Shown in pieces: positions 1 to 64,000 of a DNA stretch of 64,000 nucleotides. The stretch is taken from the NCBI GenBank assembly GCA_963697835.1, contig CAVOPG010000001.1:646803-710802 (forward strand), written 5' to 3'. The translations under genes and the position numbers were made by a program. Numbering within the stretch: the first letter of the stretch is position 1; every line of letters starts with the position of its first letter. The notes under the pieces are model-generated. The model was not told the origin of the DNA. It did no database searches and saw only the letters and a list, made by a program, of their open reading frames with translations. The DNA is from an uncultured Acidobacteriota bacterium. GTDB lineage: Bacteria; Acidobacteriota; Vicinamibacteria; Fen-336.

Positions 1-1635
1 CGAGGCGGACCATCGTGCAGGTCGAGAGCGCGTTCAGGAGCATCTTCACCCCGATGCGGGCCATCGGGTCGAGGAGGAAGGGTGTCTTCGGCACCTCGAG
101 GGTGACTGCCATGCGGCCGCCGTCCTTAGCCCACGCCGTCGCGACGAGCGCCTCGATTCGCTCCCCGCCGTCCCACCACGATGACGGCCGCGGTCGCCCC
201 GGCCTCTCCGGCCCTCTCGAGCTGGAAGGCGAAGGCTCCGCCCTTCTCGAGGAGAGGCCGGTCGCGCACCGCCACCACGGCCGTGACGCCGTCGCCGGGC
301 CGCAGCGGCCGGTAGGCCAGCCCGTCCAGGCCGATCCGGAAGCGCAGCAGCTCCCGACGGCCGATCTCGCGCAGGATCCCGCTCTGCCTCTCCGCCGCTT
401 CCTCGTCGAGCAGCGTCCGCAGGTCGTCCTCCGTCCACTCGATCGTCTGCGGCGCTCGGCGGAGGAGCCGCTTCCACGCCTCCTCCGTGGTGGGGGCGGG
501 CGTGAAGAGGAACGCCCACGACTCGGAGGCCTCCTCGTCGTCCCACTTCCGGAAAGAGGGCGTGCAAAAGGTCGGGCTGCGCTCGGTAGTGTCGGTGAGG
601 ACGTCCACCGCCAGCGAGTCGGCGAAGTAGGAGGTCCGGGCGCCCCTCCGGTAGACCTGCTCCTCGGCCTCCACGAGGCGCGCGAGGTCGCGGCGCAGGC
701 GCCTCGCCCAGAAGTGCTTCGTGGACCGCGCGCAGGCCGGCCCGCATCGCCTCGGGCACGACCGCCGACGGGTCGAGGCCCGGCTCGGCCGCCCCGGCGC
801 GCGCCAGGATGTCGCGGAGCGCCATCTCGAGGACGGTGAGCATGGCGAGGAGCTCGATGCTCGTCGCCTGCATGCGCGTGGAGCCGGTGATCGCCATCGG
901 CCCGGTGGTGAGGTTGACCTTGCGGATCCGCGGCTCGTCGATGACCTCGCGGCTGCGCTTCACGTGGGCCCGCAGCACGTCGTCGGGGTTGTTGTAGACG
1001 AAGGCGACTCGCGCTCCGGCCTCGAGCCCCTGCCACGCGGTGCCGATGACGAACGAGGTCTCGCCGCCCTCGGTGATGGCGAAGACGATGTCGCCCTTCG
1101 CCACCCCGAGGTCGGCGATCTGCTTGCGGCCGAAGGGGGCGAAGTCCTCGAAGCCCTCGACGGACTTGATGAGGGCGTAGTCGCCGCCGGCCATGACGCT
1201 CTCGGCCCGGCTCTCCCACGCGTCGGGCGGCGGGCTCGCGAGACCGCGCTCGCGGCGGTCCTGCCAGAACGCGCGCCAGATGGAGGCGAGCTGGATGCTG
1301 AGCCGGCCCGTGGCGCCGCAGCCGGTGAAGAAGACCCGCCCGCCGCCCGCGAGCGCTTCGAGGAGATCGTCGCGCAGCTCCTCCGGCTGGCCGCTTCTCG
1401 ACCAGCGGTCGTACGCTTCGACCACGTCGCGGTCCACGTCGAAGAGGACGGCGAGGCCGGCCGCGGCGTCCTGGCGGGCGACCTGGCTCAGCTCCGTCGA
1501 GCGGGGGTGCGAGGCTTCGGTGACGAGCGGTCCGAGACGGAACTCACCGGCGTCGCGCAGGAAGCTCTCGGCCCGCTCACGGGCGCTCTTCGCTGGTGCC
1601 TTCACGGGTGCACGTCCGCGGGAGGAGGCTGCCAC
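1..1635 (-). CDS. GckR/MurQ-like SIS-domain sugar-phosphate binding protein (two SIS modules; 3' end leaves the window; two apparent frame breaks)
   Basis: Start codon at 1635. ORF 46..1635 carries SIS signatures GRVFFTGCGATGRLS, AITEGGETSF and ITGSTRMQATSIELL. Sensible sequence continues in a second frame near ~720 (KHFWARRL...IEWTEDDLRTLL, ORF 126..674). It shifts again near ~165 (DGGERIEALV...GVKMLLNALSTCTMVRL) and runs to position 1. Confidence 0.75.
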
Positions 1636-1642
1636 GCCTCGG

Positions 1643-2383
1643 CTACGGTCCGACCACGCGTGCCGCCTGCTCGTCGCCGGTGATGCCCGGCGGCAGCTCC
1701 AGGATGCGGATGTTGCGGAAGTGGATCTCGGCCCCTTCGGACTCCAGGCACAGGTACCCCCTCCGGACGGAGGAGTTGCGGACGCCGTTCACGAACTTCC
1801 CGTTGACCGACAGCTTGACGACCCCGTCGACGAACACCGCGTCGTAGGTGTTCCACTGGCCCTTGCCCTTGCAGCGGTTCTCGAGCGACCGGCTGCGGCT
1901 GCCGCGCGGGTTGTCGGGTGTCACCTCCAGGCCGTTGGCGCCGAACAGCTCGCCGTGCACGTAGGCGACCGGCTGTGGCGTCCCGTCCTCCTGGCGGTTC
2001 AGGTTGACCCAGTCGAGCTCCAGCATCTGCACTTCCAGCCCCTTGGGCAGGCGGCTTCCCTCGGGCACCGTTCCCTCGCTCCAGGCGAAGACACCGGAGT
2101 TCCCGCCGGCCTCCATGTGACGCCACTCGACGTGCAGGACGAAGTTCTCGTACTGCTTCGCCGTCCGCAGGACCCCGATCGGGCGCCCGCGGCAGACGAG
2201 GAGTCCGTCGCGCACGGTCCACGTGTCGGCGGCCGTGTTCACGTTGACCCAGCCCGACAAGTCCTTGCCGTTGAACAGGTCGTGGAACCGCGGCGGCTCC
2301 TCGGCTCGAGCCGCAGCGAGCCCGCACGCCAGAACGGCGACGAGCCCGCACGTGTGTAAGAAGCGTCGCTTGCTCACGTTCAC
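1643..2383 (-). CDS. Secreted DUF1080 (3-keto-disaccharide hydrolase-like) domain protein
   Basis: Signal peptide [27 protein letters not shown]. Characteristic pattern [15 protein letters not shown]......G.L.T...YENF.L..EWR...GNSG, ending [22 protein letters not shown]. Confidence 0.9.
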
Positions 2384-2502
2384 CCTCTCCTGCCGAACGC
2401 CGGGAATACCAAGTCTACCGACGTCGAATGGTCATTCTACCCGCGTGAGGCACGACGCGCCGGCCTGCCTCTTCGGCTGTCTCAGCCTGATCGCGGCGGC
2501 CA

Positions 2503-2913
2503 CTAGCGTTTGCGTCTCAGCCGCTCGACGAGCTCCCGCGGAGTCAACACGGAAACCCCACGCCGACTTCGTACGGGGAAGTGGCGCAGGTTGCCCGTCA
2601 CCAGCACGCTGTCGGTGGCGGCGGCCACGCCGAGGAAGGGCTCGTCATCGGGATCGGGGAGCGTGACAGGCCACGGTGGAACAGCCGCCACGAACAGGCC
2701 GAAGCGGTCGACGACCGAGAGCAGCGTCTCGACCTGGGGAGCCGGGAAGCGAAACTCGGGTCGGCGGAGGACCTCGTCGTACTCCTGCCGGATCGCCATG
2801 CTGAGTGCCATTTCCAGGTCGCCCGTGAGCACCGCCTCCACGATCCAGGCCGGCGGCCCCGCGGCGGAAAGCAGCCCCGACACGAGGACGTTCGTGTCGA
2901 GGACGATCCTCAT
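2503..2913 (-). CDS. PIN-domain toxin (VapC-like)
   Basis: 136 aa. N-terminus MRIVLDTNVLVSGL is typical of PIN toxins. Its ATG overlaps the stop of the upstream antitoxin gene in an ATGA junction at 2910-2913. Confidence 0.88.
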   Translation of the reverse strand: MRIVLDTNVLVSGLLSAAGPPAWIVEAVLTGDLEMALSMAIRQEYDEVLRRPEFRFPAPQVETLLSVVDRFGLFVAAVPPWPVTLPDPDDEPFLGVAAATDSVLVTGNLRHFPVRSRRGVSVLTPRELVERLRRKR

Positions 2914-3209
2914 CCGCGCGCGCGGTGGCCGCGGGCCCGGCGGGTCTTCGCGATGACGGCGTCGATGTCACGGCCCGAGTGCCGGCCGCGGCCGGACTGC
3001 TGGCTCTCCCGCCGGATCGCGCGAAGAGCCTCGAGCCCCCGCGCGCGCCGCACGGTCTCGAGAGTCTCGTCGATGGTGCTGGCATCGGTGGGGAGGAGCA
3101 CGGCCACCGGGCGTCCATTGACGGTCAGCACCGCTTCCCTCTCTCGCGCGAGGGCGGCGCGCACCTGCCTCGGTCGCGTGCGGAAATCACGGATCGTGAC
3201 GGTCCTCAT
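2910..3209 (-). CDS. Phd/YefM-type antitoxin
   Basis: MRTVTIRDFRTRPRQVRAALAREREAVLTVNGRPVAVLLP is the Phd/YefM N-terminal fold pattern. I chose the ATG at 3209. The ORF track starts at a GTG at 3245, which adds an implausible 12-aa leader. Confidence 0.85.
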   Translation of the reverse strand: MRTVTIRDFRTRPRQVRAALAREREAVLTVNGRPVAVLLPTDASTIDETLETVRRARGLEALRAIRRESQQSGRGRHSGRDIDAVIAKTRRARGHRARG

Positions 3210-3230
3210 GAACCCGAGCGTAACATTCGA

Positions 3231-3246
3231 GGTGACATTTGTCACC
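3231..3246. promoter_or_regulatory. Palindromic candidate operator of the toxin-antitoxin promoter
   Basis: GGTGACA-tt-TGTCACC, perfect 7-bp inverted arms, 22-37 nt upstream of the antitoxin ATG. Confidence 0.45.
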
Positions 3247-3257
3247 CCTCGATCGTT

Positions 3258-4025
3258 CTATCGAGTGAGGAGATTGCGGTTCTCCCGGCCCGGCGAGTCC
3301 TTGCCGTGGTCGAAGCCGCGGGCCCGCTCGAGCTCCACCATCGCCCTCGGCCGGAAGTTGACGATGAGGGCACGCCGGCGGCCGCGCGTCGAGTTGCCCC
3401 GGCTGTAGTGCATCGTCGCCCCGTGGTGGAAGGTGCACGAGCCCGCCGACAGCGGCACCGGCACCCCCTCGGCCTCTTCCCCGTCGCACTCGAGGGCGCC
3501 CCCGCCCCTTCCGGCTTGTCGGTGCGGGCGCATCGGGAGCCGGTGCGAGCCTGGCACGAACCACAGGCAGCCGTTGTCCACCGTGGCCTCGTCGAGAGCG
3601 ATCCAGCAGGATGCCGCCCGGCGGTCCGGGAGGTCGATCCAGTACGCGCAGTCCTGGTGCCAGGGCGTCGGGGTGGCGGTGCCGGGCGCCTTGGCGATCA
3701 GCATGTCGAAATCGAAGGCCACGTCGTCGCCCAGCAGCTCGCGCGCGCCGGCGAGCGCTCGCTCGTAGGCGGGGCTCGACAGGAGCTGGGGCAGGGAGTC
3801 GCTCGGCCAGAGGATCTGCGTGATGTTCTCGACGGCCGCCGGCGCCGGCTCGGCGCCGGCCCCGAGGTCGGACCGCCGCCGGCCGACGTCGATCGATCCG
3901 GACAGGAAGAGCTCGTAGACGTCGCGGTACCACTCGACCTCGTCGGCGCGGAGGAGCCCCGCGACGGCCACGAAGCCGTCCCGGTCGAAGCGCTGCGCCC
4001 CGCCGGGCTCGATGACCGGCACCAC
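3258..4025 (-). CDS. Phytanoyl-CoA dioxygenase (PhyH) family Fe(II)/2-oxoglutarate oxygenase
   Basis: FDRDGFVAVAGLL, PWHQDCAYW, LDEATVDNGCLWFVPGSH and GSCTFHHGATMHYS match the PhyH family. Start is uncertain: GTG-GTG at 4025/4022 sits behind an AGGGAGG box. The ORF-track start at 4157 would run into the HEAT gene. Confidence 0.82.
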   Translation of the reverse strand: MVPVIEPGGAQRFDRDGFVAVAGLLRADEVEWYRDVYELFLSGSIDVGRRRSDLGAGAEPAPAAVENITQILWPSDSLPQLLSSPAYERALAGARELLGDDVAFDFDMLIAKAPGTATPTPWHQDCAYWIDLPDRRAASCWIALDEATVDNGCLWFVPGSHRLPMRPHRQAGRGGGALECDGEEAEGVPVPLSAGSCTFHHGATMHYSRGNSTRGRRRALIVNFRPRAMVELERARGFDHGKDSPGRENRNLLTR

Positions 4026-4111
4026 ACCTCCCTCGCGCGCGGATGATAGCAGGGGAGGCGTCCGGGGCTTCACTACCCCGCGCGGATGGCGTCGGCGGGG
4101 GTGACGGGCAA

Positions 4112-7100
4112 TCACGGCCTCTGGCCCCGAATCTCCCGAAGCGCCCCGTCGACGCATCGCAGACCTTCTTCCTTGGTCCTGGCTTTTTCGAGGGCGGGTA
4201 CAGCGGCGGCGGCAGCGCGCCCGACCCTCCCGAGGGCCTGCGCCACCGAACAGCGAACGGACCCATTGGGATCCTCGAGTGCGGCGACCAGCGCCGGGAG
4301 GTTGTCGGCCGCGTAGCGTCCCGTCGAGGCGAGTGCGAAGGCGGCGCCAGACCGCACGTTCGGGTAGGCGTCGGCGGCCAGCGTCGCCCGGAGCCCGGGA
4401 GTGGCGTCTCGGGCGGCGGTCCCGAGGCCGGCGAGGGCCTGGCAGGCCTCGAGCCGGACCGCCGGCGAGGGATCGTGGAGGAGCTCCGCCAGCGGGAGGG
4501 CGGCGCTGCCCGCCTGGAGGCCGAGCGACCCGAGCCTCCGCGCGGCCATCACACGCACGGGCTCCGACGGCTCTTTCAGCGCGGCAGTCAGGACGCGCAG
4601 CTTCTTCCGAGGGTCGGGTTCCACGGAAGAGTACGCGTCGAGGGCCCGCGCGCGGACGCTGGGATCGGGGCTGTCTCGGAGGACGCCCTCCAGGGCCGCG
4701 AGGGCCGTGCCGCCCATGCGCTCCAGCGCTCGGCCGGCGCTCGACGACGCGGCCGGATCGCTCAGGAGCTTCAGGAGGAGCGGCACTGCGTCCGCCGCGG
4801 CCGGCCCGATCTCGCCGATCTGCTCGGCGGCGATCCTTCGCACGGCGCCGGAGTCGCTGGCAAGGCCGCCAACGAGCGCAGTGTAGGCAGTGGACCCCGG
4901 AGTGCGGCGCAGGATCGCGGGCATGGCCGCACGAACCTCCTCCTCCCGCGAGGAGTCGTTCATCACGGCGATGACGGCAGGGAGGGCCTCCTCCGGAACG
5001 CTCCCAATCTGGTTCAGGATCCGGGCGGCCGTGCGTCGCACCGACAGCGACGGTGACTCCAGCGCGCTGACCAGCGCGGGCACGGCGGGAGCCCCGATCC
5101 TCGCGAGGACCTCAGTGGCCATGTAGGGGCCACCGCCCGGTTCCTCGAGCGTCTTCATGAGGAAGGGTACGGCAGGACCCTTGACCTTCCACGCCAGAGC
5201 GTTGCCAATCGTGCCTGAGATGTCGTCGTCACGTAGGGCCGCCACCAGGGCCGGGATCGCTTCGGTCGCTTCGGGCCCGATTTCCAGCAGGCCGAGGGCC
5301 GCATCCTGGCGTACGTCCCGCTGTGGGTCCCGGAGGGCGACGGTCAGGGCGTCAACGCCCTCGGGCCCCAGCTTCGCCAGAGCGGAGGCCGCCGCTCGAC
5401 GCAGCTCGGCCTTCTGCACTCCCTCGATCCCACGCCCGGTATCATGCAGGGCGTCCACGAGAGCCGGGATGGCTGCCGCGGCGGCCGGGCCCAGCTCGCG
5501 GATCTCGTTCGCGCACAGCGCGCGCGTCGAGTAGTCCAGCGCCCGGTCGCCGACCATCCGGACAAGGATCGGGCTCGCGGCGTCAGCTCCGACCTTGCGG
5601 AGAGCGGCGGCCGCCGTCACGCTGCCCCGTTCGGCCTGCGCGGTGAGGCTCGGTATGGCCGCCGCCGCATCCGGTCCGATCTCGCCGAGGGCGCGGACCG
5701 CCTCCCCGCGCACCTGCGCGTCTTCGCCTGGATCCTCGACCCGCGCGACGAGGGTGCGCACGGCCTCTGGCCCGCCGATGACCGCCATGGCCCTGACGAT
5801 CGCCTCGCGCGTGTCCGGGGCCTCCGTCCGTTGGGCCAGAGCCTCGGCGAGCCCCGGGAGCGCCGCGCGGGCCTTGACACCGAGCTCGGCCAGGCCAGCC
5901 ACGGCGGCCGCACGGACGCCGGGACGCCGGTCCTTCAGCGCCTTGACGAGCGACGCGAGGGCCTCGTCGGCCGCTCTCGCCGAGCCCGATGCGACTGCCG
6001 CAGCCTCCGCCACGAACTCGTCCTTGTCGCGTACGGCGGTGCCCAGAGCGGCAGCGGTCTCGGGCGCATCCCCGGACAGCGCTTCCAGAGCGAGCCCAGC
6101 GGACAGGCACAGCAGCGCTGCGGGATCGGGCTCCGGGCAGCTGCCGCCGAGGCAGAGGATCCCGCGGCCGTCCCGTGTCGCGCAGTCTGCGCTCTTCATG
6201 GCCTGGACGAGGTCCGGTATGGCTTCCCTGGCCGGCGCGCCGATCCCACCCAGGCCCGCGGCCGCCGCCGCGCGAACGAGGAAGCTGGGGTCTCCAAGGA
6301 GGCGCCGGAGGGCCGGCACGCCGCGCGACGCGCTCGAGCCCAGGCAGCCGAGCGCGGTCGCCGCGCCCGCGCGCACGCTCTCCCTCCTGTCGCGGAGTGC
6401 GGCAAGGGCGGGCTCCACGGCCGCCGTGCCGATCCGGCAGAGATCCTTCGCGGCGGCCTCTCTTCCCTCAGGCGATGGCGCGCCGAGCGCGTCGACGAGC
6501 GGCTGAATGCGCCCGTCGATCCGGGCGAGCGCCACCGCCGCGGCGCTCCGAAGCCGGCCGTCGTAAGCGTCGAGCACCGCGGTCAGGGTCGCGACAGACC
6601 CCTTCGCCTGCGGTCCGATCTTCCCCAGGGCCTCGGCGGCATTCACTCTGGTTTCTGGATCGCCGGACGCCACGGCCTGCGCGAGGGCGGGGACGGCCTG
6701 GACGGCATGTGGCCCGAGCTTGCCCAGGGCCAGGGCGGCCTCGGCCCTGACCTGCGAATCGCCGAGCAGCCGGGCGAGCGCCGGGACGGCTGGCTCCGCG
6801 GCGGACCCCGCCTCCCCGAGCGCCCGGGCCGCCGCGATCCTCTCCGCGGCCACGTGCGACCGGAGCCTGGCGAGCAGCTCACGCACCTCCCCGGTCGCCG
6901 ACACCGGATCGGCTGGCGTTTCGCTGACCTCCGGCGCCGGGGTCACCAGCGGGATGCCGGCGTTCTGCCGGGCAAACTCCCGCACGAACGGGCTCTTCGC
7001 TCTCTTCGCGATCTCAGTGAGCGCCTCGAGGTCGGTCTTGAGCTTGGTGGCCGCGATCAGGCTCACATCGCCGCTCTTGTCCTCACAGGCGATCTCCGTG

Positions 7101-7870
7101 AGCACCACGGCGTCGGTGATGCCGCGGATCGCCGCCGCGCGCACCCGCCACTCCGGGTCGCGCTTCGCGATCTGCGTGAGCAGGGCCTCGTCGCTGAGGC
7201 GCTGGGTGGCGGCGCTGCGCACTTCGAAAGAGCGGTCCCCCCGGGCGACCGTCGCCAGGAGCGCCTGACTGGACACTCTCTCCACCGCCGCCGCGCGCAC
7301 CTGGGGCTCCTGGTCCTTGGTGGCCAGCTCGGCGAGAACGGCCTGATCGGTCAGCTTCGCCACGGCGGCGGTGCGCACGGTGGGTGCGGGATCCTCGTGG
7401 GCGATCGCGGACAAGGCCTCCTGGCTCTCAAGGCGGCCGACGGCGGCGATTCGCACCTCGTGATGTCTGTCGGTTCGGGCGATGTCGCCGAGCAGGCGCT
7501 GATCGGTCAACCTGGCCGTGGCCGCGCGGCGAACCGAGGAGTCCGTGTGGCTCGTTGCGAGCGCGCCGAGTACGGCCTGACCTCCAATCCTCTCCACCGC
7601 TGCCCGGCACACCATCGCATCGCCGTCGTTCCGGGCCACACGGGCGAGGACGTCCTGGTCCGTGAGCTGCTTGACCGCGGCCTCGCGTGTGTACTCGTCG
7701 ACGTCCGTCGTCGCGAGTCGGGCGAGCCTCTCACAGGCGTCACCCACGAATGCCTGACAGGCCAGGCCGAGAGCGGCGATCGCCTTGTAGTCGGTGTCGG
7801 CCCGCGCGACCGGCATGGCCAGGGCCGTCATTGCCAGCGCCACGACACCGGCGGCCTTCGTCTCGGCCAA
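4112..7870 (-). CDS. Secreted giant HEAT-repeat (PBS-lyase HEAT-like) protein, 1252 aa
   Basis: Signal peptide MAETKAAGVVALAMTALAMPVARA. About 9 units of a ~31-aa repeat (VR.AAV..L.DQ..LA.IA..D) are followed by many canonical units (AVPAL...L.D....VR..AA.ALG.IGP.A). The frame is uninterrupted over 3.76 kb. Confidence 0.9.
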   Translation of the reverse strand: MAETKAAGVVALAMTALAMPVARADTDYKAIAALGLACQAFVGDACERLARLATTDVDEYTREAAVKQLTDQDVLARVARNDGDAMVCRAAVERIGGQAVLGALATSHTDSSVRRAATARLTDQRLLGDIARTDRHHEVRIAAVGRLESQEALSAIAHEDPAPTVRTAAVAKLTDQAVLAELATKDQEPQVRAAAVERVSSQALLATVARGDRSFEVRSAATQRLSDEALLTQIAKRDPEWRVRAAAIRGITDAVVLTEIACEDKSGDVSLIAATKLKTDLEALTEIAKRAKSPFVREFARQNAGIPLVTPAPEVSETPADPVSATGEVRELLARLRSHVAAERIAAARALGEAGSAAEPAVPALARLLGDSQVRAEAALALGKLGPHAVQAVPALAQAVASGDPETRVNAAEALGKIGPQAKGSVATLTAVLDAYDGRLRSAAAVALARIDGRIQPLVDALGAPSPEGREAAAKDLCRIGTAAVEPALAALRDRRESVRAGAATALGCLGSSASRGVPALRRLLGDPSFLVRAAAAAGLGGIGAPAREAIPDLVQAMKSADCATRDGRGILCLGGSCPEPDPAALLCLSAGLALEALSGDAPETAAALGTAVRDKDEFVAEAAAVASGSARAADEALASLVKALKDRRPGVRAAAVAGLAELGVKARAALPGLAEALAQRTEAPDTREAIVRAMAVIGGPEAVRTLVARVEDPGEDAQVRGEAVRALGEIGPDAAAAIPSLTAQAERGSVTAAAALRKVGADAASPILVRMVGDRALDYSTRALCANEIRELGPAAAAAIPALVDALHDTGRGIEGVQKAELRRAAASALAKLGPEGVDALTVALRDPQRDVRQDAALGLLEIGPEATEAIPALVAALRDDDISGTIGNALAWKVKGPAVPFLMKTLEEPGGGPYMATEVLARIGAPAVPALVSALESPSLSVRRTAARILNQIGSVPEEALPAVIAVMNDSSREEEVRAAMPAILRRTPGSTAYTALVGGLASDSGAVRRIAAEQIGEIGPAAADAVPLLLKLLSDPAASSSAGRALERMGGTALAALEGVLRDSPDPSVRARALDAYSSVEPDPRKKLRVLTAALKEPSEPVRVMAARRLGSLGLQAGSAALPLAELLHDPSPAVRLEACQALAGLGTAARDATPGLRATLAADAYPNVRSGAAFALASTGRYAADNLPALVAALEDPNGSVRCSVAQALGRVGRAAAAAVPALEKARTKEEGLRCVDGALREIRGQRP

Positions 7871-8142
7871 TGGACCCTTCTGTCTGCAGGCGCGCCGGAC
7901 GGCGCCCCCTGACCGCTCTTCCCGGCAGTCCCGGGGCGGCTCACTCTAGCAGCTTCCCAAGACGCGAGCATCCATGCGCGCCACAATGTCGGTGGCAAGG
8001 TCCTCCGGCATGGATCTCGAGCCAGCAGCTTCGCCGGGGTGGTCGGGTTGCACACTTCGAACGTGCGAAGAGGAAGACCCTGCGGCTCGACGGGTTTCCT
8101 GCCAGGCTCAGCCAGCGTCGCCGATCTTGCGCGACCCTCCTC

Positions 8143-9375
8143 CTACCCGGCGCGGATGGCGTCGACGGGGGTGAGGCGGGAGGCGCGGAGGGCGGGGTAG
8201 ACGCCGGCGGCGAGGCCGATCGCGATGGCGAAGGCGGCGGCGAGGAAGAGGCCGAGGGGAGAGACGCTGAGGCCGTCGGGGAAGGCCTGGGCGGCCATCG
8301 CCGTGACGCCGTAGCCGAGCGCCGAGCCGACCAGGCCGCCGATGAGCGACAGCGACACCGACTCGATCAGGAACTGGCCGAAGATCTCGGGGTCGGTGGC
8401 CCCGATCGACTTCCGGAGCCCGATCTCGTAGGTGCGCTCGCTGATCGAGATCTGCATGACGGAGAAGATCCCGATGCCGCCCACGAGGAGCGAGATCCCG
8501 GCGATCGAGGCGAGGACGATGTTCCAGTTGACGATGAGCTTGTCGACCTCCTTGCGGACGCGGAGGATCTCCTGGCCGATGTTCTCGATCTTGAAGTCCT
8601 TGATCCCGCGGTGGCTGCGTCGCATGAGGGCCTCGGCCTCCTTCGACGCGTCGCCCATCTTCTCGGGGTCGGCCTTGAAGGCCCAGGCGTGGACGGTGTC
8701 CGTGCCCACGAAGTACTTCTGGGCGGTGGTGAGCGGGATGTAGATCTTCGCGTTGTCCCGCTCCATCTCGCCGTCGTTCACCTGTTGATTGCCGAACTTC
8801 TTGAGGACGCCCACGATCCGGAAGCGCATGCCGCGGATGAGGACCTCCCGGCCGATCGCCTCCTCGTCGCCGAAGACGTCTTTCTTGATCTTCTGGCCGA
8901 GGAGGGCCACCGTGGCGCGCGTTTCGACGTCGCTCTCCACGAGGTAGCGGCCCACCTGGGGGACGCGGTTCCTGATCCGACCCCACTCCGGGGTCACGCC
9001 CTCGACGAGGGCCTTCAGGGTGTGGCCGTTCATGCGGACGGTCTCGTTGCCGAGGCCGAGCACGGGGGCCGCCTCGTCGATCGTCTCGCGCCCCTCCTCG
9101 ATCGTCCGCCCGTCCGCCGCGCGCATGCCCCGCGAGTAGCCCTGCTTCTTCTGCTCGATCCGGTCGGTGGCGGCCCGGGGCACCGCGAACACCACGCCGT
9201 CGAAGCCCAGGTCGTCGAGGCCCTTCTGCACGGCCTCGGCGAGGCCGCCGATCACCGACACCATCACCACGAGGGCGGTCGTGCCGAGCACGATCCCCAC
9301 CAGGGTGAGGGCCGAGCGTAGCTTGTGGCTCCAGATCTCGGCGGCGGAGGTGCGGGCGGCCTCTCCGATCTGCAC
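8143..9375 (-). CDS. ABC transporter permease, MacB/FtsX family
   Basis: N-terminal TM (LRSALTLVGIVLGTTALVVMVSV), a large periplasmic domain, and a C-terminal FtsX-like 3-TM bundle ending YPALRASRLTPVDAIRAG. Confidence 0.9.
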   Translation of the reverse strand: MQIGEAARTSAAEIWSHKLRSALTLVGIVLGTTALVVMVSVIGGLAEAVQKGLDDLGFDGVVFAVPRAATDRIEQKKQGYSRGMRAADGRTIEEGRETIDEAAPVLGLGNETVRMNGHTLKALVEGVTPEWGRIRNRVPQVGRYLVESDVETRATVALLGQKIKKDVFGDEEAIGREVLIRGMRFRIVGVLKKFGNQQVNDGEMERDNAKIYIPLTTAQKYFVGTDTVHAWAFKADPEKMGDASKEAEALMRRSHRGIKDFKIENIGQEILRVRKEVDKLIVNWNIVLASIAGISLLVGGIGIFSVMQISISERTYEIGLRKSIGATDPEIFGQFLIESVSLSLIGGLVGSALGYGVTAMAAQAFPDGLSVSPLGLFLAAAFAIAIGLAAGVYPALRASRLTPVDAIRAG

Positions 9376-9376
9376 G

Positions 9377-10645
9377 TTACTCGTACCTCAAGGCTTCGAT
9401 GGGGTTGAGGCGGGCGGCGCGGATCGCCGGGTAGAACCCGAAGAAGATCCCGATCGTCACCGCGAACGCGAGGCCCACGACCATGTTCTGGACGGTCATG
9501 ACCACCGGCTGCTGGATGAGGGTGCTCATGGCCTGCGTGAATCCGACCCCGAGGCCGAGCCCGAGGAGCCCGCCCACGATCGTCACCACGACGCTCTCCA
9601 CGAGAAACTGGGCCAGGATGTTGAGGCCGGTGGCGCCGAGCGCCTTCCGGGTGCCCACCTCGCGGATCCGCTCGTTGAAGGAAGCGAGCAGGATGTTCAT
9701 GATCACGATCCCGCCGACGAGGAGGGAGATGGTGCCGCAGGTGAGGAAGGTGATGTCGTAGATCTTCCCCTGCTCGTCCATCTGCTGCATGAAGGCCGCC
9801 CGGTTGAAGACCTGGAAGTCGAGGACCCCGCCGTGCGCCCGGCGCAGGATGGTCGTGACCTCCTGGGTGGCCTTGTCCATGTCCTTCACGTCGCGGACCT
9901 GGACGTTGATGTAGGCCACCTTCTGGTTCTCGCGGTCTCCCACCATGCGGGTGATGACCGACGTGACCGGGACGAACATCATCTCGTTCATCCACTCGAG
10001 GGCGTTGCGGTTGGCGGAGTTCCAGTAGAACTCCTTCCTCTCCATGACGCCCACCACCGTGTAGCGGTCCTCTCCGACGCTGATGAGCTGGCCCACCGCG
10101 GGGCGGCCGCCGAAGAGCTGCTCCCGGCGCGTCGAGCCGAGCACCACCACCTTGGCGCTGCGGGCGACGTCCTCCGGGGTGAGGAAGCGGCCCTCGACGG
10201 GGTGGAAGTCGTACATGTGCTCGTAGGTCGGGGTCGAGCCGGCGACCTCGAACTGCTTCTCGAAGCCGGGGGCCTTCACGACCTCGGTCCGCTCCATGGT
10301 GGGCTCGACCAGCTCGAGGGTCGTGGCTTGGGCCTTGAGGGCGAGCGCGTCGTCGTAGGTGAGGCCCTTCGACTTCTTCTCGACGGCGTTCTGCTTCATC
10401 TCCCGCGCGTCGAGCTCGCGGATGAACATCTTCTTGATGCCGCCGGTCTCTTCCCAGAACTTCTGGCCCTGGCGGCGCCCGCCGTCGATGAGGCCGAACG
10501 TGGCCACCACCGAGCCCACCCCGAGGATGATGCCTACCATCTGGAGGACGCTGCGGCTCTTGTGGGCCCCCATGTCGACGACGCCGTCGACGACGGAGTC
10601 CCACAGCGAGAAGAGCAGGTTGCGGAGAGCCTTGAAGCGGGCCAT
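9377..10645 (-). CDS. ABC transporter permease, MacB/FtsX family (second copy)
   Basis: Same architecture as 8143..9375, ending FYPAIRAARLNPIEALRYE. One-nt gap to the next gene. Confidence 0.9.
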   Translation of the reverse strand: MARFKALRNLLFSLWDSVVDGVVDMGAHKSRSVLQMVGIILGVGSVVATFGLIDGGRRQGQKFWEETGGIKKMFIRELDAREMKQNAVEKKSKGLTYDDALALKAQATTLELVEPTMERTEVVKAPGFEKQFEVAGSTPTYEHMYDFHPVEGRFLTPEDVARSAKVVVLGSTRREQLFGGRPAVGQLISVGEDRYTVVGVMERKEFYWNSANRNALEWMNEMMFVPVTSVITRMVGDRENQKVAYINVQVRDVKDMDKATQEVTTILRRAHGGVLDFQVFNRAAFMQQMDEQGKIYDITFLTCGTISLLVGGIVIMNILLASFNERIREVGTRKALGATGLNILAQFLVESVVVTIVGGLLGLGLGVGFTQAMSTLIQQPVVMTVQNMVVGLAFAVTIGIFFGFYPAIRAARLNPIEALRYE

Positions 10646-10655
10646 GACATTCGTC

Positions 10656-11408
10656 TCAGCGGTTCCGGCGGTCGTCCTCGATCTGGCCGTCCACGATCGA
10701 GACGACGCGCTCGCAGCGCTCGGCGATGCGCGGGTCGTGGGTAACGACCACGATCGTCTCGCCCCGCGCGTGCATGCGGTCGAAGATCTCGAGGATCTCG
10801 AGGCCGGTCTTCGTGTCGAGGTTGCCGGTGGGTTCGTCGGCGAGGATGAGCGAGGGCTGGTTGACGATCGCCCGGGCGATGGCGGCGCGCTGCCGCTGGC
10901 CGCCCGAGAGCTCGGAGGGCCGGTGCTTCGCGCGGTCGCGGAGGCCGACCTTGTCGAGCGCCGCGAGCGCGAGCTCCTTCCGGTCGGAGCCGGAGACGCC
11001 GGCGTAGAGGAGGGGCAGCTCGACGTTCCGGAGGAGCGAGGCCTTGGGCAGCAGGTTGAAGGTCTGGAAGACGAAGCCGACCTTCTGGTTCCGGATCGCG
11101 GCGAGCTGGAAGCCGGAGAGCTCGGAGACGTCCTTGCCCTCCAGGCGGTAGGTGCCGTCGGTCGGCGCGTCCAGGCAGCCGAGGATGTGCATGAGGGTGG
11201 ACTTGCCGGAGCCCGAGGGACCGATGATCGCGACCATCTGGCCCTTCTCGATCTCGAGGTCGATCCCGCGGAGAGCCTGCACGGCCAGCTCGCCCGCGTC
11301 GTAGGTCTTGGTGACCGCCTGCATGCGGATGAGCGGGGCGACGCCCACGGCCACGGCGGGCACCGCTCGCGCCGTCGTCACCGGAAGGGTCGCCACCGCC
11401 TCACTCAT
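10656..11408 (-). CDS. ABC transporter ATP-binding protein (MacB/LolD-type)
   Basis: Walker A GPSGSGKST, signature LSGGQRQR, Walker B LILADEPTGNLD. Confidence 0.95.
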   Translation of the reverse strand: MSEAVATLPVTTARAVPAVAVGVAPLIRMQAVTKTYDAGELAVQALRGIDLEIEKGQMVAIIGPSGSGKSTLMHILGCLDAPTDGTYRLEGKDVSELSGFQLAAIRNQKVGFVFQTFNLLPKASLLRNVELPLLYAGVSGSDRKELALAALDKVGLRDRAKHRPSELSGGQRQRAAIARAIVNQPSLILADEPTGNLDTKTGLEILEIFDRMHARGETIVVVTHDPRIAERCERVVSIVDGQIEDDRRNR

Positions 11409-12657
11409 TGTCCTTCTTCTCCTTCGGGCGGGTCGGGTCCTCGACCGCGATCTCCATGCCCGCGGTGAGGCCCTTCACCACCTCGACCTTGTCCACCGCG
11501 GCGAGGCCGGTCTCGATCTCCTTGACCTCGAACTTCTCCTTCCAGGCGTCCTTCGGCTCGAGCTTGGCAGGCGGAGCGTCCTTCTTGCCGGCGGCAAAGA
11601 CACTGGAGAGGATGCCGCCCGACGCGGCCGCCTTCTTCGGCTCGTCGGGCTTCTTGACGTAGACGACCTCGGTCTCGTCCTTCTTGAAGATGGCCTCGAC
11701 GGGGACGGTGAGCACCTTCTCCCGCTTCTCGCCCACGATGTCGATGTTCGCGGTCATGCCCGTCCGCAGCTCGGCGCCCTGGCGCTCGATCGCGATCTCG
11801 ACGTCGAAGACCTTCACCTTCTCCTCGAGCCGGGCGGCGGGGGCGATGCGGAGGATCTTCCCGGCGAACCTGACCTTCGAGTACGCGTCGAGGGTGACCT
11901 TCACCGGCTGCTCGAGGCGGACCTTGCCGATGTCCACCTCGTTGATCCCGGCCTTGATGATCATGGTCTCGACGTCGGCCACCGTCATGAGCACGGTGCC
12001 GGCGTTGAACGAGGAGACGCCGGACATGACGGTGTCGCCGAGCTCGACCGGCCGGCGGATCACGACCCCGTCCATCGGCGAGGTCACGTTGAGCCGCTGC
12101 ATGGTGCCCCCGGAGGCGACGGCGATCGGCACCCCGCTCTCCTCGACGATGCGGTACTTGTCCATCGCCGAGTCGCGGCTGGCCTTCGCCTGGCGGTAGC
12201 GCGTCTCGCTCTCGAGCCCCGCCTGGGCGGAGAGGAGCCCCTGGCTCAGCAGACCTCGGTTCCGCTCGTACGTGGCCTTCGCCTCGTTGAGGGCGATCTC
12301 CGCCTCGCTCACGGAGTTCTTGACCTGGACGAGGTCGCGCGCCTGGTTCACGTCGGGCTCGACCCGCGCGAGCACCTGGCCGCGCTTGACCCGATCGCCT
12401 TCGCGGACGAGGAGCTCGACCACCTTGCCGGAGAGGACCGACTTCACGTCCACCTTGACGTCCGGCTCGACCGAGCCCACCTCCGTGACGCGCACCTGGA
12501 CGTCGGCCACCTCGGCCTTCGCGGTCTTGACCTTGTCCTTCTCCTCGCCGGGCTTGCCCTTGGGGCGGGCCACGGTGTAGCCGACACCGGCGATCGCCAG
12601 CCCCAGCCCCCCGATCCAGAGCCACCGGCGCACACGCTTCCCGTTCGACTTGGCCAT
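11401..12657 (-). CDS. Efflux periplasmic adaptor (HlyD/MacA-type membrane fusion protein)
   Basis: N-terminal TM, coiled-coil hairpin region, beta-barrel motifs (VKRGQVLARVEPD, MDGVVIRRPVELGDTV). Overlaps the ATPase gene by 8 nt and is first in a 4-gene operon. Confidence 0.9.
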   Translation of the reverse strand: MAKSNGKRVRRWLWIGGLGLAIAGVGYTVARPKGKPGEEKDKVKTAKAEVADVQVRVTEVGSVEPDVKVDVKSVLSGKVVELLVREGDRVKRGQVLARVEPDVNQARDLVQVKNSVSEAEIALNEAKATYERNRGLLSQGLLSAQAGLESETRYRQAKASRDSAMDKYRIVEESGVPIAVASGGTMQRLNVTSPMDGVVIRRPVELGDTVMSGVSSFNAGTVLMTVADVETMIIKAGINEVDIGKVRLEQPVKVTLDAYSKVRFAGKILRIAPAARLEEKVKVFDVEIAIERQGAELRTGMTANIDIVGEKREKVLTVPVEAIFKKDETEVVYVKKPDEPKKAAASGGILSSVFAAGKKDAPPAKLEPKDAWKEKFEVKEIETGLAAVDKVEVVKGLTAGMEIAVEDPTRPKEKKDNE

Positions 12658-12847
12658 GGGTCTGCCTCTCGCCGCCCCGCCGGGCGATCCCGTGAAGGTT
12701 CCGACTGCGTTCGCCGGCTAATACGCTCGGGCTTCCGGGGGGGTTCCCGAATCATCCAAGGACGCGAATCCCCGTGGCGAGCAAGGAGTTGCGGGGGATT
12801 GAATTCAACGGGTTGGACGTCTTCACCGTCCGTTCCGGGGTAGCATC

Positions 12848-12909
12848 CCCCCTCGGAAGGCTCGTCCGATGTCGGGGGGACAAGTCCCCCTCGGAAGGCT
12901 GGTCCGATG
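12848..12909. repeat. Two 24-nt direct repeats (23/24 identical, 38-nt period) in the OMT / macA intergenic region
   Basis: CCCCCTCGGAAGGCTCGTCCGATG at 12848-12871 and CCCCCTCGGAAGGCTGGTCCGATG at 12886-12909. Flanking C6/G6 runs can form alternative hairpins. Confidence 0.8.
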
Positions 12910-12920
12910 AGCGCCACCTT

Positions 12921-13550
12921 CTAGCGCGACAGCTTGCAGCTCACCGAGATGCCCTCGCCGCTTCCCGTCTCGACCGTGGTCTTGTAGTTCGGGAGCTTCT
13001 TGACGTAGTCGAGGAACTCCGCCGTGCCCGAGCCGCCGCTGCGCAGGACGTTGTGGGCGGTGAAGCAGCCGCCCACCTCGAGCTTGGCCTCCAGGTCCTT
13101 GAAGTACTGCAGGTACCAGCCCTTGTCCGCGTCGGAGAAGACGAAGTCGAACGGCCCCGGCAGCTGCTTCACCAGCTCGTGCGCGTCGGCGAGCCGCGCG
13201 TCCACCAGGGCAAGGACGCCGGCCTCCTCGAAGTTGCGCTTCGCCGCCGCGTGGCGGGAGGGGTCGATCTCGATCGTGGTGAGCTTCCCGCCGGTCTTCG
13301 AGAGCGCCCACGCGATCCACACCGCCGAGTGGCCGGTCGAGGTGCCGATCTCGAGGGCCCGACGGAAGCGGTGGCTCACGACGAGGTCGTACAGGATCTG
13401 CCCGTCCTCCCACGGCACGTTCAGGTCGTGCCACTCGCCGCGGTTCTTCTCGAGAAAGCCGCGGGCCCTCCGGTCGAGGGCGGAGTCCTCGGCGTGGGCA
13501 GCCGTGGCCGCCACGACGGTCGCCACCGTCAGGGCGAGGAGCGCGCGCAT
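12921..13550 (-). CDS. Secreted class I SAM-dependent O-methyltransferase (caffeoyl-CoA OMT-like family 3)
   Basis: ATG at 13550 behind GGAGGTGA. Signal peptide MRALLALTVATVVAATAAHA. Motifs ALEIGTSTGHS and FDFVFSDADK. The ORF-track start at 14060 adds Arg-rich junk. Confidence 0.85.
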   Translation of the reverse strand: MRALLALTVATVVAATAAHAEDSALDRRARGFLEKNRGEWHDLNVPWEDGQILYDLVVSHRFRRALEIGTSTGHSAVWIAWALSKTGGKLTTIEIDPSRHAAAKRNFEEAGVLALVDARLADAHELVKQLPGPFDFVFSDADKGWYLQYFKDLEAKLEVGGCFTAHNVLRSGGSGTAEFLDYVKKLPNYKTTVETGSGEGISVSCKLSR

Positions 13551-13832
13551 GGTCACCTCCTGTCGCGATCTCGGTCGATCTCGGGACGCGTCGCCATGAG
13601 GTCCGCCGGGCTGACGAATCCACTGGCATGGTGACCGATCCGTGGGCGGCCGTCCATCCGCCGCTGGAACCGGCGACCCCGTCGGGAAGAGAATTAGGCG
13701 TACGCAGCCCGCCCCGAAGGAGACCCCGATGACACGCCCCCCTGCCGTCGTCATCCTCGTCGCGTCCGCTCTCCCTCGCCTCATGCGGTTCGAAGCGCCG
13801 TTCGCGCCGAAGTCCACCCGGACGGTGGCCCG

Positions 13833-14165
13833 ATGAGGCGCGCTTTCCTGAAGGGACTGGCCCTGGGCAGCGTCGCCTGGCGAGACGCCCTCGCCGCGGA
13901 GGCGCCGGGGGAGAAGGCGCGGCAGGTCGCCGCGGTCGACGTCGTCCGGGTCGAGGGGCGCCGCGAGGTGAAAGAGGCGCACCGCCAGCACCAGGCCAAC
14001 CCGTCGCACGTCTGGAGCCCGCCCGCCGAGTACCACGAGCCCGAAGACGCTCCGTCGCACGTGCTCCGCGTCGAGAGAGACGAGGTGCTGCTCACCGAGC
14101 GCCCCGGCTTCGGCATCGAGCTCGACCGGGCGAGGGTCGAGAAGGAGTCGCGGCCCGAGGCGTAG
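13833..14165 (+). pseudogene. Possible collapsed remnant of a Tat-exported enolase-superfamily (mandelate racemase-like) gene
   Basis: 110 aa. Canonical twin-arginine motif MRRAFLKGLALGSVA at the N-terminus. The C-terminus LLTERPGFGIELDRARVEK is typical of the family, but about 250-300 aa of barrel are missing between them. Confidence 0.4.
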
Positions 14166-14210
14166 CCCGGAGCCCGCCCCGGGTGGCCGGGACGCGCGCC
14201 GCCGAGCCGT

Positions 14211-15645
14211 CTAGAAGTGCAGGCTGAGCTGCACGCCGATGATGTCGACCTTCGCGTCGTAGTTGCCGATGAGGTAGCCGTTCGTGGTCGTGGTCGTCAG
14301 GTTGCTGGGCGCCCGGTCGATGAACAGGTGGGCATAGCCCACGTCGACGTGGGCCTTCTCGCTCGCCCGCCACTGGAAGCCGCCGGAGGCCCAGATGCGG
14401 TCGTTGTCGGGCAGGCGCGGGGTGCGGAACGCGTCCTGCACGGGCGTCTTGTCGTACGCGGTCCCGAGGCGGAGCGTCCACTTCTCGTTCAGCTTGACGT
14501 TCCCGCCGAGGCCGATGCGCCACGTGTTCTTGAAGGTGAGGGGCACGCTGCTGACCGCCGTGCCGTCGGTGCGGACGATGTCGAGCGACTGGATCGAGTC
14601 CCAGCTGGTGCCCGTCCAGTCGGCCAGGATCTCGACCTTGTCGTTCTCCCAGGCCGCGGCCACGGACAGCGTGTCCGGCAGCTCGATCGTCGTCTTGACC
14701 GGGCCGGAAGCGAACCGCGCGTTGATCGTGGCGCCGATGGGTGCGGTCGGTCCGGACTCGGCGAGGGCGGTGGCGCCGGTGAAGGTCACGGTTCCCTCGA
14801 CGTCGTGCTTGACCTTCGAGCGATAGCTGATGCCGACGTGCGCCTGCTGGCCGAGCTTGAGCAGCGCGCCGGCGTTCCAGCCCCAGGCGTTCGAGTCGCC
14901 GGTGATGAGGGCCGGCCCCTCGGTGGCGAGGCCCGACGGGCCACCGAGCTGGGCGAGGATCGACGCCCTGAGCGCCGCCTGCACCGCGGCGGGGAGCCCC
15001 TGGGCGGCGAGCGCCTGGGAGGCGCCGGCGTAGGAGAGGCTGCCGTACGCGACGTTCGAGCCGAGGTCCGCCTTGAGGTGCTGCCAGTTCGCCCCGCCGC
15101 CGATCGAGAGGGTATCGCTCAGCTGGATCGCGATCGTCGGGTTGACGTTGTACGCCTCGACCTTCGACCTCGTCGCGTGGAAGCGACCCATCCACGCCGG
15201 GTCCCAGTTGGTCTCGAGCCCGAACGGCACGTTGAAGCCTGCGCCCAGCCAGATCCTCTCCGTCACCTGGCCCGGACAGATAGCCGTTCGGCACCGGGAT
15301 CCACTTGCCGGCGTCGCCTCCGTCGTTGCCCATGGGCACCGGGAAGCGGAAGGACCCCGCCGAGGGGCCGACGGAGCCGGTGTCCGCGAAGGTGGTGCCG
15401 ACGCCGATGGGCTCCACCGAAGCCACGAAGTTCCAGCCCTTGACCCGCGTGAGCGCCGCGGGGTTGAAGTAGATCGCGCTCGCGTTCTTCACCCCGGCGG
15501 CCTGGCCCGCGAAGGCGTTGCCGAGGCCGCTGGCGTTCTGCTCGATGAGCTGGAAGCCCGACGCGAAAACCGGGGCCGGGAGGGCTGCGACGCCGAACGT
15601 CAGCGCCAGCGCCAGCAGCCGGTAGGAAAATCGCTTGCGTGTCAT
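14211..15645 (-). CDS. Outer-membrane transport protein, OMPP1/FadL/TodX family (one apparent frame break near ~15270)
   Basis: ATG at 15645 behind AGGAGGG. Signal peptide MTRKRFSYRLLALALTFGVAALPAPVFA, then SGFQLIEQNASGLGNAFAG. Continues in ORF 14211..15266 (LGAGFNVPFGLETNW...) and ends IIGVQLSLHF. Confidence 0.85.
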
Positions 15646-15836
15646 GAATGTCCCTCCTGGGAACCGTACTGAGGTGGGCATACTAACGAGGTTGCTTCCC
15701 GTTTGTCGCCGGGAAAGTTGTACCCCCATCCTACGGGGCACGAACCCGCGCGAAACGTCCGATTTGCCCGATTCTCCTCGCCGCAGCGCGTCAGCGGTCC
15801 CTTGCCGCGATGCGTCAGCACTCGCGACGGCGGGCC

Positions 15837-16760
15837 TCAGAAGCCCCGGGTCCCGCCGACCGGGATCACGAAGGCCCGATGGCCGAGGCCGCGCGCTCGC
15901 ACCTCGGCGAGAAAGCGACGCGGCGGCTCGTCGAGGGGCTCGTCCGAGAGGTCGAACGTGCCGAAGTGCATGCCGACCACCGCGCGCGCGTCGAGGTCCA
16001 GGGCGGCCCGGACCGCCTCTTCCGGGTTCAGGTGGATGGGGCGCATGATCGCCCGCGGCTCGTAGCCGCCGATCGGAAGGCAGGCGAGGTCGATCGGGCC
16101 GACGCGGCGGCCGATCTCGGCGAAGCCGTCGAAGAACGCGGTGTCGCCGGGGTGGCAGAAGCGGCGCGTCTCTCCCGCCACCACGAAGCCGGCCCAGAGG
16201 CGACGGTTGCGGTCGGTGAGGCCGCGCCCGGAGAAGTGGCGCGCGGGAATGCAGGTCACCGTGACCCCGGCGATCCGGGCGGCCTGCCACCAGCCGAGCT
16301 CGGCCGCCACGTGGCCGCCCGTCCCCCGCACGAGCTCGCCCACGCCCGTCGGCACGACGAAGGGCACGCCACGCCGAGCGAGGCGCCGGACGGTCGGCAG
16401 GTCCGTGTGGTCGTAATGGTCGTGGGACAGAAGGGCGAAGTCGAGGCGGGGGAGGGCCTCGAGCGGCACGCCCGGCGGGACGAGGCGCCTCGGGCCGGCG
16501 AAGGGGAGGGGGCTCGCGCGCTCGGAGAAGGCCGGGTCGGTCAGGAAGGCCGTGCCGTCGATGCGGACGTAGAACGTCGCGTGGCCGATCCAGGTGACGG
16601 CCGGGTCGCGGTCGAGGGCCACCGGGTCGAACGGAACGGCGGGCGCGGCGCCCGGCCGTGGGACGAGGCTCGCGCGCATGCGCCGCCACAGGAAGGGCAG
16701 CGCGACGACGGGGTTGGGCAGCCCCGCCCCGTCACCACGCGCCCTCGCGTCAGGCTCCAT
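15837..16760 (-). CDS. MBL-fold metallo-hydrolase (NAPE-PLD-like)
   Basis: VTWIGHATFYVRIDG, LLSHDHYDH, ACLPIGGYEP and VGMHFGTF. I prefer the ATG at 16760 (GGAGG plus 5 nt) over 16772. Confidence 0.85.
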   Translation of the reverse strand: MEPDARARGDGAGLPNPVVALPFLWRRMRASLVPRPGAAPAVPFDPVALDRDPAVTWIGHATFYVRIDGTAFLTDPAFSERASPLPFAGPRRLVPPGVPLEALPRLDFALLSHDHYDHTDLPTVRRLARRGVPFVVPTGVGELVRGTGGHVAAELGWWQAARIAGVTVTCIPARHFSGRGLTDRNRRLWAGFVVAGETRRFCHPGDTAFFDGFAEIGRRVGPIDLACLPIGGYEPRAIMRPIHLNPEEAVRAALDLDARAVVGMHFGTFDLSDEPLDEPPRRFLAEVRARGLGHRAFVIPVGGTRGF

Positions 16761-16915
16761 CCGTGCCTCCATACTAATGCACGCCCGAGGCTCGGGCCCT
16801 GAGCCACGGAGTGATCGACGCCCGATGGCACCCGAGCCGCTCGGGCCCGGTCCGGCCGGGCACGGTCAACTTCGGTCACAATGGCCCGACGCAGGCGCCA
16901 ATAGGAAGGACGGCC

Positions 16916-17905
16916 ATGGACTACACACCCGCCGCCGATCGTTACGAGAGGGCGGCCTATCGCCGCTGCGGCCGCAGTGGGCTGCGGCTTCCCCCCATAT
17001 CGCTGGGGCTCTGGCACAACTTCGGCGGGGTGGATGCGTTCGAGAACGGGCGCTCGATCGTGCGTCGGGCCTTCGACCGCGGCGTGACGCATCTCGACCT
17101 CGCCAACAACTACGGCCCGCCCCCGGGCTCCGCCGAGGAGGCGATGGGGCGCATCCTCGACCTCGACCTGCGTCCGTTCCGCGACGAGCTGGTGATATCG
17201 ACGAAAGCCGGCTACCTCATGTGGCCCGGGCCCTACGGCGAGTGGGGCTCGCGGAAGTACCTGCTGGCGAGCCTCGACCAGAGCTTGAAGCGGATGCGCC
17301 TCGACTACGTGGACATCTTCTACTCCCACCGCCCCGATCCCGACACGCCGCTCGAAGAGACGATGATGGCGCTCGACCAGGCGGTTCGTCAGGGCAAGGC
17401 CCTCTACGCCGGGATCTCGAACTACCCGGCGGACAGCACGGCCGAGGCCGCCGCCATCCTGCGCCGGCTCGGCACGCCCTGCCTCATCCACCAGCCCCGG
17501 TACTCGATGTTCGACCGCTGGATCGAGGGCGGCCTCACCGACGTCCTCGAGCGCGAGGGCATCGGCGGCATCGCGTTCTCGCCGCTCGCCCAGGGACTGC
17601 TCACCGACAAGTACCTCGCCGGCATCCCGAAGGGCTCGCGGGCCTCGACGCCCCACGGCTTCCTGCGCCCGGAGCACGTGACACCGGACAAGGTCGAGCG
17701 GGCCAGGAAGCTCGGCGCGATCGCCCGGGACCGCGGGCAGAGCCTCGCCCAGATGGCGCTCCTCTGGGTCCTGCGTCGCCCCGTCGTCACGTCGGCGCTC
17801 ATCGGGGCGAGCAGCGTGCGTCAGCTCGACGAGAACCTCGACGGTCTGGCCGCGCCTCCTCTCTCCGAAGAAGAGCTCGCACGCATCGAGGCCGTCCTGA
17901 AGTAG
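16916..17905 (+). CDS. Aldo/keto reductase (YghZ/Tas-like)
   Basis: ATG at 16916 behind GGAAGGA. Motifs GLWHNFGG, HLDLANNYGPPPGSAEE, DIFYSHRPD, IHQPRYSMF. Confidence 0.9.
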   Translation: MDYTPAADRYERAAYRRCGRSGLRLPPISLGLWHNFGGVDAFENGRSIVRRAFDRGVTHLDLANNYGPPPGSAEEAMGRILDLDLRPFRDELVISTKAGYLMWPGPYGEWGSRKYLLASLDQSLKRMRLDYVDIFYSHRPDPDTPLEETMMALDQAVRQGKALYAGISNYPADSTAEAAAILRRLGTPCLIHQPRYSMFDRWIEGGLTDVLEREGIGGIAFSPLAQGLLTDKYLAGIPKGSRASTPHGFLRPEHVTPDKVERARKLGAIARDRGQSLAQMALLWVLRRPVVTSALIGASSVRQLDENLDGLAAPPLSEEELARIEAVLK

Positions 17906-17951
17906 GCGGCCCGCAGTTGAACGCCGCGGGCGGCGCTCCTAGACTTCGGGG

Positions 17952-20900
17952 ATGAGCACGACGGCCGACCCGCTCCTGGAGACCCTGGTCAACGACTTCG
18001 GGAGCAACTACGCGTTCGCCCTCGACCTGCTCGAGCAGTACCGACAGGACCGGCGGAGCGTCGACGCGACCTGGCGCGCCTACTTCGACAAGGCCCTCGG
18101 CCGGCCGACCGAGGCGGTCGAGCCGCCGGTCACCGTGATCGTCAACGAGGCGCCGAGGGAGGCGCCGGCCGAGGCCGCGGGCTCCGGGCGAAAGACGCTC
18201 GCCCGCCGGGACGTGCCGGTGGTGGCCGCGGGCGACCGCTCGAAGGCGGTGGCGCGCGTCTCCGATCCTTCCCGGCGACATCCTCCAGCCGATCCGGGGA
18301 GGGGCGGTGCGCATCGTCCAGAACATGGAGGCGAGCCTCCAGATCCCGACCGCCACGTCCGCGCGCACCATCCCGGTCCGCACGCTCGAGGAGAACCGCC
18401 GCGTCCTCAACCGGCACCGCGAGGCGGCAGGCCAGGGCAAGGTGAGCTTCACCCACCTCGTGGCGTGGGCCATCCTCCGCGCGCTCGACACCTTCCCCCG
18501 CCTGAACGACGCCTACGCCGAGGTGGACGGCCAGCCCCACCGCATCCAGCGCGACCAGGTGCGCCTCGGGATCGCGGTGGACGTGCAGAGGAAGGACGGC
18601 TCGCGCACCCTGCTCGTCCCGAACGTCAAGGACGCGCAGAAGCTGAGCTTCGCCGAGTTCCTGAAGGCCTTCGACGACCTCGTGGCCCGCTCGAGGAAGG
18701 GAGGGGTCTCGCCCGACGACTTCATGGGCACGACGGTCTCGCTCACCAACCCCGGCACCGTGGGCACGACCTCGTCCGCCCCGCGCCTCATGCCCGGCCA
18801 GGGCGTGATCGTGGCGACGGGCGCCCTCGACTACCCGGCCGAGTACAAGTCGATGGCCCCGCGCACCCTGGGACTCCTCGGGATCAGCAAGGTCATGACG
18901 GTGACGTCCACGTACGACCACCGCGTCATCCAGGGAGCGGAGTCGGGCCTCTTCCTCGCTCGCATGGAAGACCTCCTCAAGGGCGAGGACGGCTTCTACG
19001 ACCGCGTCTTCGCGGACCTCGGGCTGCCGCACCGGCCGGTGAAGTGGGAGATGGACACGAATCCCGCCCTCTTCGGGACGCCGGGCGGCCGCGAGGAGGT
19101 GGAGAAGCAGACGAAGGTCCTGCAGCTCATCCACAACTACCGGGTGCGCGGCCACCTCGTGGCCGACCTCGACCCGCTCGACCGGGCCCGCGCCCCGCAC
19201 CGCGACCTCGACCCCGCCACCTACGGCCTCACCCTCTGGGACCTCGACCGCGAGTTCGTGACCGGCGGGCTGTCCGGCGAGGACAAGGGGACGCTGCGCG
19301 AGATCCTCGACACCCTGCGGGAGACCTACTGCGGGACGATCGGCGTCGAGTACATGTACATCGCCGACCCCGAGCGGAAGGAGTGGCTCCAGCACCGCAT
19401 GGAGTCGACGCGGAACTACCCGGCCACCGACGCGGCGAGCAAGAGGCGAGTCCTCGAGAAGATCGTCGAGGCGGAGAGCTTCGAGCGGTTTCTCCACACG
19501 AAGTACGTGGGGCACAAGCGCTTCTCGCTCGAGGGCGGGGAGGCGCTCATCCCGCTCCTCGACCGTGTCCTGAACGACGCGGCCCTGCGGGGGCTGCGGG
19601 AGGTCGTGATCGGCATGCCGCACCGGGGGCGGCTCAACGTCCTCGCCACCACGGTGGGCAAGCCCCTCTCGCAGATCTTCGCCGAGTTCGAGGGCAACGA
19701 CCCGTCGTCCTACCAGGGGTCGGGCGACGTGAAGTACCACCTCGGCGCCACCGGCACCCACCTCGGCGACACCGGCGAGACGATCGCGGTGACCGTCGCT
19801 CCGAACCCCAGCCACCTCGAGTTCGTGAACCCGGTGGTCGAGGGAATGGTGCGCGCCAAGCAGGACGCGATCGGCGACCGCGAGCACACCCGCGTGCTGC
19901 CCGTGCTCCTCCACGGGGACGCGGCCTTCGCCGGGCAGGGCGTCGTGGCCGAGACGATGCACCTCTCCGGCCTCCACGGCTACCGCACGGGCGGCACGAT
20001 CCACGTGGTGGTGAACAACCAGATCGGGTTCACCACCCTGCCCGAGGACGCGCGGAGCTCCACCTACGCGACCGACGTCGCCAAGATGGTCCACGCCCCC
20101 GCCTTCCACGTGAACGGCGACGATCCCGAGGCCGTGGCCTACGTGGCCGGCCTCGCCCTCGAGTACCGGCAGAAGTTCCGGAAGGACGTCGTGATCGACC
20201 TGGTGTGCTACCGCCGCTGGGGCCACAACGAGACCGACGAGCCGAGCTACACCCAGCCGCTCATGTACGCGAGGATCAAGACCCACCCGTCCGCGGCGAC
20301 TCTCTACGGCGAGAAGCTGGTGCGCGAGGGCGTCCTCACCCGGGAGGAGCTCGACAAGGTCTGGGCCGACAAGAAGGCCGCGATGCAGGCGGAGGGCGGC
20401 GAGGCGAAAGCTCCCTTCGTCGTCATCGCCCGCCGGGAGCCGCACGAGCCGGCGCCGGTCGACGCCTCGGCGATGTGGGGGCGCCTGAAGACGGTGCTCC
20501 GGGCCCTCGGCACGCTCCCCGACGGGTTCGAGATCCACCCGAAGCTCGTCCCCTTCGTGCGGAGGCGGGCGGAGCTCCTCGAGGGCAAGGGCGAGGTGGA
20601 CTGGGCGACGGGGGAGTCTCTCGCGTGGGGGACGCTCCTTCTCGAGGGCGTGCCGGTGCGCCTCTCGGGGCAGGACTCCGGGCGCGGCACCTTCTCGCAG
20701 CGCCACGCCGTCCTCCACGACGTCAGGACGCAGAACGAGTACGTGCCGCTCAACGCGGTCGCCCCGTCGGGGGTCCGCTTCGAGGTCTACGACTCGCTCC
20801 TCTCCGAGGCGGCGATCGTGGGCTTCGAGTACGGCTACTCGGTGGCCGAGCACCGGACGCTGGTGCTGTGGGAGGCGCAGTTCGGCGACTTCATGAACGG

Positions 20901-21627
20901 CGCCCAGGTCATCATCGACCAGTTCCTGTCGGGCTCGGAGACGAAGTGGGGCCAGCCGAGCGGCCTCGTCCTCCTCCTGCCGCACGGCCACGAGGGGCAG
21001 GGGCCCGAGCACTCGAGCGCGCGCATCGAGCGCTTCCTGACGCTCGCCGCCGAGGACAACCTGCGCGTCGCCTACCCCTCGACGCCCGCGTCCTATTTCC
21101 ACCTCCTGCGGCGGCAAGGCCGCGATCCCGTGGAGAAGCCGCTCGTCGTCTTCACGCCGAAGAGCCTGCTGCGCCACCCCCGGTGCGTCTCGTCGCTCCA
21201 GGATCTGGCCGACGGCCGCTTCGAGCCGGCGATCGACGATCGCGCCGCGGACCCGGCGCGGGTCCGTCGGGTGGTGCTCTGCAGCGGGAAGGTCTACTTC
21301 GACCTGCTGAAGGCGCGCGACGACGCGAGGCGCGACGACGTCGCCCTCGTGCGCGTCGAGCGGCTCTACCCGTTCCCGGCGGCGGAGCTCGCCGCCGCGC
21401 TCGCCCGGTACTCGCCGCAGGCGAGAATCGTGTGGTGCCAGGAGGAGCCGCGGAACATGGGCGCGTGGCGCTTCGTGCGCGAGCGCTTCCTTGACGGCGA
21501 CGTCGAGGCCGGCGGTCGGCAGCCCCGCTACGCGGGCCGCGCCGCCTCGGCCGCCCCCGCCCCCGGCTCGCTGAAGGTGCACCTCGCCGAGCAGGAGGCG
21601 CTCGTGCGGGAGGCGCTGGGCGGGTAG
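17952..21627 (+). CDS. kgd: Kgd/OdhA-type multifunctional 2-oxoglutarate dehydrogenase E1 with embedded E2-type acyltransferase catalytic domain (one frame break near ~18262)
   Basis: SucA N-terminus [31 protein letters not shown]2 catalytic domain ([24 protein letters not shown]...[15 protein letters not shown]). E1 core ([57 protein letters not shown]). Confidence 0.9.
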
Positions 21628-21733
21628 GGGCGAGCGATGGACCACGAGGGAGGAGGAACCCGGGCTTCTGACGGTATACTGGACCTATCCGGGGCTCCGA
21701 GCCGCCCCCCATTCCCTTCCTGAGAGCAGGAGC

Positions 21734-23585
21734 ATGGCCACGACCGCCGCACCGCCACGCCGTCGCGAAGTCCTCGACAGCGCCGTCATCCGCTTCGCCG
21801 GGGACTCCGGCGACGGGATGCAGATCACCGGCAGCCAGTTCACGAACACGACCGCCCTCTTCGGGAACGACATCGCCACGTTCCCCGACTATCCCGCCGA
21901 GATCCGCGCCCCCGCGGGCACGCTGCCCGGGGTGAGCGGGTTCCAGGTTCAATTCGGCGCCCGCGACGTCCCCACGCCGGGCGACGCCGTGGACGCGCTC
22001 GTGGCCATGAACCCGGCCGCGCTGAAGGTGAACCTGGCCGACCTCAAGCGGGGCGGCATCCTCATCGTGAACGCCGACGACTTCAAGGAGACGGACCTCA
22101 AGAAGGCGGGAATGGCCGCGAACCCTCTCGAGGACCGCTCGCTCGAGGGGTACCGCGTCTTCGCCGGTCGAGCTCACCAAGCTCACCCGCGCCGCGCTCC
22201 GGGAGACGGGGCTCGACGCGAAGAGCATGGACCGGTGCAAGAACTTCTTCGCGCTCGGCATGTGCTACTGGCTCTACAACCGGTCGATGGACGCCACCAA
22301 CCGGTGGCTGGACGACAAGTTCAAGGCCAAGCCCGCTCTCGCCGAGGCCAACAAGCTCTCCCTGAAGGCGGGCTACGCCTACTGCGACGCGACCGAGGCG
22401 TTCGAGGTGACTTTCGAGGTCCCGCCGGCGCGGCTTCAGCCCGGCGTCTACCGCAACCTCTCCGGCAACAGCGCCCTCGCTCTCGGCTTCGTGGCCGCTT
22501 CGCAGAAGGCGGGCATCCCGCTCTTCCAGGGCAGCTACCCGATCACGCCGGCCTCCGACATCCTGCACGAGCTGTCGATGTACAAGGAGTTCGGGGTCGT
22601 GACCTTCCAGGCCGAGGACGAGATCGCCGCCATCACGTCCGCGATCGGCGCCGCCTACGCAGGCTCGCTCGCCATCACCACGACCTCGGGCCCGGGCATG
22701 GCCCTCAAGACCGAGGCGATCGGTCTCGCCACCGCGGTCGAGCTGCCCCTCGTGATCGTGGACATCCAGCGCGGTGGGCCCTCGACGGGGCTCCCCACGA
22801 AGACCGAGCAGGCCGACCTCTTCCAGGCGCTCTTCGGCCGCAACTCCGAGGCGCCGGTGCCGGTGCTGGCCGCGTCCTCGCCGGGCGACTGCTTCTGGGT
22901 GGCGCTCGAGGCGAGCCGCATCGCGATCAAGTACATGGTGCCGGTCATCGTGCTGTCCGACGGCTACCTCGCGAACGGCGCCGAGCCCTGGCGCGTCCCC
23001 GCCGTCGAGGATCTGCCCGAGATCCCGGTCCGCTTCCGCACCGACCCCGCCTTGTTCCGGCCCTACGCGCGCGAGCCGCACACGCTGTCGCGCCCGTGGA
23101 CGGTGCCGGGGACGCCCGGGCTCGAGCACCGCGTGGGGGGCCTCGAGAAGGAGGACGGCAGCGGCAACATCAGCTACGAGCCTCTCAACCACGAGACGAT
23201 GGTCCGACTGCGCGCCGCGAAGGTCGAGGCCGTCGTGGGGGACGTGCCCGACGTCGTGGCGGCCGGCGAACCCGACGGCGATCTGCTGATCGTCGGCTGG
23301 GGCTCGACGTATGGCGCCATCACGGCGGCCCTCCGCGCCCAGCGCGGGAAGGGCCGCCGCATCGGCCACGTGCACCTCCGGCACCTCAACCCGCTGCCGA
23401 AGAACCTGGGCGACGTGATCCAGCGTTACCGGCGCGTGCTCGTGCCGGAGCTCAACATGGGGCAGCTCCTCTTCGTGCTCCGCGCGAAGTACCTGGTGGA
23501 CGCGATCGGGTACTCGAAGGTCCAGGGCAAGCCCTTCATGCAGTCCGAGATCGAGTCGAAGATCGACGAGATCCTGGGAAGGTAG
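21734..23585 (+). CDS. korA: 2-oxoacid:ferredoxin oxidoreductase subunit alpha (one frame break near ~22165)
   Basis: [15 protein letters not shown], then after the break [39 protein letters not shown] and [17 protein letters not shown]. Removing one G at 22162-22168 restores YRVFAVELTKLT. Confidence 0.9.
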
Positions 23586-23594
23586 GCGAGCGAC

Positions 23595-24614
23595 ATGGCG
23601 GCAACGCTCCCGGCGTACACGAAGAAGGACTTCCAGAGCGACCAGGAGGTGCGGTGGTGCCCCGGCTGCGGGGACTACGCGATCCTGTCCGCCGTCCAGT
23701 CGGTCTTCCCCGAGCTCGGGGTGCCGAAGGAGAAGTTCGTGATCGTCTCGGGCATCGGCTGCTCGAGCCGGTTTCCCTACTACGTGAACACCTTCGGCTT
23801 CCACACCATCCACGGACGGGCGCCGGCGGTGGCGACCGGGGTGAAGATCGCCCGGCCCGATCTCGAGGTGTGGGTGGCGACGGGTGACGGCGACTCGCTC
23901 TCGATCGGCGGGAACCACACGATCCACATGCTGCGGCGCAACGTGGGGATCAAGGTGCTGCTCTTCAACAACCGGATCTACGGCCTGACCAAGGGGCAGT
24001 ACTCGCCGACCTCCGAGCTCGGCAAGAAGGCGAAGTCGACGCCCTACGGCTCGCTCGACCGGCCCTTCAACCCGCTGTCGCTCGCCCTCGGGGCCGAGGC
24101 CACGTTCGTGGCCCGCTCGGTGGACGTCTTCCAGCCCCATCTCAAGGCCGTCCTCAGGAAGGCCGCCGCCCACAAGGGCTCGGCGTTCGTCGAGGTGCTG
24201 CAGAACTGCAACATCTTCAACGACGGCGCGTGGGAAGGCCTGACCGAAAAGGGGTTGCGCGACGACGCGACCCTAGCGCTGGAGCACGGCCAGCCGCTCG
24301 TGTTCGGGAAGGCGCGCGACAAGGGCATCCGCATGAACCGCTTCGCCCTCGAGGTGGTGAAGCTCGGCGGCGGCGTCAGCGAGAAGGAGCTCATCGTCCA
24401 CGACGAGAAGGACCCGAATCCCGCGTATGCGTTCCTGCTGTCGCGGATGGACGGGACGCCGGGATTCCCGACGCCGATCGGCGTCCTGCGCGCGGTCGAC
24501 GCGCCGCCGTACGAGGCGCTGATCGCCGACCAGGTCCGCGCGGTCACCGAGAAGAAGGGGCGCGGCGATCTCGCGCGCCTGCTGCGCGCCGGCGACACGT
24601 GGGAAGTGCGGTAA
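23595..24614 (+). CDS. korB: 2-oxoacid:ferredoxin oxidoreductase subunit beta
   Basis: [58 protein letters not shown]. Confidence 0.95.
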
Positions 24615-24679
24615 CACTTCGTAGCACTTTCGCCCGACTTTTCCTCTTGACAGCGTGCGGGGTGCGGGACGATCTTTGG

Positions 24680-24968
24680 GGCAGAGATAGCGCCCGCCAC
24701 CACCGGAGGAGGTGAAGCCGAGGCGGAAGCGATCTCGATGGGGCGCGACGGGCCGACGACGCGCGAGGCGGGATCGGCGACCGGCGCCACGGAGCTTCCG
24801 GAAGACGCGAGGAGCGAGAGATGGAAGCAGAGGGCAGTCCGCCGGGCCCGACGGGGGCCGAAAGGCCCGTGACCCTCACGTGAATGATTGAAGCGCACCC
24901 TGTGGTGCGCTGGGCGAGAATGCCCCGAAAATGACACGACCCGGGAGCCTGGCTCCCGGGTCTTTTTC
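24680..24968 (+). ncRNA. Candidate structured non-coding transcript (family unknown)
   Basis: No credible ORF. TTGACA at 24647-24652, but only a weak -10. Stem-loops: GGGCC-GAAA-GGCCC (24855-24868) and AGCGCACC-ctgt-GGTGCGCT (24892-24911). A strong intrinsic terminator sits at the 3' end. The 5' end is a guess. Confidence 0.3.
24938..24968 (+). terminator. Rho-independent terminator
   Basis: GACCCGGGAGCC-t-GGCTCCCGGGTC, perfect 12-nt arms, followed by TTTTTC. A U-tract exists only on the + strand. Confidence 0.8.
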
Positions 24969-25147
24969 TATTGAGGGGTGCTGCGACGTGCCGGCGATCT
25001 CGGCGCTGTTGTTGAGGTCTATGCCGATAGCGCGGTTGAAGTTGAGTTCATTCGTGCATCCGGGCAAACAAAGGCACTGGTCACCCTGCACACCTCTGAC
25101 CTGCGCGCGGTAGCTGCCAGCGACATCCTCTCCGTCAGAGGTTCGGT

Positions 25148-26843
25148 CTAGTCCGGCATCGGCGGGAGCGGAAGGCGCAGCGGCCCTTCTTCCGTTTCGA
25201 GCAGCACGTCGGTCGTCTCGATGGCGCGCACGACGCCGTCCGCGAGGCGGTCGCCGGGACGGTACGCGTAGAGCTGCCCCGTCGGCGCGTGGGCGAACAC
25301 CACGAGGCTCTCTCCCGCCGAGGCGATTCCGGCGAGCTGGAACTCGAGCACCGTCAGCTCCTCGCGCCGCAGCGAGAGGCGCGGCTCGGGGCCCCCGCGG
25401 GCCACGGGAACAGGCGCCTCGCCCGCGCCCGTGCGCCGCTCCACCACGCGGCGATCCTCCTCGATGCGCTCGGTCAGGCCGGCCGCGTCGAGGACGGCCG
25501 AGCGCACGGCGAAGAGCGGCGCGTCCTTCGTCCACACGCTCACGCGCCCGAGGAACCCGGGCGGCCCGAGCGCGGCGAGGCTGGCGTCCACGTCGGCCAT
25601 TCCGGCGAGGAGGTCGCGCACCTCGGCCCGCTTCAGGGCGAAGCCCGCGGGCGGGCCGGCCACCGGCACGTCCTTGCGGACGGCGACCCGGGCGTTGGAG
25701 ACGACCCGCACGGGCCCCGGGTCGGTGATCTCGACTCCCGACGCCTTGCGGATGGCGGCCAGCGTCTCGTCCAGGGTGGCCCGCGTCACCTCGACGCTCA
25801 CGCGACCCACGACGCTCTCGTGGACGACGAAGCCGCCCGCGCCGAGGGCGGCGAGCGCCTGGAAGACGTCGGCGAAGTCCACGTCGCGCAGGCGCAGGGT
25901 GAGTGGACCGCGGCCGGGGTCCTTCCCGGTGGGGACCCGGCCCCTGACCACGATCGCCTTCGCCGCGTCGCGGTCGACGCGGCAGGGCGCTTCGTCCTGC
26001 TCGAACGGGTCGTCGACCGGCACGGGCAGCTCGGCGTCGGGGCCGGCGACCGGGCTCTTCCCGCGCGCCTCGAAGCGGTGGCAGGCGCCCTGCTTCGCCA
26101 TGAGGAACTCCGACACGCGGAAGAAGCCCCGCTCGAGCCGGCTCTCGAAGGCGCGCACCGGCCCCTCGCCGACCGCGAGCCCGCGCATCGTGAACTCCTC
26201 GGCGAGCGAGGCGTAGCCGAGCACCACCGGCCGCTCGCGCACCACCGCGGCGAGCTCCGAGAGGAAGAGACGGGGGCTGCGCCGGGCACGCCGCCGGGCG
26301 GCGATCACGTCCGACTTCGCGAAGGCGAGCGACTGGTCGCGGAGAAAGGCGTCGAGAGTGGGACGAGGCACGCCGGATGGGCGGCCCGCCGGCGACTCCG
26401 GGGGGGACGGCAGCGGGGCGCGCGCCGGCCAGTAGGGGAAGCGGATGACGGCCGCGAGCTGGATCACGTTCTCGCTGGTGGCGGTGAGGGTCAGGCTCTC
26501 GACGTCCGCCAGGCGGTGCGAGACCGCGACCTTCTGGAAGAAGCGGTCGATCGGCCCCGTAGCCCCCGAGCGCCGTCAGGTCGAGCACCACCTCGCCGCG
26601 CGTGCCCGACTCGACGGGGGGCCGCGGCTGGACCTCCACGCGGGCGAGGTGGGCGACCTCGGCCAGATCCCGGACGACGAGCACGTCGGCCGACGCGGTC
26701 GGGCCGTCCGGGAGGATGCGGCGGAGCGTCTCCAGGCGGCGGTCGAGGAGGAGCCGCTCTTCGGCGAAGGGGCGGGCGGGCGGGACGGCCAGGAGCGCGG
26801 CGAAGAGGGCCAGGAGCACGCCCGATGATACATGCGGCGCCAC
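25148..26843 (-). CDS. Orphan multi-module protein with PilO-like, PilN-like, two secretin-N0/STN-like and a PilP-like segment (one frame break near ~26528)
   Basis: N-terminal TM, then ...LDLTALGGYG|PIDRFFQKVAVSHRLADVESLTLTATSENVIQLAAVIRFPYW (PilO/GspM-like). VVLGYASLAEEFTMRGLAVGEGPVRAFESRL (PilN-like). LTLRLRDVDFADVFQALAALGAGGFVVHESVVGRVSVEVTRATLDETLAAIRKASGVEI (STN/N0-like, repeated once). C-terminus LEFQLAGIASAGESLVVFAHAPTGQLYAYRPGDRLADGVVRAIETTDVLLE (PilP/GspC-HR-like). Domain calls are by eye and the start codon is uncertain. Confidence 0.6.
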
Positions 26844-26873
26844 GGGTGTCGCGTTCGCACGCGCGGCGGTCGG

Positions 26874-27533
26874 CTACGGGCGGCGGGCCCGCCGCCGCCA
26901 GAGCGACACCTCGGGCGGCGGCTTCGTGCCCGGCGCGAGCCGGGGGTCGGCGACGGGCTCCAGCGGCTCGAGACGCAGCGGCAGCTCGCCCGCCCAGACG
27001 GCGAGAGCGTAGTCGTCCTCGTCGTCCTTCGGCGGGCCGGTTCGCACCTTCGCCGAGGCCTCGTCGAGCGGCAGGGCGACGACGCGGGTGGCGCGGAGCT
27101 CGTTCTCGGACGGCGGGCGGACGCTCGCCACGCGCCCCGGGACGACGTGCTCGACGATCGCGTCGAGCGCCCGGCGCTTCTCCGCGGGCTCGGTGAGCTC
27201 GGTGGCCGTCCCCACCACGACGACGCTCCTGTAGTTCATCGAGTGGTGGAAGCCGGAGCGGGCGAGAACGAGGCCGTCGAGGAGCGTGACCGTCACGCAG
27301 GCGGGGGTGCCGGCGGCCAGGGCCTTCACCATGCGGCTCGCCGCCGACCCGTGGACGACCAGCCGTTCGCCCACTCGCGCGTAGGCCGAGGGGATGACGA
27401 ACGGCTGGCCCTCGTCCACGAAGCCGACGTGGCAGACGAGCCCCTCGTCGAGGATGGCGTGAATGGTCGTCCGGTCGTAGCGGGCGCGTTCCGGCAGGCG
27501 TCGCACGGTGGTACGCGGGGTGGGACCGCTCAC
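26874..27533 (-). CDS. Pyridoxamine 5'-phosphate oxidase-family FMN-binding protein
   Basis: ARYDRTTIHAILDEGLVCHVGFVDEGQPFVIP...HGSAASRM...SGFHHSMNYRSVVV, the COG3467-type pattern. Confidence 0.85.
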   Translation of the reverse strand: MSGPTPRTTVRRLPERARYDRTTIHAILDEGLVCHVGFVDEGQPFVIPSAYARVGERLVVHGSAASRMVKALAAGTPACVTVTLLDGLVLARSGFHHSMNYRSVVVVGTATELTEPAEKRRALDAIVEHVVPGRVASVRPPSENELRATRVVALPLDEASAKVRTGPPKDDEDDYALAVWAGELPLRLEPLEPVADPRLAPGTKPPPEVSLWRRRARRP

Positions 27534-27560
27534 GTCAGGCCCGGAGCCGGGGACACCGTC

Positions 27561-28085
27561 TCACAAGTCGTCGTCTTCGGGGATGTCGTCGCGCCGGCGG
27601 CGTGGGCTCTGCTTCCGCGCGGGCTTCTGGTCGGGCTTCTGGCGGAAGCGCCGGCCACGCTGCTCCTCGACCGAGCCGGGCACCGGGAACTCGGGGGCCG
27701 GTGGCCCCGAGCGATAGCCGCCGCCCCCGCCGTACCCGCCGCCGGGGCGGGAGAACCCGCCGCCACCCGGGCGGGAGAAGCCGCCGCCGCCGCCGGGGGA
27801 CGGCCGCGAGAAGCCGGGCGCGCCCGCGGGGCGGGGCGGCCGGTTCTCGGCCTCGTTCACGCGGAGCGGGCGGCCCTTGAGGTCCTTCCCGTTCAGCTGC
27901 TCGATGGAGCGCTGCGCGGCCTCGTCGCTCTCGAACTCGACGAAGGCGAATCCGCGCGGGCGTCCCGTCTCTCGGTCCGTGGGAACCTTGGCGTCCACGA
28001 CCCGTCCGGCGGCACTGAAGGCTTCGATGAGCTCCTCGCGCGTCACGTCGAAGCTCAGGTTGCCCACGAATACCTTGTTCGAAAT
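27561..28085 (-). CDS. RRM (RNP-1/RNP-2) RNA-binding protein with Gly-rich and charged tail; probable ATT start
   Basis: RNP-2 is KVFVGNLSF and RNP-1 is RGFAFVEF. Tail: GGGGGFSRPGGGGFSRPGGGYGGGGGY...RRRRDDIPEDDDL. AAGGAGA lies 6 nt upstream of ATT at 28085-28083. The ORF-track GTG start at 28067 would cut RNP-2. Confidence 0.85.
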   Translation of the reverse strand: MSNKVFVGNLSFDVTREELIEAFSAAGRVVDAKVPTDRETGRPRGFAFVEFESDEAAQRSIEQLNGKDLKGRPLRVNEAENRPPRPAGAPGFSRPSPGGGGGFSRPGGGGFSRPGGGYGGGGGYRSGPPAPEFPVPGSVEEQRGRRFRQKPDQKPARKQSPRRRRDDIPEDDDL

Positions 28086-28255
28086 GGCTCGTCTCCTTGA
28101 TGCGACCCTTCCCGCCGCGCGCGACTCCCTGAAGCCGCGCGAGTCGCGTTCGGGGCGGGATGTCGCAGGACTCTAGCAGAAAGCCCGGCGCTTTCCAACG
28201 ACTTGGGGACGCGGCGGCGTCCAGGGGGCGGGTGTATAAGAGGCCCCGGCCGGCC

Positions 28256-29371
28256 ATGGGCAGACCAGAGACGGAGGCAGTCCGGGGGCGTTCGGACCTC
28301 GAGGCGTTCGTCGCGCTCCCCTACGGCCTGCACCGGAGCGACCCCGGCTGGACGCCGATGCTGCGGAGGGACGTACGGGCCGTCCTCGACCCCGCCCGCA
28401 ATCCTCTCTTCGAGCACGCCGAGCGCGAGCTCTTCCTCGCCCGCCGCGGAGGGCGCGTGGTCGGCCGCATCGCCGCGATCCACGACCGCCTGCACGACGA
28501 GACCCGCTCCGACCGGGCCGGCTTCTTCGGCTTCTTCGAGAGCGTCTTCGACCCTGCCGTCGCGGGAGCGCTCTTCGACGCGGCGGCGGCGTGGCTGCGG
28601 GCCCGGGGCCTCCACACGCTGCGGGGCCCGCTCAGCCCCTCGATCAACGACGAGGCGGGGCTCCTCGTCGACGGCTTCGACACGCCGTCCGTGCTCATGA
28701 TGCCGCACAATCCCCGCTATTACGCGGCTCTTCTCGAGGGTGCGGGCTTCCGCAAGGCGAAGGACCTGCTCGCCTTCCAGAACACCCACACGACCCTTCC
28801 CGAGCGGCTCGTCGCCGCGACCGACGTCGTGCGCAAGCGCTACGACGTCACCTGCCGCCGCATCGACATGAGGCGGTTCGCCGAGGACGTCGCCCTCATC
28901 CGGAAGCTCTTCAACGCGGGGTGGGAGAGGAACTGGGGCTACGTGCCGCTCACCGACCGCGAAGTCGAGCACCTCGCCTCCCAGCTGAAGCCGCTCGTGG
29001 TGCCGGACCTCGTGGTCTTCGCCGAGCGTGAGGGCGAGCCGATCGGCTTCGCCGCCGCGGTACCAGACTTCAACGTCGCGCTGCGCGCCAACCCGTCGGG
29101 GCGGCTCTTCCCCGGGATCCTGAAGGTGCTCTGGGCCTCGCGGCGCATCACCCGCCTGCGGGTCATGCTCCTCGGTGTCTTGCCCGAGTGGCAGGGGCGC
29201 GCCGTCGACGCCCTCCTCTACCGGCGCATCTGGGAGAACGGTCGGGCCCGGGGCTACGACTGGGCCGAGGCGGGTTGGATCCTCGAGGACAATCACGCGA
29301 TGATCAACGGCCTGACCCGCATGGGCTTCGAGGCGTACAAGACCTACCGCGTCTACGAGAGGCCGATCTGA
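28256..29371 (+). CDS. Large GNAT-family N-acyltransferase (uncharacterised subfamily)
   Basis: ATG at 28256. Motifs FFGFFES, SPSINDEAGLLVDGFD, NWGYVPLT, WILEDNHAMINGL. Confidence 0.75.
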   Translation: MGRPETEAVRGRSDLEAFVALPYGLHRSDPGWTPMLRRDVRAVLDPARNPLFEHAERELFLARRGGRVVGRIAAIHDRLHDETRSDRAGFFGFFESVFDPAVAGALFDAAAAWLRARGLHTLRGPLSPSINDEAGLLVDGFDTPSVLMMPHNPRYYAALLEGAGFRKAKDLLAFQNTHTTLPERLVAATDVVRKRYDVTCRRIDMRRFAEDVALIRKLFNAGWERNWGYVPLTDREVEHLASQLKPLVVPDLVVFAEREGEPIGFAAAVPDFNVALRANPSGRLFPGILKVLWASRRITRLRVMLLGVLPEWQGRAVDALLYRRIWENGRARGYDWAEAGWILEDNHAMINGLTRMGFEAYKTYRVYERPI

Positions 29372-30336
29372 AGGCGGCCCTCACCGGCGCCACGGGCTTC
29401 GTCGGCTCGCACCTCGCCGAGGCGCTCGCCGCGCGGGGCGACGCTGTCGCCGCCCTCGTGAGGCAGCCCGCGAAAGCGCGAGCGCTCCTCTCGCTCGGCG
29501 GCCGGCTCGTCGTGGGCGCGCTCGAGGACGAGGCCGCCCGGCTCGCGCTCGTGGACGGGGCCGACGTCGTCTTCCACGTCGCGGGGCTCGTGGCGGCGCA
29601 GGCGGAGGCCGAGTTCCTGCGGGTGAATCGGGACGGCGCGGCGGCGCTCGCGGCCGCCGCGATGCGGGCCGGGGTGGGCCGCTTCGTCCTCGTCTCGTCC
29701 CTCGCGGTCACGGGCCCCTCGCGTCCCGGCCGCGCCGTGGACGAGGACTCGGGGCCGGGGCCGGTCACGGCCTACGGCCGCAGCAAGAAGGCGGGAGAGG
29801 AGGCGGTGCGGACCGCGGGCGTGCCTTGCACGATCCTCCGCCCCCCGGCCGTGTACGGCCCACGCGACCGGGCCTTCCTCACCCTCTTCCAGGCGGCGGC
29901 GCGCGGCGTCGTGCCGCTCCTCGGCGACGGCGGGCAGGAGCTGACCCTCGTGCACGCCGCAGACCTCGCCCGGGCGCTCGTCGCCGCGGCCACGAGTGTG
30001 GCGACACTGGGCGGCACCTATCACGCGGGGAACGCGGAGCCGGTGAGGCAGCGGGCGCTCGCCGGCGCCGTGGGGCGTGCCGTGGGCCGGTCCGTCCGCT
30101 GCGTGCGGCTCCCGGGGCCGGTCGTCCGGATCGCCCTGGCCGCGGCCGGCGCGGCGGCGCGAGCCCTCGGCCGGGCGCCCCTCCTCGACGGCGACAAGGC
30201 GAACGAGCTGCTGGCGCCAGGCTGGGCCTGCTCGAGCGAAGCGCTGCGGCGCGACGCGGGCTGGGCGGCGGAGATCCCCCTCGACCGCGGCCTCGCCGAA
30301 ACCGCCCAGGCCTACCGGGAGGCCGGGTGGCTGTAG
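29368..30336 (+). CDS. NAD-dependent epimerase/dehydratase (extended SDR)
   Basis: (L)KAALTGATGFVGSHL Rossmann motif, YGRSK catalytic motif. The only in-frame start candidate is CTG at 29368, which overlaps the upstream TGA (CTGA). Confidence 0.8.
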   Translation: MKAALTGATGFVGSHLAEALAARGDAVAALVRQPAKARALLSLGGRLVVGALEDEAARLALVDGADVVFHVAGLVAAQAEAEFLRVNRDGAAALAAAAMRAGVGRFVLVSSLAVTGPSRPGRAVDEDSGPGPVTAYGRSKKAGEEAVRTAGVPCTILRPPAVYGPRDRAFLTLFQAAARGVVPLLGDGGQELTLVHAADLARALVAAATSVATLGGTYHAGNAEPVRQRALAGAVGRAVGRSVRCVRLPGPVVRIALAAAGAAARALGRAPLLDGDKANELLAPGWACSSEALRRDAGWAAEIPLDRGLAETAQAYREAGWL

Positions 30337-31220
30337 ACGCGCTCGCCCCGATCGACCGCGCGACGCTCGTCTACGTCGCCGTCGCCCTCGCCTTCAACCT
30401 GGCTCACGGGCCGCGCACGTGGCCGGCGAGCGTCCTCCTGCCCCTCGCCCTCGTCGCGGTGGCTCTCGTCGCGGCCGTCCTCGCCCCGCGCGGGCGCCGG
30501 GCGGGGCCCGTCGGCCGCTTCCTCGCCGAGTTCTACCCGCTCGTCCTCACCGTCGCGCTCTACGCCCACGTGGGCCTCGTGAACGCGTCGGGCGGCGTCT
30601 CGCACGACACGCTCGTGCAGGACTGGGAGCGGGCCCTCTTCGGCGGCCAGCCCTCCCTCGAGTGGATCCGCGCCTTCCCCTCGCCGGCGTGGAGCGCCTT
30701 GATGCACGGCGCCTACCTCTCGTACTACCTCGTCCTCGCGGCCTCGCCCCTCGGCCTCTGGCTGGCGGGCCGCCGCGAACGGGCGCGCGGTGCCCTCCTC
30801 CTGACGATGGCGACGTTCTACGTCTGCTACACGGCCTTCCTCGCCTTCCCGGTGGCGGGGCCACGCTACCTCTTCCCGCCGGCGACGAACGCGGCCACTG
30901 CGATCCCGATCGCGGCCTTCGCGAACCGGCTGCTGCAGGAGGGCTCGGCCTGGGGCACCGCCTTCCCGTCTTCGCACGTCGCGGGCGCGCTCGTCGCCGC
31001 CGCGTGCGCCTGGCGCGGCCTCCGGCCCCTCGGCGCCGTGCTCGTCCCCGCCGCCGTCCTGCTGTCTCTCGCGACGGTGTATTGCCAGTTCCACTACGCC
31101 GTCGACGCCCTGGCCGGGGCCGCGCTCGCCGGCGGGCTCATCGCGTGCCGCCGGGCGGGTTATGATTCGGCGCTCACCATGCCAACGGCCAGCTCTGCCC
31201 TCCACGGAGAACCTCGATGA
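30327..31220 (+). CDS. PAP2-superfamily membrane phosphatase/phosphotransferase
   Basis: Polytopic. PAP2 motifs FPSSHVAGA and YCQFHYAVDALAG. GTG at 30327 overlaps the SDR stop by 10 nt. Confidence 0.8.
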   Translation: MAVDALAPIDRATLVYVAVALAFNLAHGPRTWPASVLLPLALVAVALVAAVLAPRGRRAGPVGRFLAEFYPLVLTVALYAHVGLVNASGGVSHDTLVQDWERALFGGQPSLEWIRAFPSPAWSALMHGAYLSYYLVLAASPLGLWLAGRRERARGALLLTMATFYVCYTAFLAFPVAGPRYLFPPATNAATAIPIAAFANRLLQEGSAWGTAFPSSHVAGALVAAACAWRGLRPLGAVLVPAAVLLSLATVYCQFHYAVDALAGAALAGGLIACRRAGYDSALTMPTASSALHGEPR

Positions 31221-32927
31221 CCCGAAGATCCGCGCTCGCCTTCGCCCTCGCCGGCCTCGCCGCTCTTCCCGCCGCCGCCCAGGAGAAGCTCGACTGGGCG
31301 ATGCTCGGCCGCATCCGGGACGAGGGCTTCCGCCACTCGCAGGTGATGGAGACGGCAGGGCAGCTGACCGACGTCTACGGACCGCGCCTCACCGGCTCAC
31401 CGCAGTACCGGAAGGCGGCCGACTGGGCCCGGCAGCAGCTCGAGACCTGGGGTCTCGCGAACGCGAAGCTCGAGAGCTGGCCGTTCGGCCGCGGCTGGAG
31501 CTTCGAGCGCTGCTCGGCCCACGTCGTCTCGCCGATGGCCTTCCCGCTCGTCGCCCTGCCGAAGGCGTGGACCGCGGGGACGAACGGCCCGGTGCGGGGC
31601 AAGGTGATGCGGGTGAAGGCCGAGTCGGAGGCCGACGTCGAGGCGCTCAAGGGCAAGGTCGCGGGGATGATCCTCTGGGTGGGCCAGCCGCGCGACCTCA
31701 AGGGCCCCGAGGACGGCGGCGTCTTCAAGCGCTACACCGACAAGCAGCTCGACGACATCGAGCAGTACCAGATCCCGGGCGCGCGCGGCGGGCGCGGCCC
31801 CATGGGGCCGGTGGACCGCGAGGCCTTCCTGAAGCGACGCCGGCTGCAGCAGGCGCTCGACAAGCTGTACGCGGCGGAGAAGCCGCTCGCCGTCGTCGAG
31901 CCCTCGGAGCGCGACGCCAACGTCCTGCGGCTCGGCGGCGGCGGCTCGCGCAAGACGGGCGACCCGCAGGCGGTGACCCAGCTCGTCGTCTCCGCCTCCC
32001 AGTGGGGCCGCGTGGCGCGCCTCCTCGACCGCAAGACGGACGTCGAGGTCGAGATCGACGTGAAGGCCGCGTTCCACGAGGACGACACGAACGGCTACAA
32101 CGTCGTGGCCGAGCTGCCGGGCACGGAGAAGAAGGGCGAGGTCGTGATGCTGGGCGCCCACCTCGACTCGTGGCACCCGGGCACCGGCGCCACCGACGAC
32201 GCCGCCGGCTCCGCCGTGATGATGGAGGCCGTCCGCATCCTCAAGGCGATCTCCGCTTCGCCCCGGCGGACCGTCCGGATCGGCCTCTGGGGCGGGGAGG
32301 AGCAGGGACTGCTCGGCTCGCGCGCGTACGTCTCCGAGCACTTCGCCTCGCGGCCGGAGGCGAAGGAGCCGGGCCCGGACGAGCTGCCCTCCTACATGCG
32401 GAACGACCCCCCGACGCCGATCACCCTGAAGCCCGATCACGCGAAGCTCGCGGCCTACTTCAACCTCGACAACGGCACCGGGAAGATCCGCGGCATCTAC
32501 CTGCAGGAGAACGAGGCGGCGAGGCCGATCTTCGAGTCGTGGATGGAGACGGTGAAGGACCTCGGGGCGACCCGGATCACGATGCGCAACACGGGCGGCA
32601 CCGACCACCAGTCCTTCGACGCCGCCGGGCTGCCCGGCTTCCAGTTCATCCAGGACCCGATCGAGTACGCGGACGGCAACTTCTTCGGCACCCACCACAC
32701 CGACATGGACGTGTACGACCGGCTGCAGCGGGAGGACCTGATGCAGGCCGCGGTCGTGATCGCGACGTTCGCCTACAACGCGGCGATCGCGCGACGAGAT
32801 GCTGCCACGCAAGCCCCTGCCGCCCACCGTGCCGCCAGCAGCGCCCGCCCCCGCCGCGAAGGCGGGCGCCAAGGGTGCGAAGCCGGTGCCGACGGCGGAG
32901 GCTTCGCCGGGGGTCGGGTCACGCTGA
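31217..32927 (+). CDS. Secreted M28-family metallopeptidase (frame break near ~32790)
   Basis: Signal peptide MTRRSALAFALAGLAALPAAAQ. Motifs LGAHLDSWHPGTGATDDAAGSAV, GGEEQGLLGS, GGTDHQSF. After NAAIA the sensible frame is RDEMLPRKPLPP..., stopping at 32925-32927. The uncorrected ORF runs to 32956. Confidence 0.85.
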
Positions 32928-32952
32928 GGCGGGTCGGCAGGGCGGAGGCCCC

Positions 32953-33420
32953 TTGAACCTCTTCGCGTACGGGACGCTGATGACGCCCGAGGGCCTGCGC
33001 GAGGCCCTGGGCCCCCGCGCGGACGAGCTGACCTTCCGGGCGGCGCGGCTACTCGGCTGGCGGCGCATCTGGAACGTGTTCGAGCCCGAGTGGCACGGCG
33101 GGGTCCTGAACCTCGAGCCGAGCCCCGACGACGTGGTCGTCGGAATGCTGATCGAGGGGCTGAGCGAGGTCGACTTCCAGTTCCTCGACGCGCATGAGGC
33201 GACCCACCTGCCGCGCGAGACCGTTTACGTCGAGCCGCTCGCGGGCGACGTGGTGCCCGCCCAGGTGTACCGCCGGCGCAAGGGCACGCACGCGGGCAAG
33301 CCCTCGGGGCGCTACAAGACGGTCGTGCTCGAGCGGGCCTACCGCTCGGGCTGGGAGGTGTACGAGAGCCTCTGCCGGGGCACCGTGGACGCGGCCGGCA
33401 ACCCCCTCACGTTCGGATGA
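32953..33420 (+). CDS. Gamma-glutamylcyclotransferase (GGCT/AIG2-like) family protein
   Basis: TTG at 32953 behind GGAGG. (L)NLFAYGTLM is the family N-terminal signature. Confidence 0.75.
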   Translation: MNLFAYGTLMTPEGLREALGPRADELTFRAARLLGWRRIWNVFEPEWHGGVLNLEPSPDDVVVGMLIEGLSEVDFQFLDAHEATHLPRETVYVEPLAGDVVPAQVYRRRKGTHAGKPSGRYKTVVLERAYRSGWEVYESLCRGTVDAAGNPLTFG

Positions 33421-33664
33421 GGCAGTAGCTGAGGTAGCGGCGCCCGGGCCCACCGGAGCGGCGGCTCCGGAGGGCTCCCGGGCGGGTCCGATCGGACGCA
33501 TCTCAGGACCCGCCTGGGATCCCGGACCGCCGCGGAATTCTCGGGCCACAGGAGCGGCTCGAAAACGGGGCAGAGCGAGGGGTGCGACTGGAGCCACATC
33601 GGGCTTCGCCTGTACCTAATCGTCGCTGGCGCCCCGGCTGGAGTCGTTCGGGGTATCCTGGGAC

Positions 33665-34054
33665 ATGGAGCGGGTTCCCGCGATCAAGGTGCTGCTGCTG
33701 CCCAAGGACACGAACGCCCTGGGCACGATCTTCGGCGGCGTCATCCTGTCCCACATCGACCTCGCCTCGGCGGTCGAGGCCCGGAAGACCTCGGCCCGCC
33801 GCTGGGTCACGAAGGCGATGCGGGAGGTCGAGTTCCACGAGCCGGTCTACCTCGGGGACATCGTGAGCTTCTTCACCGAGACCGTCCGGGTGGGCCGCAC
33901 GTCCATCACGGTCAAGGTCTCGGTGGAGGCCGAGCGGTGGGGCGGGGGCCACGGCGAGCACGTGAAGGTCACCGAGGCCGAGGTCATCCTGGTGGCGGTG
34001 GACGAGGCGGGCCGGCCGGCGCCGATCCAGCCGGGCGTCTCGACGGTCGCGTAG
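33665..34054 (+). CDS. Acyl-CoA thioesterase (hotdog fold, YciA-like)
   Basis: LLPKDTNALGTIFGGVILSHIDLA...VEFHEPVYLGDIV. Confidence 0.88.
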   Translation: MERVPAIKVLLLPKDTNALGTIFGGVILSHIDLASAVEARKTSARRWVTKAMREVEFHEPVYLGDIVSFFTETVRVGRTSITVKVSVEAERWGGGHGEHVKVTEAEVILVAVDEAGRPAPIQPGVSTVA

Positions 34055-34064
34055 GGCCTCCGCG

Positions 34065-36161
34065 ATGAGCGCGCCTGCCCTCGTCCCGACCCGCCGTCGA
34101 CTGAAGGTCGTCTGCCCGCACGACTGCCCGGACACGTGCGTGATGACGGTGGACGTGGAAGAGGACCGGGCCGTCGCGATCGGCGGCGACCCCGACCACC
34201 GCTTCACGCAGGGCTTCCTCTGCGCCAAGGTCAACCACTACCTCGAGCGCGTGTACAGCCCCGAGCGCGTGCTCCACCCGATGCGGCGGGCGGGCCGGAA
34301 GGGCGAGGGCCGGTTCGAGCGGATCTCGTGGGACGAGGCGCTCGACACGGTGGCGAGGCGCTTGCGGGAGATCGCCACCGCGCACGGGCCGCAGGCCATC
34401 CTGCCCTACTCCTACGCGGGCAACATGGGCCTGCTCGGCTACAGCAGCATGGACCGGCGCTTCTTCCACGCGCTCGGGGCGAGCCTCCTCGACCGGACGA
34501 TCTGCTCGTCGGCCGGAGGGCACGGCTTCAAGGCCACCGTCGGGAAGATGATGGGCTTCGACCCCGAGGCCGTCGTGAACGCCCGGCTCATCGTGGCCTG
34601 GGGCGCGAACATCGTCAGCTCGAACGTGCACCTGTGGCCCTTCGTCGAGGAGGCGCGGCGGCGGGGGGCGCGGCTCGTTTGCGTGGACCCCTTCCGCTCG
34701 CGCACGGCCGAGAAGTCCGACCGCCACCTCGCCCCGTTCCCGGGACCGACGCCGCTCTCGCGCTCGGGATGATGCACGTCATCTTCCGCGACGGCCTCGA
34801 GGATCGAGACTGGCTCGAGCGGCACTCGGTCGGCCACGAGGAGCTGCGGGAGCGGGCGCGCGAGTGGACGCCCGCGCGCGCCGCCGGCGACGACCGGCCT
34901 GCCGCGCGGAGGAGATCGAGAGCTTCGCGCGCGAGTACGCCACCACGCGGCCGTCGGCCATCCGCCTCAACTACGGCCTCAACCGGCACGGCGGCGGCGG
35001 GATGGCGGTGCGGACCGTGGCCTGCCTCCCGGCGGTCGTGGGCGCCTGGCGCGACGTCGGCGGGGGCGCGCTCCTCTCGACCTCGGGTACCTTCCCGGTG
35101 GACTCCGTCGCCCTCGAGCGGCCGGACCTCGTCCCGCCCGGGACGCGCACCCTCAACATGAGCCAGCTCGGGCGCATCCTGACCGACGCGACGCTCGACC
35201 CACCGGTGAAGGCGCTCTTCGTCTACAACTCGAACCCGGCGGCCGTCGCGCCGGAGCAGGACGCGGTCCGGCGCGGTCTCGCGCGCGAGGACCTGTTCGT
35301 CGTCGTCCACGAGCAGTTCCAGACCGACACCGCCGACTTCGCGGACATCCTCCTTCCGGCCACCACGACGCTCGAGCACTACGACATCCACAAGGCCTAC
35401 GGGCACCTCTACGTCAGCCTCAGCCGCCCGGCGATCGCCCCGCTCGGCGAGGCGCTGCCGAACACCGAGCTCTTCCGCCGGCTCGCCGCGCGCCTGGGGC
35501 TCGACCACCCGTGCCTGCGCGACACGGACGAGCAGATGGCGCGGCAGGCCTTCAAGTGGGATCACCCCTTCATGAAGGGGATCAGCTTCGAGCGGCTGGA
35601 GCAGCGAGGGCTCGGTGCGCCTGAGCGTGCCCGACCCGTTCGCTGCCGTTCGCCGAGGGCGGCTTCCCCACGCCCTCGGGCAAGTGCGAGCTGCGGTCGG
35701 AGACGCTCGCCGCCGAGGGGCACGACCCCGTGGCCGGCTACGTGCCGCCGCGCGAGGGGCCCACGAGCGCGCCGGAGCTGGCGAAGCGCTACCCGCTCGC
35801 GTTCATCTCGCCCCCCGCCCACCACTTCCTGAACTCGACGTTCTCCGCGCAGCCGGTGTTCGTGCGGCGCGAGGGCGAGGCGAGCGTCACGATCCACCCC
35901 GGGGACGCCGCCCCGCGCGGGATCGCCGAGGGGGCGATGGTGCGGGTCTTCAACGACCGCGGCTCCTTTCTGGCCCGGGCCCGGGTCTCCGACGCGTCCC
36001 GGCCGGGGGTCGTCGTGGGCCTCTCGATCTGGTGGGCCAAGCTCTGCCCGGGCGGCCGCAACGCCAACGCCGTCACCAGCCAGGCGCTCACGGACATGGG
36101 CGGCGGCGCGACGTTCTTCGACGCGCTCGTGGACGTCGCCCCGGAAGGGGTCAGATCTTGA
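34065..36161 (+). pseudogene. Cytoplasmic molybdopterin (bis-MGD) oxidoreductase, broken by at least 5 frame breaks (decay or sequencing error)
   Basis: No signal peptide. CPHDCPDTC...C FeS motif. Motifs [92 protein letters not shown]. Breaks near 34745, 34885, 34903, 35610 and 35648. The last 4 codons and the stop lie inside the palindromic element at 36147. Confidence 0.8.
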
Positions 36162-36208
36162 ATCTGCTCACGAGGCACGGAAGACGCCTCGATTCAAGAT
36201 CTGACCCC
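36147..36208. repeat. 62-nt palindromic (REP/MITE-like) element
   Basis: GGGGTCAGATCTTGAATC (36147-36164) and GATTCAAGATCTGACCCC (36191-36208) are perfect 18-nt inverted arms. The 26-nt centre holds a nested GAGGC/GCCTC stem. Confidence 0.9.
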
Positions 36209-36221
36209 AGAAGAGAGTAGC

Positions 36222-36503
36222 TTGGTCGGGATCTTCGTCGCTGCCACGGTCGTCGCCCTCTTGCAGTTCCTTCGCGGGCGCGACCGCCGCCTCCTGCTCC
36301 TGGCGGCGATGTTCGCGTTCCAGGCCCAGGCCCTGGGCCGCGAGTGGTACGACTTCTGGAGGGACGTGTTCCAGGTCGGCGTCTGCGCGGTGGGACTCGC
36401 GCTGGTGGTCGTGCTGTCGCCCCGGCACCCGCACGCCGTGACGCCTCCCCAACCCCCGCCCGCCCCGCTCACCGACCCTCCCGCCGCGCCGCCCGCCGCC
36501 TGA
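36222..36503 (+). CDS. Hypothetical small membrane protein (93 aa)
   Basis: TTG start. Two or three hydrophobic helices (VGIFVAATVVALLQFL, VGVCAVGLALVVVLS) and a Pro-rich tail. No recognised family. Confidence 0.35.
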   Translation: MVGIFVAATVVALLQFLRGRDRRLLLLAAMFAFQAQALGREWYDFWRDVFQVGVCAVGLALVVVLSPRHPHAVTPPQPPPAPLTDPPAAPPAA

Positions 36504-36528
36504 CGGCGGCGCGCTAGACTACGAGGCC

Positions 36529-37666
36529 ATGCAGAAGAAGAAGGTGCGTTCCCCCGGCCGACTCCTCTACGCCGCTTCCGAGACGGACGCCGACATCCTG
36601 TACCCGACCGGGTTCTTCGCGCCGGACCCGTTTCTCTTCATCCAGAAGGGGAAGACGCGGATCCTCGTCATGAGCGACCTCGAGATGGACCGCGCGCGCC
36701 ACCAGGCGCACGTGGACCGCGTGCTCTCGTGGTCGAAGGTCGCGGCGCCGCTCGAGAGGGACGGCCGGAAGGCGCTGCCCGCCGACGTGATCGCGCTCGC
36801 CCTGAGGCAGCTCGGCCTCCGGCGCGTGGAGGTGCCGCCGAGCTTTCCCCTCGGCCTCGTCGATGGAGCTCGACGCGCGCGGGATCCGCCTCGACCTCGG
36901 GCCCGACCCCTTCTGGCCGGAGCGCGAGATCAAGGAGCCCCGCGAGGTGCGCGCCGTCCTTGCGTCGCTCCGCGCCGCCGAGGCGGGCCTGCTGGCCGGC
37001 ATCGAGGCGCTCAAGTCCTGCCGCATCCGGAAGGGCTGGCTGTGGCGGGACGGCCGCAAGTTCACCGCCGAGGACCTGCGCTCCACGGTCAACACGAGGA
37101 TGATGGCCGACGGCTACCTTCCCGCCCACACGATCTGCGCGCCGGGGGACCAGGCGGTGGACCCGCACGAGGAAGGCCACGGCCCGATCCGCGCGAACAC
37201 GCCGGTCGTCATGGACATCTTCCCGCGCTCGGAGAAGACGGGGTACTTCGGCGACCTCACGCGCACCGTCGTGCGCGGGCGGGCGAGCTACTCGCTTCAC
37301 GAGGTGTACGCGATCGTGCACGAAGGCGTGCGCCTCGGCCACCGGATGGTCAAGGACGGCGTCCAGGGCCTGGACGTCCACAAGGCCATCCAGGCCCTCT
37401 TCGAGCGGCAGGGCTACAAGACAGGCGTGAAGAACGGCCGGATGCAGGGCTTCTTCCACGGAACCGGCCACGGCCTCGGCCTGCAGATCCACGAGGCCCC
37501 GTCGATCGGCAAGCGGCCGTGCGTGCTCCGGACCGGGCACGTCGTGACCGTGGAGCCCGGCCTCTACTACCTCGGCCTCGGCGGCGTGCGCATCGAGGAC
37601 GTGGCGCTCGTGACGAAGACCGGCTCGCGCTGCCTGACCCGGGTCGAGAAGCAGCTCGAAGTCTGA
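36529..37666 (+). CDS. M24-family metallopeptidase (Xaa-Pro aminopeptidase/creatinase-like; frame break near ~36862)
   Basis: N-terminal creatinase-like domain (ORF 36529). After the break: MDIFPRSEKTGYFGDLTRT, HGTGHGLGLQIHE, VEPGLYYLGLGGVRIED. Confidence 0.85.
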
Positions 37667-37676
37667 GGGGGATCGA

Positions 37677-39602
37677 CTGGCCGACGGCAGCGACCCGCTC
37701 CTCGCCACGCTCCGCTTCGCGGCCTTCGCCGCGCTCGCCGTCCTGGGCCCGGGGATCGCCCTGCAGAGGCTGCTCCGCCTGCGCTGGGACCCGGCGCTCG
37801 TCGTCCCCCTCGGCCTGTCGTTCTGCGGCGGTACTTTCTGGCTGAGCCTCGTCGCCCACGCGCCCTGGCTCTTCCCGATCGCCGCGGTCCTCGCGTGCCT
37901 CCCGCTCCTGCGGCGCGGCCTCGCGGCCGAGCGGGCCGAGGCCCCCTCGCTGCGGGGCGCGCTCCCCGCCGTCGCTTTTCTCGTGGCCCTCCTCGCCGCG
38001 ACGCAGTACCGCGCGAACCGCGTCGGCGCGGACGGGAGCTTCCTCCTCGACACCGGAGAGCACATCGACACCGCGGTTCACGTCGGCGTGACGTGGGAGC
38101 TCGTGGCGGGATACCCACCGCAGGTGCCGGGCCTCGCCGGCGTCCCGATGCACTACCACGTGGGAAGCCACCTCGTGCGCGCCGCCGCCGCGCGGTGGGC
38201 CGGCATCGACCCCTACGACGCGCTCAGCCGCTTCGACGTCACGCTCTGGGGCATCGCCCTCGTCTTCGCCCTGCGGGCCGCGGCGCACGCGCTCGGGCTG
38301 GGGGCGGCGGCGGTGCGGATCGCCGGCTTCCTCCCCCTCGCCGCCGACCTGTCGTTCGTGCCTGGATTCCTCCTCGGCTCGGAGCACTGGGCCATGAAGC
38401 TCGGCGGCAACTTCCTCGAGGCCGTCCTCTACGCGAACTCGATCTCGCCGGCCATGGCCGCGGCGCTGGCCGCGCTCGTCGCCCTCTCGCGCGCCTCGCA
38501 CGGCGAGGGGCGCGGGTGGCTCGTGCTCGCGTCGCTGCTCGGGGCCGGCTGCGCTTTCCTCAAGGCCTTTACCGGCGCGCAGCTCCTGCTCGCGCTGGGG
38601 CTCGCCTGGCTCGTCCGGCGCTCGCGCCCGCTCCTCCTGGCCGCGGCGCCCCTGGCGGCGGCGCTCGCCGTCCTCGCGTTCGGCTCGGTCGGTCCCACGG
38701 CCGCCGAGGGCGTGCGCGTCGCCTTCGCCGCGTTCGCGCCGGCGAACCCCGCGCGCGTCGCCTTCGGCCTGCCCGAGGCCAAGGGCATGGCACTCGCGCT
38801 CTCGGGGGTCGCCTGGCTCGTGCTGTCCCTCGGCCTGCGAGGCGCCGGGATCCCGGGCGCGTGGCGCGGGCTGCGCCGCGGGGACGCGCCCCTGGCGACG
38901 CTCGGCGCGCTGGCGCTGACCGGCTGGCCGATCGCGCTCTTCGTCAGCATCACGGCGGACCCCGCGTACGACGAGAGCTTCTACTTCCTGCAGGCGAGCG
39001 GTCTCGCCCTCTGGCTCTTCGCCGCCCCCGTGCTGGCCGGGGTCGCCGAGCGGTCCCGACTCGCCGCGGCCACCGCCGTCGTCGCGTGCCTGCTGCCCAC
39101 GGCCGAGCTCGTGGCCCGCCGCGCGACGCAGGAGCCGGAGCACATCCCCGCCGCGACCGTGCGCGCCATGGCCGGCCTGCGCGCGGAGAGCTGCCCGGGC
39201 GACGTGGTCCTGACCCGGCCCGGCGTCGCGCTCGTCCCGCCCGTCGTCGTCCTCGCCGGCCGCCGTGTCCCCCTCGCCAACTACATCCCGTACTGGCGGC
39301 AGTTCACGACGCCCGAAGCGCTCGCCGCGCGCGAGGCGGACGTGTGGTCCTTCTTCCGTGCCGGGGACGCGGCGTCGGCGATCGAGGCGGCGCGCCGCCT
39401 CGGGGCCGGCTACGTGTACTTCTCCGGATCTTCGCCGGGAGAACGGCCCTCGTCGGCCCCGCCGCCGCGCCCGCGCGCCGTGCGTGACATGCTCCTCGAG
39501 GCGGGCGCCCTGGCGCCGGTCCACGTCGAGCCGAGAGCCTCCGTCTTCCGCCTCGTGCCGCTCGCGCCCGCGGCCGGCTGTGGCCCGCCGCGAGGGCTAT
39601 AA
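37677..39602 (+). CDS. Polytopic membrane protein, GT-C/ArnT-PMT-like putative glycosyltransferase
   Basis: About 12 hydrophobic segments and a soluble C-terminal domain. The frame is open from 37638 and clearly encodes TM helices upstream of the ORF-track GTG at 37983. The only start candidate there is CTG at 37677, behind GAGGGGGA. Function is tentative. Confidence 0.6.
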   Translation: MADGSDPLLATLRFAAFAALAVLGPGIALQRLLRLRWDPALVVPLGLSFCGGTFWLSLVAHAPWLFPIAAVLACLPLLRRGLAAERAEAPSLRGALPAVAFLVALLAATQYRANRVGADGSFLLDTGEHIDTAVHVGVTWELVAGYPPQVPGLAGVPMHYHVGSHLVRAAAARWAGIDPYDALSRFDVTLWGIALVFALRAAAHALGLGAAAVRIAGFLPLAADLSFVPGFLLGSEHWAMKLGGNFLEAVLYANSISPAMAAALAALVALSRASHGEGRGWLVLASLLGAGCAFLKAFTGAQLLLALGLAWLVRRSRPLLLAAAPLAAALAVLAFGSVGPTAAEGVRVAFAAFAPANPARVAFGLPEAKGMALALSGVAWLVLSLGLRGAGIPGAWRGLRRGDAPLATLGALALTGWPIALFVSITADPAYDESFYFLQASGLALWLFAAPVLAGVAERSRLAAATAVVACLLPTAELVARRATQEPEHIPAATVRAMAGLRAESCPGDVVLTRPGVALVPPVVVLAGRRVPLANYIPYWRQFTTPEALAAREADVWSFFRAGDAASAIEAARRLGAGYVYFSGSSPGERPSSAPPPRPRAVRDMLLEAGALAPVHVEPRASVFRLVPLAPAAGCGPPRGL

Positions 39603-39618
39603 TCCCCGCGGTTCGGCC

Positions 39619-42334
<2,716 letters not shown>

Positions 42335-42345
42335 GGGCCGACCGC

Positions 42346-42370
42346 ACGCCTCAATTCAAGATCTGACCCC
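42346..42370. repeat. Solo copy of the right arm of the 36147 element
   Basis: ACGCCTCAATTCAAGATCTGACCCC matches ACGCCTCGATTCAAGATCTGACCCC (36184-36208) at 24 of 25 positions, in the same orientation. It lies between convergent stop codons. Confidence 0.9.
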
Positions 42371-42371
42371 T

Positions 42372-43247
42372 TCAGAGGCCGTTCGCCTCCAGGAAGCCGA
42401 AGACCGTGTCCCAGTAGCCCGGCGCGTTGGCGGCGCCCGAGTGAGGCGCCCCCGGGGCCGTCCACAGCCGTTTCGGGCCCGGGTGGGCGTCGAGCACGCG
42501 GCGCACCACGGGCTCGGGCATCCGCGGGTCGTCGCCGTCGACGATGAGCAGCAGCGCTCCCTTCACGCGGCGCGCGGCCAGGACGGCGCTCACCTCGTCG
42601 GCGTCGAAGCCGGCGCGCCACTCCGCCACCGCGATCGCGGCGGGGACGAGGGGAAACCAGGACGGCAGGCCGTAGTAGAGCCGGGCGTGGTGGGCCATCG
42701 TGCTCCGGTAGTCGTCGTACGGCGCCTCCGCCACCACGGCGCGGACATCCGGCTCTTCCGCGGCGGCGCGGAGCACGGCGACCGCGCCCATCGACACGCC
42801 GAGCAGGACGAAGCCCCGGCGTCCGAGCCCACGCTCGCGCAGCACGGCGAGCGCGGCGCGAACGTCCTCCCGTTCGCGGCCCCCGAGAGTGGTCGTCCGT
42901 CCCTCGCTCCCGCCGTGGGCTCGCAGGTCGAGGAGCAGCACGGTGTGGCCGCGGCGGTGGAGCGTGGCGCCCGAGTCCGCCTGGCTCTCGAGGCTGTCGC
43001 CGAGCCCGTGGACGAGCACGGCGGCGGCACGGGTCGGGTCGCCGGGGGCGAGCCATGCTCGCAGCCGGAGGCCCTCGGAGACGACGGCCGTCTCCTCCCA
43101 CGGATGCCAGGGCGCGTGCGCCGCCTGCCGGACGGTGCCGACCAGGACCTGCGACGCGGCGAGGGGCAGACCCCCGCAGACGGCTCCGCCGTAGAGGGCC
43201 ACCCGGGCGAGGATCCGGCGGCGGCGCGTGGCGAAGAGGGGCCGCAC
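42372..43247 (-). CDS. Alpha/beta hydrolase
   Basis: VLVHGLGDS, nucleophile elbow LLGVSMGA, C-terminal ...APHSGA. GTG start at 43247 is a guess. The 600-aa ORF upstream of it is Arg-rich junk. Confidence 0.8.
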   Translation of the reverse strand: MRPLFATRRRRILARVALYGGAVCGGLPLAASQVLVGTVRQAAHAPWHPWEETAVVSEGLRLRAWLAPGDPTRAAAVLVHGLGDSLESQADSGATLHRRGHTVLLLDLRAHGGSEGRTTTLGGREREDVRAALAVLRERGLGRRGFVLLGVSMGAVAVLRAAAEEPDVRAVVAEAPYDDYRSTMAHHARLYYGLPSWFPLVPAAIAVAEWRAGFDADEVSAVLAARRVKGALLLIVDGDDPRMPEPVVRRVLDAHPGPKRLWTAPGAPHSGAANAPGYWDTVFGFLEANGL

Positions 43248-43283
43248 CGGTCCATAATCCCCCAGCTTCGACGGAGCGGGCCA

Positions 43284-44205
43284 GTGGAAATCGTGCTCAA
43301 TCGCAAGGGAGGCGTGCCGCTTCACGACCAGCTGCTCGCGCAGCTGGAGCTGCAGATCCTGGGCGGGGCGATCGCCCCCGGCCAGCGGCTGCCGTCCGTC
43401 CGTGCCCTCGCGCGGCGGCTCGGCCTTCACGCGAACACGGTGTCGTCCGCCTACCGCGACCTCGAGAAGGCCGGGCACGTGGAGCTCCGGCGCGGGGCCG
43501 GGGTGTACGTGCGCGCCGCCGCGCCCGCCTCGCTCGAGGAGGCGCGCGGCCTCGACGAGATGGTCCGCCTCGCCCTGATCGCCGCCTTCCGCATGGGGCA
43601 CTCGGGGAGCGAGATCCGCGCGGCGGTCGAGCGGTGGCTGCGCGCCGCGCCTCCGGAGCGGGTCGTGATCGTGGACCCGCGGCGGGAGACGCTCGATCTC
43701 GTCGCCCACGAGATCCGGACGAGCCTCGGCGTCCCCGCCTCGGGCTGCACCCTCGAGGAGCTGGGGAAGGAGCCTGGGCTGGCATCGGGCGCGCTCCTCC
43801 TCGCGCTGCCCTATCACGCGGCGAAGGTCGCGCGGGCCGTCCCGGGTGCCCCGCTGGAGACGGTGCACGTCGAGGCCTCGCCCGAGGACCAGAAGATCAT
43901 CAAGTCGCTGCCCGCAGGAGCGACGATCCTGGTCGTCTCCGGCTCGCCGATCCTCCTGCAGATCGCCGCGGGCGTTCGTCGGCGGCCTTCGCGGGGACGA
44001 GGTCCTGGTGGAGACACGCCTTCTCCCGCGCCGCGCGGAGTGGCGCCGGCTGCTCCCGGCGGCCGACGTGGTCTTCGCGGACGCCCTGGCCGCCCCCGTG
44101 GTGCGCGAGGCCCACCCTCGCCGCCTGCGCGAGCTGCGCCTCCTGGGTGAGGAGGATCTCGCGCGCGTCCGCAAGGCGCTCAGCGTGGCCGTGTCCGCGG
44201 CATAG
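43284..44205 (+). CDS. GntR-family transcriptional regulator with C-terminal effector-like domain (frame break near ~43972)
   Basis: GTG at 43284 behind GGAG. Winged HTH: PGQRLPSVRALARRLGLHANTVSSAYRDLEKAGHVELRRGAGVYV. Divergent from the hydrolase gene. Confidence 0.8.
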
Positions 44206-44215
44206 GAGACTCCCT

Positions 44216-45872
44216 TTGCTCGCCGCCGCTCTCCTCTTCTCCGGCGCCGTGCCCGGCTTCTCGCCGCAGGCCCTCTGGGACGGCTGGCCGGACCGCCGGT
44301 TCGTCGTCACCCCCGCGCCGTGCCTGCGCCACGCGGAGCTCGTGGAGCGGCTGCGGGCGCTCGAGGCCCGCTACCGGGGCCGGGTCACGCTCGAGGAGGT
44401 GGGCCGCTCCGTCGAGGGCCGGTCCATCCAGCTCGTGAACCTCGGGAGCGGGCCGCGGCGGATCCTCCTGTGGTCGCAGATGCACGGCGACGAGCCCTCG
44501 GCGACGCCCGCGCTCTTCGATCTCGCCGACACGCTGCTCGGCTCCGACGCGCCGGAGCCCCGCGCGATCCTCGACGGCCTGACTCTCCTGATGGTGCCGA
44601 TGCTCAACCCCGACGGGGCCGAGCGCTACGGCCGCCGCAACGCGCAGGCCATCGACATCAACCGGGATGCCCTGAACCTCTCGACGCCGGAGGGGCGCAT
44701 CCTGAAGGCCGTCCGCGACCGGTTCCAGCCGGAGCTCGGGTTCAACCTGCACGACCAGAACCGGCGCACGACGGTGGGCGACACCGCCGTCCTCTCGACG
44801 ATCTCGCTTCTCGCCGTGTCCGGGCGACCGGGAGGGGACGCTGACCCCCGGCCGCGCGCGCGCGAAGCGCGTCTCCTCCGCCGTCGCGCGCACGCTCGCG
44901 CCCTTCGTGCCGGGCGGGATCGCGCGGTACGACGAGGACTGGAACCCGCGGGCCTTCGGCGACAACGTGACGGCCTGGGGCACCCCGGTCGTGCTCATCG
45001 AGAGCGGGGGCGTGCCGCCGGGCCGGCCGCTCACCGACCTCACGCGGCTCAACTACGTCGCGCTGCTGACGGTGCTCCACGGCCTCGTGCGTGACGACCT
45101 GGCCGGGCGAGACTCCCGACCTCTACGAGAGCCTGGCCAGCAACGACGGAGGAGCGCTGGACCGACGTCCTCCTCGAGGGCGGCCGCGTGTGGCAGCCGG
45201 GGGCGGGCGAGCCGTACCGCGCCGACGTGGCCTTCGACGTTCTCGATCGCGATCCCCTGGCGGCCTCGTGCGCCGACCCGGGGTCGCCCGGGTCCTCGCG
45301 CATCCGCGAGGTGGGCGACGGAAGGCTGCTCGGCGCCGCGCGCCGGGTCGACGCCTCCGGCCGGCTGGTGGCGCCGGCGTTCGCCGCGTCCGTGCGCGGG
45401 CGCGACGCTCGGTCGTGGCTCACGCGCCGAGGCGCTCGCCGCCGTCGGGCGGCTCGGCGTGGCGCGGCTGCTCTGGCACGTGGCGCCCCTCGATCGGGCC
45501 GAGGCCCTGGCGCACGCGGGACAGATCGCCGCACCCGGCCGACCGTCGGTCGAGGTCGTGGACGCGGACGTGCCGGCGAGCCTGCTGGAGATCGACTCTC
45601 CGCCCGGGACGCCGGCGTCTCCCGCGCTCGAGTCGGCCCTCGACGCGCTCACGCACGGCTCGTGGCGGAGCCGGGCCAAGGGCCGCCCGCTCGGCGCTCT
45701 CCTCGGCGAGCTGGCGGGGGCGGGACTCGCCGAGGACGATCCCCTAGTGACCCCGGACAAGCGCGCCTCGCTCGTCGTGCTGCGCCCGCGCGAGGAAGGC
45801 AACCTCGACGCGGGGCGCCTGGACCTCGAGGCGGTCTTCATCGACGGGCGCGAGCCCGGTTTGGTGAGATAG
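44216..45872 (+). pseudogene. M14-family zinc carboxypeptidase with C-terminal extension, about 4 frame breaks
   Basis: TTG at 44216 behind AGGAG. Motifs LWSQMHGDEPSAT, MVPMLNPDGAE, NRDALNL, FNLHDQN, AWGTPVVLIESGG. Breaks near 44825, 45095, 45165 and 45400. Confidence 0.75.
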
Positions 45873-45874
45873 GC

Positions 45875-46483
45875 GTGGCTCTCTGGACCGACCCGGGGAT
45901 CCCGGCGCTGGGCCCGAACGTGCAACGTGCCCACGGTCGCTTCGCCGCTGCGGTGGGCCGCTTCATGATGGGCATCCGCGGCTGGCGCGTCGAGGGACAG
46001 ATCCCGGACATCCCGAGGATGGTGCTGATCGTCGCCCCCCACACCTCGAACTGGGACTTCCTGACCGGGACCTGGGTCAAGCTCGCCCTGCGCATGGGAG
46101 CGCGCTTCGTGGGCAAGCACACGCTCTTCCGGTGGCCACTCGGCATCTTCATGCGGTGGCTCGGGGGAGTGCCGGTGGACCGCTCGGCGGCGGCCGGCTT
46201 CGTCGAGGAGGCCGCGCGGGTGGTGAAGGAGTCCGAGCGCATGACCCTCGTCGTCGCGCCCGAGGGCACGCGAAAGCTCACCGACAAGTGGAAGTCGGGC
46301 TTCTACCGGATCGCGGTGGCGGCCGGGGTGCCGATCCTCCTGGTTGGCTTCGACTACCCGCGCAAGGTCGTCGTCTTCGGCCCGCTCTTCCAGCCCACCG
46401 GTGACTACGAGAAGGACCTGCCCGAGATCCAGTCCCACTTCAACGCCGGCATGGCCCTCCGGCCGGAGAACTACGGCTCCTAG
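45875..46483 (+). CDS. PlsC-family lysophospholipid acyltransferase
   Basis: GTG at 45875. HX4D motif APHTSNWD, and VVAPEGTR. Confidence 0.8.
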   Translation: MALWTDPGIPALGPNVQRAHGRFAAAVGRFMMGIRGWRVEGQIPDIPRMVLIVAPHTSNWDFLTGTWVKLALRMGARFVGKHTLFRWPLGIFMRWLGGVPVDRSAAAGFVEEAARVVKESERMTLVVAPEGTRKLTDKWKSGFYRIAVAAGVPILLVGFDYPRKVVVFGPLFQPTGDYEKDLPEIQSHFNAGMALRPENYGS

Positions 46484-46524
46484 CTCGCTTCGCACCCCCC
46501 CAAGCCCCCCCGTGACGGCATCGG

Positions 46525-47314
46525 CTACTCCTGGCCGTCGCCGTCGCCTATCGTTTCTTCGAGTTGTCGCAGGAGGCGGGTGCCGTCTTCCTTGTTGTAG
46601 GGCTTCGCGTAGAAGTCGTCGAGGTCGAGCGGCGGGTGGATCTTCAGCGAGCAGCGCTTGAAGAGCTTGCCGGGCAGCTGCTTGTGCAGCAGCAGATCGC
46701 GGAAGCCGTCGACGCGCAGGGGCAGCGCCACCGCCTTCGTGTTGTGCAGGAGCCGGGAGACCCCGGCGCGCAGCGGGGCGCCCTTCTTCGTGGTGCCGGC
46801 GGGGAAGTGCAGGAGCCAGCCGTCGTGGATCGCCTCTTCCACGCGCGCGACCCCGTCCATGTCCACCGGGCGCTGCACGTCCACTCCCGCCCTCGCGGAA
46901 GCTGCGCCTGAAGGTGACGCCCCCGACGAGGGCCATGAGCTTCGTGAGGAGGTTCTTCTTCATCGTCTCTTCCGCGGCCGAGAAGCGCAGGACGGGGTTC
47001 TCCAGCGGAAACTGGTGCCGGACGTAGACGAGGTCGAAGAAGGTGAGCGCCTCGAGAAAGTAGGTCTGGTGGTTGGCGAGGAAGACGACGTTGCGCCGTG
47101 GAAGGTCCTTCAGGACACCGTCGCCCTCGACCTGCACGTCGTTGAGGATGGCGAGGTACGGGACGGTGAAGCCGACGCCGAAGCTCGCGAGGATCCCGCG
47201 CCGGAGCCAGCGGCTCAGGAACGTCCGGGCCGCCTTCTCGGGGACGACGCTTCCCAGGAGCTTCACTCCCGGGATCGCGCCGACGAGCCCGTTGGCCGCA
47301 CCTCGATGTCCCAT
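46525..47314 (-). CDS. Lysophospholipid acyltransferase-like protein (frame break near ~46888)
   Basis: ATG at 47314. VVFLANHQTYFLEALT, then after the break LLHFPAGTTKKGAPLRAG. Confidence 0.7.
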
Positions 47315-47499
47315 CCTCGTCCCCGGCTGCGCCGGGCCGATCCTGTCCCTGCCCGCCGCCCCCGTCACCTGGTCGCGCCGATCCCGCCGGGCCACGTCTC
47401 CACCTCCTGACCCGACGATTCTGGGGGCTCCGGCTCTCCGGCGTCAACGACCGGATCGATGCGGCCTATACTCGCGCCGACCGTCCACGGAGGAGAACG

Positions 47500-49246
47500 A
47501 TGAGCCCACTCCGGCGCCTTCCCTTGCTCGCCGCCCTGTCGCTGCTCGTCGCCTTGCCGACGCTCGCCGGGGATTCCGCACGGCTTCGCATCGCGGTGCG
47601 GTTTCCGGCGTCGGCGAGCCCGGAGGCGCTCGACGGCCGGCTGCTGCTCCTGCTGTCGACCGACCCCTCGGCGGAGCCGCGCTTTCAGGTGAACGACACG
47701 AACGTCGCGAAGAGCCAACAGGTCTTCGGCATCGACGTGGATGGCTGGAAGCCGGGCGAAGAGGCGGTCTTCGACGGGAGCGTCCTCGGCTACCCGGCGG
47801 AGGGCCTCGGCGACGTGAAGGCCGGCACGTACCGTGTCCAGGCCCTCCTCCATCGCTACGAGACCTTCCGCCGGGCGGACGGCCACGTCGTGAAGCTTCC
47901 CATGGACCGTGGCGAGGGACAGCAGTGGAACCGGGCGCCGGGAAACCTGATCAGCAGCCCGCGGGAGCTCGCGATCGACCCCGCGAAGGACGACGTCGTG
48001 AGGATCGAGCTCGACAAGTCGATCCCGGCCATTCCCCCGCCGAAGGACACGAAGTACGTCAAGCACGTTCGCATCCAGAGCGACCGGCTCACGAGGTTCT
48101 GGGGGCGGCCCATGCACCTGGGGGCGGTCGTGCTCCTGCCCCACGGCTTCGACGAGCACCCGCAGTCCCGCTACCCGCTCGTCGTCTTCCACGGGCACTT
48201 CCCGCACACGTTCGACGACTTTCGCGAGGAGCCACCGGACCCGAGCCTGCCCTGCGAGTACTCGGAGAGGTTCCACCTCGCCTGCTACAACCGGATCCAG
48301 CAGGAGCAGGCGCACCAGCTCTTCGAGGACTGGACGGGCCCCGGCTTCCCCCGGTTCATCGTCGTCCAGATCCAGCACGCGAATCCCTACTACGACGACT
48401 CGTACGCCGTGAACTCCGAGAACCTGGGGCCCTACGGCGACGCCATCCAGAGAGAGCTCCTCCCGTTCGTCGAGAAGAGCTTCCGCGGTCTCGGCCAGGG
48501 CTGGGCGCGCTTCACGTACGGTGGATCGACGGGCGGCTGGGAAGCGCTCGCGGTCCAGGTGCTCTACCCGGACGAATGGAACGGCTGCTGGGCCGCGTGC
48601 CCCGACCCCATCGACTTCCGCGCGTACGTGACGACGAACCTCTACGAGGACGGGAACGCTTACTACGCCGAGGGGCCGTTCGGCCGCGTGGCGCGGCCCG
48701 CCTTCCGCAACTGGCTGGGCCACGTGTCGGCGACGCTTCGAGCAGTCCAACCAGGCCGAGCTGGTGCTGGGCACGAAGACCCGCTCCGGGAGGCAGTTCG
48801 ACGTCTGGGAGGCCGTCTACTCCCCGGTGGGAGAGGACGGCTACCCGAAGCGGATCTTCGACAAGCGCACCGGTGTCGTCGACCGCGGCGTGGCCGAGCG
48901 CTGGCGGGAGGGCTACGACCTCCGCCACATCCTCGAGCGCGACTGGGCGAAGGGACTCGGCCGGAAGCTCGAGGGCAAGATCCACATCTACGTCGGCGAC
49001 ATGGACAACTACTACCTGAACAACGCCGTCTACCTGACCGAGGACTTCCTGAAGACGACAAGCAACCCGCCCTACGGCGGCGAGGTGGACTACGGCGACC
49101 GGGCCGAGCACTGCTGGAACGGCGATCACACGCGAGAGAACGCCTACTCGCGCCTGCGCTACATCCAGATGTTCGCCCCGAAGATCGTGGAGCGGATCGA
49201 GAAAAGCGCGCCTCCGGGGGCCGACCTCACGAGCTGGCGGTACTGA
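47500..49246 (+). CDS. Secreted esterase-family alpha/beta hydrolase (frame break near ~48738)
   Basis: GGAGGAG plus ATG. Signal peptide MSPLRRLPLLAALSLLVALPTLAG. GxSxG motif in YGGSTGGWEAL. The sequence continues sensibly in ORF 48764..49246. Confidence 0.75.
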
Positions 49247-49249
49247 TCG

Positions 49250-50511
49250 TCACCGGCTTCGCTCCCGGGTGACGAGGTCCGCCCGTGGGCGGATGAGCAG
49301 GACGAGGACGATCGAGACGACGGCGGCGCTGGCGAAGACGCCGAAGATGACGTTGAGCGGCACGGCGCGGTCGCGCAGCGCGCCGAAGCCCCAGTCGGCG
49401 AGCCCGCCGCAGCTGATGCTCACGAGGTTCATGACGCCGTAGCCGGTGGCGCGCAGCTCCGGCGGCACGATCTGGCACAGGATGGGCATGTTGTTGCAGT
49501 CGAAGAAGCCCCAGCCGAGGCCGAAGAGCGATGAGGAACGCCACGGCCACCGCGAGCGAGCCGGCGTTGCCCACGCCGAAGATCGCGGGGACGATCAGGC
49601 TCATGCCGATGGCGCTGACGAAGATGCGCCCGCGGTCGTGCCGCCGCATCCAGCGGTCCGCCAGCCAGCCGCCGGCAAGGGCGCCGACGATGGCCGCGAC
49701 CTGCCAGTAGAGCGTCGCCGCGACGCCGGCCTGGCCCTGGCCGATGTCGAACTGCTGCTTGAGGATCGCCGGCATCCAGTCGCGCACGACCCAGCCCGCC
49801 AGCGCCGGCAGCGTGAAGTAGAGCACCAGCAGGATGAAGGAGAGGTTGGTGAGCAGCTCCCGCGCGGCGCGGCCAGGGGAGGGCTTCGGCGCCGGGGCGG
49901 CGCGCGGCTCCCTTCGGGCGCGTCGCGCAGCAGGAGCGACGAGCGGCAGCGCGTAGAGCATGCCGAAGACGCCGCAGGCGTCGAAGGCGAACCGCCAGCC
50001 CAGGTGCGGCGCGTCGGCCACGTAGCCGCCGAAGCCGCCGACGATCACGCCGCAGTAGATGGCCATCTGGTGCAGCCCCACCGCCCGCGAGCGCGTGGGG
50101 CCGGCGTGGTAGTCGGCGATGAGCGCCAGCGCCGCCGGGATGTAGAAGGCCTCGCTGATCCCCATGAGCGAGCGGGCCAGGAGCAGCTCGTCGTAGCGTC
50201 GTGACGTGCCCGGTCCACCACGTCACCGCCGACCACACGAAGAGGCTGCCGCAGATCGTGAGCCGCCGGCTGAACCGGTCCGCCACGTAGCCGCCGATGG
50301 GGCTGAGGAAGGCGTAGACCCACTTGAACTGCCCGAGCATGAAGCCCCAGTTCGCCTCCGTGCCGATGCTGGGGATGTCCGCCATCACCGAGTACTTCAT
50401 CGACGCGAGCATCTGGCGGTCGAGGTAGTTCAGCAGCGCCACCGGCCAGAGCAGGACGACGACCAGCCACGCGGTGCGGAGGAGCGTCGACGAGGGGGAG
50501 AGCCTGGACAC
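49250..50511 (-). CDS. MFS transporter (at least 2 frame breaks)
   Basis: LNYLDRQMLA, GGYVADRFSRR and further TM segments are spread over ORFs 49429..50511, 49227..50165 and 49250..49489. Confidence 0.8.
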
Positions 50512-50854
50512 GGGTGGAGATGGCGGCGTCAGACGATAGCACCGTTCGACGGGCGGGCCCCTGGCGGCGGGGGTGACAGGCCGCTCCAGACGCCGCAGGA
50601 GTAGAGCGCCCTAGGTCACACGACCCAGTCCCGGGTGCGATGGCCGTCGGGTTTCCCCACACGACGGTCGGGGAATCCCGCATCGCGTCTTCTCGCTCGA
50701 GAGCGTGCTTCCGGATGCGCCTCACGCGATCTCGAGCGGGCTCTGCGCGGTGGCGGGTTTCCCGCCGTCGTGGGCGAATCCGGCACCGTCCTTGCCCTCA
50801 CTCCTGATGCGGGCGCTCCATGCGAGACGAGCCCGCAGGAAGGCGGGTGAGACC

Positions 50855-51106
50855 ATGTACGGACCGGACGGGCCGGACACGTTCTGGCTGAACTTCACGA
50901 ACATCGCGCTCGGGCTCGTGACTCTCCTGTGCGTGCTCGTCATCGTCGGCGGGGTGGCGCGGGAGCTCCTCCATCGCTGGGAGCGGCGCGCGCTCGCCCG
51001 GGAGGACGACCACGCCTTCGCGACGCCGGGCCTCGGCGTGACCATGGCCGACGGCGGCGAGCGCGTCGAGAAGCCCGCGCCCGCCGCTCCGAAGTCCCGC
51101 TCCTAG
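50855..51106 (+). CDS. Small single-pass membrane protein (83 aa), first gene of the 50855-57555 operon
   Basis: ATG at 50855. One TM (NIALGLVTLLCVLVIVGGV). 22 nt upstream of the next gene. Confidence 0.5.
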   Translation: MYGPDGPDTFWLNFTNIALGLVTLLCVLVIVGGVARELLHRWERRALAREDDHAFATPGLGVTMADGGERVEKPAPAAPKSRS

Positions 51107-51128
51107 CGCGCGAGCGAGGGATCGACTC

Positions 51129-52088
51129 GTGCGCTGCCCATTCCTCCGCGAGGAGCAGGTGAAGTCCTGCCAGGCCGCGCCCTTCCGCAACAGCCTGGCC
51201 CGCTCCGCCGCCACCGGCGAGGGCGAGCGCTGCACGTCGCCTGGGCACGCGAGCTGCCCGGTGGCGCCCCACAGCCGCGAGGCGCACCCGGACGCCTCGC
51301 GCTGCCCGTTCCTGCGGGAGTCGCTCGTCCAGTTCTGCGCCGCCTCCCCGCGGGCGTCCTACGTGCCGTGGAGCGAGTCAGAGGACCTGCGCTGCGCGCA
51401 CGACGGCCACCGCTTCTGCGCGCTGTTCCTCGCCGCGGCCGGCGCCGCCGCGCGCGGGCCCGCCCTGCCCGCCCCCGACTACCCGGAGGAGGCGGAGACG
51501 GCAGACGTCGAAGGCATCCCGGTGCCGGGGTGGCTCTTCTACGCCGACAACCACATGTGGCTCGACCAGGGCGACGACGGCCTCTGCCACGTCGGGGTGG
51601 ACGCCTTCCTGGCGCGGCTCGTCGGCAAGGTGGAGCGGCTCACGTTCCTCACCGTGAAGGGCGACGTCCGGCCCGCGGTCGTGCTCACGGTGCGCGGGGT
51701 GGACCTCACCCTCGTCTTCGCGCGGCCCCTGCCGCTCGTCGCCGCCAACACGCGGCTGCGCTCCGGCCTCGAAAGCCTGACCGCCGACCCGTACGGCCTC
51801 GGCTGGCTCTTCACCGCGCGGTGGGACGAAGGTCGCCGCCGGCGGCCCGAGCCGCCGCTCACCGCCGGCCTGCGCTGCGGCCGCGCGGCGCGCCAGTGGA
51901 TGGCGTCCGAGGTCCGCCGCCTGAGCACCGCCGTCCACGAGCGCTTCCTGCCCCGCCAGCCCGGGATGGCGCTTCCCGCCGACGGCGGCGACCCGGCCCC
52001 CGGCTTCCTGAATCACCTCGAGCACGAGGACGTGCTGCAGCTCTTCGCCGCGTTCTTTCCCCTCCCCGACGCCCGGAGGACCACATGA
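51129..52088 (+). CDS. Soluble Cys-rich protein with duplicated RCPFLRE 4-Cys module and GcvH-fold domain lacking the lipoyl lysine
   Basis: GTG at 51129. RCPFLREEQVKSC...C.......C is repeated as RCPFLRESLVQFC...C......C. GcvH-like core: YADNHMWLDQGDDGLCHVGVDAFLARLVGKVERL...ADPYGLGWLF, with TVRGVD where GcvH has the E-x-V-K lipoyl site. Confidence 0.7.
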   Translation: MRCPFLREEQVKSCQAAPFRNSLARSAATGEGERCTSPGHASCPVAPHSREAHPDASRCPFLRESLVQFCAASPRASYVPWSESEDLRCAHDGHRFCALFLAAAGAAARGPALPAPDYPEEAETADVEGIPVPGWLFYADNHMWLDQGDDGLCHVGVDAFLARLVGKVERLTFLTVKGDVRPAVVLTVRGVDLTLVFARPLPLVAANTRLRSGLESLTADPYGLGWLFTARWDEGRRRRPEPPLTAGLRCGRAARQWMASEVRRLSTAVHERFLPRQPGMALPADGGDPAPGFLNHLEHEDVLQLFAAFFPLPDARRTT

Positions 52089-52630
52089 ACCGCCGCACTC
52101 TCCTCTTCTTCTCGGCCGGCCTCGCCCTCGCCCTCGTCCTGGGCTGGGTGGGCTTCCCCCGACTCCTCTACGCGCGGGCCGAGCAGCCGCTCCGCTTCGA
52201 CCACAAGCTCCACACCTCGGACAAGACCGGCTTCTCCTGCGCCGACTGCCACCCGATCGGCGAGAGCGGCCGCTTCGCGGGCATCCCGAGGATCGACAAC
52301 TGCGCGGGCTGCCACGCGGAGCCGCAGGGATCGTCGGCCGACGAGAAGCGCCTCGTCGAGGAGTTCGTCAAGCCGGGGCGCGAGATCCCGTGGCTCGTCT
52401 ACGCGCGGCAGCCCGAGAACGTGCGCTTCCCCCACGCGATCCACGTGAGGCGCGCCGGGATAGCGTGCGAGCGCTGCCACGGTCCGCACGGGGCGAGCGA
52501 GAGGCTGCCTTCCCACGAGACGAACCGCATCAGCGGCTACAGCCGGGACCTCTGGAAGATGAGCGACTGCGAGAGCTGCCACGCCGAGAGCCACCGCGGG
52601 CGGACGGCCTGCCTCGCCTGCCACAAGTAG
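52085..52630 (+). CDS. Membrane-anchored pentahaem cytochrome c, ActA-like
   Basis: ATGA overlap with the previous gene. N-terminal TM. Five CxxCH motifs (CADCH, CAGCH, CERCH, CESCH, CLACH) in the ActA-like spacing F.H..H...C..CH...AGIP....C.GCH...IPW......V.F.H..H. Confidence 0.88.
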   Translation: MNRRTLLFFSAGLALALVLGWVGFPRLLYARAEQPLRFDHKLHTSDKTGFSCADCHPIGESGRFAGIPRIDNCAGCHAEPQGSSADEKRLVEEFVKPGREIPWLVYARQPENVRFPHAIHVRRAGIACERCHGPHGASERLPSHETNRISGYSRDLWKMSDCESCHAESHRGRTACLACHK

Positions 52631-52640
52631 GAGCGACTCC

Positions 52641-54726
52641 ATGCCCTTCACCCGACGCGACATTCTCTGGGGCCTGGGGGGAGGGCTCGCCGGCGCCGCC
52701 CTCACCCCGGTCCCGTGGAAGCTCCTCGACGACACCGCCATCTGGACGCAGCGCCGCCACAAGCTGCCGGTTCCCCCGCGCGGCGAGGTCGCGTTCCACC
52801 CCGCCGCCTGCACGCTCTGCCCGGCCGGCTGCGCGCTGCGCGTGCGCTCGGTCGGAGCGCGGCCGGTGGCGGTGACCGGTGAGGCGAAGCACCCGCTCGC
52901 CGGCGGGGCGTGCGCCCTCGGCCTGACGCTCCACCACCTGGCCTACCACCCGTTGCGACTGACGGGGCCCGCCGTCCGGGAAAGCGGCCGGAAGCAGGAC
53001 GTCGCGCTCGACGAGGCGGTCGGCCGGATCGCGGCCGCCGCCGAGAGGGCGCAGAAAGCCGGCCGGCTGGTCATGGTCCTCGACCGGCGGCCGGGGCGTG
53101 TCGTCTCAACCGCCTGGCAGGAGCTCCTGGCGGCGCTCGCGCACGGCCTCTACGTGACGCGCTCCGGAGAAGGAGAGACGCTGGCCGTCCTGCAAACGGC
53201 ACTCCAGCCGCCGACACCCCTCGGCATCGACCTCGAGCGAACGCGAACGCTCGTGAGCTTCGGCACACCGGTGCTCGAGGGCTGGGGACGGCCGGGTCGC
53301 ATGCTGGCCGTGCGCCCGCGGCTGCACGTCGTGCAGATCGACGCGTGGCGCTCGCCCTCGGCGGTCCTCGCCGACTAGTGGGTCGAGATCGCGCCGGGCG
53401 GCGAAGGGCCGCTCGCCCTCGCCCTGGCGCACGTCATCGTGCGCGAGGAGCCGGCGCGGGCCGGCCAGGACGTGCAGGCGCTGCTGGCCGACTTCTCGCC
53501 TGTCCGCGTCGCCGAGCGCACCGGAATCGCGCCGGGTCGGATCGAGTCGCTCGCCCGCGCTCTCCGCGAGCGGGCCCCGGCCGTGGCGATCGGCGGCGGC
53601 GACCCCGGCGCCGGACCCCTGCCTCCGGACGCCGAGCGAGCGATCGCGCTCCTGAACGTGGTCCTCGGCAACGTCGGCCGCGAGGGTGGGTTCGTGCCGC
53701 GCCGCCCGCTGCCCGAAGACCGGACCGGCGTCGCCGGTGCGACCTTCGCCGCTCTCGAGGACGTGCCCGCCGGCTCGGTGGGCGTCCTGCTCCTCGACGG
53801 CGCCGACGACGGCCGCGCCCTGCCGTGGCCGCTCCTCCGCCGCGTGCTCGCGAAGGACGCGCTCGTCGTCAGCCTGTCCCCGTTCGACGTGCGGGCTCGC
53901 CGGCGAGGCCGTCTCTCCTCGTTCCCGCGCCCGGCGCCGCTCGAGGCCTGGGACGAGGTGCTGCCCACGGCCGACGCGTCCGCCGCCAGCTACGCCGTCG
54001 TGGCACCGGTGCTGTCCCGCGCCGGCGGGAGCGACCGACAGCGTGACGCTCGCCCAGCGCTTGGCCGCAGCGCTCGGCGTCGAGATCGGCAAGGCGACGC
54101 ACGAGGAGCGGCTGCGGGGGCGCGTCGCCGCGATCCACGCGGCGCACCGCGGCCGGCTCGTCGCGCGCCAGGCGGGCGGGTACGCCGACGAGACGCCCGC
54201 CGACGCCAGCGCGATGTGGACGACACTCGTCGCCGGCGGCTGCTGGATCGACGAGCCGCAAGGTGCGACGCTCGTGGACGTCCGGTCGCCGCTGCCGTCG
54301 CTCGCCTCGCTCGAGGGCTGGATGAAACCCGCGGCGGGGGAGCCCGGACAGGTAGGCCTCGTGGCCTTCGCCGCGCGCGGCACGGCGGGCACGACGCCGG
54401 TTTCGCCGCTGCTCACGAAGCTCTACCAGGAGTCGGACCTGCGGCCCGTCGGCCGCGACGGCGGCGATGAGCCCGAAGACGGCCGAGCGCCTGGGCCTCG
54501 CCGACCGCCAGCCGGTCCGGATCGAGAGCGCGGCCGGCGCCGTCCGCGCCGAGCTGCGGATCGATCCGACTGCTCCCGCCGGAGAGGATCGCGCTCGCCG
54601 CCGGGCCCGACCCGGCCGCTCTGCACCCGGAGACGAGCACGAAAGCCAAAGGAGCCGTGCCCCTGGCGGTGAGCCGCGGCCGACGGCACCTGGCGAGAGA
54701 CCCGCGTCCGGGTCCGGGAGGCCTGA
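52641..54726 (+). pseudogene. Tat-exported MopB-family (molybdopterin oxidoreductase-like) subunit, interrupted by an in-frame TAG and at least 4 frame breaks
   Basis: Twin-arginine signal MPFTRRDILWGLGG. Intact C-x2-C-x3-C-x26-C motif (CTLCPAGC...C). In-frame TAG at 53376-53378 inside AD*WVEIAPG. Breaks near 54018, 54448, 54572 and 54672. Corrected C-terminus ...DGTWRETRVRVREA, stop at 54724-54726. Confidence 0.75.
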
Positions 54727-54729
54727 GCC

Positions 54730-55491
54730 ATGAACGCCCCCAAGACCGCAGGCGGCGCGCGCTACGGGATGGTCGTCGACCTCGACAAGTGCAACGGCTG
54801 CGGCGCGTGCGCGGTGGCCTGCGCCGTCGAGAACAACGTGCCGCCCGCGGCCGAGCGCGCGAACGACCGCAACGGCATCACCTGGATGCGCGTCCACCGG
54901 GTGGAAGCGCCCGGCGAGGCTCGCGCCGCCTTCGTCCCCATGATGTGCCAGCAGTGCGGCGACAAGACGCCGTGCGCGTCGGTCTGCCCGCAGAACGCGG
55001 TCGAGGTGGATCCCGCCTCGGGCATCGTCGGCCAGGTTCCGGTGCGCTGCCTCGGCTGCCGCTACTGCATGGCCGCCTGCCCGTACCACGCGCGGTCCTT
55101 CAACTGGTGGGACCCCGACTGGCCGGGCCGGCTGACGGAGACGCTCAACCCCGAGGTCTCGACCCGCACGCGCGGCGTCGTCGAGAAGTGCACGTTCTGC
55201 AGCCACCGGCTGCAGGCCGCCCAGGACGCGCAGGCCGCGGCGGGCGGCGAGACGAAGCCGCCCGAGTACACGCCGGCCTGCGTCGAGGCCTGCCCGGCCG
55301 GCGCGATCGTCTTCGGCAATCTCGACGATCCGGAGAGCGAGGCGGCACGCCTCGCGCGCGCTCCCGGCTCCTTCCGCCTCCTCGAGCGGCTGGGGACGGG
55401 GGCGAAGGTCTACTACCGCACCGAGCGCGACTGGGTGCGGCGCCTCGCCGACGGCGGCACCGCGGCCGGCGACGGGAGGACCCATGGATGA
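54730..55491 (+). CDS. 4Fe-4S dicluster subunit (PsrB/NrfC/ActB2/QrcC-like)
   Basis: YGMVVDLDKCNGCGACAVAC, MCQQCGDKTPCASVCP, CLGCRYCMAACP, KCTFCSHR, CVEACPAGA. Confidence 0.93.
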   Translation: MNAPKTAGGARYGMVVDLDKCNGCGACAVACAVENNVPPAAERANDRNGITWMRVHRVEAPGEARAAFVPMMCQQCGDKTPCASVCPQNAVEVDPASGIVGQVPVRCLGCRYCMAACPYHARSFNWWDPDWPGRLTETLNPEVSTRTRGVVEKCTFCSHRLQAAQDAQAAAGGETKPPEYTPACVEACPAGAIVFGNLDDPESEAARLARAPGSFRLLERLGTGAKVYYRTERDWVRRLADGGTAAGDGRTHG

Positions 55492-56728
55492 ACGACTCGT
55501 ACCGCGCGCGGCCTCGTCCCGCGCGCCCTTCTCCCGCTTCCTGCTCTGGCTCGTGCCGTGGGTGGCTCTCCTCGGCGTCGGGCTCTACGCCGCGTACCTC
55601 TGCCTCGCGCTCGGCCTCAACCAGACGAACATGGACAACCGCTTCGCGTTCGGTCTCTGGATCTACCTGGACCTGACGGTCATCGCGCTCGGGGCGGGGG
55701 CCTTCTTCACCGGCTTCCTCCTCTACGTGATGAAGAAGCGCGAGCTCAAGGCCGTCATCAACAGCGCGGTCGTGATCGGCTTCATCTGCTACTCGGGGGC
55801 GGTCGCGATCCTGGCGATCGACGTCGGCCAGCCCCTGCGGTTCTGGTTCACGTTCTGGCACCCGAACGTCCACTCGATGCTGACCGAGGTCACGTTCTGC
55901 CTGACCTGCTACCTGACGGTGCTGGCGATCGAGTACCTGCCCCTCGTCCTCAAGAACCGCCAGCTCCGGAAGCGCCCCTCGATGCTCGTCTTCGAGTTCG
56001 AGCTGCACAAGGTGATGGCCGTCTTCGCTCTCGTGGGGACGTTCCTCTCGTTCTTCCACCAGGGCTCGCTGGGCGGGCTCTACGGCGTACTCCAGGGACG
56101 GCCCTTCGCCTTCCGCGAGTCGCTCGCCGCCTGGCCCTCGACCTTCTTCCTCTTCATCCTCTCCGCCGCCGCGGTGGGGCCGAGCTTCGTCCTCGCCACC
56201 ACCTGGATCGTCTCGAAGGTCTCGGGGCGGCCGCTCGTCAAGCCAGAGGTCTTCGACCTCCTCGCCCGCGTCTCCGGGTCGCTTCTCGTCGTCTACGTCC
56301 TCGCCAAGACCGTGGACACGCTCGTCTGGATCAACCACACCTCGTTCCAGCTCGGCGTCCACCCGGCGCGCTTCTACGCCTTCTCTCCCTTCGGGACCTG
56401 GGCCCTCTTCACCGAGATCGTCCTCCTCGGCCTCGTCCCCGCTCTCCTCCTCGCCCTGCCGCGCACGAGGCGCGACCCGCGCTTCCTCGTCCCGGCGGCC
56501 TTCATGGCGTGCGCGGGCGTCGCCATGAACCGCTTCGTGATGACCGTGCAGACGCTGGCTCTGCCCACCCTCGCCTTCGACCGCTTCTTGTCCTACACCC
56601 CGAGCTGGCAGGAGGTGGCGAGCTTCCTCGCGGTGGTCGCCTACGGCGTCATCCTCTATTCCCTCTCCTTCCGCTACCTCAACCTCTTCCCGCAGGAGAG
56701 GGAGCTCTCCGCCGCCCCGGAGGTCTGA
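55484..56728 (+). CDS. NrfD/PsrC-family integral membrane quinone-interacting subunit (ActC/QrcD-like)
   Basis: 414 aa, about 10 TM helices. Typical N-terminal pattern FGLWIYLDLTVIALGAGAF. Overlaps the FeS gene by 8 nt. Confidence 0.88.
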   Translation: MDERLVPRAASSRAPFSRFLLWLVPWVALLGVGLYAAYLCLALGLNQTNMDNRFAFGLWIYLDLTVIALGAGAFFTGFLLYVMKKRELKAVINSAVVIGFICYSGAVAILAIDVGQPLRFWFTFWHPNVHSMLTEVTFCLTCYLTVLAIEYLPLVLKNRQLRKRPSMLVFEFELHKVMAVFALVGTFLSFFHQGSLGGLYGVLQGRPFAFRESLAAWPSTFFLFILSAAAVGPSFVLATTWIVSKVSGRPLVKPEVFDLLARVSGSLLVVYVLAKTVDTLVWINHTSFQLGVHPARFYAFSPFGTWALFTEIVLLGLVPALLLALPRTRRDPRFLVPAAFMACAGVAMNRFVMTVQTLALPTLAFDRFLSYTPSWQEVASFLAVVAYGVILYSLSFRYLNLFPQERELSAAPEV

Positions 56729-56729
56729 C

Positions 56730-57555
56730 ATGTTCCCCTGGTCACCCGAGTTCGTCTGGGACGCCACGCACGTCGCCTTCTTCGGGGCTCTCTACTCCGT
56801 CCTCGCCACGGTCGCGGGAAGCCTGGCCCTCGCCGCGTGGCGCGCCCGGCGCGACACCCGCCAGGACCGGGCCGCCGCGATCGCCTGGCACGGCGACTTC
56901 GACGAGCTGCCCCGCGTCCGCTCGCGCCTGCCGGCACCAGCTCACCGGCGAGGCCCCGGACCGCGCGTGCGAAGACGGCTTCGACTGCCGGCACTGCGCC
57001 GGGCACCCGCGCTTCGAAGAGCTTCGACACGAAGCGCCGGCAGCACCGCTCGCCGACCACTTCGGCTTCGACCTGCCCCTCGACCGTCTCTACCACCGAG
57101 GGCACACGTGGGTGCGGCCGGAGTCGGACGGCACCCTCACGGTCGGCCTCGACGACTTCGCCCGCCGGCTCGTAGGCACGCCCGAGCGGCTGGAGCTGCC
57201 GGCGCCCGGCACCCGGCTCGAGGTGAACGGCCCCGCCGGCCACCTCACCACCCACGGCAACGAGGTGCGCATCCTCTCTCCCGTGGACGGCGACGTCATC
57301 GAAGCGCACTCCGACGGCGCCGGCTTCACTCTGCGCGTCGATCCGGGCGGCATCACCGACCTCCGGCATCTCCTCAGCGGGGGCGAAGCGCGTGCCTGGG
57401 CTATCCGTGAGCTGGAGCGACTGCAGCGGGCCCTCGGCCCGGGCGAGCTGGGCGCAGCCCTCGCCGACGGCGGCGAGCTCGTGGCCGACGTGGGCGCCGC
57501 CCTGCCCCGCGACCGCTACGACGCCCTTCTCGGCGACATGCTGCTCGAGCCGTAG
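56730..57555 (+). CDS. Membrane-anchored Cys-rich GcvH-fold protein, paralogue of 51129..52088 (frame break near ~56925)
   Basis: One nt after the NrfD stop. TM: VAFFGALYSVLATVAGSLALAAW. Cys cluster: CRHQLTGEAPDRACEDGFDCRHC. GcvH-like core: YHRGHTWVRPESDGTLTVGLDDFARRLVGTPERL...ILSPVDGDVIE, with no Lys at the lipoyl position. Its helical tail resembles that of the first paralogue. Confidence 0.7.
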
Positions 57556-57571
57556 GGGTGCCGGGCAGCAG

Positions 57572-57979
57572 TCACCCCCCGGCGCGGTCGACGCGGAGCG
57601 TCGCCTCGTAGTCCGAAGGCTGGATCGGCCGGCTGACGTAAGGGTAGGGGTCGAGCCGAACGAGGGTGAGAGCCCAGTCACCCACCCTCCCCTGCTGGCC
57701 CTCGCCTGGCTGCGTGTGCAAGGAGAGCCCCTCCGCCGCCCGTCCGCCTTGCGCCACGGAGAAGACGGCCACCGCGTCGCCCATCGTAACGCACACCGCG
57801 TCCGCCGGACAGCGCGAGTCGCTGGCGACACTCTCGAAGCGCAGGCCAAGGCCCGTTCCCTGGATGGAGACGGATCCGCCCGCCCGAACCTGGAACTCCC
57901 GTCCGGTCGACACGACCGGGCCGGCCGGGTTCCCGGCGCAGCCGGTCGTCAGCAGCACGGCAATGAGAACTCGCGGCAT
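57572..57979 (-). CDS. Hypothetical lipoprotein (135 aa)
   Basis: ATG at 57979 behind GGAG. Lipobox in MPRVLIAVLLTTGC. The ORF-track start at 58141 is unlikely. Confidence 0.6.
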   Translation of the reverse strand: MPRVLIAVLLTTGCAGNPAGPVVSTGREFQVRAGGSVSIQGTGLGLRFESVASDSRCPADAVCVTMGDAVAVFSVAQGGRAAEGLSLHTQPGEGQQGRVGDWALTLVRLDPYPYVSRPIQPSDYEATLRVDRAGG

Positions 57980-58034
57980 CGATCGTCTCCGCGCCCTGGC
58001 GCCTCCCGTATGGCTTTGCTCTAATAGGGAGTCT

Positions 58035-58556
58035 ATGACACCCGACCAGGCAACGCTCATTCTCAAATCCATAGGCCTGCCTTCGTTGCACGCCGAGTAC
58101 CCTGTGACCAGGAGCGTCATCGCCGCGATTCCCGCGGACAAGGTCGACTATCGTCCAGATTCGACCGCGCGCAGCGCCATCGATCTTGCCTGGCACATCG
58201 TCATGGCCGAGAACCGCTTCCTCGAAGCCGTCTTGTCTGGCGTGTTCGATCTGACGCCGCGGCCTCGGCCGGACACGGTCCGGTCGCCGGCGGACGTCAA
58301 CGCGTGGTACGAAGAACGGTTTGCCCGGAACGTCGAGCGACTGAAGGGCGTGTCAGGCGAGCAGCTCCTGAAGACGATCGATTTCCGCGGCCTGCTTCAA
58401 TTCCCCGCGGTCATCTACGTACAGATCGCCCTGAATCACTCCGTCCATCATCGCGGGCAGCTCTCGATGTACCTGCGGCCGATGGGCGCGAAGGTGCCGT
58501 CGATCTACGGCGAGAGCTACGACGCGCGCGTGGCGCGCGAGGCGACTCGGCCCTGA
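58035..58556 (+). CDS. DinB-family protein
   Basis: AGGGAG plus ATG at 58035. Four-helix DinB pattern with AWHIV....F and NHSVHHRGQLSMYLR. Confidence 0.85.
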   Translation: MTPDQATLILKSIGLPSLHAEYPVTRSVIAAIPADKVDYRPDSTARSAIDLAWHIVMAENRFLEAVLSGVFDLTPRPRPDTVRSPADVNAWYEERFARNVERLKGVSGEQLLKTIDFRGLLQFPAVIYVQIALNHSVHHRGQLSMYLRPMGAKVPSIYGESYDARVAREATRP

Positions 58557-58606
58557 AGGATCTCCCGCTGGCCGAGGATACGGATACTCTGGGGGGAGGG
58601 GCGAGC

Positions 58607-59092
58607 ATGAATCCGTACCGCGATCGCATACTGGGTCTCCTGGGCGCTCGGCCGGCAGTGGAGAGCCTGGAGGCGACGCCGGCGAAGATCGAGGCGCTCG
58701 TCGCTCGCATCGGGCGCGACGGGATGTCGCGTGCGTACGCTCCCGGCAAGTGGACGGCCCGCCAGATCTTCGCGCACCTGGCCGATGCGGAGATCGCCAC
58801 CGGCTTCCGCCTGCGCCAGGCGCTGGCCGAGAACGAGCACGTGATCCAGCCCTTCGACCAGGACCTCTGGGCCAGGCGCTACGAGGCTCTGGACGGCGAG
58901 GCGGCGGCGCGGGCCTTCTGCGCGCTGCGCCCGTGGAACCTGGCCCTCGTGCGCACGTTCACGCCCCAGGATCTGGCTCGCCCGGTGATGCACCCGGAGC
59001 GAGGGATGGAATCCGTCGAGATCCTCGTGAAGATGCTCGCCGGACACGACCTGAACCACCTCGCGGAGCTCGAGCAGATCGCCGCGCAGTGA
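58607..59092 (+). CDS. DinB-family protein (second, divergent)
   Basis: ATG at 58607 behind a G-rich SD. Motifs KWTARQIFAHLADAE and LAGHDLNHLAELEQI. Confidence 0.85.
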   Translation: MNPYRDRILGLLGARPAVESLEATPAKIEALVARIGRDGMSRAYAPGKWTARQIFAHLADAEIATGFRLRQALAENEHVIQPFDQDLWARRYEALDGEAAARAFCALRPWNLALVRTFTPQDLARPVMHPERGMESVEILVKMLAGHDLNHLAELEQIAAQ

Positions 59093-59105
59093 GGCCGGGG
59101 GCGGC

Positions 59106-59486
59106 CTACTTTGCCGCCTCCACCCACGAGTCGAACACCCGGACCTTCTTCCAGTTCGACTGCTGCTCCTCGATGAACTGCTTGTGCCGTGGGTGCTCCT
59201 GGTACTTGTCGTGGGCCGCCCGGTCCTTGAAGTAGACGTGGAGAGCCACGTCGAAGTCGCGGTCGTTGACCGGTCGATCCAGCTCGGCCGCCAACGTTCC
59301 CGCCGAGAAGTAGACGGTCCCCTCGTGTCCGGTGAGGTACTCCTGGCACGCGGCGACGAGCTTCGCCCGGGCCTCTAGTGAGCCGTCATTCAGCTTGAAG
59401 TACACGTCGTGCGCCAGGATGCCCTGGGCCCGGGCGGGCAGGGCGGCCGCGGCGCACAGCATCAAGACGGCGAGAGTCCGAACCAC
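59106..59486 (-). CDS. Secreted Dabb (stress-responsive alpha/beta barrel) protein
   Basis: Signal peptide MVRTLAVLMLCAAAALPARA. Motifs HDVYFKL and VALHVYFKDRAAHDKYQEHPRH. Confidence 0.8.
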   Translation of the reverse strand: MVRTLAVLMLCAAAALPARAQGILAHDVYFKLNDGSLEARAKLVAACQEYLTGHEGTVYFSAGTLAAELDRPVNDRDFDVALHVYFKDRAAHDKYQEHPRHKQFIEEQQSNWKKVRVFDSWVEAAK

Positions 59487-59557
59487 GATGGCACCTCCTG
59501 CGGAGGGCCATCATACGCGAACCGGTGTCAGGGCGCGGCGCGAACTCGCGAACGCGC

Positions 59558-59935
59558 CTACCGCGTGGTCACCCTGGTGTCGCCCGGCCCGGACACGACC
59601 CTGAACGCCGCCTGGCTGCGTGCGTAAGCGTTTCGATCGATGACCTTCACCTCGTCGGCGGCCTGACCCGTGAGCCCCAGCGGGTGATAGGTCACGCTCA
59701 CGTGCGCGCCCTTCCGGAGACCGTCCGGCAGCGAGCTCGCCGATCCGACTTCGAATGGCATCCGATGACCGTGGTCGTCGGTGCGGATGATCAGCATCCC
59801 GGTGTCCGAGGACACGACCGTGCCCGGGATCGTAATCTGGTGCGACTGGTCGACGGCCGCGGCCGTCTGATTCGAACCCGGGCCGGCGAGCGCGAGGGCC
59901 ACGATCGCTGCCGATGCGAGAGCGTGCATCTTCAT
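59558..59935 (-). CDS. Secreted hypothetical protein (125 aa)
   Basis: AAGGAGA plus ATG at 59935. Signal peptide MKMHALASAAIVALALAG. No recognised family. Confidence 0.55.
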   Translation of the reverse strand: MKMHALASAAIVALALAGPGSNQTAAAVDQSHQITIPGTVVSSDTGMLIIRTDDHGHRMPFEVGSASSLPDGLRKGAHVSVTYHPLGLTGQAADEVKVIDRNAYARSQAAFRVVSGPGDTRVTTR

Positions 59936-60286
59936 CGCGTTTCTCCTTTGCCGGCACTGCCACGAGACCCACACGACGCGAGCCGCGGACTCGACGCGGC
60001 GCTGCTGCGGGCCCGTTCGTTTCCGGCGACAGAAGCTGGCAATGTCTTTCTGCAACGAATGTGCCCACCGGCCGGGGTAGGCGCCGCGATCGTCCAGCTC
60101 GAGCGGGCTCAGGGAGTTGCCATGGCGCGGGCGCTTTGTGAGACGGGGAGGGTCTTCGGTCAAGTCTACAAACTGCAGGGGGGTGCGCCGCCGAGCGCCG
60201 GAGAGGCAGTCTTGGCCAGGCGGGTCTCGCGGGTGTCTACTCGTTGAAGCGCGTCGAGCCGAGATCGCCCGGGGGTCTCTTCGTTC

Positions 60287-61066
60287 TCACGGCTCGAAGC
60301 CCGGCCACAGCGCGACACGCCCCGGGTCCGATACCCACTGCACCGCTTCCGGGTCGCGCGCGAACGTCCGGTAGATCGGCTCGCCGGGGACGAGGCCCAG
60401 CTCCGGGTAGGCGCGCGCCCGTCGCTCGACGAGCGGCCGCGTGGCGTAACGCGGGTTCTTCCGCCATTCGATGTTCTCGTCCCGCCCGACGAGCGGGAAC
60501 CACGCGAGGCCGCCGCGCTCCCGCACCTCCGCGTACTCGAAGCCGTAGTCGCGGTCGCACCACGCCCCGAAGGTCATGGGCTCGTGGACGTCGGCACTGA
60601 CCGTTGCGTGGGCCCATCCGGGCGGAACGACCACCACCTCGCCGGGAGAGGCCTCGATCGCGTAGCAGCGGCCGGGGTCGTCGGCCGCCCGCTCCTGCAT
60701 GTAGACGACGGCCCGCCCGCTCCAGATCTCGTAGAGCTCGGGCGGCGACCAGCCGCTGTGGGCCGCCACCTTGTGCACGTGGCCCTGGCTGCGGACCGGC
60801 TCCTCGCCGAGGCGGCCGGCCGCGTAGGTCACGACGCCGAACAGCAGGCTCCGGCGCCGGAGCTCCGCCCGGTGCTCCTCGCGCCCCACGTCCATCACGA
60901 TCGCGTACACGGGGTCGGGACCGTCGCACGCCGGGTCGAGGAGGCTCTTCCGGATGGCGTGAAGCGACCGCATCTCGGGCGGAGGCCCGAAGACGCCGGG
61001 CCCGTAGTCGAAGCCCATCGGCTCGCGGCGGGCCCGTACGTCGAGGCCGGGAAGGAAGCCGCTCAC
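60287..61066 (-). CDS. Cupin-type glucose-6-phosphate isomerase family protein
   Basis: GTG at 61066 in a GTGA overlap with the PMI stop. Cupin metal motifs SQGHVHKV....PELYEIW and VVVPPGWAHATV resemble archaeal-type cPGI (TKGHFH...VPPYWAHRTVN). Confidence 0.7.
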   Translation of the reverse strand: MSGFLPGLDVRARREPMGFDYGPGVFGPPPEMRSLHAIRKSLLDPACDGPDPVYAIVMDVGREEHRAELRRRSLLFGVVTYAAGRLGEEPVRSQGHVHKVAAHSGWSPPELYEIWSGRAVVYMQERAADDPGRCYAIEASPGEVVVVPPGWAHATVSADVHEPMTFGAWCDRDYGFEYAEVRERGGLAWFPLVGRDENIEWRKNPRYATRPLVERRARAYPELGLVPGEPIYRTFARDPEAVQWVSDPGRVALWPGFEP

Positions 61067-62814
61067 GGTCGCGTCCTCACGAAGGCCTTGATGGTCGCGC
61101 ACTCGGTCCCCTCGGCCTCTCCGTGCGGTCGGATCGTGTAGGCCCCGATCGCGGCCGGGACGATGAACGTCTCCGCGTAGTGGACGACGATGGGCTCGAA
61201 GGCGCCGTCCGGGCTCTCGATCACCGCCTCCTCTCCTTCCACGAGGTTGAGGACGGCGACACCGCCCCCGGTGTGGTGCGGCGCCGGGCCGGTGAACCAG
61301 TGCCGCCTCGTCTCGATGAACTCGCGCTCGTGGAGGCCCGTCCGCTCCTCCCGCCAGCCCTCGCCGGAGCCGAGCGGCTCGATCCGGTTGACGAGCTCGC
61401 GCTCCACCCACGCGGTCGTCCGCTCCCACTGGATGTTGGCGACGCCGTGGTCGATGTGGGTCGGCCGCGGCCGGCCGTCGAGCCCCGGGCGGTCCCAGTC
61501 CCAGAGCTTGAACGTGAAGATGAAGGGAGTGGCGCTGATCTCGAGGACCATCGCATCCTTCCCCGAGCAGTGGACGGTCCCGCCGGGGATGAGGAAGTGG
61601 TCGTGCTTCCTCGCCGGCCACCGGTTCACGTAGAGCTCGTCCGGGAACGTGAAGCCCCCTTCCTGCGCCCGGCGCAGGTCGCGCACCATGGCCGCGCGGT
61701 CAATCCCCTCCCGGAGGCCGAGGTACACGACCGCTTCCTCCCCGGCGTCGAGGAGGTAGTAGCTCTCGTCCTGCGTGTAGCTCATCCCGAAGCGGTCCTG
61801 GATGTACTCGGTGAGGGGGTGGACCTGGAGCGAGAGGTTGCCCCCGCCCATCGTGTCGAGGAAGTCGAAGCGGATCGGGAACTCCGTGCCGAAGCGGGCG
61901 TGGACGGCCTCGCCGAGGAGCTCGCGGGGGTGGCGGAGGACGAGGTCGATGGCCGGCACCTCGACCCGCGAGGCGCCGAACCCGAGGAGGAGGCTGTTCT
62001 CCTCGGGCACGCAGTCGAAGCACCACGCGTAGTTCGGCGTCTCGCGCGGCAGGTCGCAGACCTCCTTCATCCACTGCCCGCCCCACGGGCCGGGGTCGAA
62101 GAAGGGCACCACCCGGAAAGGCCGGCGGGCCGCGTCGGCGAGGCCCTGCCGGAAGTCGTCGCCCGCGATCATCTTCGGCGCGTTCGGGTCGTTCGTGTCG
62201 AGCAGCCAGTCGATCCGCTCGAGGAGCGTGCGCTTCAGCCGGTCGGCCGCCCGCCAGTCCACGAAGAAGCCCCGCTTGTAGAGCTTCCCCGGCCGCTCCT
62301 TCTGGTCGTGGGCGCCCAGGCTCGCGACCTCGTGCCTCCGCTGCCTCTGCTGGATCTCCCAGCGCGCGAGGTCGGCGTACACGAGCACGTCGGGCTCGCC
62401 GACGAGAGAGGCCCCCGTCCCCACCACGAGGACGAGGCCCGCGCGCACGGCGTCGACCCGCCCGCGCAGCACCGCGGCGCGCCCCGGGTCGAGGAAGTCG
62501 GATACGGAGAGCCCGTTCATCCGGCCGAACACCGGGTCGTCACCGAGGGACGTCGCGCACATCCGCTCGATCTCGGCCGCCTCCCGGTAGGCCTGCCGCA
62601 CGTCCACGACCAGCGCCGGCCGGAGTCCCTCGGTGACAACCCTCCGGACGTCGTCCACGTGGACGCCCGGATAGCACTCGACCGAGACGACGCACCGGGA
62701 TCGCGACCGCAGGCCCCCGAGGCGCTCCAGGAGGGCGGGCCAGCCGACCTCGCAGGCCGAAGACGGGCCGGCCGGGACGAACGGTCGCTTGTCGTAGCGG
62801 TGGCGCGCGGTCAT
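61063..62814 (-). CDS. manA: Class I mannose-6-phosphate isomerase, long form (583 aa)
   Basis: ATG at 62814 behind GAGGA. Motifs PWGGQWMKE, FPIRFDFLDT, NLSLQVHP, DESYYLLD, LIPGGTVHCSG. Confidence 0.85.
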   Translation of the reverse strand: MTARHRYDKRPFVPAGPSSACEVGWPALLERLGGLRSRSRCVVSVECYPGVHVDDVRRVVTEGLRPALVVDVRQAYREAAEIERMCATSLGDDPVFGRMNGLSVSDFLDPGRAAVLRGRVDAVRAGLVLVVGTGASLVGEPDVLVYADLARWEIQQRQRRHEVASLGAHDQKERPGKLYKRGFFVDWRAADRLKRTLLERIDWLLDTNDPNAPKMIAGDDFRQGLADAARRPFRVVPFFDPGPWGGQWMKEVCDLPRETPNYAWCFDCVPEENSLLLGFGASRVEVPAIDLVLRHPRELLGEAVHARFGTEFPIRFDFLDTMGGGNLSLQVHPLTEYIQDRFGMSYTQDESYYLLDAGEEAVVYLGLREGIDRAAMVRDLRRAQEGGFTFPDELYVNRWPARKHDHFLIPGGTVHCSGKDAMVLEISATPFIFTFKLWDWDRPGLDGRPRPTHIDHGVANIQWERTTAWVERELVNRIEPLGSGEGWREERTGLHEREFIETRRHWFTGPAPHHTGGGVAVLNLVEGEEAVIESPDGAFEPIVVHYAETFIVPAAIGAYTIRPHGEAEGTECATIKAFVRTRP

Positions 62815-62822
62815 GGCTGTCC

Positions 62823-63761
62823 TCACGCGCCCTCGAGCAGGGGCACGGCGCCCTGAAGGGCGGCGCGCTCGCCGAGCGCCGCCGCCCGCACCGAGACCTC
62901 GCCCCAGGGCGTCCACGCGTGCCGGTGGACGTGGGCCTCGACCGCGGGAACCACCGCCGCCGCGTGGCGCATGACGCCGCCGCCGATCACCAGCACCTCC
63001 GGGTCCCAGGCGTGGATCATGGCCACCGCTCCCGCGGCCCACACCCGCAGGCAGCGCTCGCGGACGGCCGCCGCCACCGCGTCTCCCTCTTCGGCGCCGG
63101 CGAACACCGCCTCGAAGTCGAGCGGCTCGCACCGGGCGAGCGGGCTCGCATCGAACCCGGGCGTGACGCGGCAGACGTCTGGCAGCGCCCAGGTCGAGGC
63201 CTCGGCCTCCACGCAGCCCACGCCGCCGCACGTGCAGGGGCGGCCCTCGAAGTCGGCCACGAGGTGCCCGCCGAGGACGCCGGCCTGGAAGTGCTTCCCG
63301 CGCAGGAGGCGCCCGCCGATCATGGCCGCGCCCCCGACGCCGGTGCCGAGGGTCATCATGACGACGTCGTCCTCGCCCCGCGCGGCGCCGGCATGCCGCT
63401 CGCCGAGGAGCGCGAGACGCGCGTCGTTCTCGAGGCGCAGCGGCAGGCCGAGCGACTCGCGGCACCAGGCCGACAGGTCGAGAGCCGGTGCGTCGTCGTA
63501 CTTGGCGTTCGTGGAGAGCACGCGGCCGGCGGCCGAGTCCACGAGACCGCAGAAGCCGAACGCGAGGCCGGCGCAGTCCGCCGGGGCCTCGCCGGCGCGC
63601 GACGCGGCCCGGCGCAGGGCGTCCGCGATCCTCGGCAGGGCGCCGGCGAGGCCGTGGGCCGCCTCCAGCGGCACCTCTTCGACGGCGACGACCTCGCGAT
63701 CCGCCACCAGCGCACAGGCGGCGTGGCTGCCGCCGAGGTCCACGGCGAGAGCCTTCACCAC
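62823..63761 (-). CDS. ROK-family sugar kinase
   Basis: LAVDLGGSHAACALV, GTGVGGAAMIGGRL, and the Cys-rich zinc motif CTCGGVGCVE. Confidence 0.9.
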   Translation of the reverse strand: MVKALAVDLGGSHAACALVADREVVAVEEVPLEAAHGLAGALPRIADALRRAASRAGEAPADCAGLAFGFCGLVDSAAGRVLSTNAKYDDAPALDLSAWCRESLGLPLRLENDARLALLGERHAGAARGEDDVVMMTLGTGVGGAAMIGGRLLRGKHFQAGVLGGHLVADFEGRPCTCGGVGCVEAEASTWALPDVCRVTPGFDASPLARCEPLDFEAVFAGAEEGDAVAAAVRERCLRVWAAGAVAMIHAWDPEVLVIGGGVMRHAAAVVPAVEAHVHRHAWTPWGEVSVRAAALGERAALQGAVPLLEGA

Positions 63762-64000
63762 GACCGCTCGATCTCTTCGAGGCTGCGGCCCTTCGTCTCG
63801 GGCATGACCCGCCAGATGAAGAGGAAGTTCAGGACGCTCATCGCCGCGTAGAGCCAGAAGGCGCCGGTCGATCCGAAGGCCTCGACGAGGGAGAGGAAGG
63901 TCGCGGTCACGAGGATGCAGGCGAGCCAGAGGCAGAGCGTCGCGATCGACATCGCCCGGCCGCGGATGCGGGTCGGGAAGAGCTCCGAGATCACGACCCA
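63755..64000 (-). CDS. MFS sugar-porter family transporter (C-terminal fragment; 5' part outside the window)
   Basis: SELFPTRIRGRAMS and the terminal PETKGRSLEEIE are sugar-porter signatures. Overlaps the ROK start by 7 nt. Confidence 0.85.
   Translation of the reverse strand, partial: WVVISELFPTRIRGRAMSIATLCLWLACILVTATFLSLVEAFGSTGAFWLYAAMSVLNFLFIWRVMPETKGRSLEEIERSW

What the first reader, a model, noticed from the sequence alone, without database searches (positions are those of the whole stretch)
50855..57555. Seven-gene operon: an ACIII/Qrc-like cytochrome-MopB-FeS-NrfD module bracketed by two Cys-rich GcvH-fold paralogues
Seen in the sequence:
- Seven same-strand genes have junctions of +22, -4 (ATGA), +10, +3, -8 and +1 nt, so they form one translationally coupled unit.
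- The core is a TM-anchored cytochrome with exactly five CxxCH motifs, a twin-arginine MopB-type subunit, a 4x[4Fe-4S]-type ferredoxin subunit and a 10-TM NrfD subunit.
- A soluble 319-aa protein sits directly upstream and a TM-anchored 275-aa protein directly downstream.
- Both flanking proteins share the same architecture: a Cys cluster, a GcvH-like barrel (H.W...G...VG.D.FA.RLVG..ERL) and a helical tail containing ADGG.
- In both, the position of the lipoylated Lys of true GcvH holds no Lys (TVRGVD and TTHGNEV).

Established knowledge: cytochrome c plus MopB-like plus FeS plus NrfD is the core of Alternative Complex III (ActA/B/C) and of Qrc (QrcABCD).

Differences from those complexes: no ActD/E/F equivalents are present, and the MopB and FeS parts are separate genes. 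The MopB subunit keeps a complete C-x2-C-x3-C-x26-C cluster motif and a Tat signal. That suggests a cofactor-bearing periplasmic enzyme rather than the cofactor-less ActB1 module.

Inference: this is a quinone-coupled periplasmic oxidoreductase of unknown substrate with a dedicated pair of cytoplasmic-side, non-lipoylated GcvH-fold Cys proteins. I cannot place the combination in any described complex.
Basis: partly seen in the sequence, partly recalled or inferred. Interest (0 to 1): 0.8.

Follow-up and report, generated by a model that had tools for sequence, protein, structure and literature searches.

The report
Qrc-type quinone complex with GcvH-fold partners
This is a Qrc-type respiratory membrane complex (cytochrome c to menaquinone) from a soil acidobacterium, and it always travels with three undescribed cytoplasm-side partner proteins, two of them non-lipoylated, cysteine-rich copies of the glycine-cleavage H-protein fold.

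Summary
The seven-gene unit is real, with the junctions reported. As sequenced, two genes are broken: the MopB gene has seven 1-nt insertions plus a TAG, and the last gene has one insertion. Neighbouring genes carry similar lesions, so assembly error is the likelier cause.

The four core genes are a divergent QrcABCD. NCBIfam's QrcA and QrcD models are met or nearly met; its QrcB and QrcC models are the best hits but fall below cut-off. Eighteen residues listed for D. vulgaris QrcD recur at a constant offset. Differences from the model complex: five hemes instead of six, and a conserved FS0 Cys4 motif in QrcB. PF00384 is not detected, so a molybdoenzyme is unlikely.

The GcvH-fold call holds for both flanking proteins (Foldseek E about 1e-7), and neither has the lipoyl lysine. 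They are paralogues. With the small membrane protein, they share a cytoplasmic (A/P)DGG motif.

The same seven genes, in the same order, occur in about 20 genomes of at least five phyla. Related GcvH-like proteins flank HmcBC-like FeS/NrfD modules elsewhere, some with an HmcD-like membrane helix.

Best reading: a Qrc-type quinone module with undescribed cytoplasm-side accessory subunits of unknown role. I found no paper describing them.

The parts
50855..51106 (+). g1: 83-aa single-pass membrane protein (predicted N-out, C-in) with the cytoplasmic motif P-x-L-G-x-T-M-A-D-G-G-E
   Evidence: ORF and start codon. One hydrophobic segment at residues 17-35, acidic before it and Arg-rich after it. 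The motif is conserved in 19 of the 20 aligned homologues and in the 91-aa protein of L086. No Pfam or NCBIfam family matches.
51129..52088 (+). g2: soluble 319-aa protein with an N-terminal Cys8 region (two repeats of CPFLxE-x5-C ... C-x7-C), a non-lipoylated GcvH-fold barrel, a long helix and an invariant ADGG tail
   Evidence: Intact ORF with a GTG start. Eight invariant Cys and A284-D-G-G287 in 25 homologues. AlphaFold2 barrel pLDDT 85-95; N-terminal 113 residues below 50. Foldseek against GcvH, E 8e-8. The lipoyl-Lys column holds R189/G190.
52085..52630 (+). g3: QrcA-like membrane-anchored pentaheme cytochrome c (181 aa)
   Evidence: NCBIfam QrcA equivalog 213 bits, cut-off 180. Five CxxCH motifs here and in all 22 related loci examined.
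52641..54726 (+). g4: QrcB-like MopB-family subunit with a Tat signal and an FS0 Cys4 motif. It is disrupted in this sequence by seven 1-nt insertions and one TAG; the reconstructed product is 693 aa.
   Evidence: Three-frame translation. Frameshift-aware alignments to L002 and L084. Nucleotide alignment to L084. NCBIfam QrcB is the best hit at 221 bits but below the 440 cut-off. Pfam finds Molybdop_Fe4S4 and Molydop_binding only, not PF00384.
53376..53378 (+). In-frame TAG inside g4; the closest intact relative has GAG (Glu) here
54730..55491 (+). g5: QrcC-like periplasmic protein with four ferredoxin-type cluster motifs (253 aa) and no signal peptide of its own
   Evidence: NCBIfam QrcC is the best hit at 326 bits (cut-off 400); the next best is DsrO at 177. 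Pfam Fer4 families.
55484..56728 (+). g6: QrcD-like NrfD-family quinone-interacting membrane subunit (414 aa, about 10 TM helices)
   Evidence: NCBIfam QrcD 566.3 bits (cut-off 570); relatives score 570.3 and 577. Eighteen of the residues listed for D. vulgaris QrcD recur at a constant -7 offset and are invariant in the 22 aligned sequences (window plus 21 loci).
56730..57555 (+). g7: membrane-anchored (N-out, C-in) 274-aa protein with a Cys4 module (C-x12-C-x5-C-x2-C), a non-lipoylated GcvH-fold barrel, a long helix and a LADGG tail. One 1-nt insertion near 56916 breaks the frame in this sequence.
   Evidence: The reconstruction matches intact 273-274 aa homologues at up to 89% identity. Pfam GCV_H 35 bits. 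AlphaFold2 mean pLDDT 83.7. Foldseek against GcvH, E 5e-8. Motif conservation.

Best explanation
The locus encodes a Qrc-type respiratory module plus three conserved cytoplasm-side accessory proteins.

Core (well supported):
- QrcA is a membrane-anchored pentaheme cytochrome c. It exchanges electrons with periplasmic carriers.
- QrcB is Tat-exported and MopB-like. It probably lacks Mo-bisPGD but keeps a Cys4 site for an FS0 cluster. It most likely carries the signal-less QrcC across the membrane with it (inferred).
- QrcC relays electrons through four FeS clusters to a menaquinone site of QrcD on the periplasmic side.
- By analogy with D. vulgaris Qrc, the protons for quinone chemistry would pass through QrcD from or to the cytoplasm, which would make turnover electrogenic. 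The direction of electron flow in this aerobe-like acidobacterium is not known.

Accessory part (inferred):
- g1 (a small TM protein), g2 (soluble, Cys8, GcvH fold) and g7 (TM-anchored, Cys4, GcvH fold) are all predicted to expose their conserved parts to the cytoplasm, and all carry an (A/P)DGG motif.
- I propose that they form a membrane-tethered assembly on the cytoplasmic face of QrcD.
- The GcvH barrel would act as a structural or docking fold rather than a lipoyl carrier. The Cys modules would bind a metal (Zn or an FeS cluster).
- The role would be regulatory or structural, for example sensing cytoplasmic redox state or covering the cytoplasmic mouth of the proton path. No heme or other cofactor spans the membrane, so they cannot receive electrons from QrcC directly.

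State of the sequence: the breaks in qrcB and g7 are most likely sequence errors, not gene decay.
For: Core:
- NCBIfam scores for QrcA, B, C and D.
- Eighteen residues listed for D. vulgaris QrcD, including D70, Y110, D120, S138, E142 and Y150, recur at a constant offset and are invariant.
- Five hemes, the Tat motif and the FS0 motif are conserved in the related loci.
- D. vulgaris Qrc is electrogenic through proton uptake from the cytoplasm (PMC6303296, PMC13059093).

Accessory proteins:
- The same seven genes occur in the same order in about 20 genomes. These include Acidobacteriota (several classes), Ignavibacteriota, Bacteroidota, Myxococcota and Krumholzibacteriia.
- The junctions are tight and each gene has its own ribosome-binding site.
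- g2 has no TM segment; g1 and g7 have one each, with Arg-rich stretches after the helix.
- The ADGG motif is conserved in all three.
- Beyond Qrc, the same triad or pairs of GcvH-like proteins flank Tat-FeS + HmcC-like NrfD modules that have no MopB. This is seen in Desulfobacterota, Bacteroidota, Gemmatimonadota, Planctomycetota and Anaeromyxobacter. The constant partner is therefore the FeS/NrfD pair.
- In that branch the membrane helix of the GcvH-like protein matches Pfam PF28260 'DVU_0533'. DVU_0533 is HmcD, a known small membrane subunit of the Hmc complex.

Errors rather than decay:
- Single-base insertions also break the neighbouring MFS gene (4 shifts) and esterase gene (1 shift).
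- A second MopB gene at 33.6-36.1 kb is likewise split over several frames.
- The relative L084 has all of the cluster and neighbouring genes intact.
Against: - No physical evidence links g1, g2 or g7 to QrcD.
- D. vulgaris Qrc is purified as four subunits, and a deletion is complemented by qrcABCD alone (PMC13059093). A Qrc complex can therefore work without such partners.
- Soluble tandem GcvH-like pairs exist with no FeS/NrfD genes within 10 kb, next to sigma-54 two-component systems and an archaemetzincin. The family is thus not obligatorily tied to NrfD.
- The HmcD-like domain is not detected in the window's own g7.
- Metal binding by the Cys modules is only inferred. The Cys region of g2 was modelled with pLDDT below 50.
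- The lesions are unevenly spread: none in 3.8 kb of g1, g2, g3, g5 and g6, against eight in qrcB. The inserted bases are not homopolymer extensions. Real decay of qrcB cannot be excluded.
Confidence: 0.5

Rival explanations
1. g1, g2 and g7 are dedicated biogenesis factors rather than subunits. As cytoplasmic, partly membrane-tethered Cys-rich proteins, they would hold or metallate the Tat-exported FeS subunit (and QrcB) before export. The comparison, from my own knowledge, is with FdhE, NapD or TorD-type proofreading chaperones.
For: - The one periplasmic component shared by all contexts is a Tat-dependent four-cluster FeS protein. It has its own Tat signal in L029, L086 and L088-L090, and would be carried by QrcB here.
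- The Cys-rich proteins are cytoplasmic.
- Canonical Qrc works with four genes only.
Against: - Two paralogues plus a third motif-bearing protein, two of the three membrane-anchored, are more than known proofreading chaperones need.
- An HmcD-like helix in relatives points to residence in the mature complex.
- The GcvH fold is not known as a Tat-signal binder (own knowledge).
Confidence: 0.22
2. The GcvH-like proteins are a signalling or regulatory device, for example a thiol- or FeS-based redox sensor. They would act on gene expression or on another target and merely be co-expressed with FeS/NrfD modules.
For: - In Desulfobacterota, Bacteroidota and Gemmatimonadota the GcvH-like genes are followed by a HAMP histidine kinase, a sigma-54 response regulator and an M54 peptidase.
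- Stand-alone tandem pairs sit in the same regulatory neighbourhood without FeS/NrfD genes.
- The Cys4 spacing C-x12-C-x5-C-x2-C recalls sensor-type clusters (own knowledge, untested).
Against: - No two-component system or peptidase lies next to the cluster in the window or in L084.
- No DNA-binding or signalling domain is present in g1, g2 or g7.
- Gene order inside the qrc operon is fixed across phyla.
Confidence: 0.13
3. One reading: the MopB subunit is an active Mo/W-bisPGD enzyme, and the complex is a quinone-coupled periplasmic oxidoreductase for an unknown substrate.
For: - The Tat signal and the complete FS0 Cys4 motif are conserved in every related locus where the true start could be read.
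- D. vulgaris QrcB is described as lacking any cofactor, so this protein differs from it.
- The score against the NCBIfam QrcB model is only half the cut-off.
Against: - PF00384 is not detected here or in intact relatives, although it is found in another MopB gene of the same window.
- The Mo-ligand Cys of PsrA aligns with Val (weak alignment).
- Some clade members have QrcB proteins of only about 556 aa.
- A QrcA-type cytochrome as the peripheral partner fits electron relay, not catalysis.
Confidence: 0.1
4. In this particular organism the cluster is decaying: qrcB and g7 are true pseudogenes and the complex is not made.
For: - There are eight lesions in qrcB and one in g7, but none in g1, g2, g3, g5 or g6.
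- The inserted bases are not homopolymer slips.
Against: - The same kind of single-base insertion breaks unrelated neighbours (MFS, esterase, a second MopB gene).
- After frame correction the product stays 84% identical to an intact relative over its full length, with no larger deletions.
- A related contig, L001, shows independent frame breaks in qrcB, qrcC and qrcD.
Confidence: 0.25

Closest known systems
QrcABCD, the cytochrome c3:menaquinone oxidoreductase of Desulfobacterota sulfate reducers (D. vulgaris DVU0692-0695)
   Same: - Same four subunit types in the same gene order: a TM-anchored multiheme cytochrome, a separate Tat-exported MopB-like protein, a four-cluster FeS protein and a 10-TM NrfD protein.
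- The NCBIfam QrcA model is met and the QrcD model is met or nearly met.
- The QrcD residues for quinone binding and the proton path are conserved.
   Different: - Five hemes instead of six.
- QrcB keeps an FS0 Cys4 motif, whereas the D. vulgaris protein is described as cofactor-free.
- QrcB and QrcC score below the NCBIfam cut-offs.
- The host is a Vicinamibacteria-like acidobacterium, and the window shows no sulfate-reduction, hydrogenase or cytochrome c3 genes among the 20 neighbouring ORFs scanned.
- Three extra conserved genes (g1, g2, g7) are not part of the described complex.
Alternative Complex III (ActABCDEF)
   Same: A pentaheme cytochrome, a cofactor-poor MopB-like module, an FeS module and a 10-TM NrfD-type subunit; the relationship to Qrc is noted in the literature.
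   Different: - MopB and FeS are separate genes, not a fused ActB.
- There are no ActD, ActE or ActF genes.
- The NrfD subunit scores as QrcD, then HmcC and HybB; no ActC model appears among the hits.
HmcABCDEF complex of Desulfovibrio, in particular HmcB/HmcC and the 5.8-kDa membrane subunit HmcD (DVU_0533)
   Same: - Relatives of g7 sit directly after an HmcC-like gene and carry an N-terminal helix matching Pfam PF28260 'DVU_0533'.
- This shows that a small helix next to this class of NrfD subunit is a known architectural element.
   Different: - There are no HmcA, HmcE (cytochrome b) or HmcF (CCG-domain) genes.
- The HmcD-like match is not detected in the window's own g7.
- HmcD itself has no GcvH domain.
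Glycine-cleavage H protein (GcvH) and lipoate-binding LbpA proteins of sHdr sulfur-oxidation clusters
   Same: Same barrel-sandwich fold (Foldseek TM about 0.75-0.8 normalised to GcvH) and the same HxW ... DPYGxGW sequence landmarks.
   Different: - No Lys at the lipoylation position.
- Scores are far below the NCBIfam GcvH cut-offs (17-35 bits against about 116).
- Extra Cys modules, a TM anchor and a roughly 90-aa helical tail with ADGG.
- No gcvT, gcvP, shdr or lipoate-ligase neighbours.

Membership tests
QrcABCD (NCBIfam equivalogs NF041781-NF041784) | QrcA model score at or above the curated cut-off (180 bits) | tested here: met
   213 bits for the window; 206 and 214 bits for the relatives L084 and L003.
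QrcABCD (NCBIfam equivalogs NF041781-NF041784) | QrcD model score at or above the curated cut-off (570 bits) | tested here: inconclusive
   The window scores 566.3, just below. The relatives L084 and L003 score 570.3 and 577.0. The next best family is HmcC at 118 bits.
QrcABCD (NCBIfam equivalogs NF041781-NF041784) | QrcB and QrcC model scores at or above the cut-offs (440 and 400 bits) | tested here: not met
   QrcB scores 221 bits (reconstructed window product) and 240 and 279 bits (intact relatives). QrcC scores 323-369 bits. Both are the best-scoring families.
QrcABCD | QrcD residues for quinone binding and the proton path (D70, Y110, D120, S138, E142, Y150 and others, D. vulgaris numbering) | tested here: met
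   Eighteen listed residues recur at a constant -7 offset and are invariant in the 22 aligned sequences (residue lists). The mapping is by offset, not by alignment to the D. vulgaris sequence, which I did not hold.
QrcABCD | Hexaheme QrcA and a QrcB without any redox cofactor | tested here: not met
   Five CxxCH motifs in all 22 loci. The FS0-type Cys4 motif is conserved wherever the true QrcB start could be read. Descriptions of the D. vulgaris proteins are. Whether a cluster is actually bound cannot be tested here.
QrcABCD | Oxidises type I cytochrome c3 and reduces menaquinone, electrogenically | not testable with these tools
   Biochemical property (PMC6303296). No cytochrome c3 or hydrogenase gene appears among the 20 neighbouring ORFs scanned.
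Alternative Complex III | Fused ActB (MopB-like + FeS), a second NrfD-type subunit ActF, and ActD/ActE | tested here: not met
   MopB and FeS are separate genes, there is a single NrfD gene, and no further cytochrome or membrane genes lie in the unit.
GcvH (glycine cleavage H protein) | H-protein fold | tested here: met
   Foldseek top hits are all GcvH, with E 8e-8 (g2) and 5e-8 (g7).
GcvH (glycine cleavage H protein) | Lipoylated Lys at the hairpin tip, and scores above the family cut-offs | tested here: not met
   The Lys column holds Arg/Gly in g2 and Gly in g7. NCBIfam GcvH scores are 17-35 bits against cut-offs of about 116.
Hmc complex (HmcD-like helix, Pfam PF28260 DVU_0533) | N-terminal membrane helix matching PF28260 | tested here: not met
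   PF28260 is listed in the collection's precomputed Pfam annotation for most distant relatives, but for none of the 120 close homologues of g7. The model is absent from the local Pfam copy, so g7 itself could not be rescored.

The most novel reading that the evidence does not exclude
The small ADGG protein and the two GcvH-fold Cys proteins form a previously unrecognised cytoplasm-side module of QrcD/HmcC-type NrfD complexes. This module would couple periplasmic quinone chemistry, or the cytoplasmic proton path, to a cytoplasmic thiol- or FeS-based process or signal. That would give heme-free NrfD complexes a functional link to the cytoplasm that current models lack.
Probability: 0.15. Interest if true: 0.85.

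Novelty: new variant of a known kind. Interest (0 to 1): 0.6.

Why it matters
NrfD-type modules sit in many anaerobic and aerobic respiratory complexes, and how they connect to the cytoplasm and conserve energy is still debated. A conserved three-protein, cytoplasm-side set that accompanies QrcD/HmcC-type modules across many phyla is a concrete, testable lead.

- It could be a missing set of subunits, a regulator of proton uptake, or a dedicated assembly system.
- It would also be a use of the GcvH fold without lipoate.
- Automatic annotation currently calls these genes 'glycine cleavage system H protein', which is misleading.
- The locus extends Qrc-type complexes, best known from sulfate reducers, to soil Acidobacteriota and other non-sulfate-reducing lineages, in a distinct pentaheme, FS0-retaining form.

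Tried and rejected
- **Selenocysteine or programmed recoding in the MopB gene.** The stop is TAG, not TGA. It replaces GAG of the nearest relative, and it is accompanied by seven plain insertions.
- **Rfam scan of 49-59 kb.** No RNA family found.
- **Promoter and terminator consensus scan.** No promoter-like site; three terminator-like sites, about as many as chance gives.
- **GC3 frame plot to count frameshifts across the window.** It could not separate gene boundaries from frame breaks, so I replaced it with alignments to the intact relative L084.
- **Search for natural fusions of the GcvH-like protein with NrfD or other domains.** Among 150 family representatives, the long hits were tandem GcvH copies, unrelated C-terminal domains or read-through gene calls.
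- **Known domains for the Cys regions.** Nothing in Pfam or NCBIfam.
- **PDB sequence search with QrcD.** No hit.
- **Literature.** Searches for GcvH + NrfD, and for glycine cleavage + QrcD/HmcC/menaquinone reductase, found nothing relevant. The MBNT15 paper mentions glycine cleavage only as metabolism. The original Qrc paper (PMC2906268) is not held.
- **Lipoyl-carrier function for g2 and g7.** Considered and rejected, because neither has a Lys at or next to the hairpin tip.

Full report
**1. What is in the sequence**

The window has about 72% G+C. On the + strand there are seven consecutive genes:
- g1, 50855-51106
- g2, 51129-52088
- g3, 52085-52630
- g4, 52641-54726
- g5, 54730-55491
- g6, 55484-56728
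- g7, 56730-57555

The junctions are exactly as reported: +22, -4 (ATGA), +10, +3, -8 and +1 nt. Each downstream gene has a GGAGG-type ribosome-binding site. The upstream neighbour, an MFS transporter, lies on the opposite strand.

Two of the seven genes are not open reading frames as sequenced.
- A three-frame translation shows that g4 changes frame repeatedly and contains an in-frame TAG at 53376-53378.
- Frameshift-aware alignment to intact homologues and a nucleotide alignment to the closest intact relative, L084 (87.4% identity), show seven single-base insertions at 53888, 53914, 53933, 54015, 54443, 54571 and 54672.
- The TAG replaces a GAG codon of L084.
- g7 has one extra base near 56916.

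**2. Error or decay?**

For sequence error:
- In L084 the whole cluster and its neighbours are intact.
- In the window, single-base frame breaks also hit the neighbouring MFS gene (four) and esterase gene (one).
- A second, unrelated MopB gene at 33.6-36.1 kb has its Pfam domains split over different frames.
- A related contig, L001, has independent breaks in qrcB, qrcC and qrcD.
- After correction, g4 is 84% and g7 84% identical to the L084 proteins over their full length. Corrected g7 matches intact 273-274 aa proteins at up to 89% identity.

Against:
- The lesions are patchy. There are none in g1, g2, g3, g5 and g6.
- The inserted bases are not homopolymer extensions.

I judge sequence error more likely, at about 0.7-0.75, but real decay is not excluded.

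**3. The core is a divergent QrcABCD**

NCBIfam equivalog models give the following scores:

| Subunit | Window | Intact relatives | Cut-off |
|---|---|---|---|
| QrcA | 213 | 206, 214 | 180 |
| QrcD | 566 | 570, 577 | 570 |
| QrcC | 326 | 323, 369 | 400 |
| QrcB | 221 (reconstructed) | 240, 279 | 440 |

- In every case the Qrc model is by far the best hit. No ActC model appears for g6.
- Using residue lists published for D. vulgaris QrcD, 18 residues recur in g6 at a constant -7 offset. They include D70, Y110, D120, S138, E142 and Y150, and they are invariant in the 22 aligned sequences.
- D. vulgaris Qrc reduces menaquinone at a periplasmic-side site with protons drawn from the cytoplasm, which makes it electrogenic. 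The conserved residues argue that the same chemistry applies here. The physiological direction is unknown.

Differences from the model complex:
- QrcA has five, not six, CxxCH motifs in all 22 loci.
- QrcB keeps a Tat motif and a C-x2-C-x3-C-x22-27-C motif. These Cys align with the FS0 ligands of PsrA. D. vulgaris QrcB is described as free of redox cofactors.

- PF00384 is not detected in g4 or in intact relatives, although it is found in the other MopB gene of the window.
- The Mo-ligand Cys of PsrA aligns with Val (weak alignment).
- Some clade members have QrcB proteins of only about 556 aa.

Acidobacterial qrcABCD has already been annotated, and its transcription reported, in a sulfate-reducing MAG. 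The core is therefore of a known kind.

**4. The flanking proteins**

*g2 (319 aa, soluble)*
- It has eight invariant Cys arranged as two repeats (CPFLxE-x5-C ... C-x7-C).
- These are followed by a barrel, a long helix and an invariant A-D-G-G.
- The AlphaFold2 barrel is confident (pLDDT 85-95). The Cys region is not (below 50).
- Foldseek returns only GcvH structures at the top (E 8e-8, TM about 0.8 normalised to the target).

*g7 (274 aa after correction)*
- It has one N-terminal TM helix, a conserved CRH-x3-G-x4-R-x-C-x3-FDC-x2-C module, the barrel, a long helix and LADGG.
- Its model has a mean pLDDT of 83.7, and again matches GcvH.

*Shared properties*
- The lipoyl-Lys column is Arg/Gly in g2 and Gly in g7.
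- The two are paralogues across barrel, helix and tail.

*New observation: g1*
- g1 (83 aa, one TM helix) carries P-x-L-G-x-T-M-A-D-G-G-E, conserved in 19 of the 20 aligned homologues.
- The charge distribution around the helices of g1 and g7 places their C-terminal parts in the cytoplasm, and g2 has no signal peptide or TM segment.
- So all three (A/P)DGG motifs are predicted to be cytoplasmic.

**5. Conservation**

- A scan of one genome per species with the g2 profile, followed by tblastn of all seven products, found the complete seven-gene order in about 20 loci. A few more are cut by contig ends.
- These loci come from several classes of Acidobacteriota, from Ignavibacteriota, Bacteroidota, Myxococcota and Krumholzibacteriia.
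- Identity to the window ranges from 61-79% for QrcD down to 31-40% for QrcB, 33-48% for g2 and 38-51% for g7.
- A profile search of 1.84 billion cluster representatives (50% identity) found 111 g7-type clusters at E <= 1e-30 and 1152 at E <= 1e-10.

**6. A wider pattern**

More distant GcvH-like proteins with the same xDGG tail flank simpler modules. These consist of a Tat-exported FeS protein with a C-terminal anchor and an HmcC-like NrfD protein (402 bits to HmcC). They have no MopB and no QrcA.
- Seen in Thermodesulfobacteriota, Planctomycetota, Vicinamibacteria, Ignavibacteriota and Anaeromyxobacter.
- Also seen in Bacteroidota, Gemmatimonadota and Desulfobacterota contigs.

L086 has the full triad:
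- a 305-aa protein beginning MEIRCPFLKEEKVAFC;
- a 91-aa TM protein ending ...LGITMADGGDR;
- a TM-anchored GcvH-like protein.

In this branch the N-terminal helix matches Pfam PF28260 'DVU_0533' in the collection's precomputed annotation. DVU_0533 is HmcD, the 5.8-kDa membrane subunit of the Hmc complex.

These clusters are usually followed by a HAMP histidine kinase, a sigma-54 response regulator and an M54 peptidase. Soluble tandem pairs carrying two C-x12-C-x5-C-x2-C modules sit in the same regulatory neighbourhood without FeS/NrfD genes.

The constant partner of the GcvH-like proteins is thus the FeS/NrfD pair of the QrcD/HmcC type. NrfD is the only part of that pair with a cytoplasmic surface.

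**7. Interpretation**

Shown:
- a Qrc-type module;
- GcvH fold without the lipoyl lysine;
- paralogy of g2 and g7;
- a shared motif in g1, g2 and g7;
- synteny across phyla.

Inferred:
- g1, g2 and g7 form a membrane-tethered, metal-binding assembly on the cytoplasmic face of QrcD, with a structural or regulatory role.
- They cannot be wired to QrcC, because nothing in the unit carries a redox cofactor across the membrane.

Rivals:
- dedicated assembly or Tat-proofreading factors;
- a redox-sensing or signalling device;
- true pseudogenisation in this organism.

D. vulgaris Qrc works as four subunits, so these partners are an addition in certain lineages rather than a general requirement.

**8. 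Novelty**

The searched papers contain no description of GcvH-like proteins with Qrc, Hmc or NrfD modules. Automatic annotation calls them 'glycine cleavage system H protein'. I rate this a new variant of a known kind, of moderate to good interest.

Noticed in passing
window 33626-36137 (+): A second MopB-family gene, this one with a clear PF00384 Molybdopterin domain and an Fe4S4 domain. It is split over at least three reading frames: the pieces 34101-34739 and 34909-35604 are in different frames.
   Followed up: partly
window 47500-49272 (+) and 49227-50511 (-): The esterase-like gene has one frame break (48739) and the MFS transporter gene has four (50196, 49937, 49881, 49529) relative to the intact genes of L084. 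Most are single-base insertions. This suggests an insertion-rich consensus error profile in patches of the window.
   Followed up: yes
L086 5917-15189; L088 3395-11714; L089 173-8043; L090 3994-12385: A recurrent cluster in Desulfobacterota, Bacteroidota and Gemmatimonadota. It holds two to four GcvH-like genes around a Tat-FeS + HmcC-like NrfD pair, with a HAMP histidine kinase, a sigma-54 response regulator and an archaemetzincin (Peptidase_M54). The role of the peptidase, and any link to the xDGG motif, is unexplained.
   Followed up: partly
L086 8001-8696 and homologues in L029, L037, L088, L089, L090: The HmcD-anchored GcvH-like proteins keep a conserved D-S/A-K one residue after the column of the canonical lipoyl lysine. 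Whether this lysine is modified is unknown. The window's g2 and g7 have no such lysine.
   Followed up: partly
L034 9542-11591; L040 9491-11462; L043 9131-10726: Desulfobacterota carry tandem soluble GcvH-like proteins, most with two C-x12-C-x5-C-x2-C modules. They sit next to an archaemetzincin and a sigma-54 two-component system, with no FeS/NrfD genes within 10 kb.
   Followed up: partly
L002 14418-17327: In this related contig the cluster stops about 66 codons into qrcD and is followed by biotin carboxylase and biotin-carrier genes on the other strand. This is either a rearrangement or an assembly join.
   Followed up: no
L001 1-2369: Two large multiheme cytochrome c genes (385 and 622 aa) lie about 8 kb upstream of the cluster in a related 798-kb contig. 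They could be periplasmic redox partners, but nothing similar is seen in the window.
   Followed up: no
P0390 (421 aa), P0331 (413 aa): Some family members contain two GCV_H domains in one polypeptide, that is, a tandem fusion of the usually separate paralogues. This would fit the idea that the two act as a pair.
   Followed up: no
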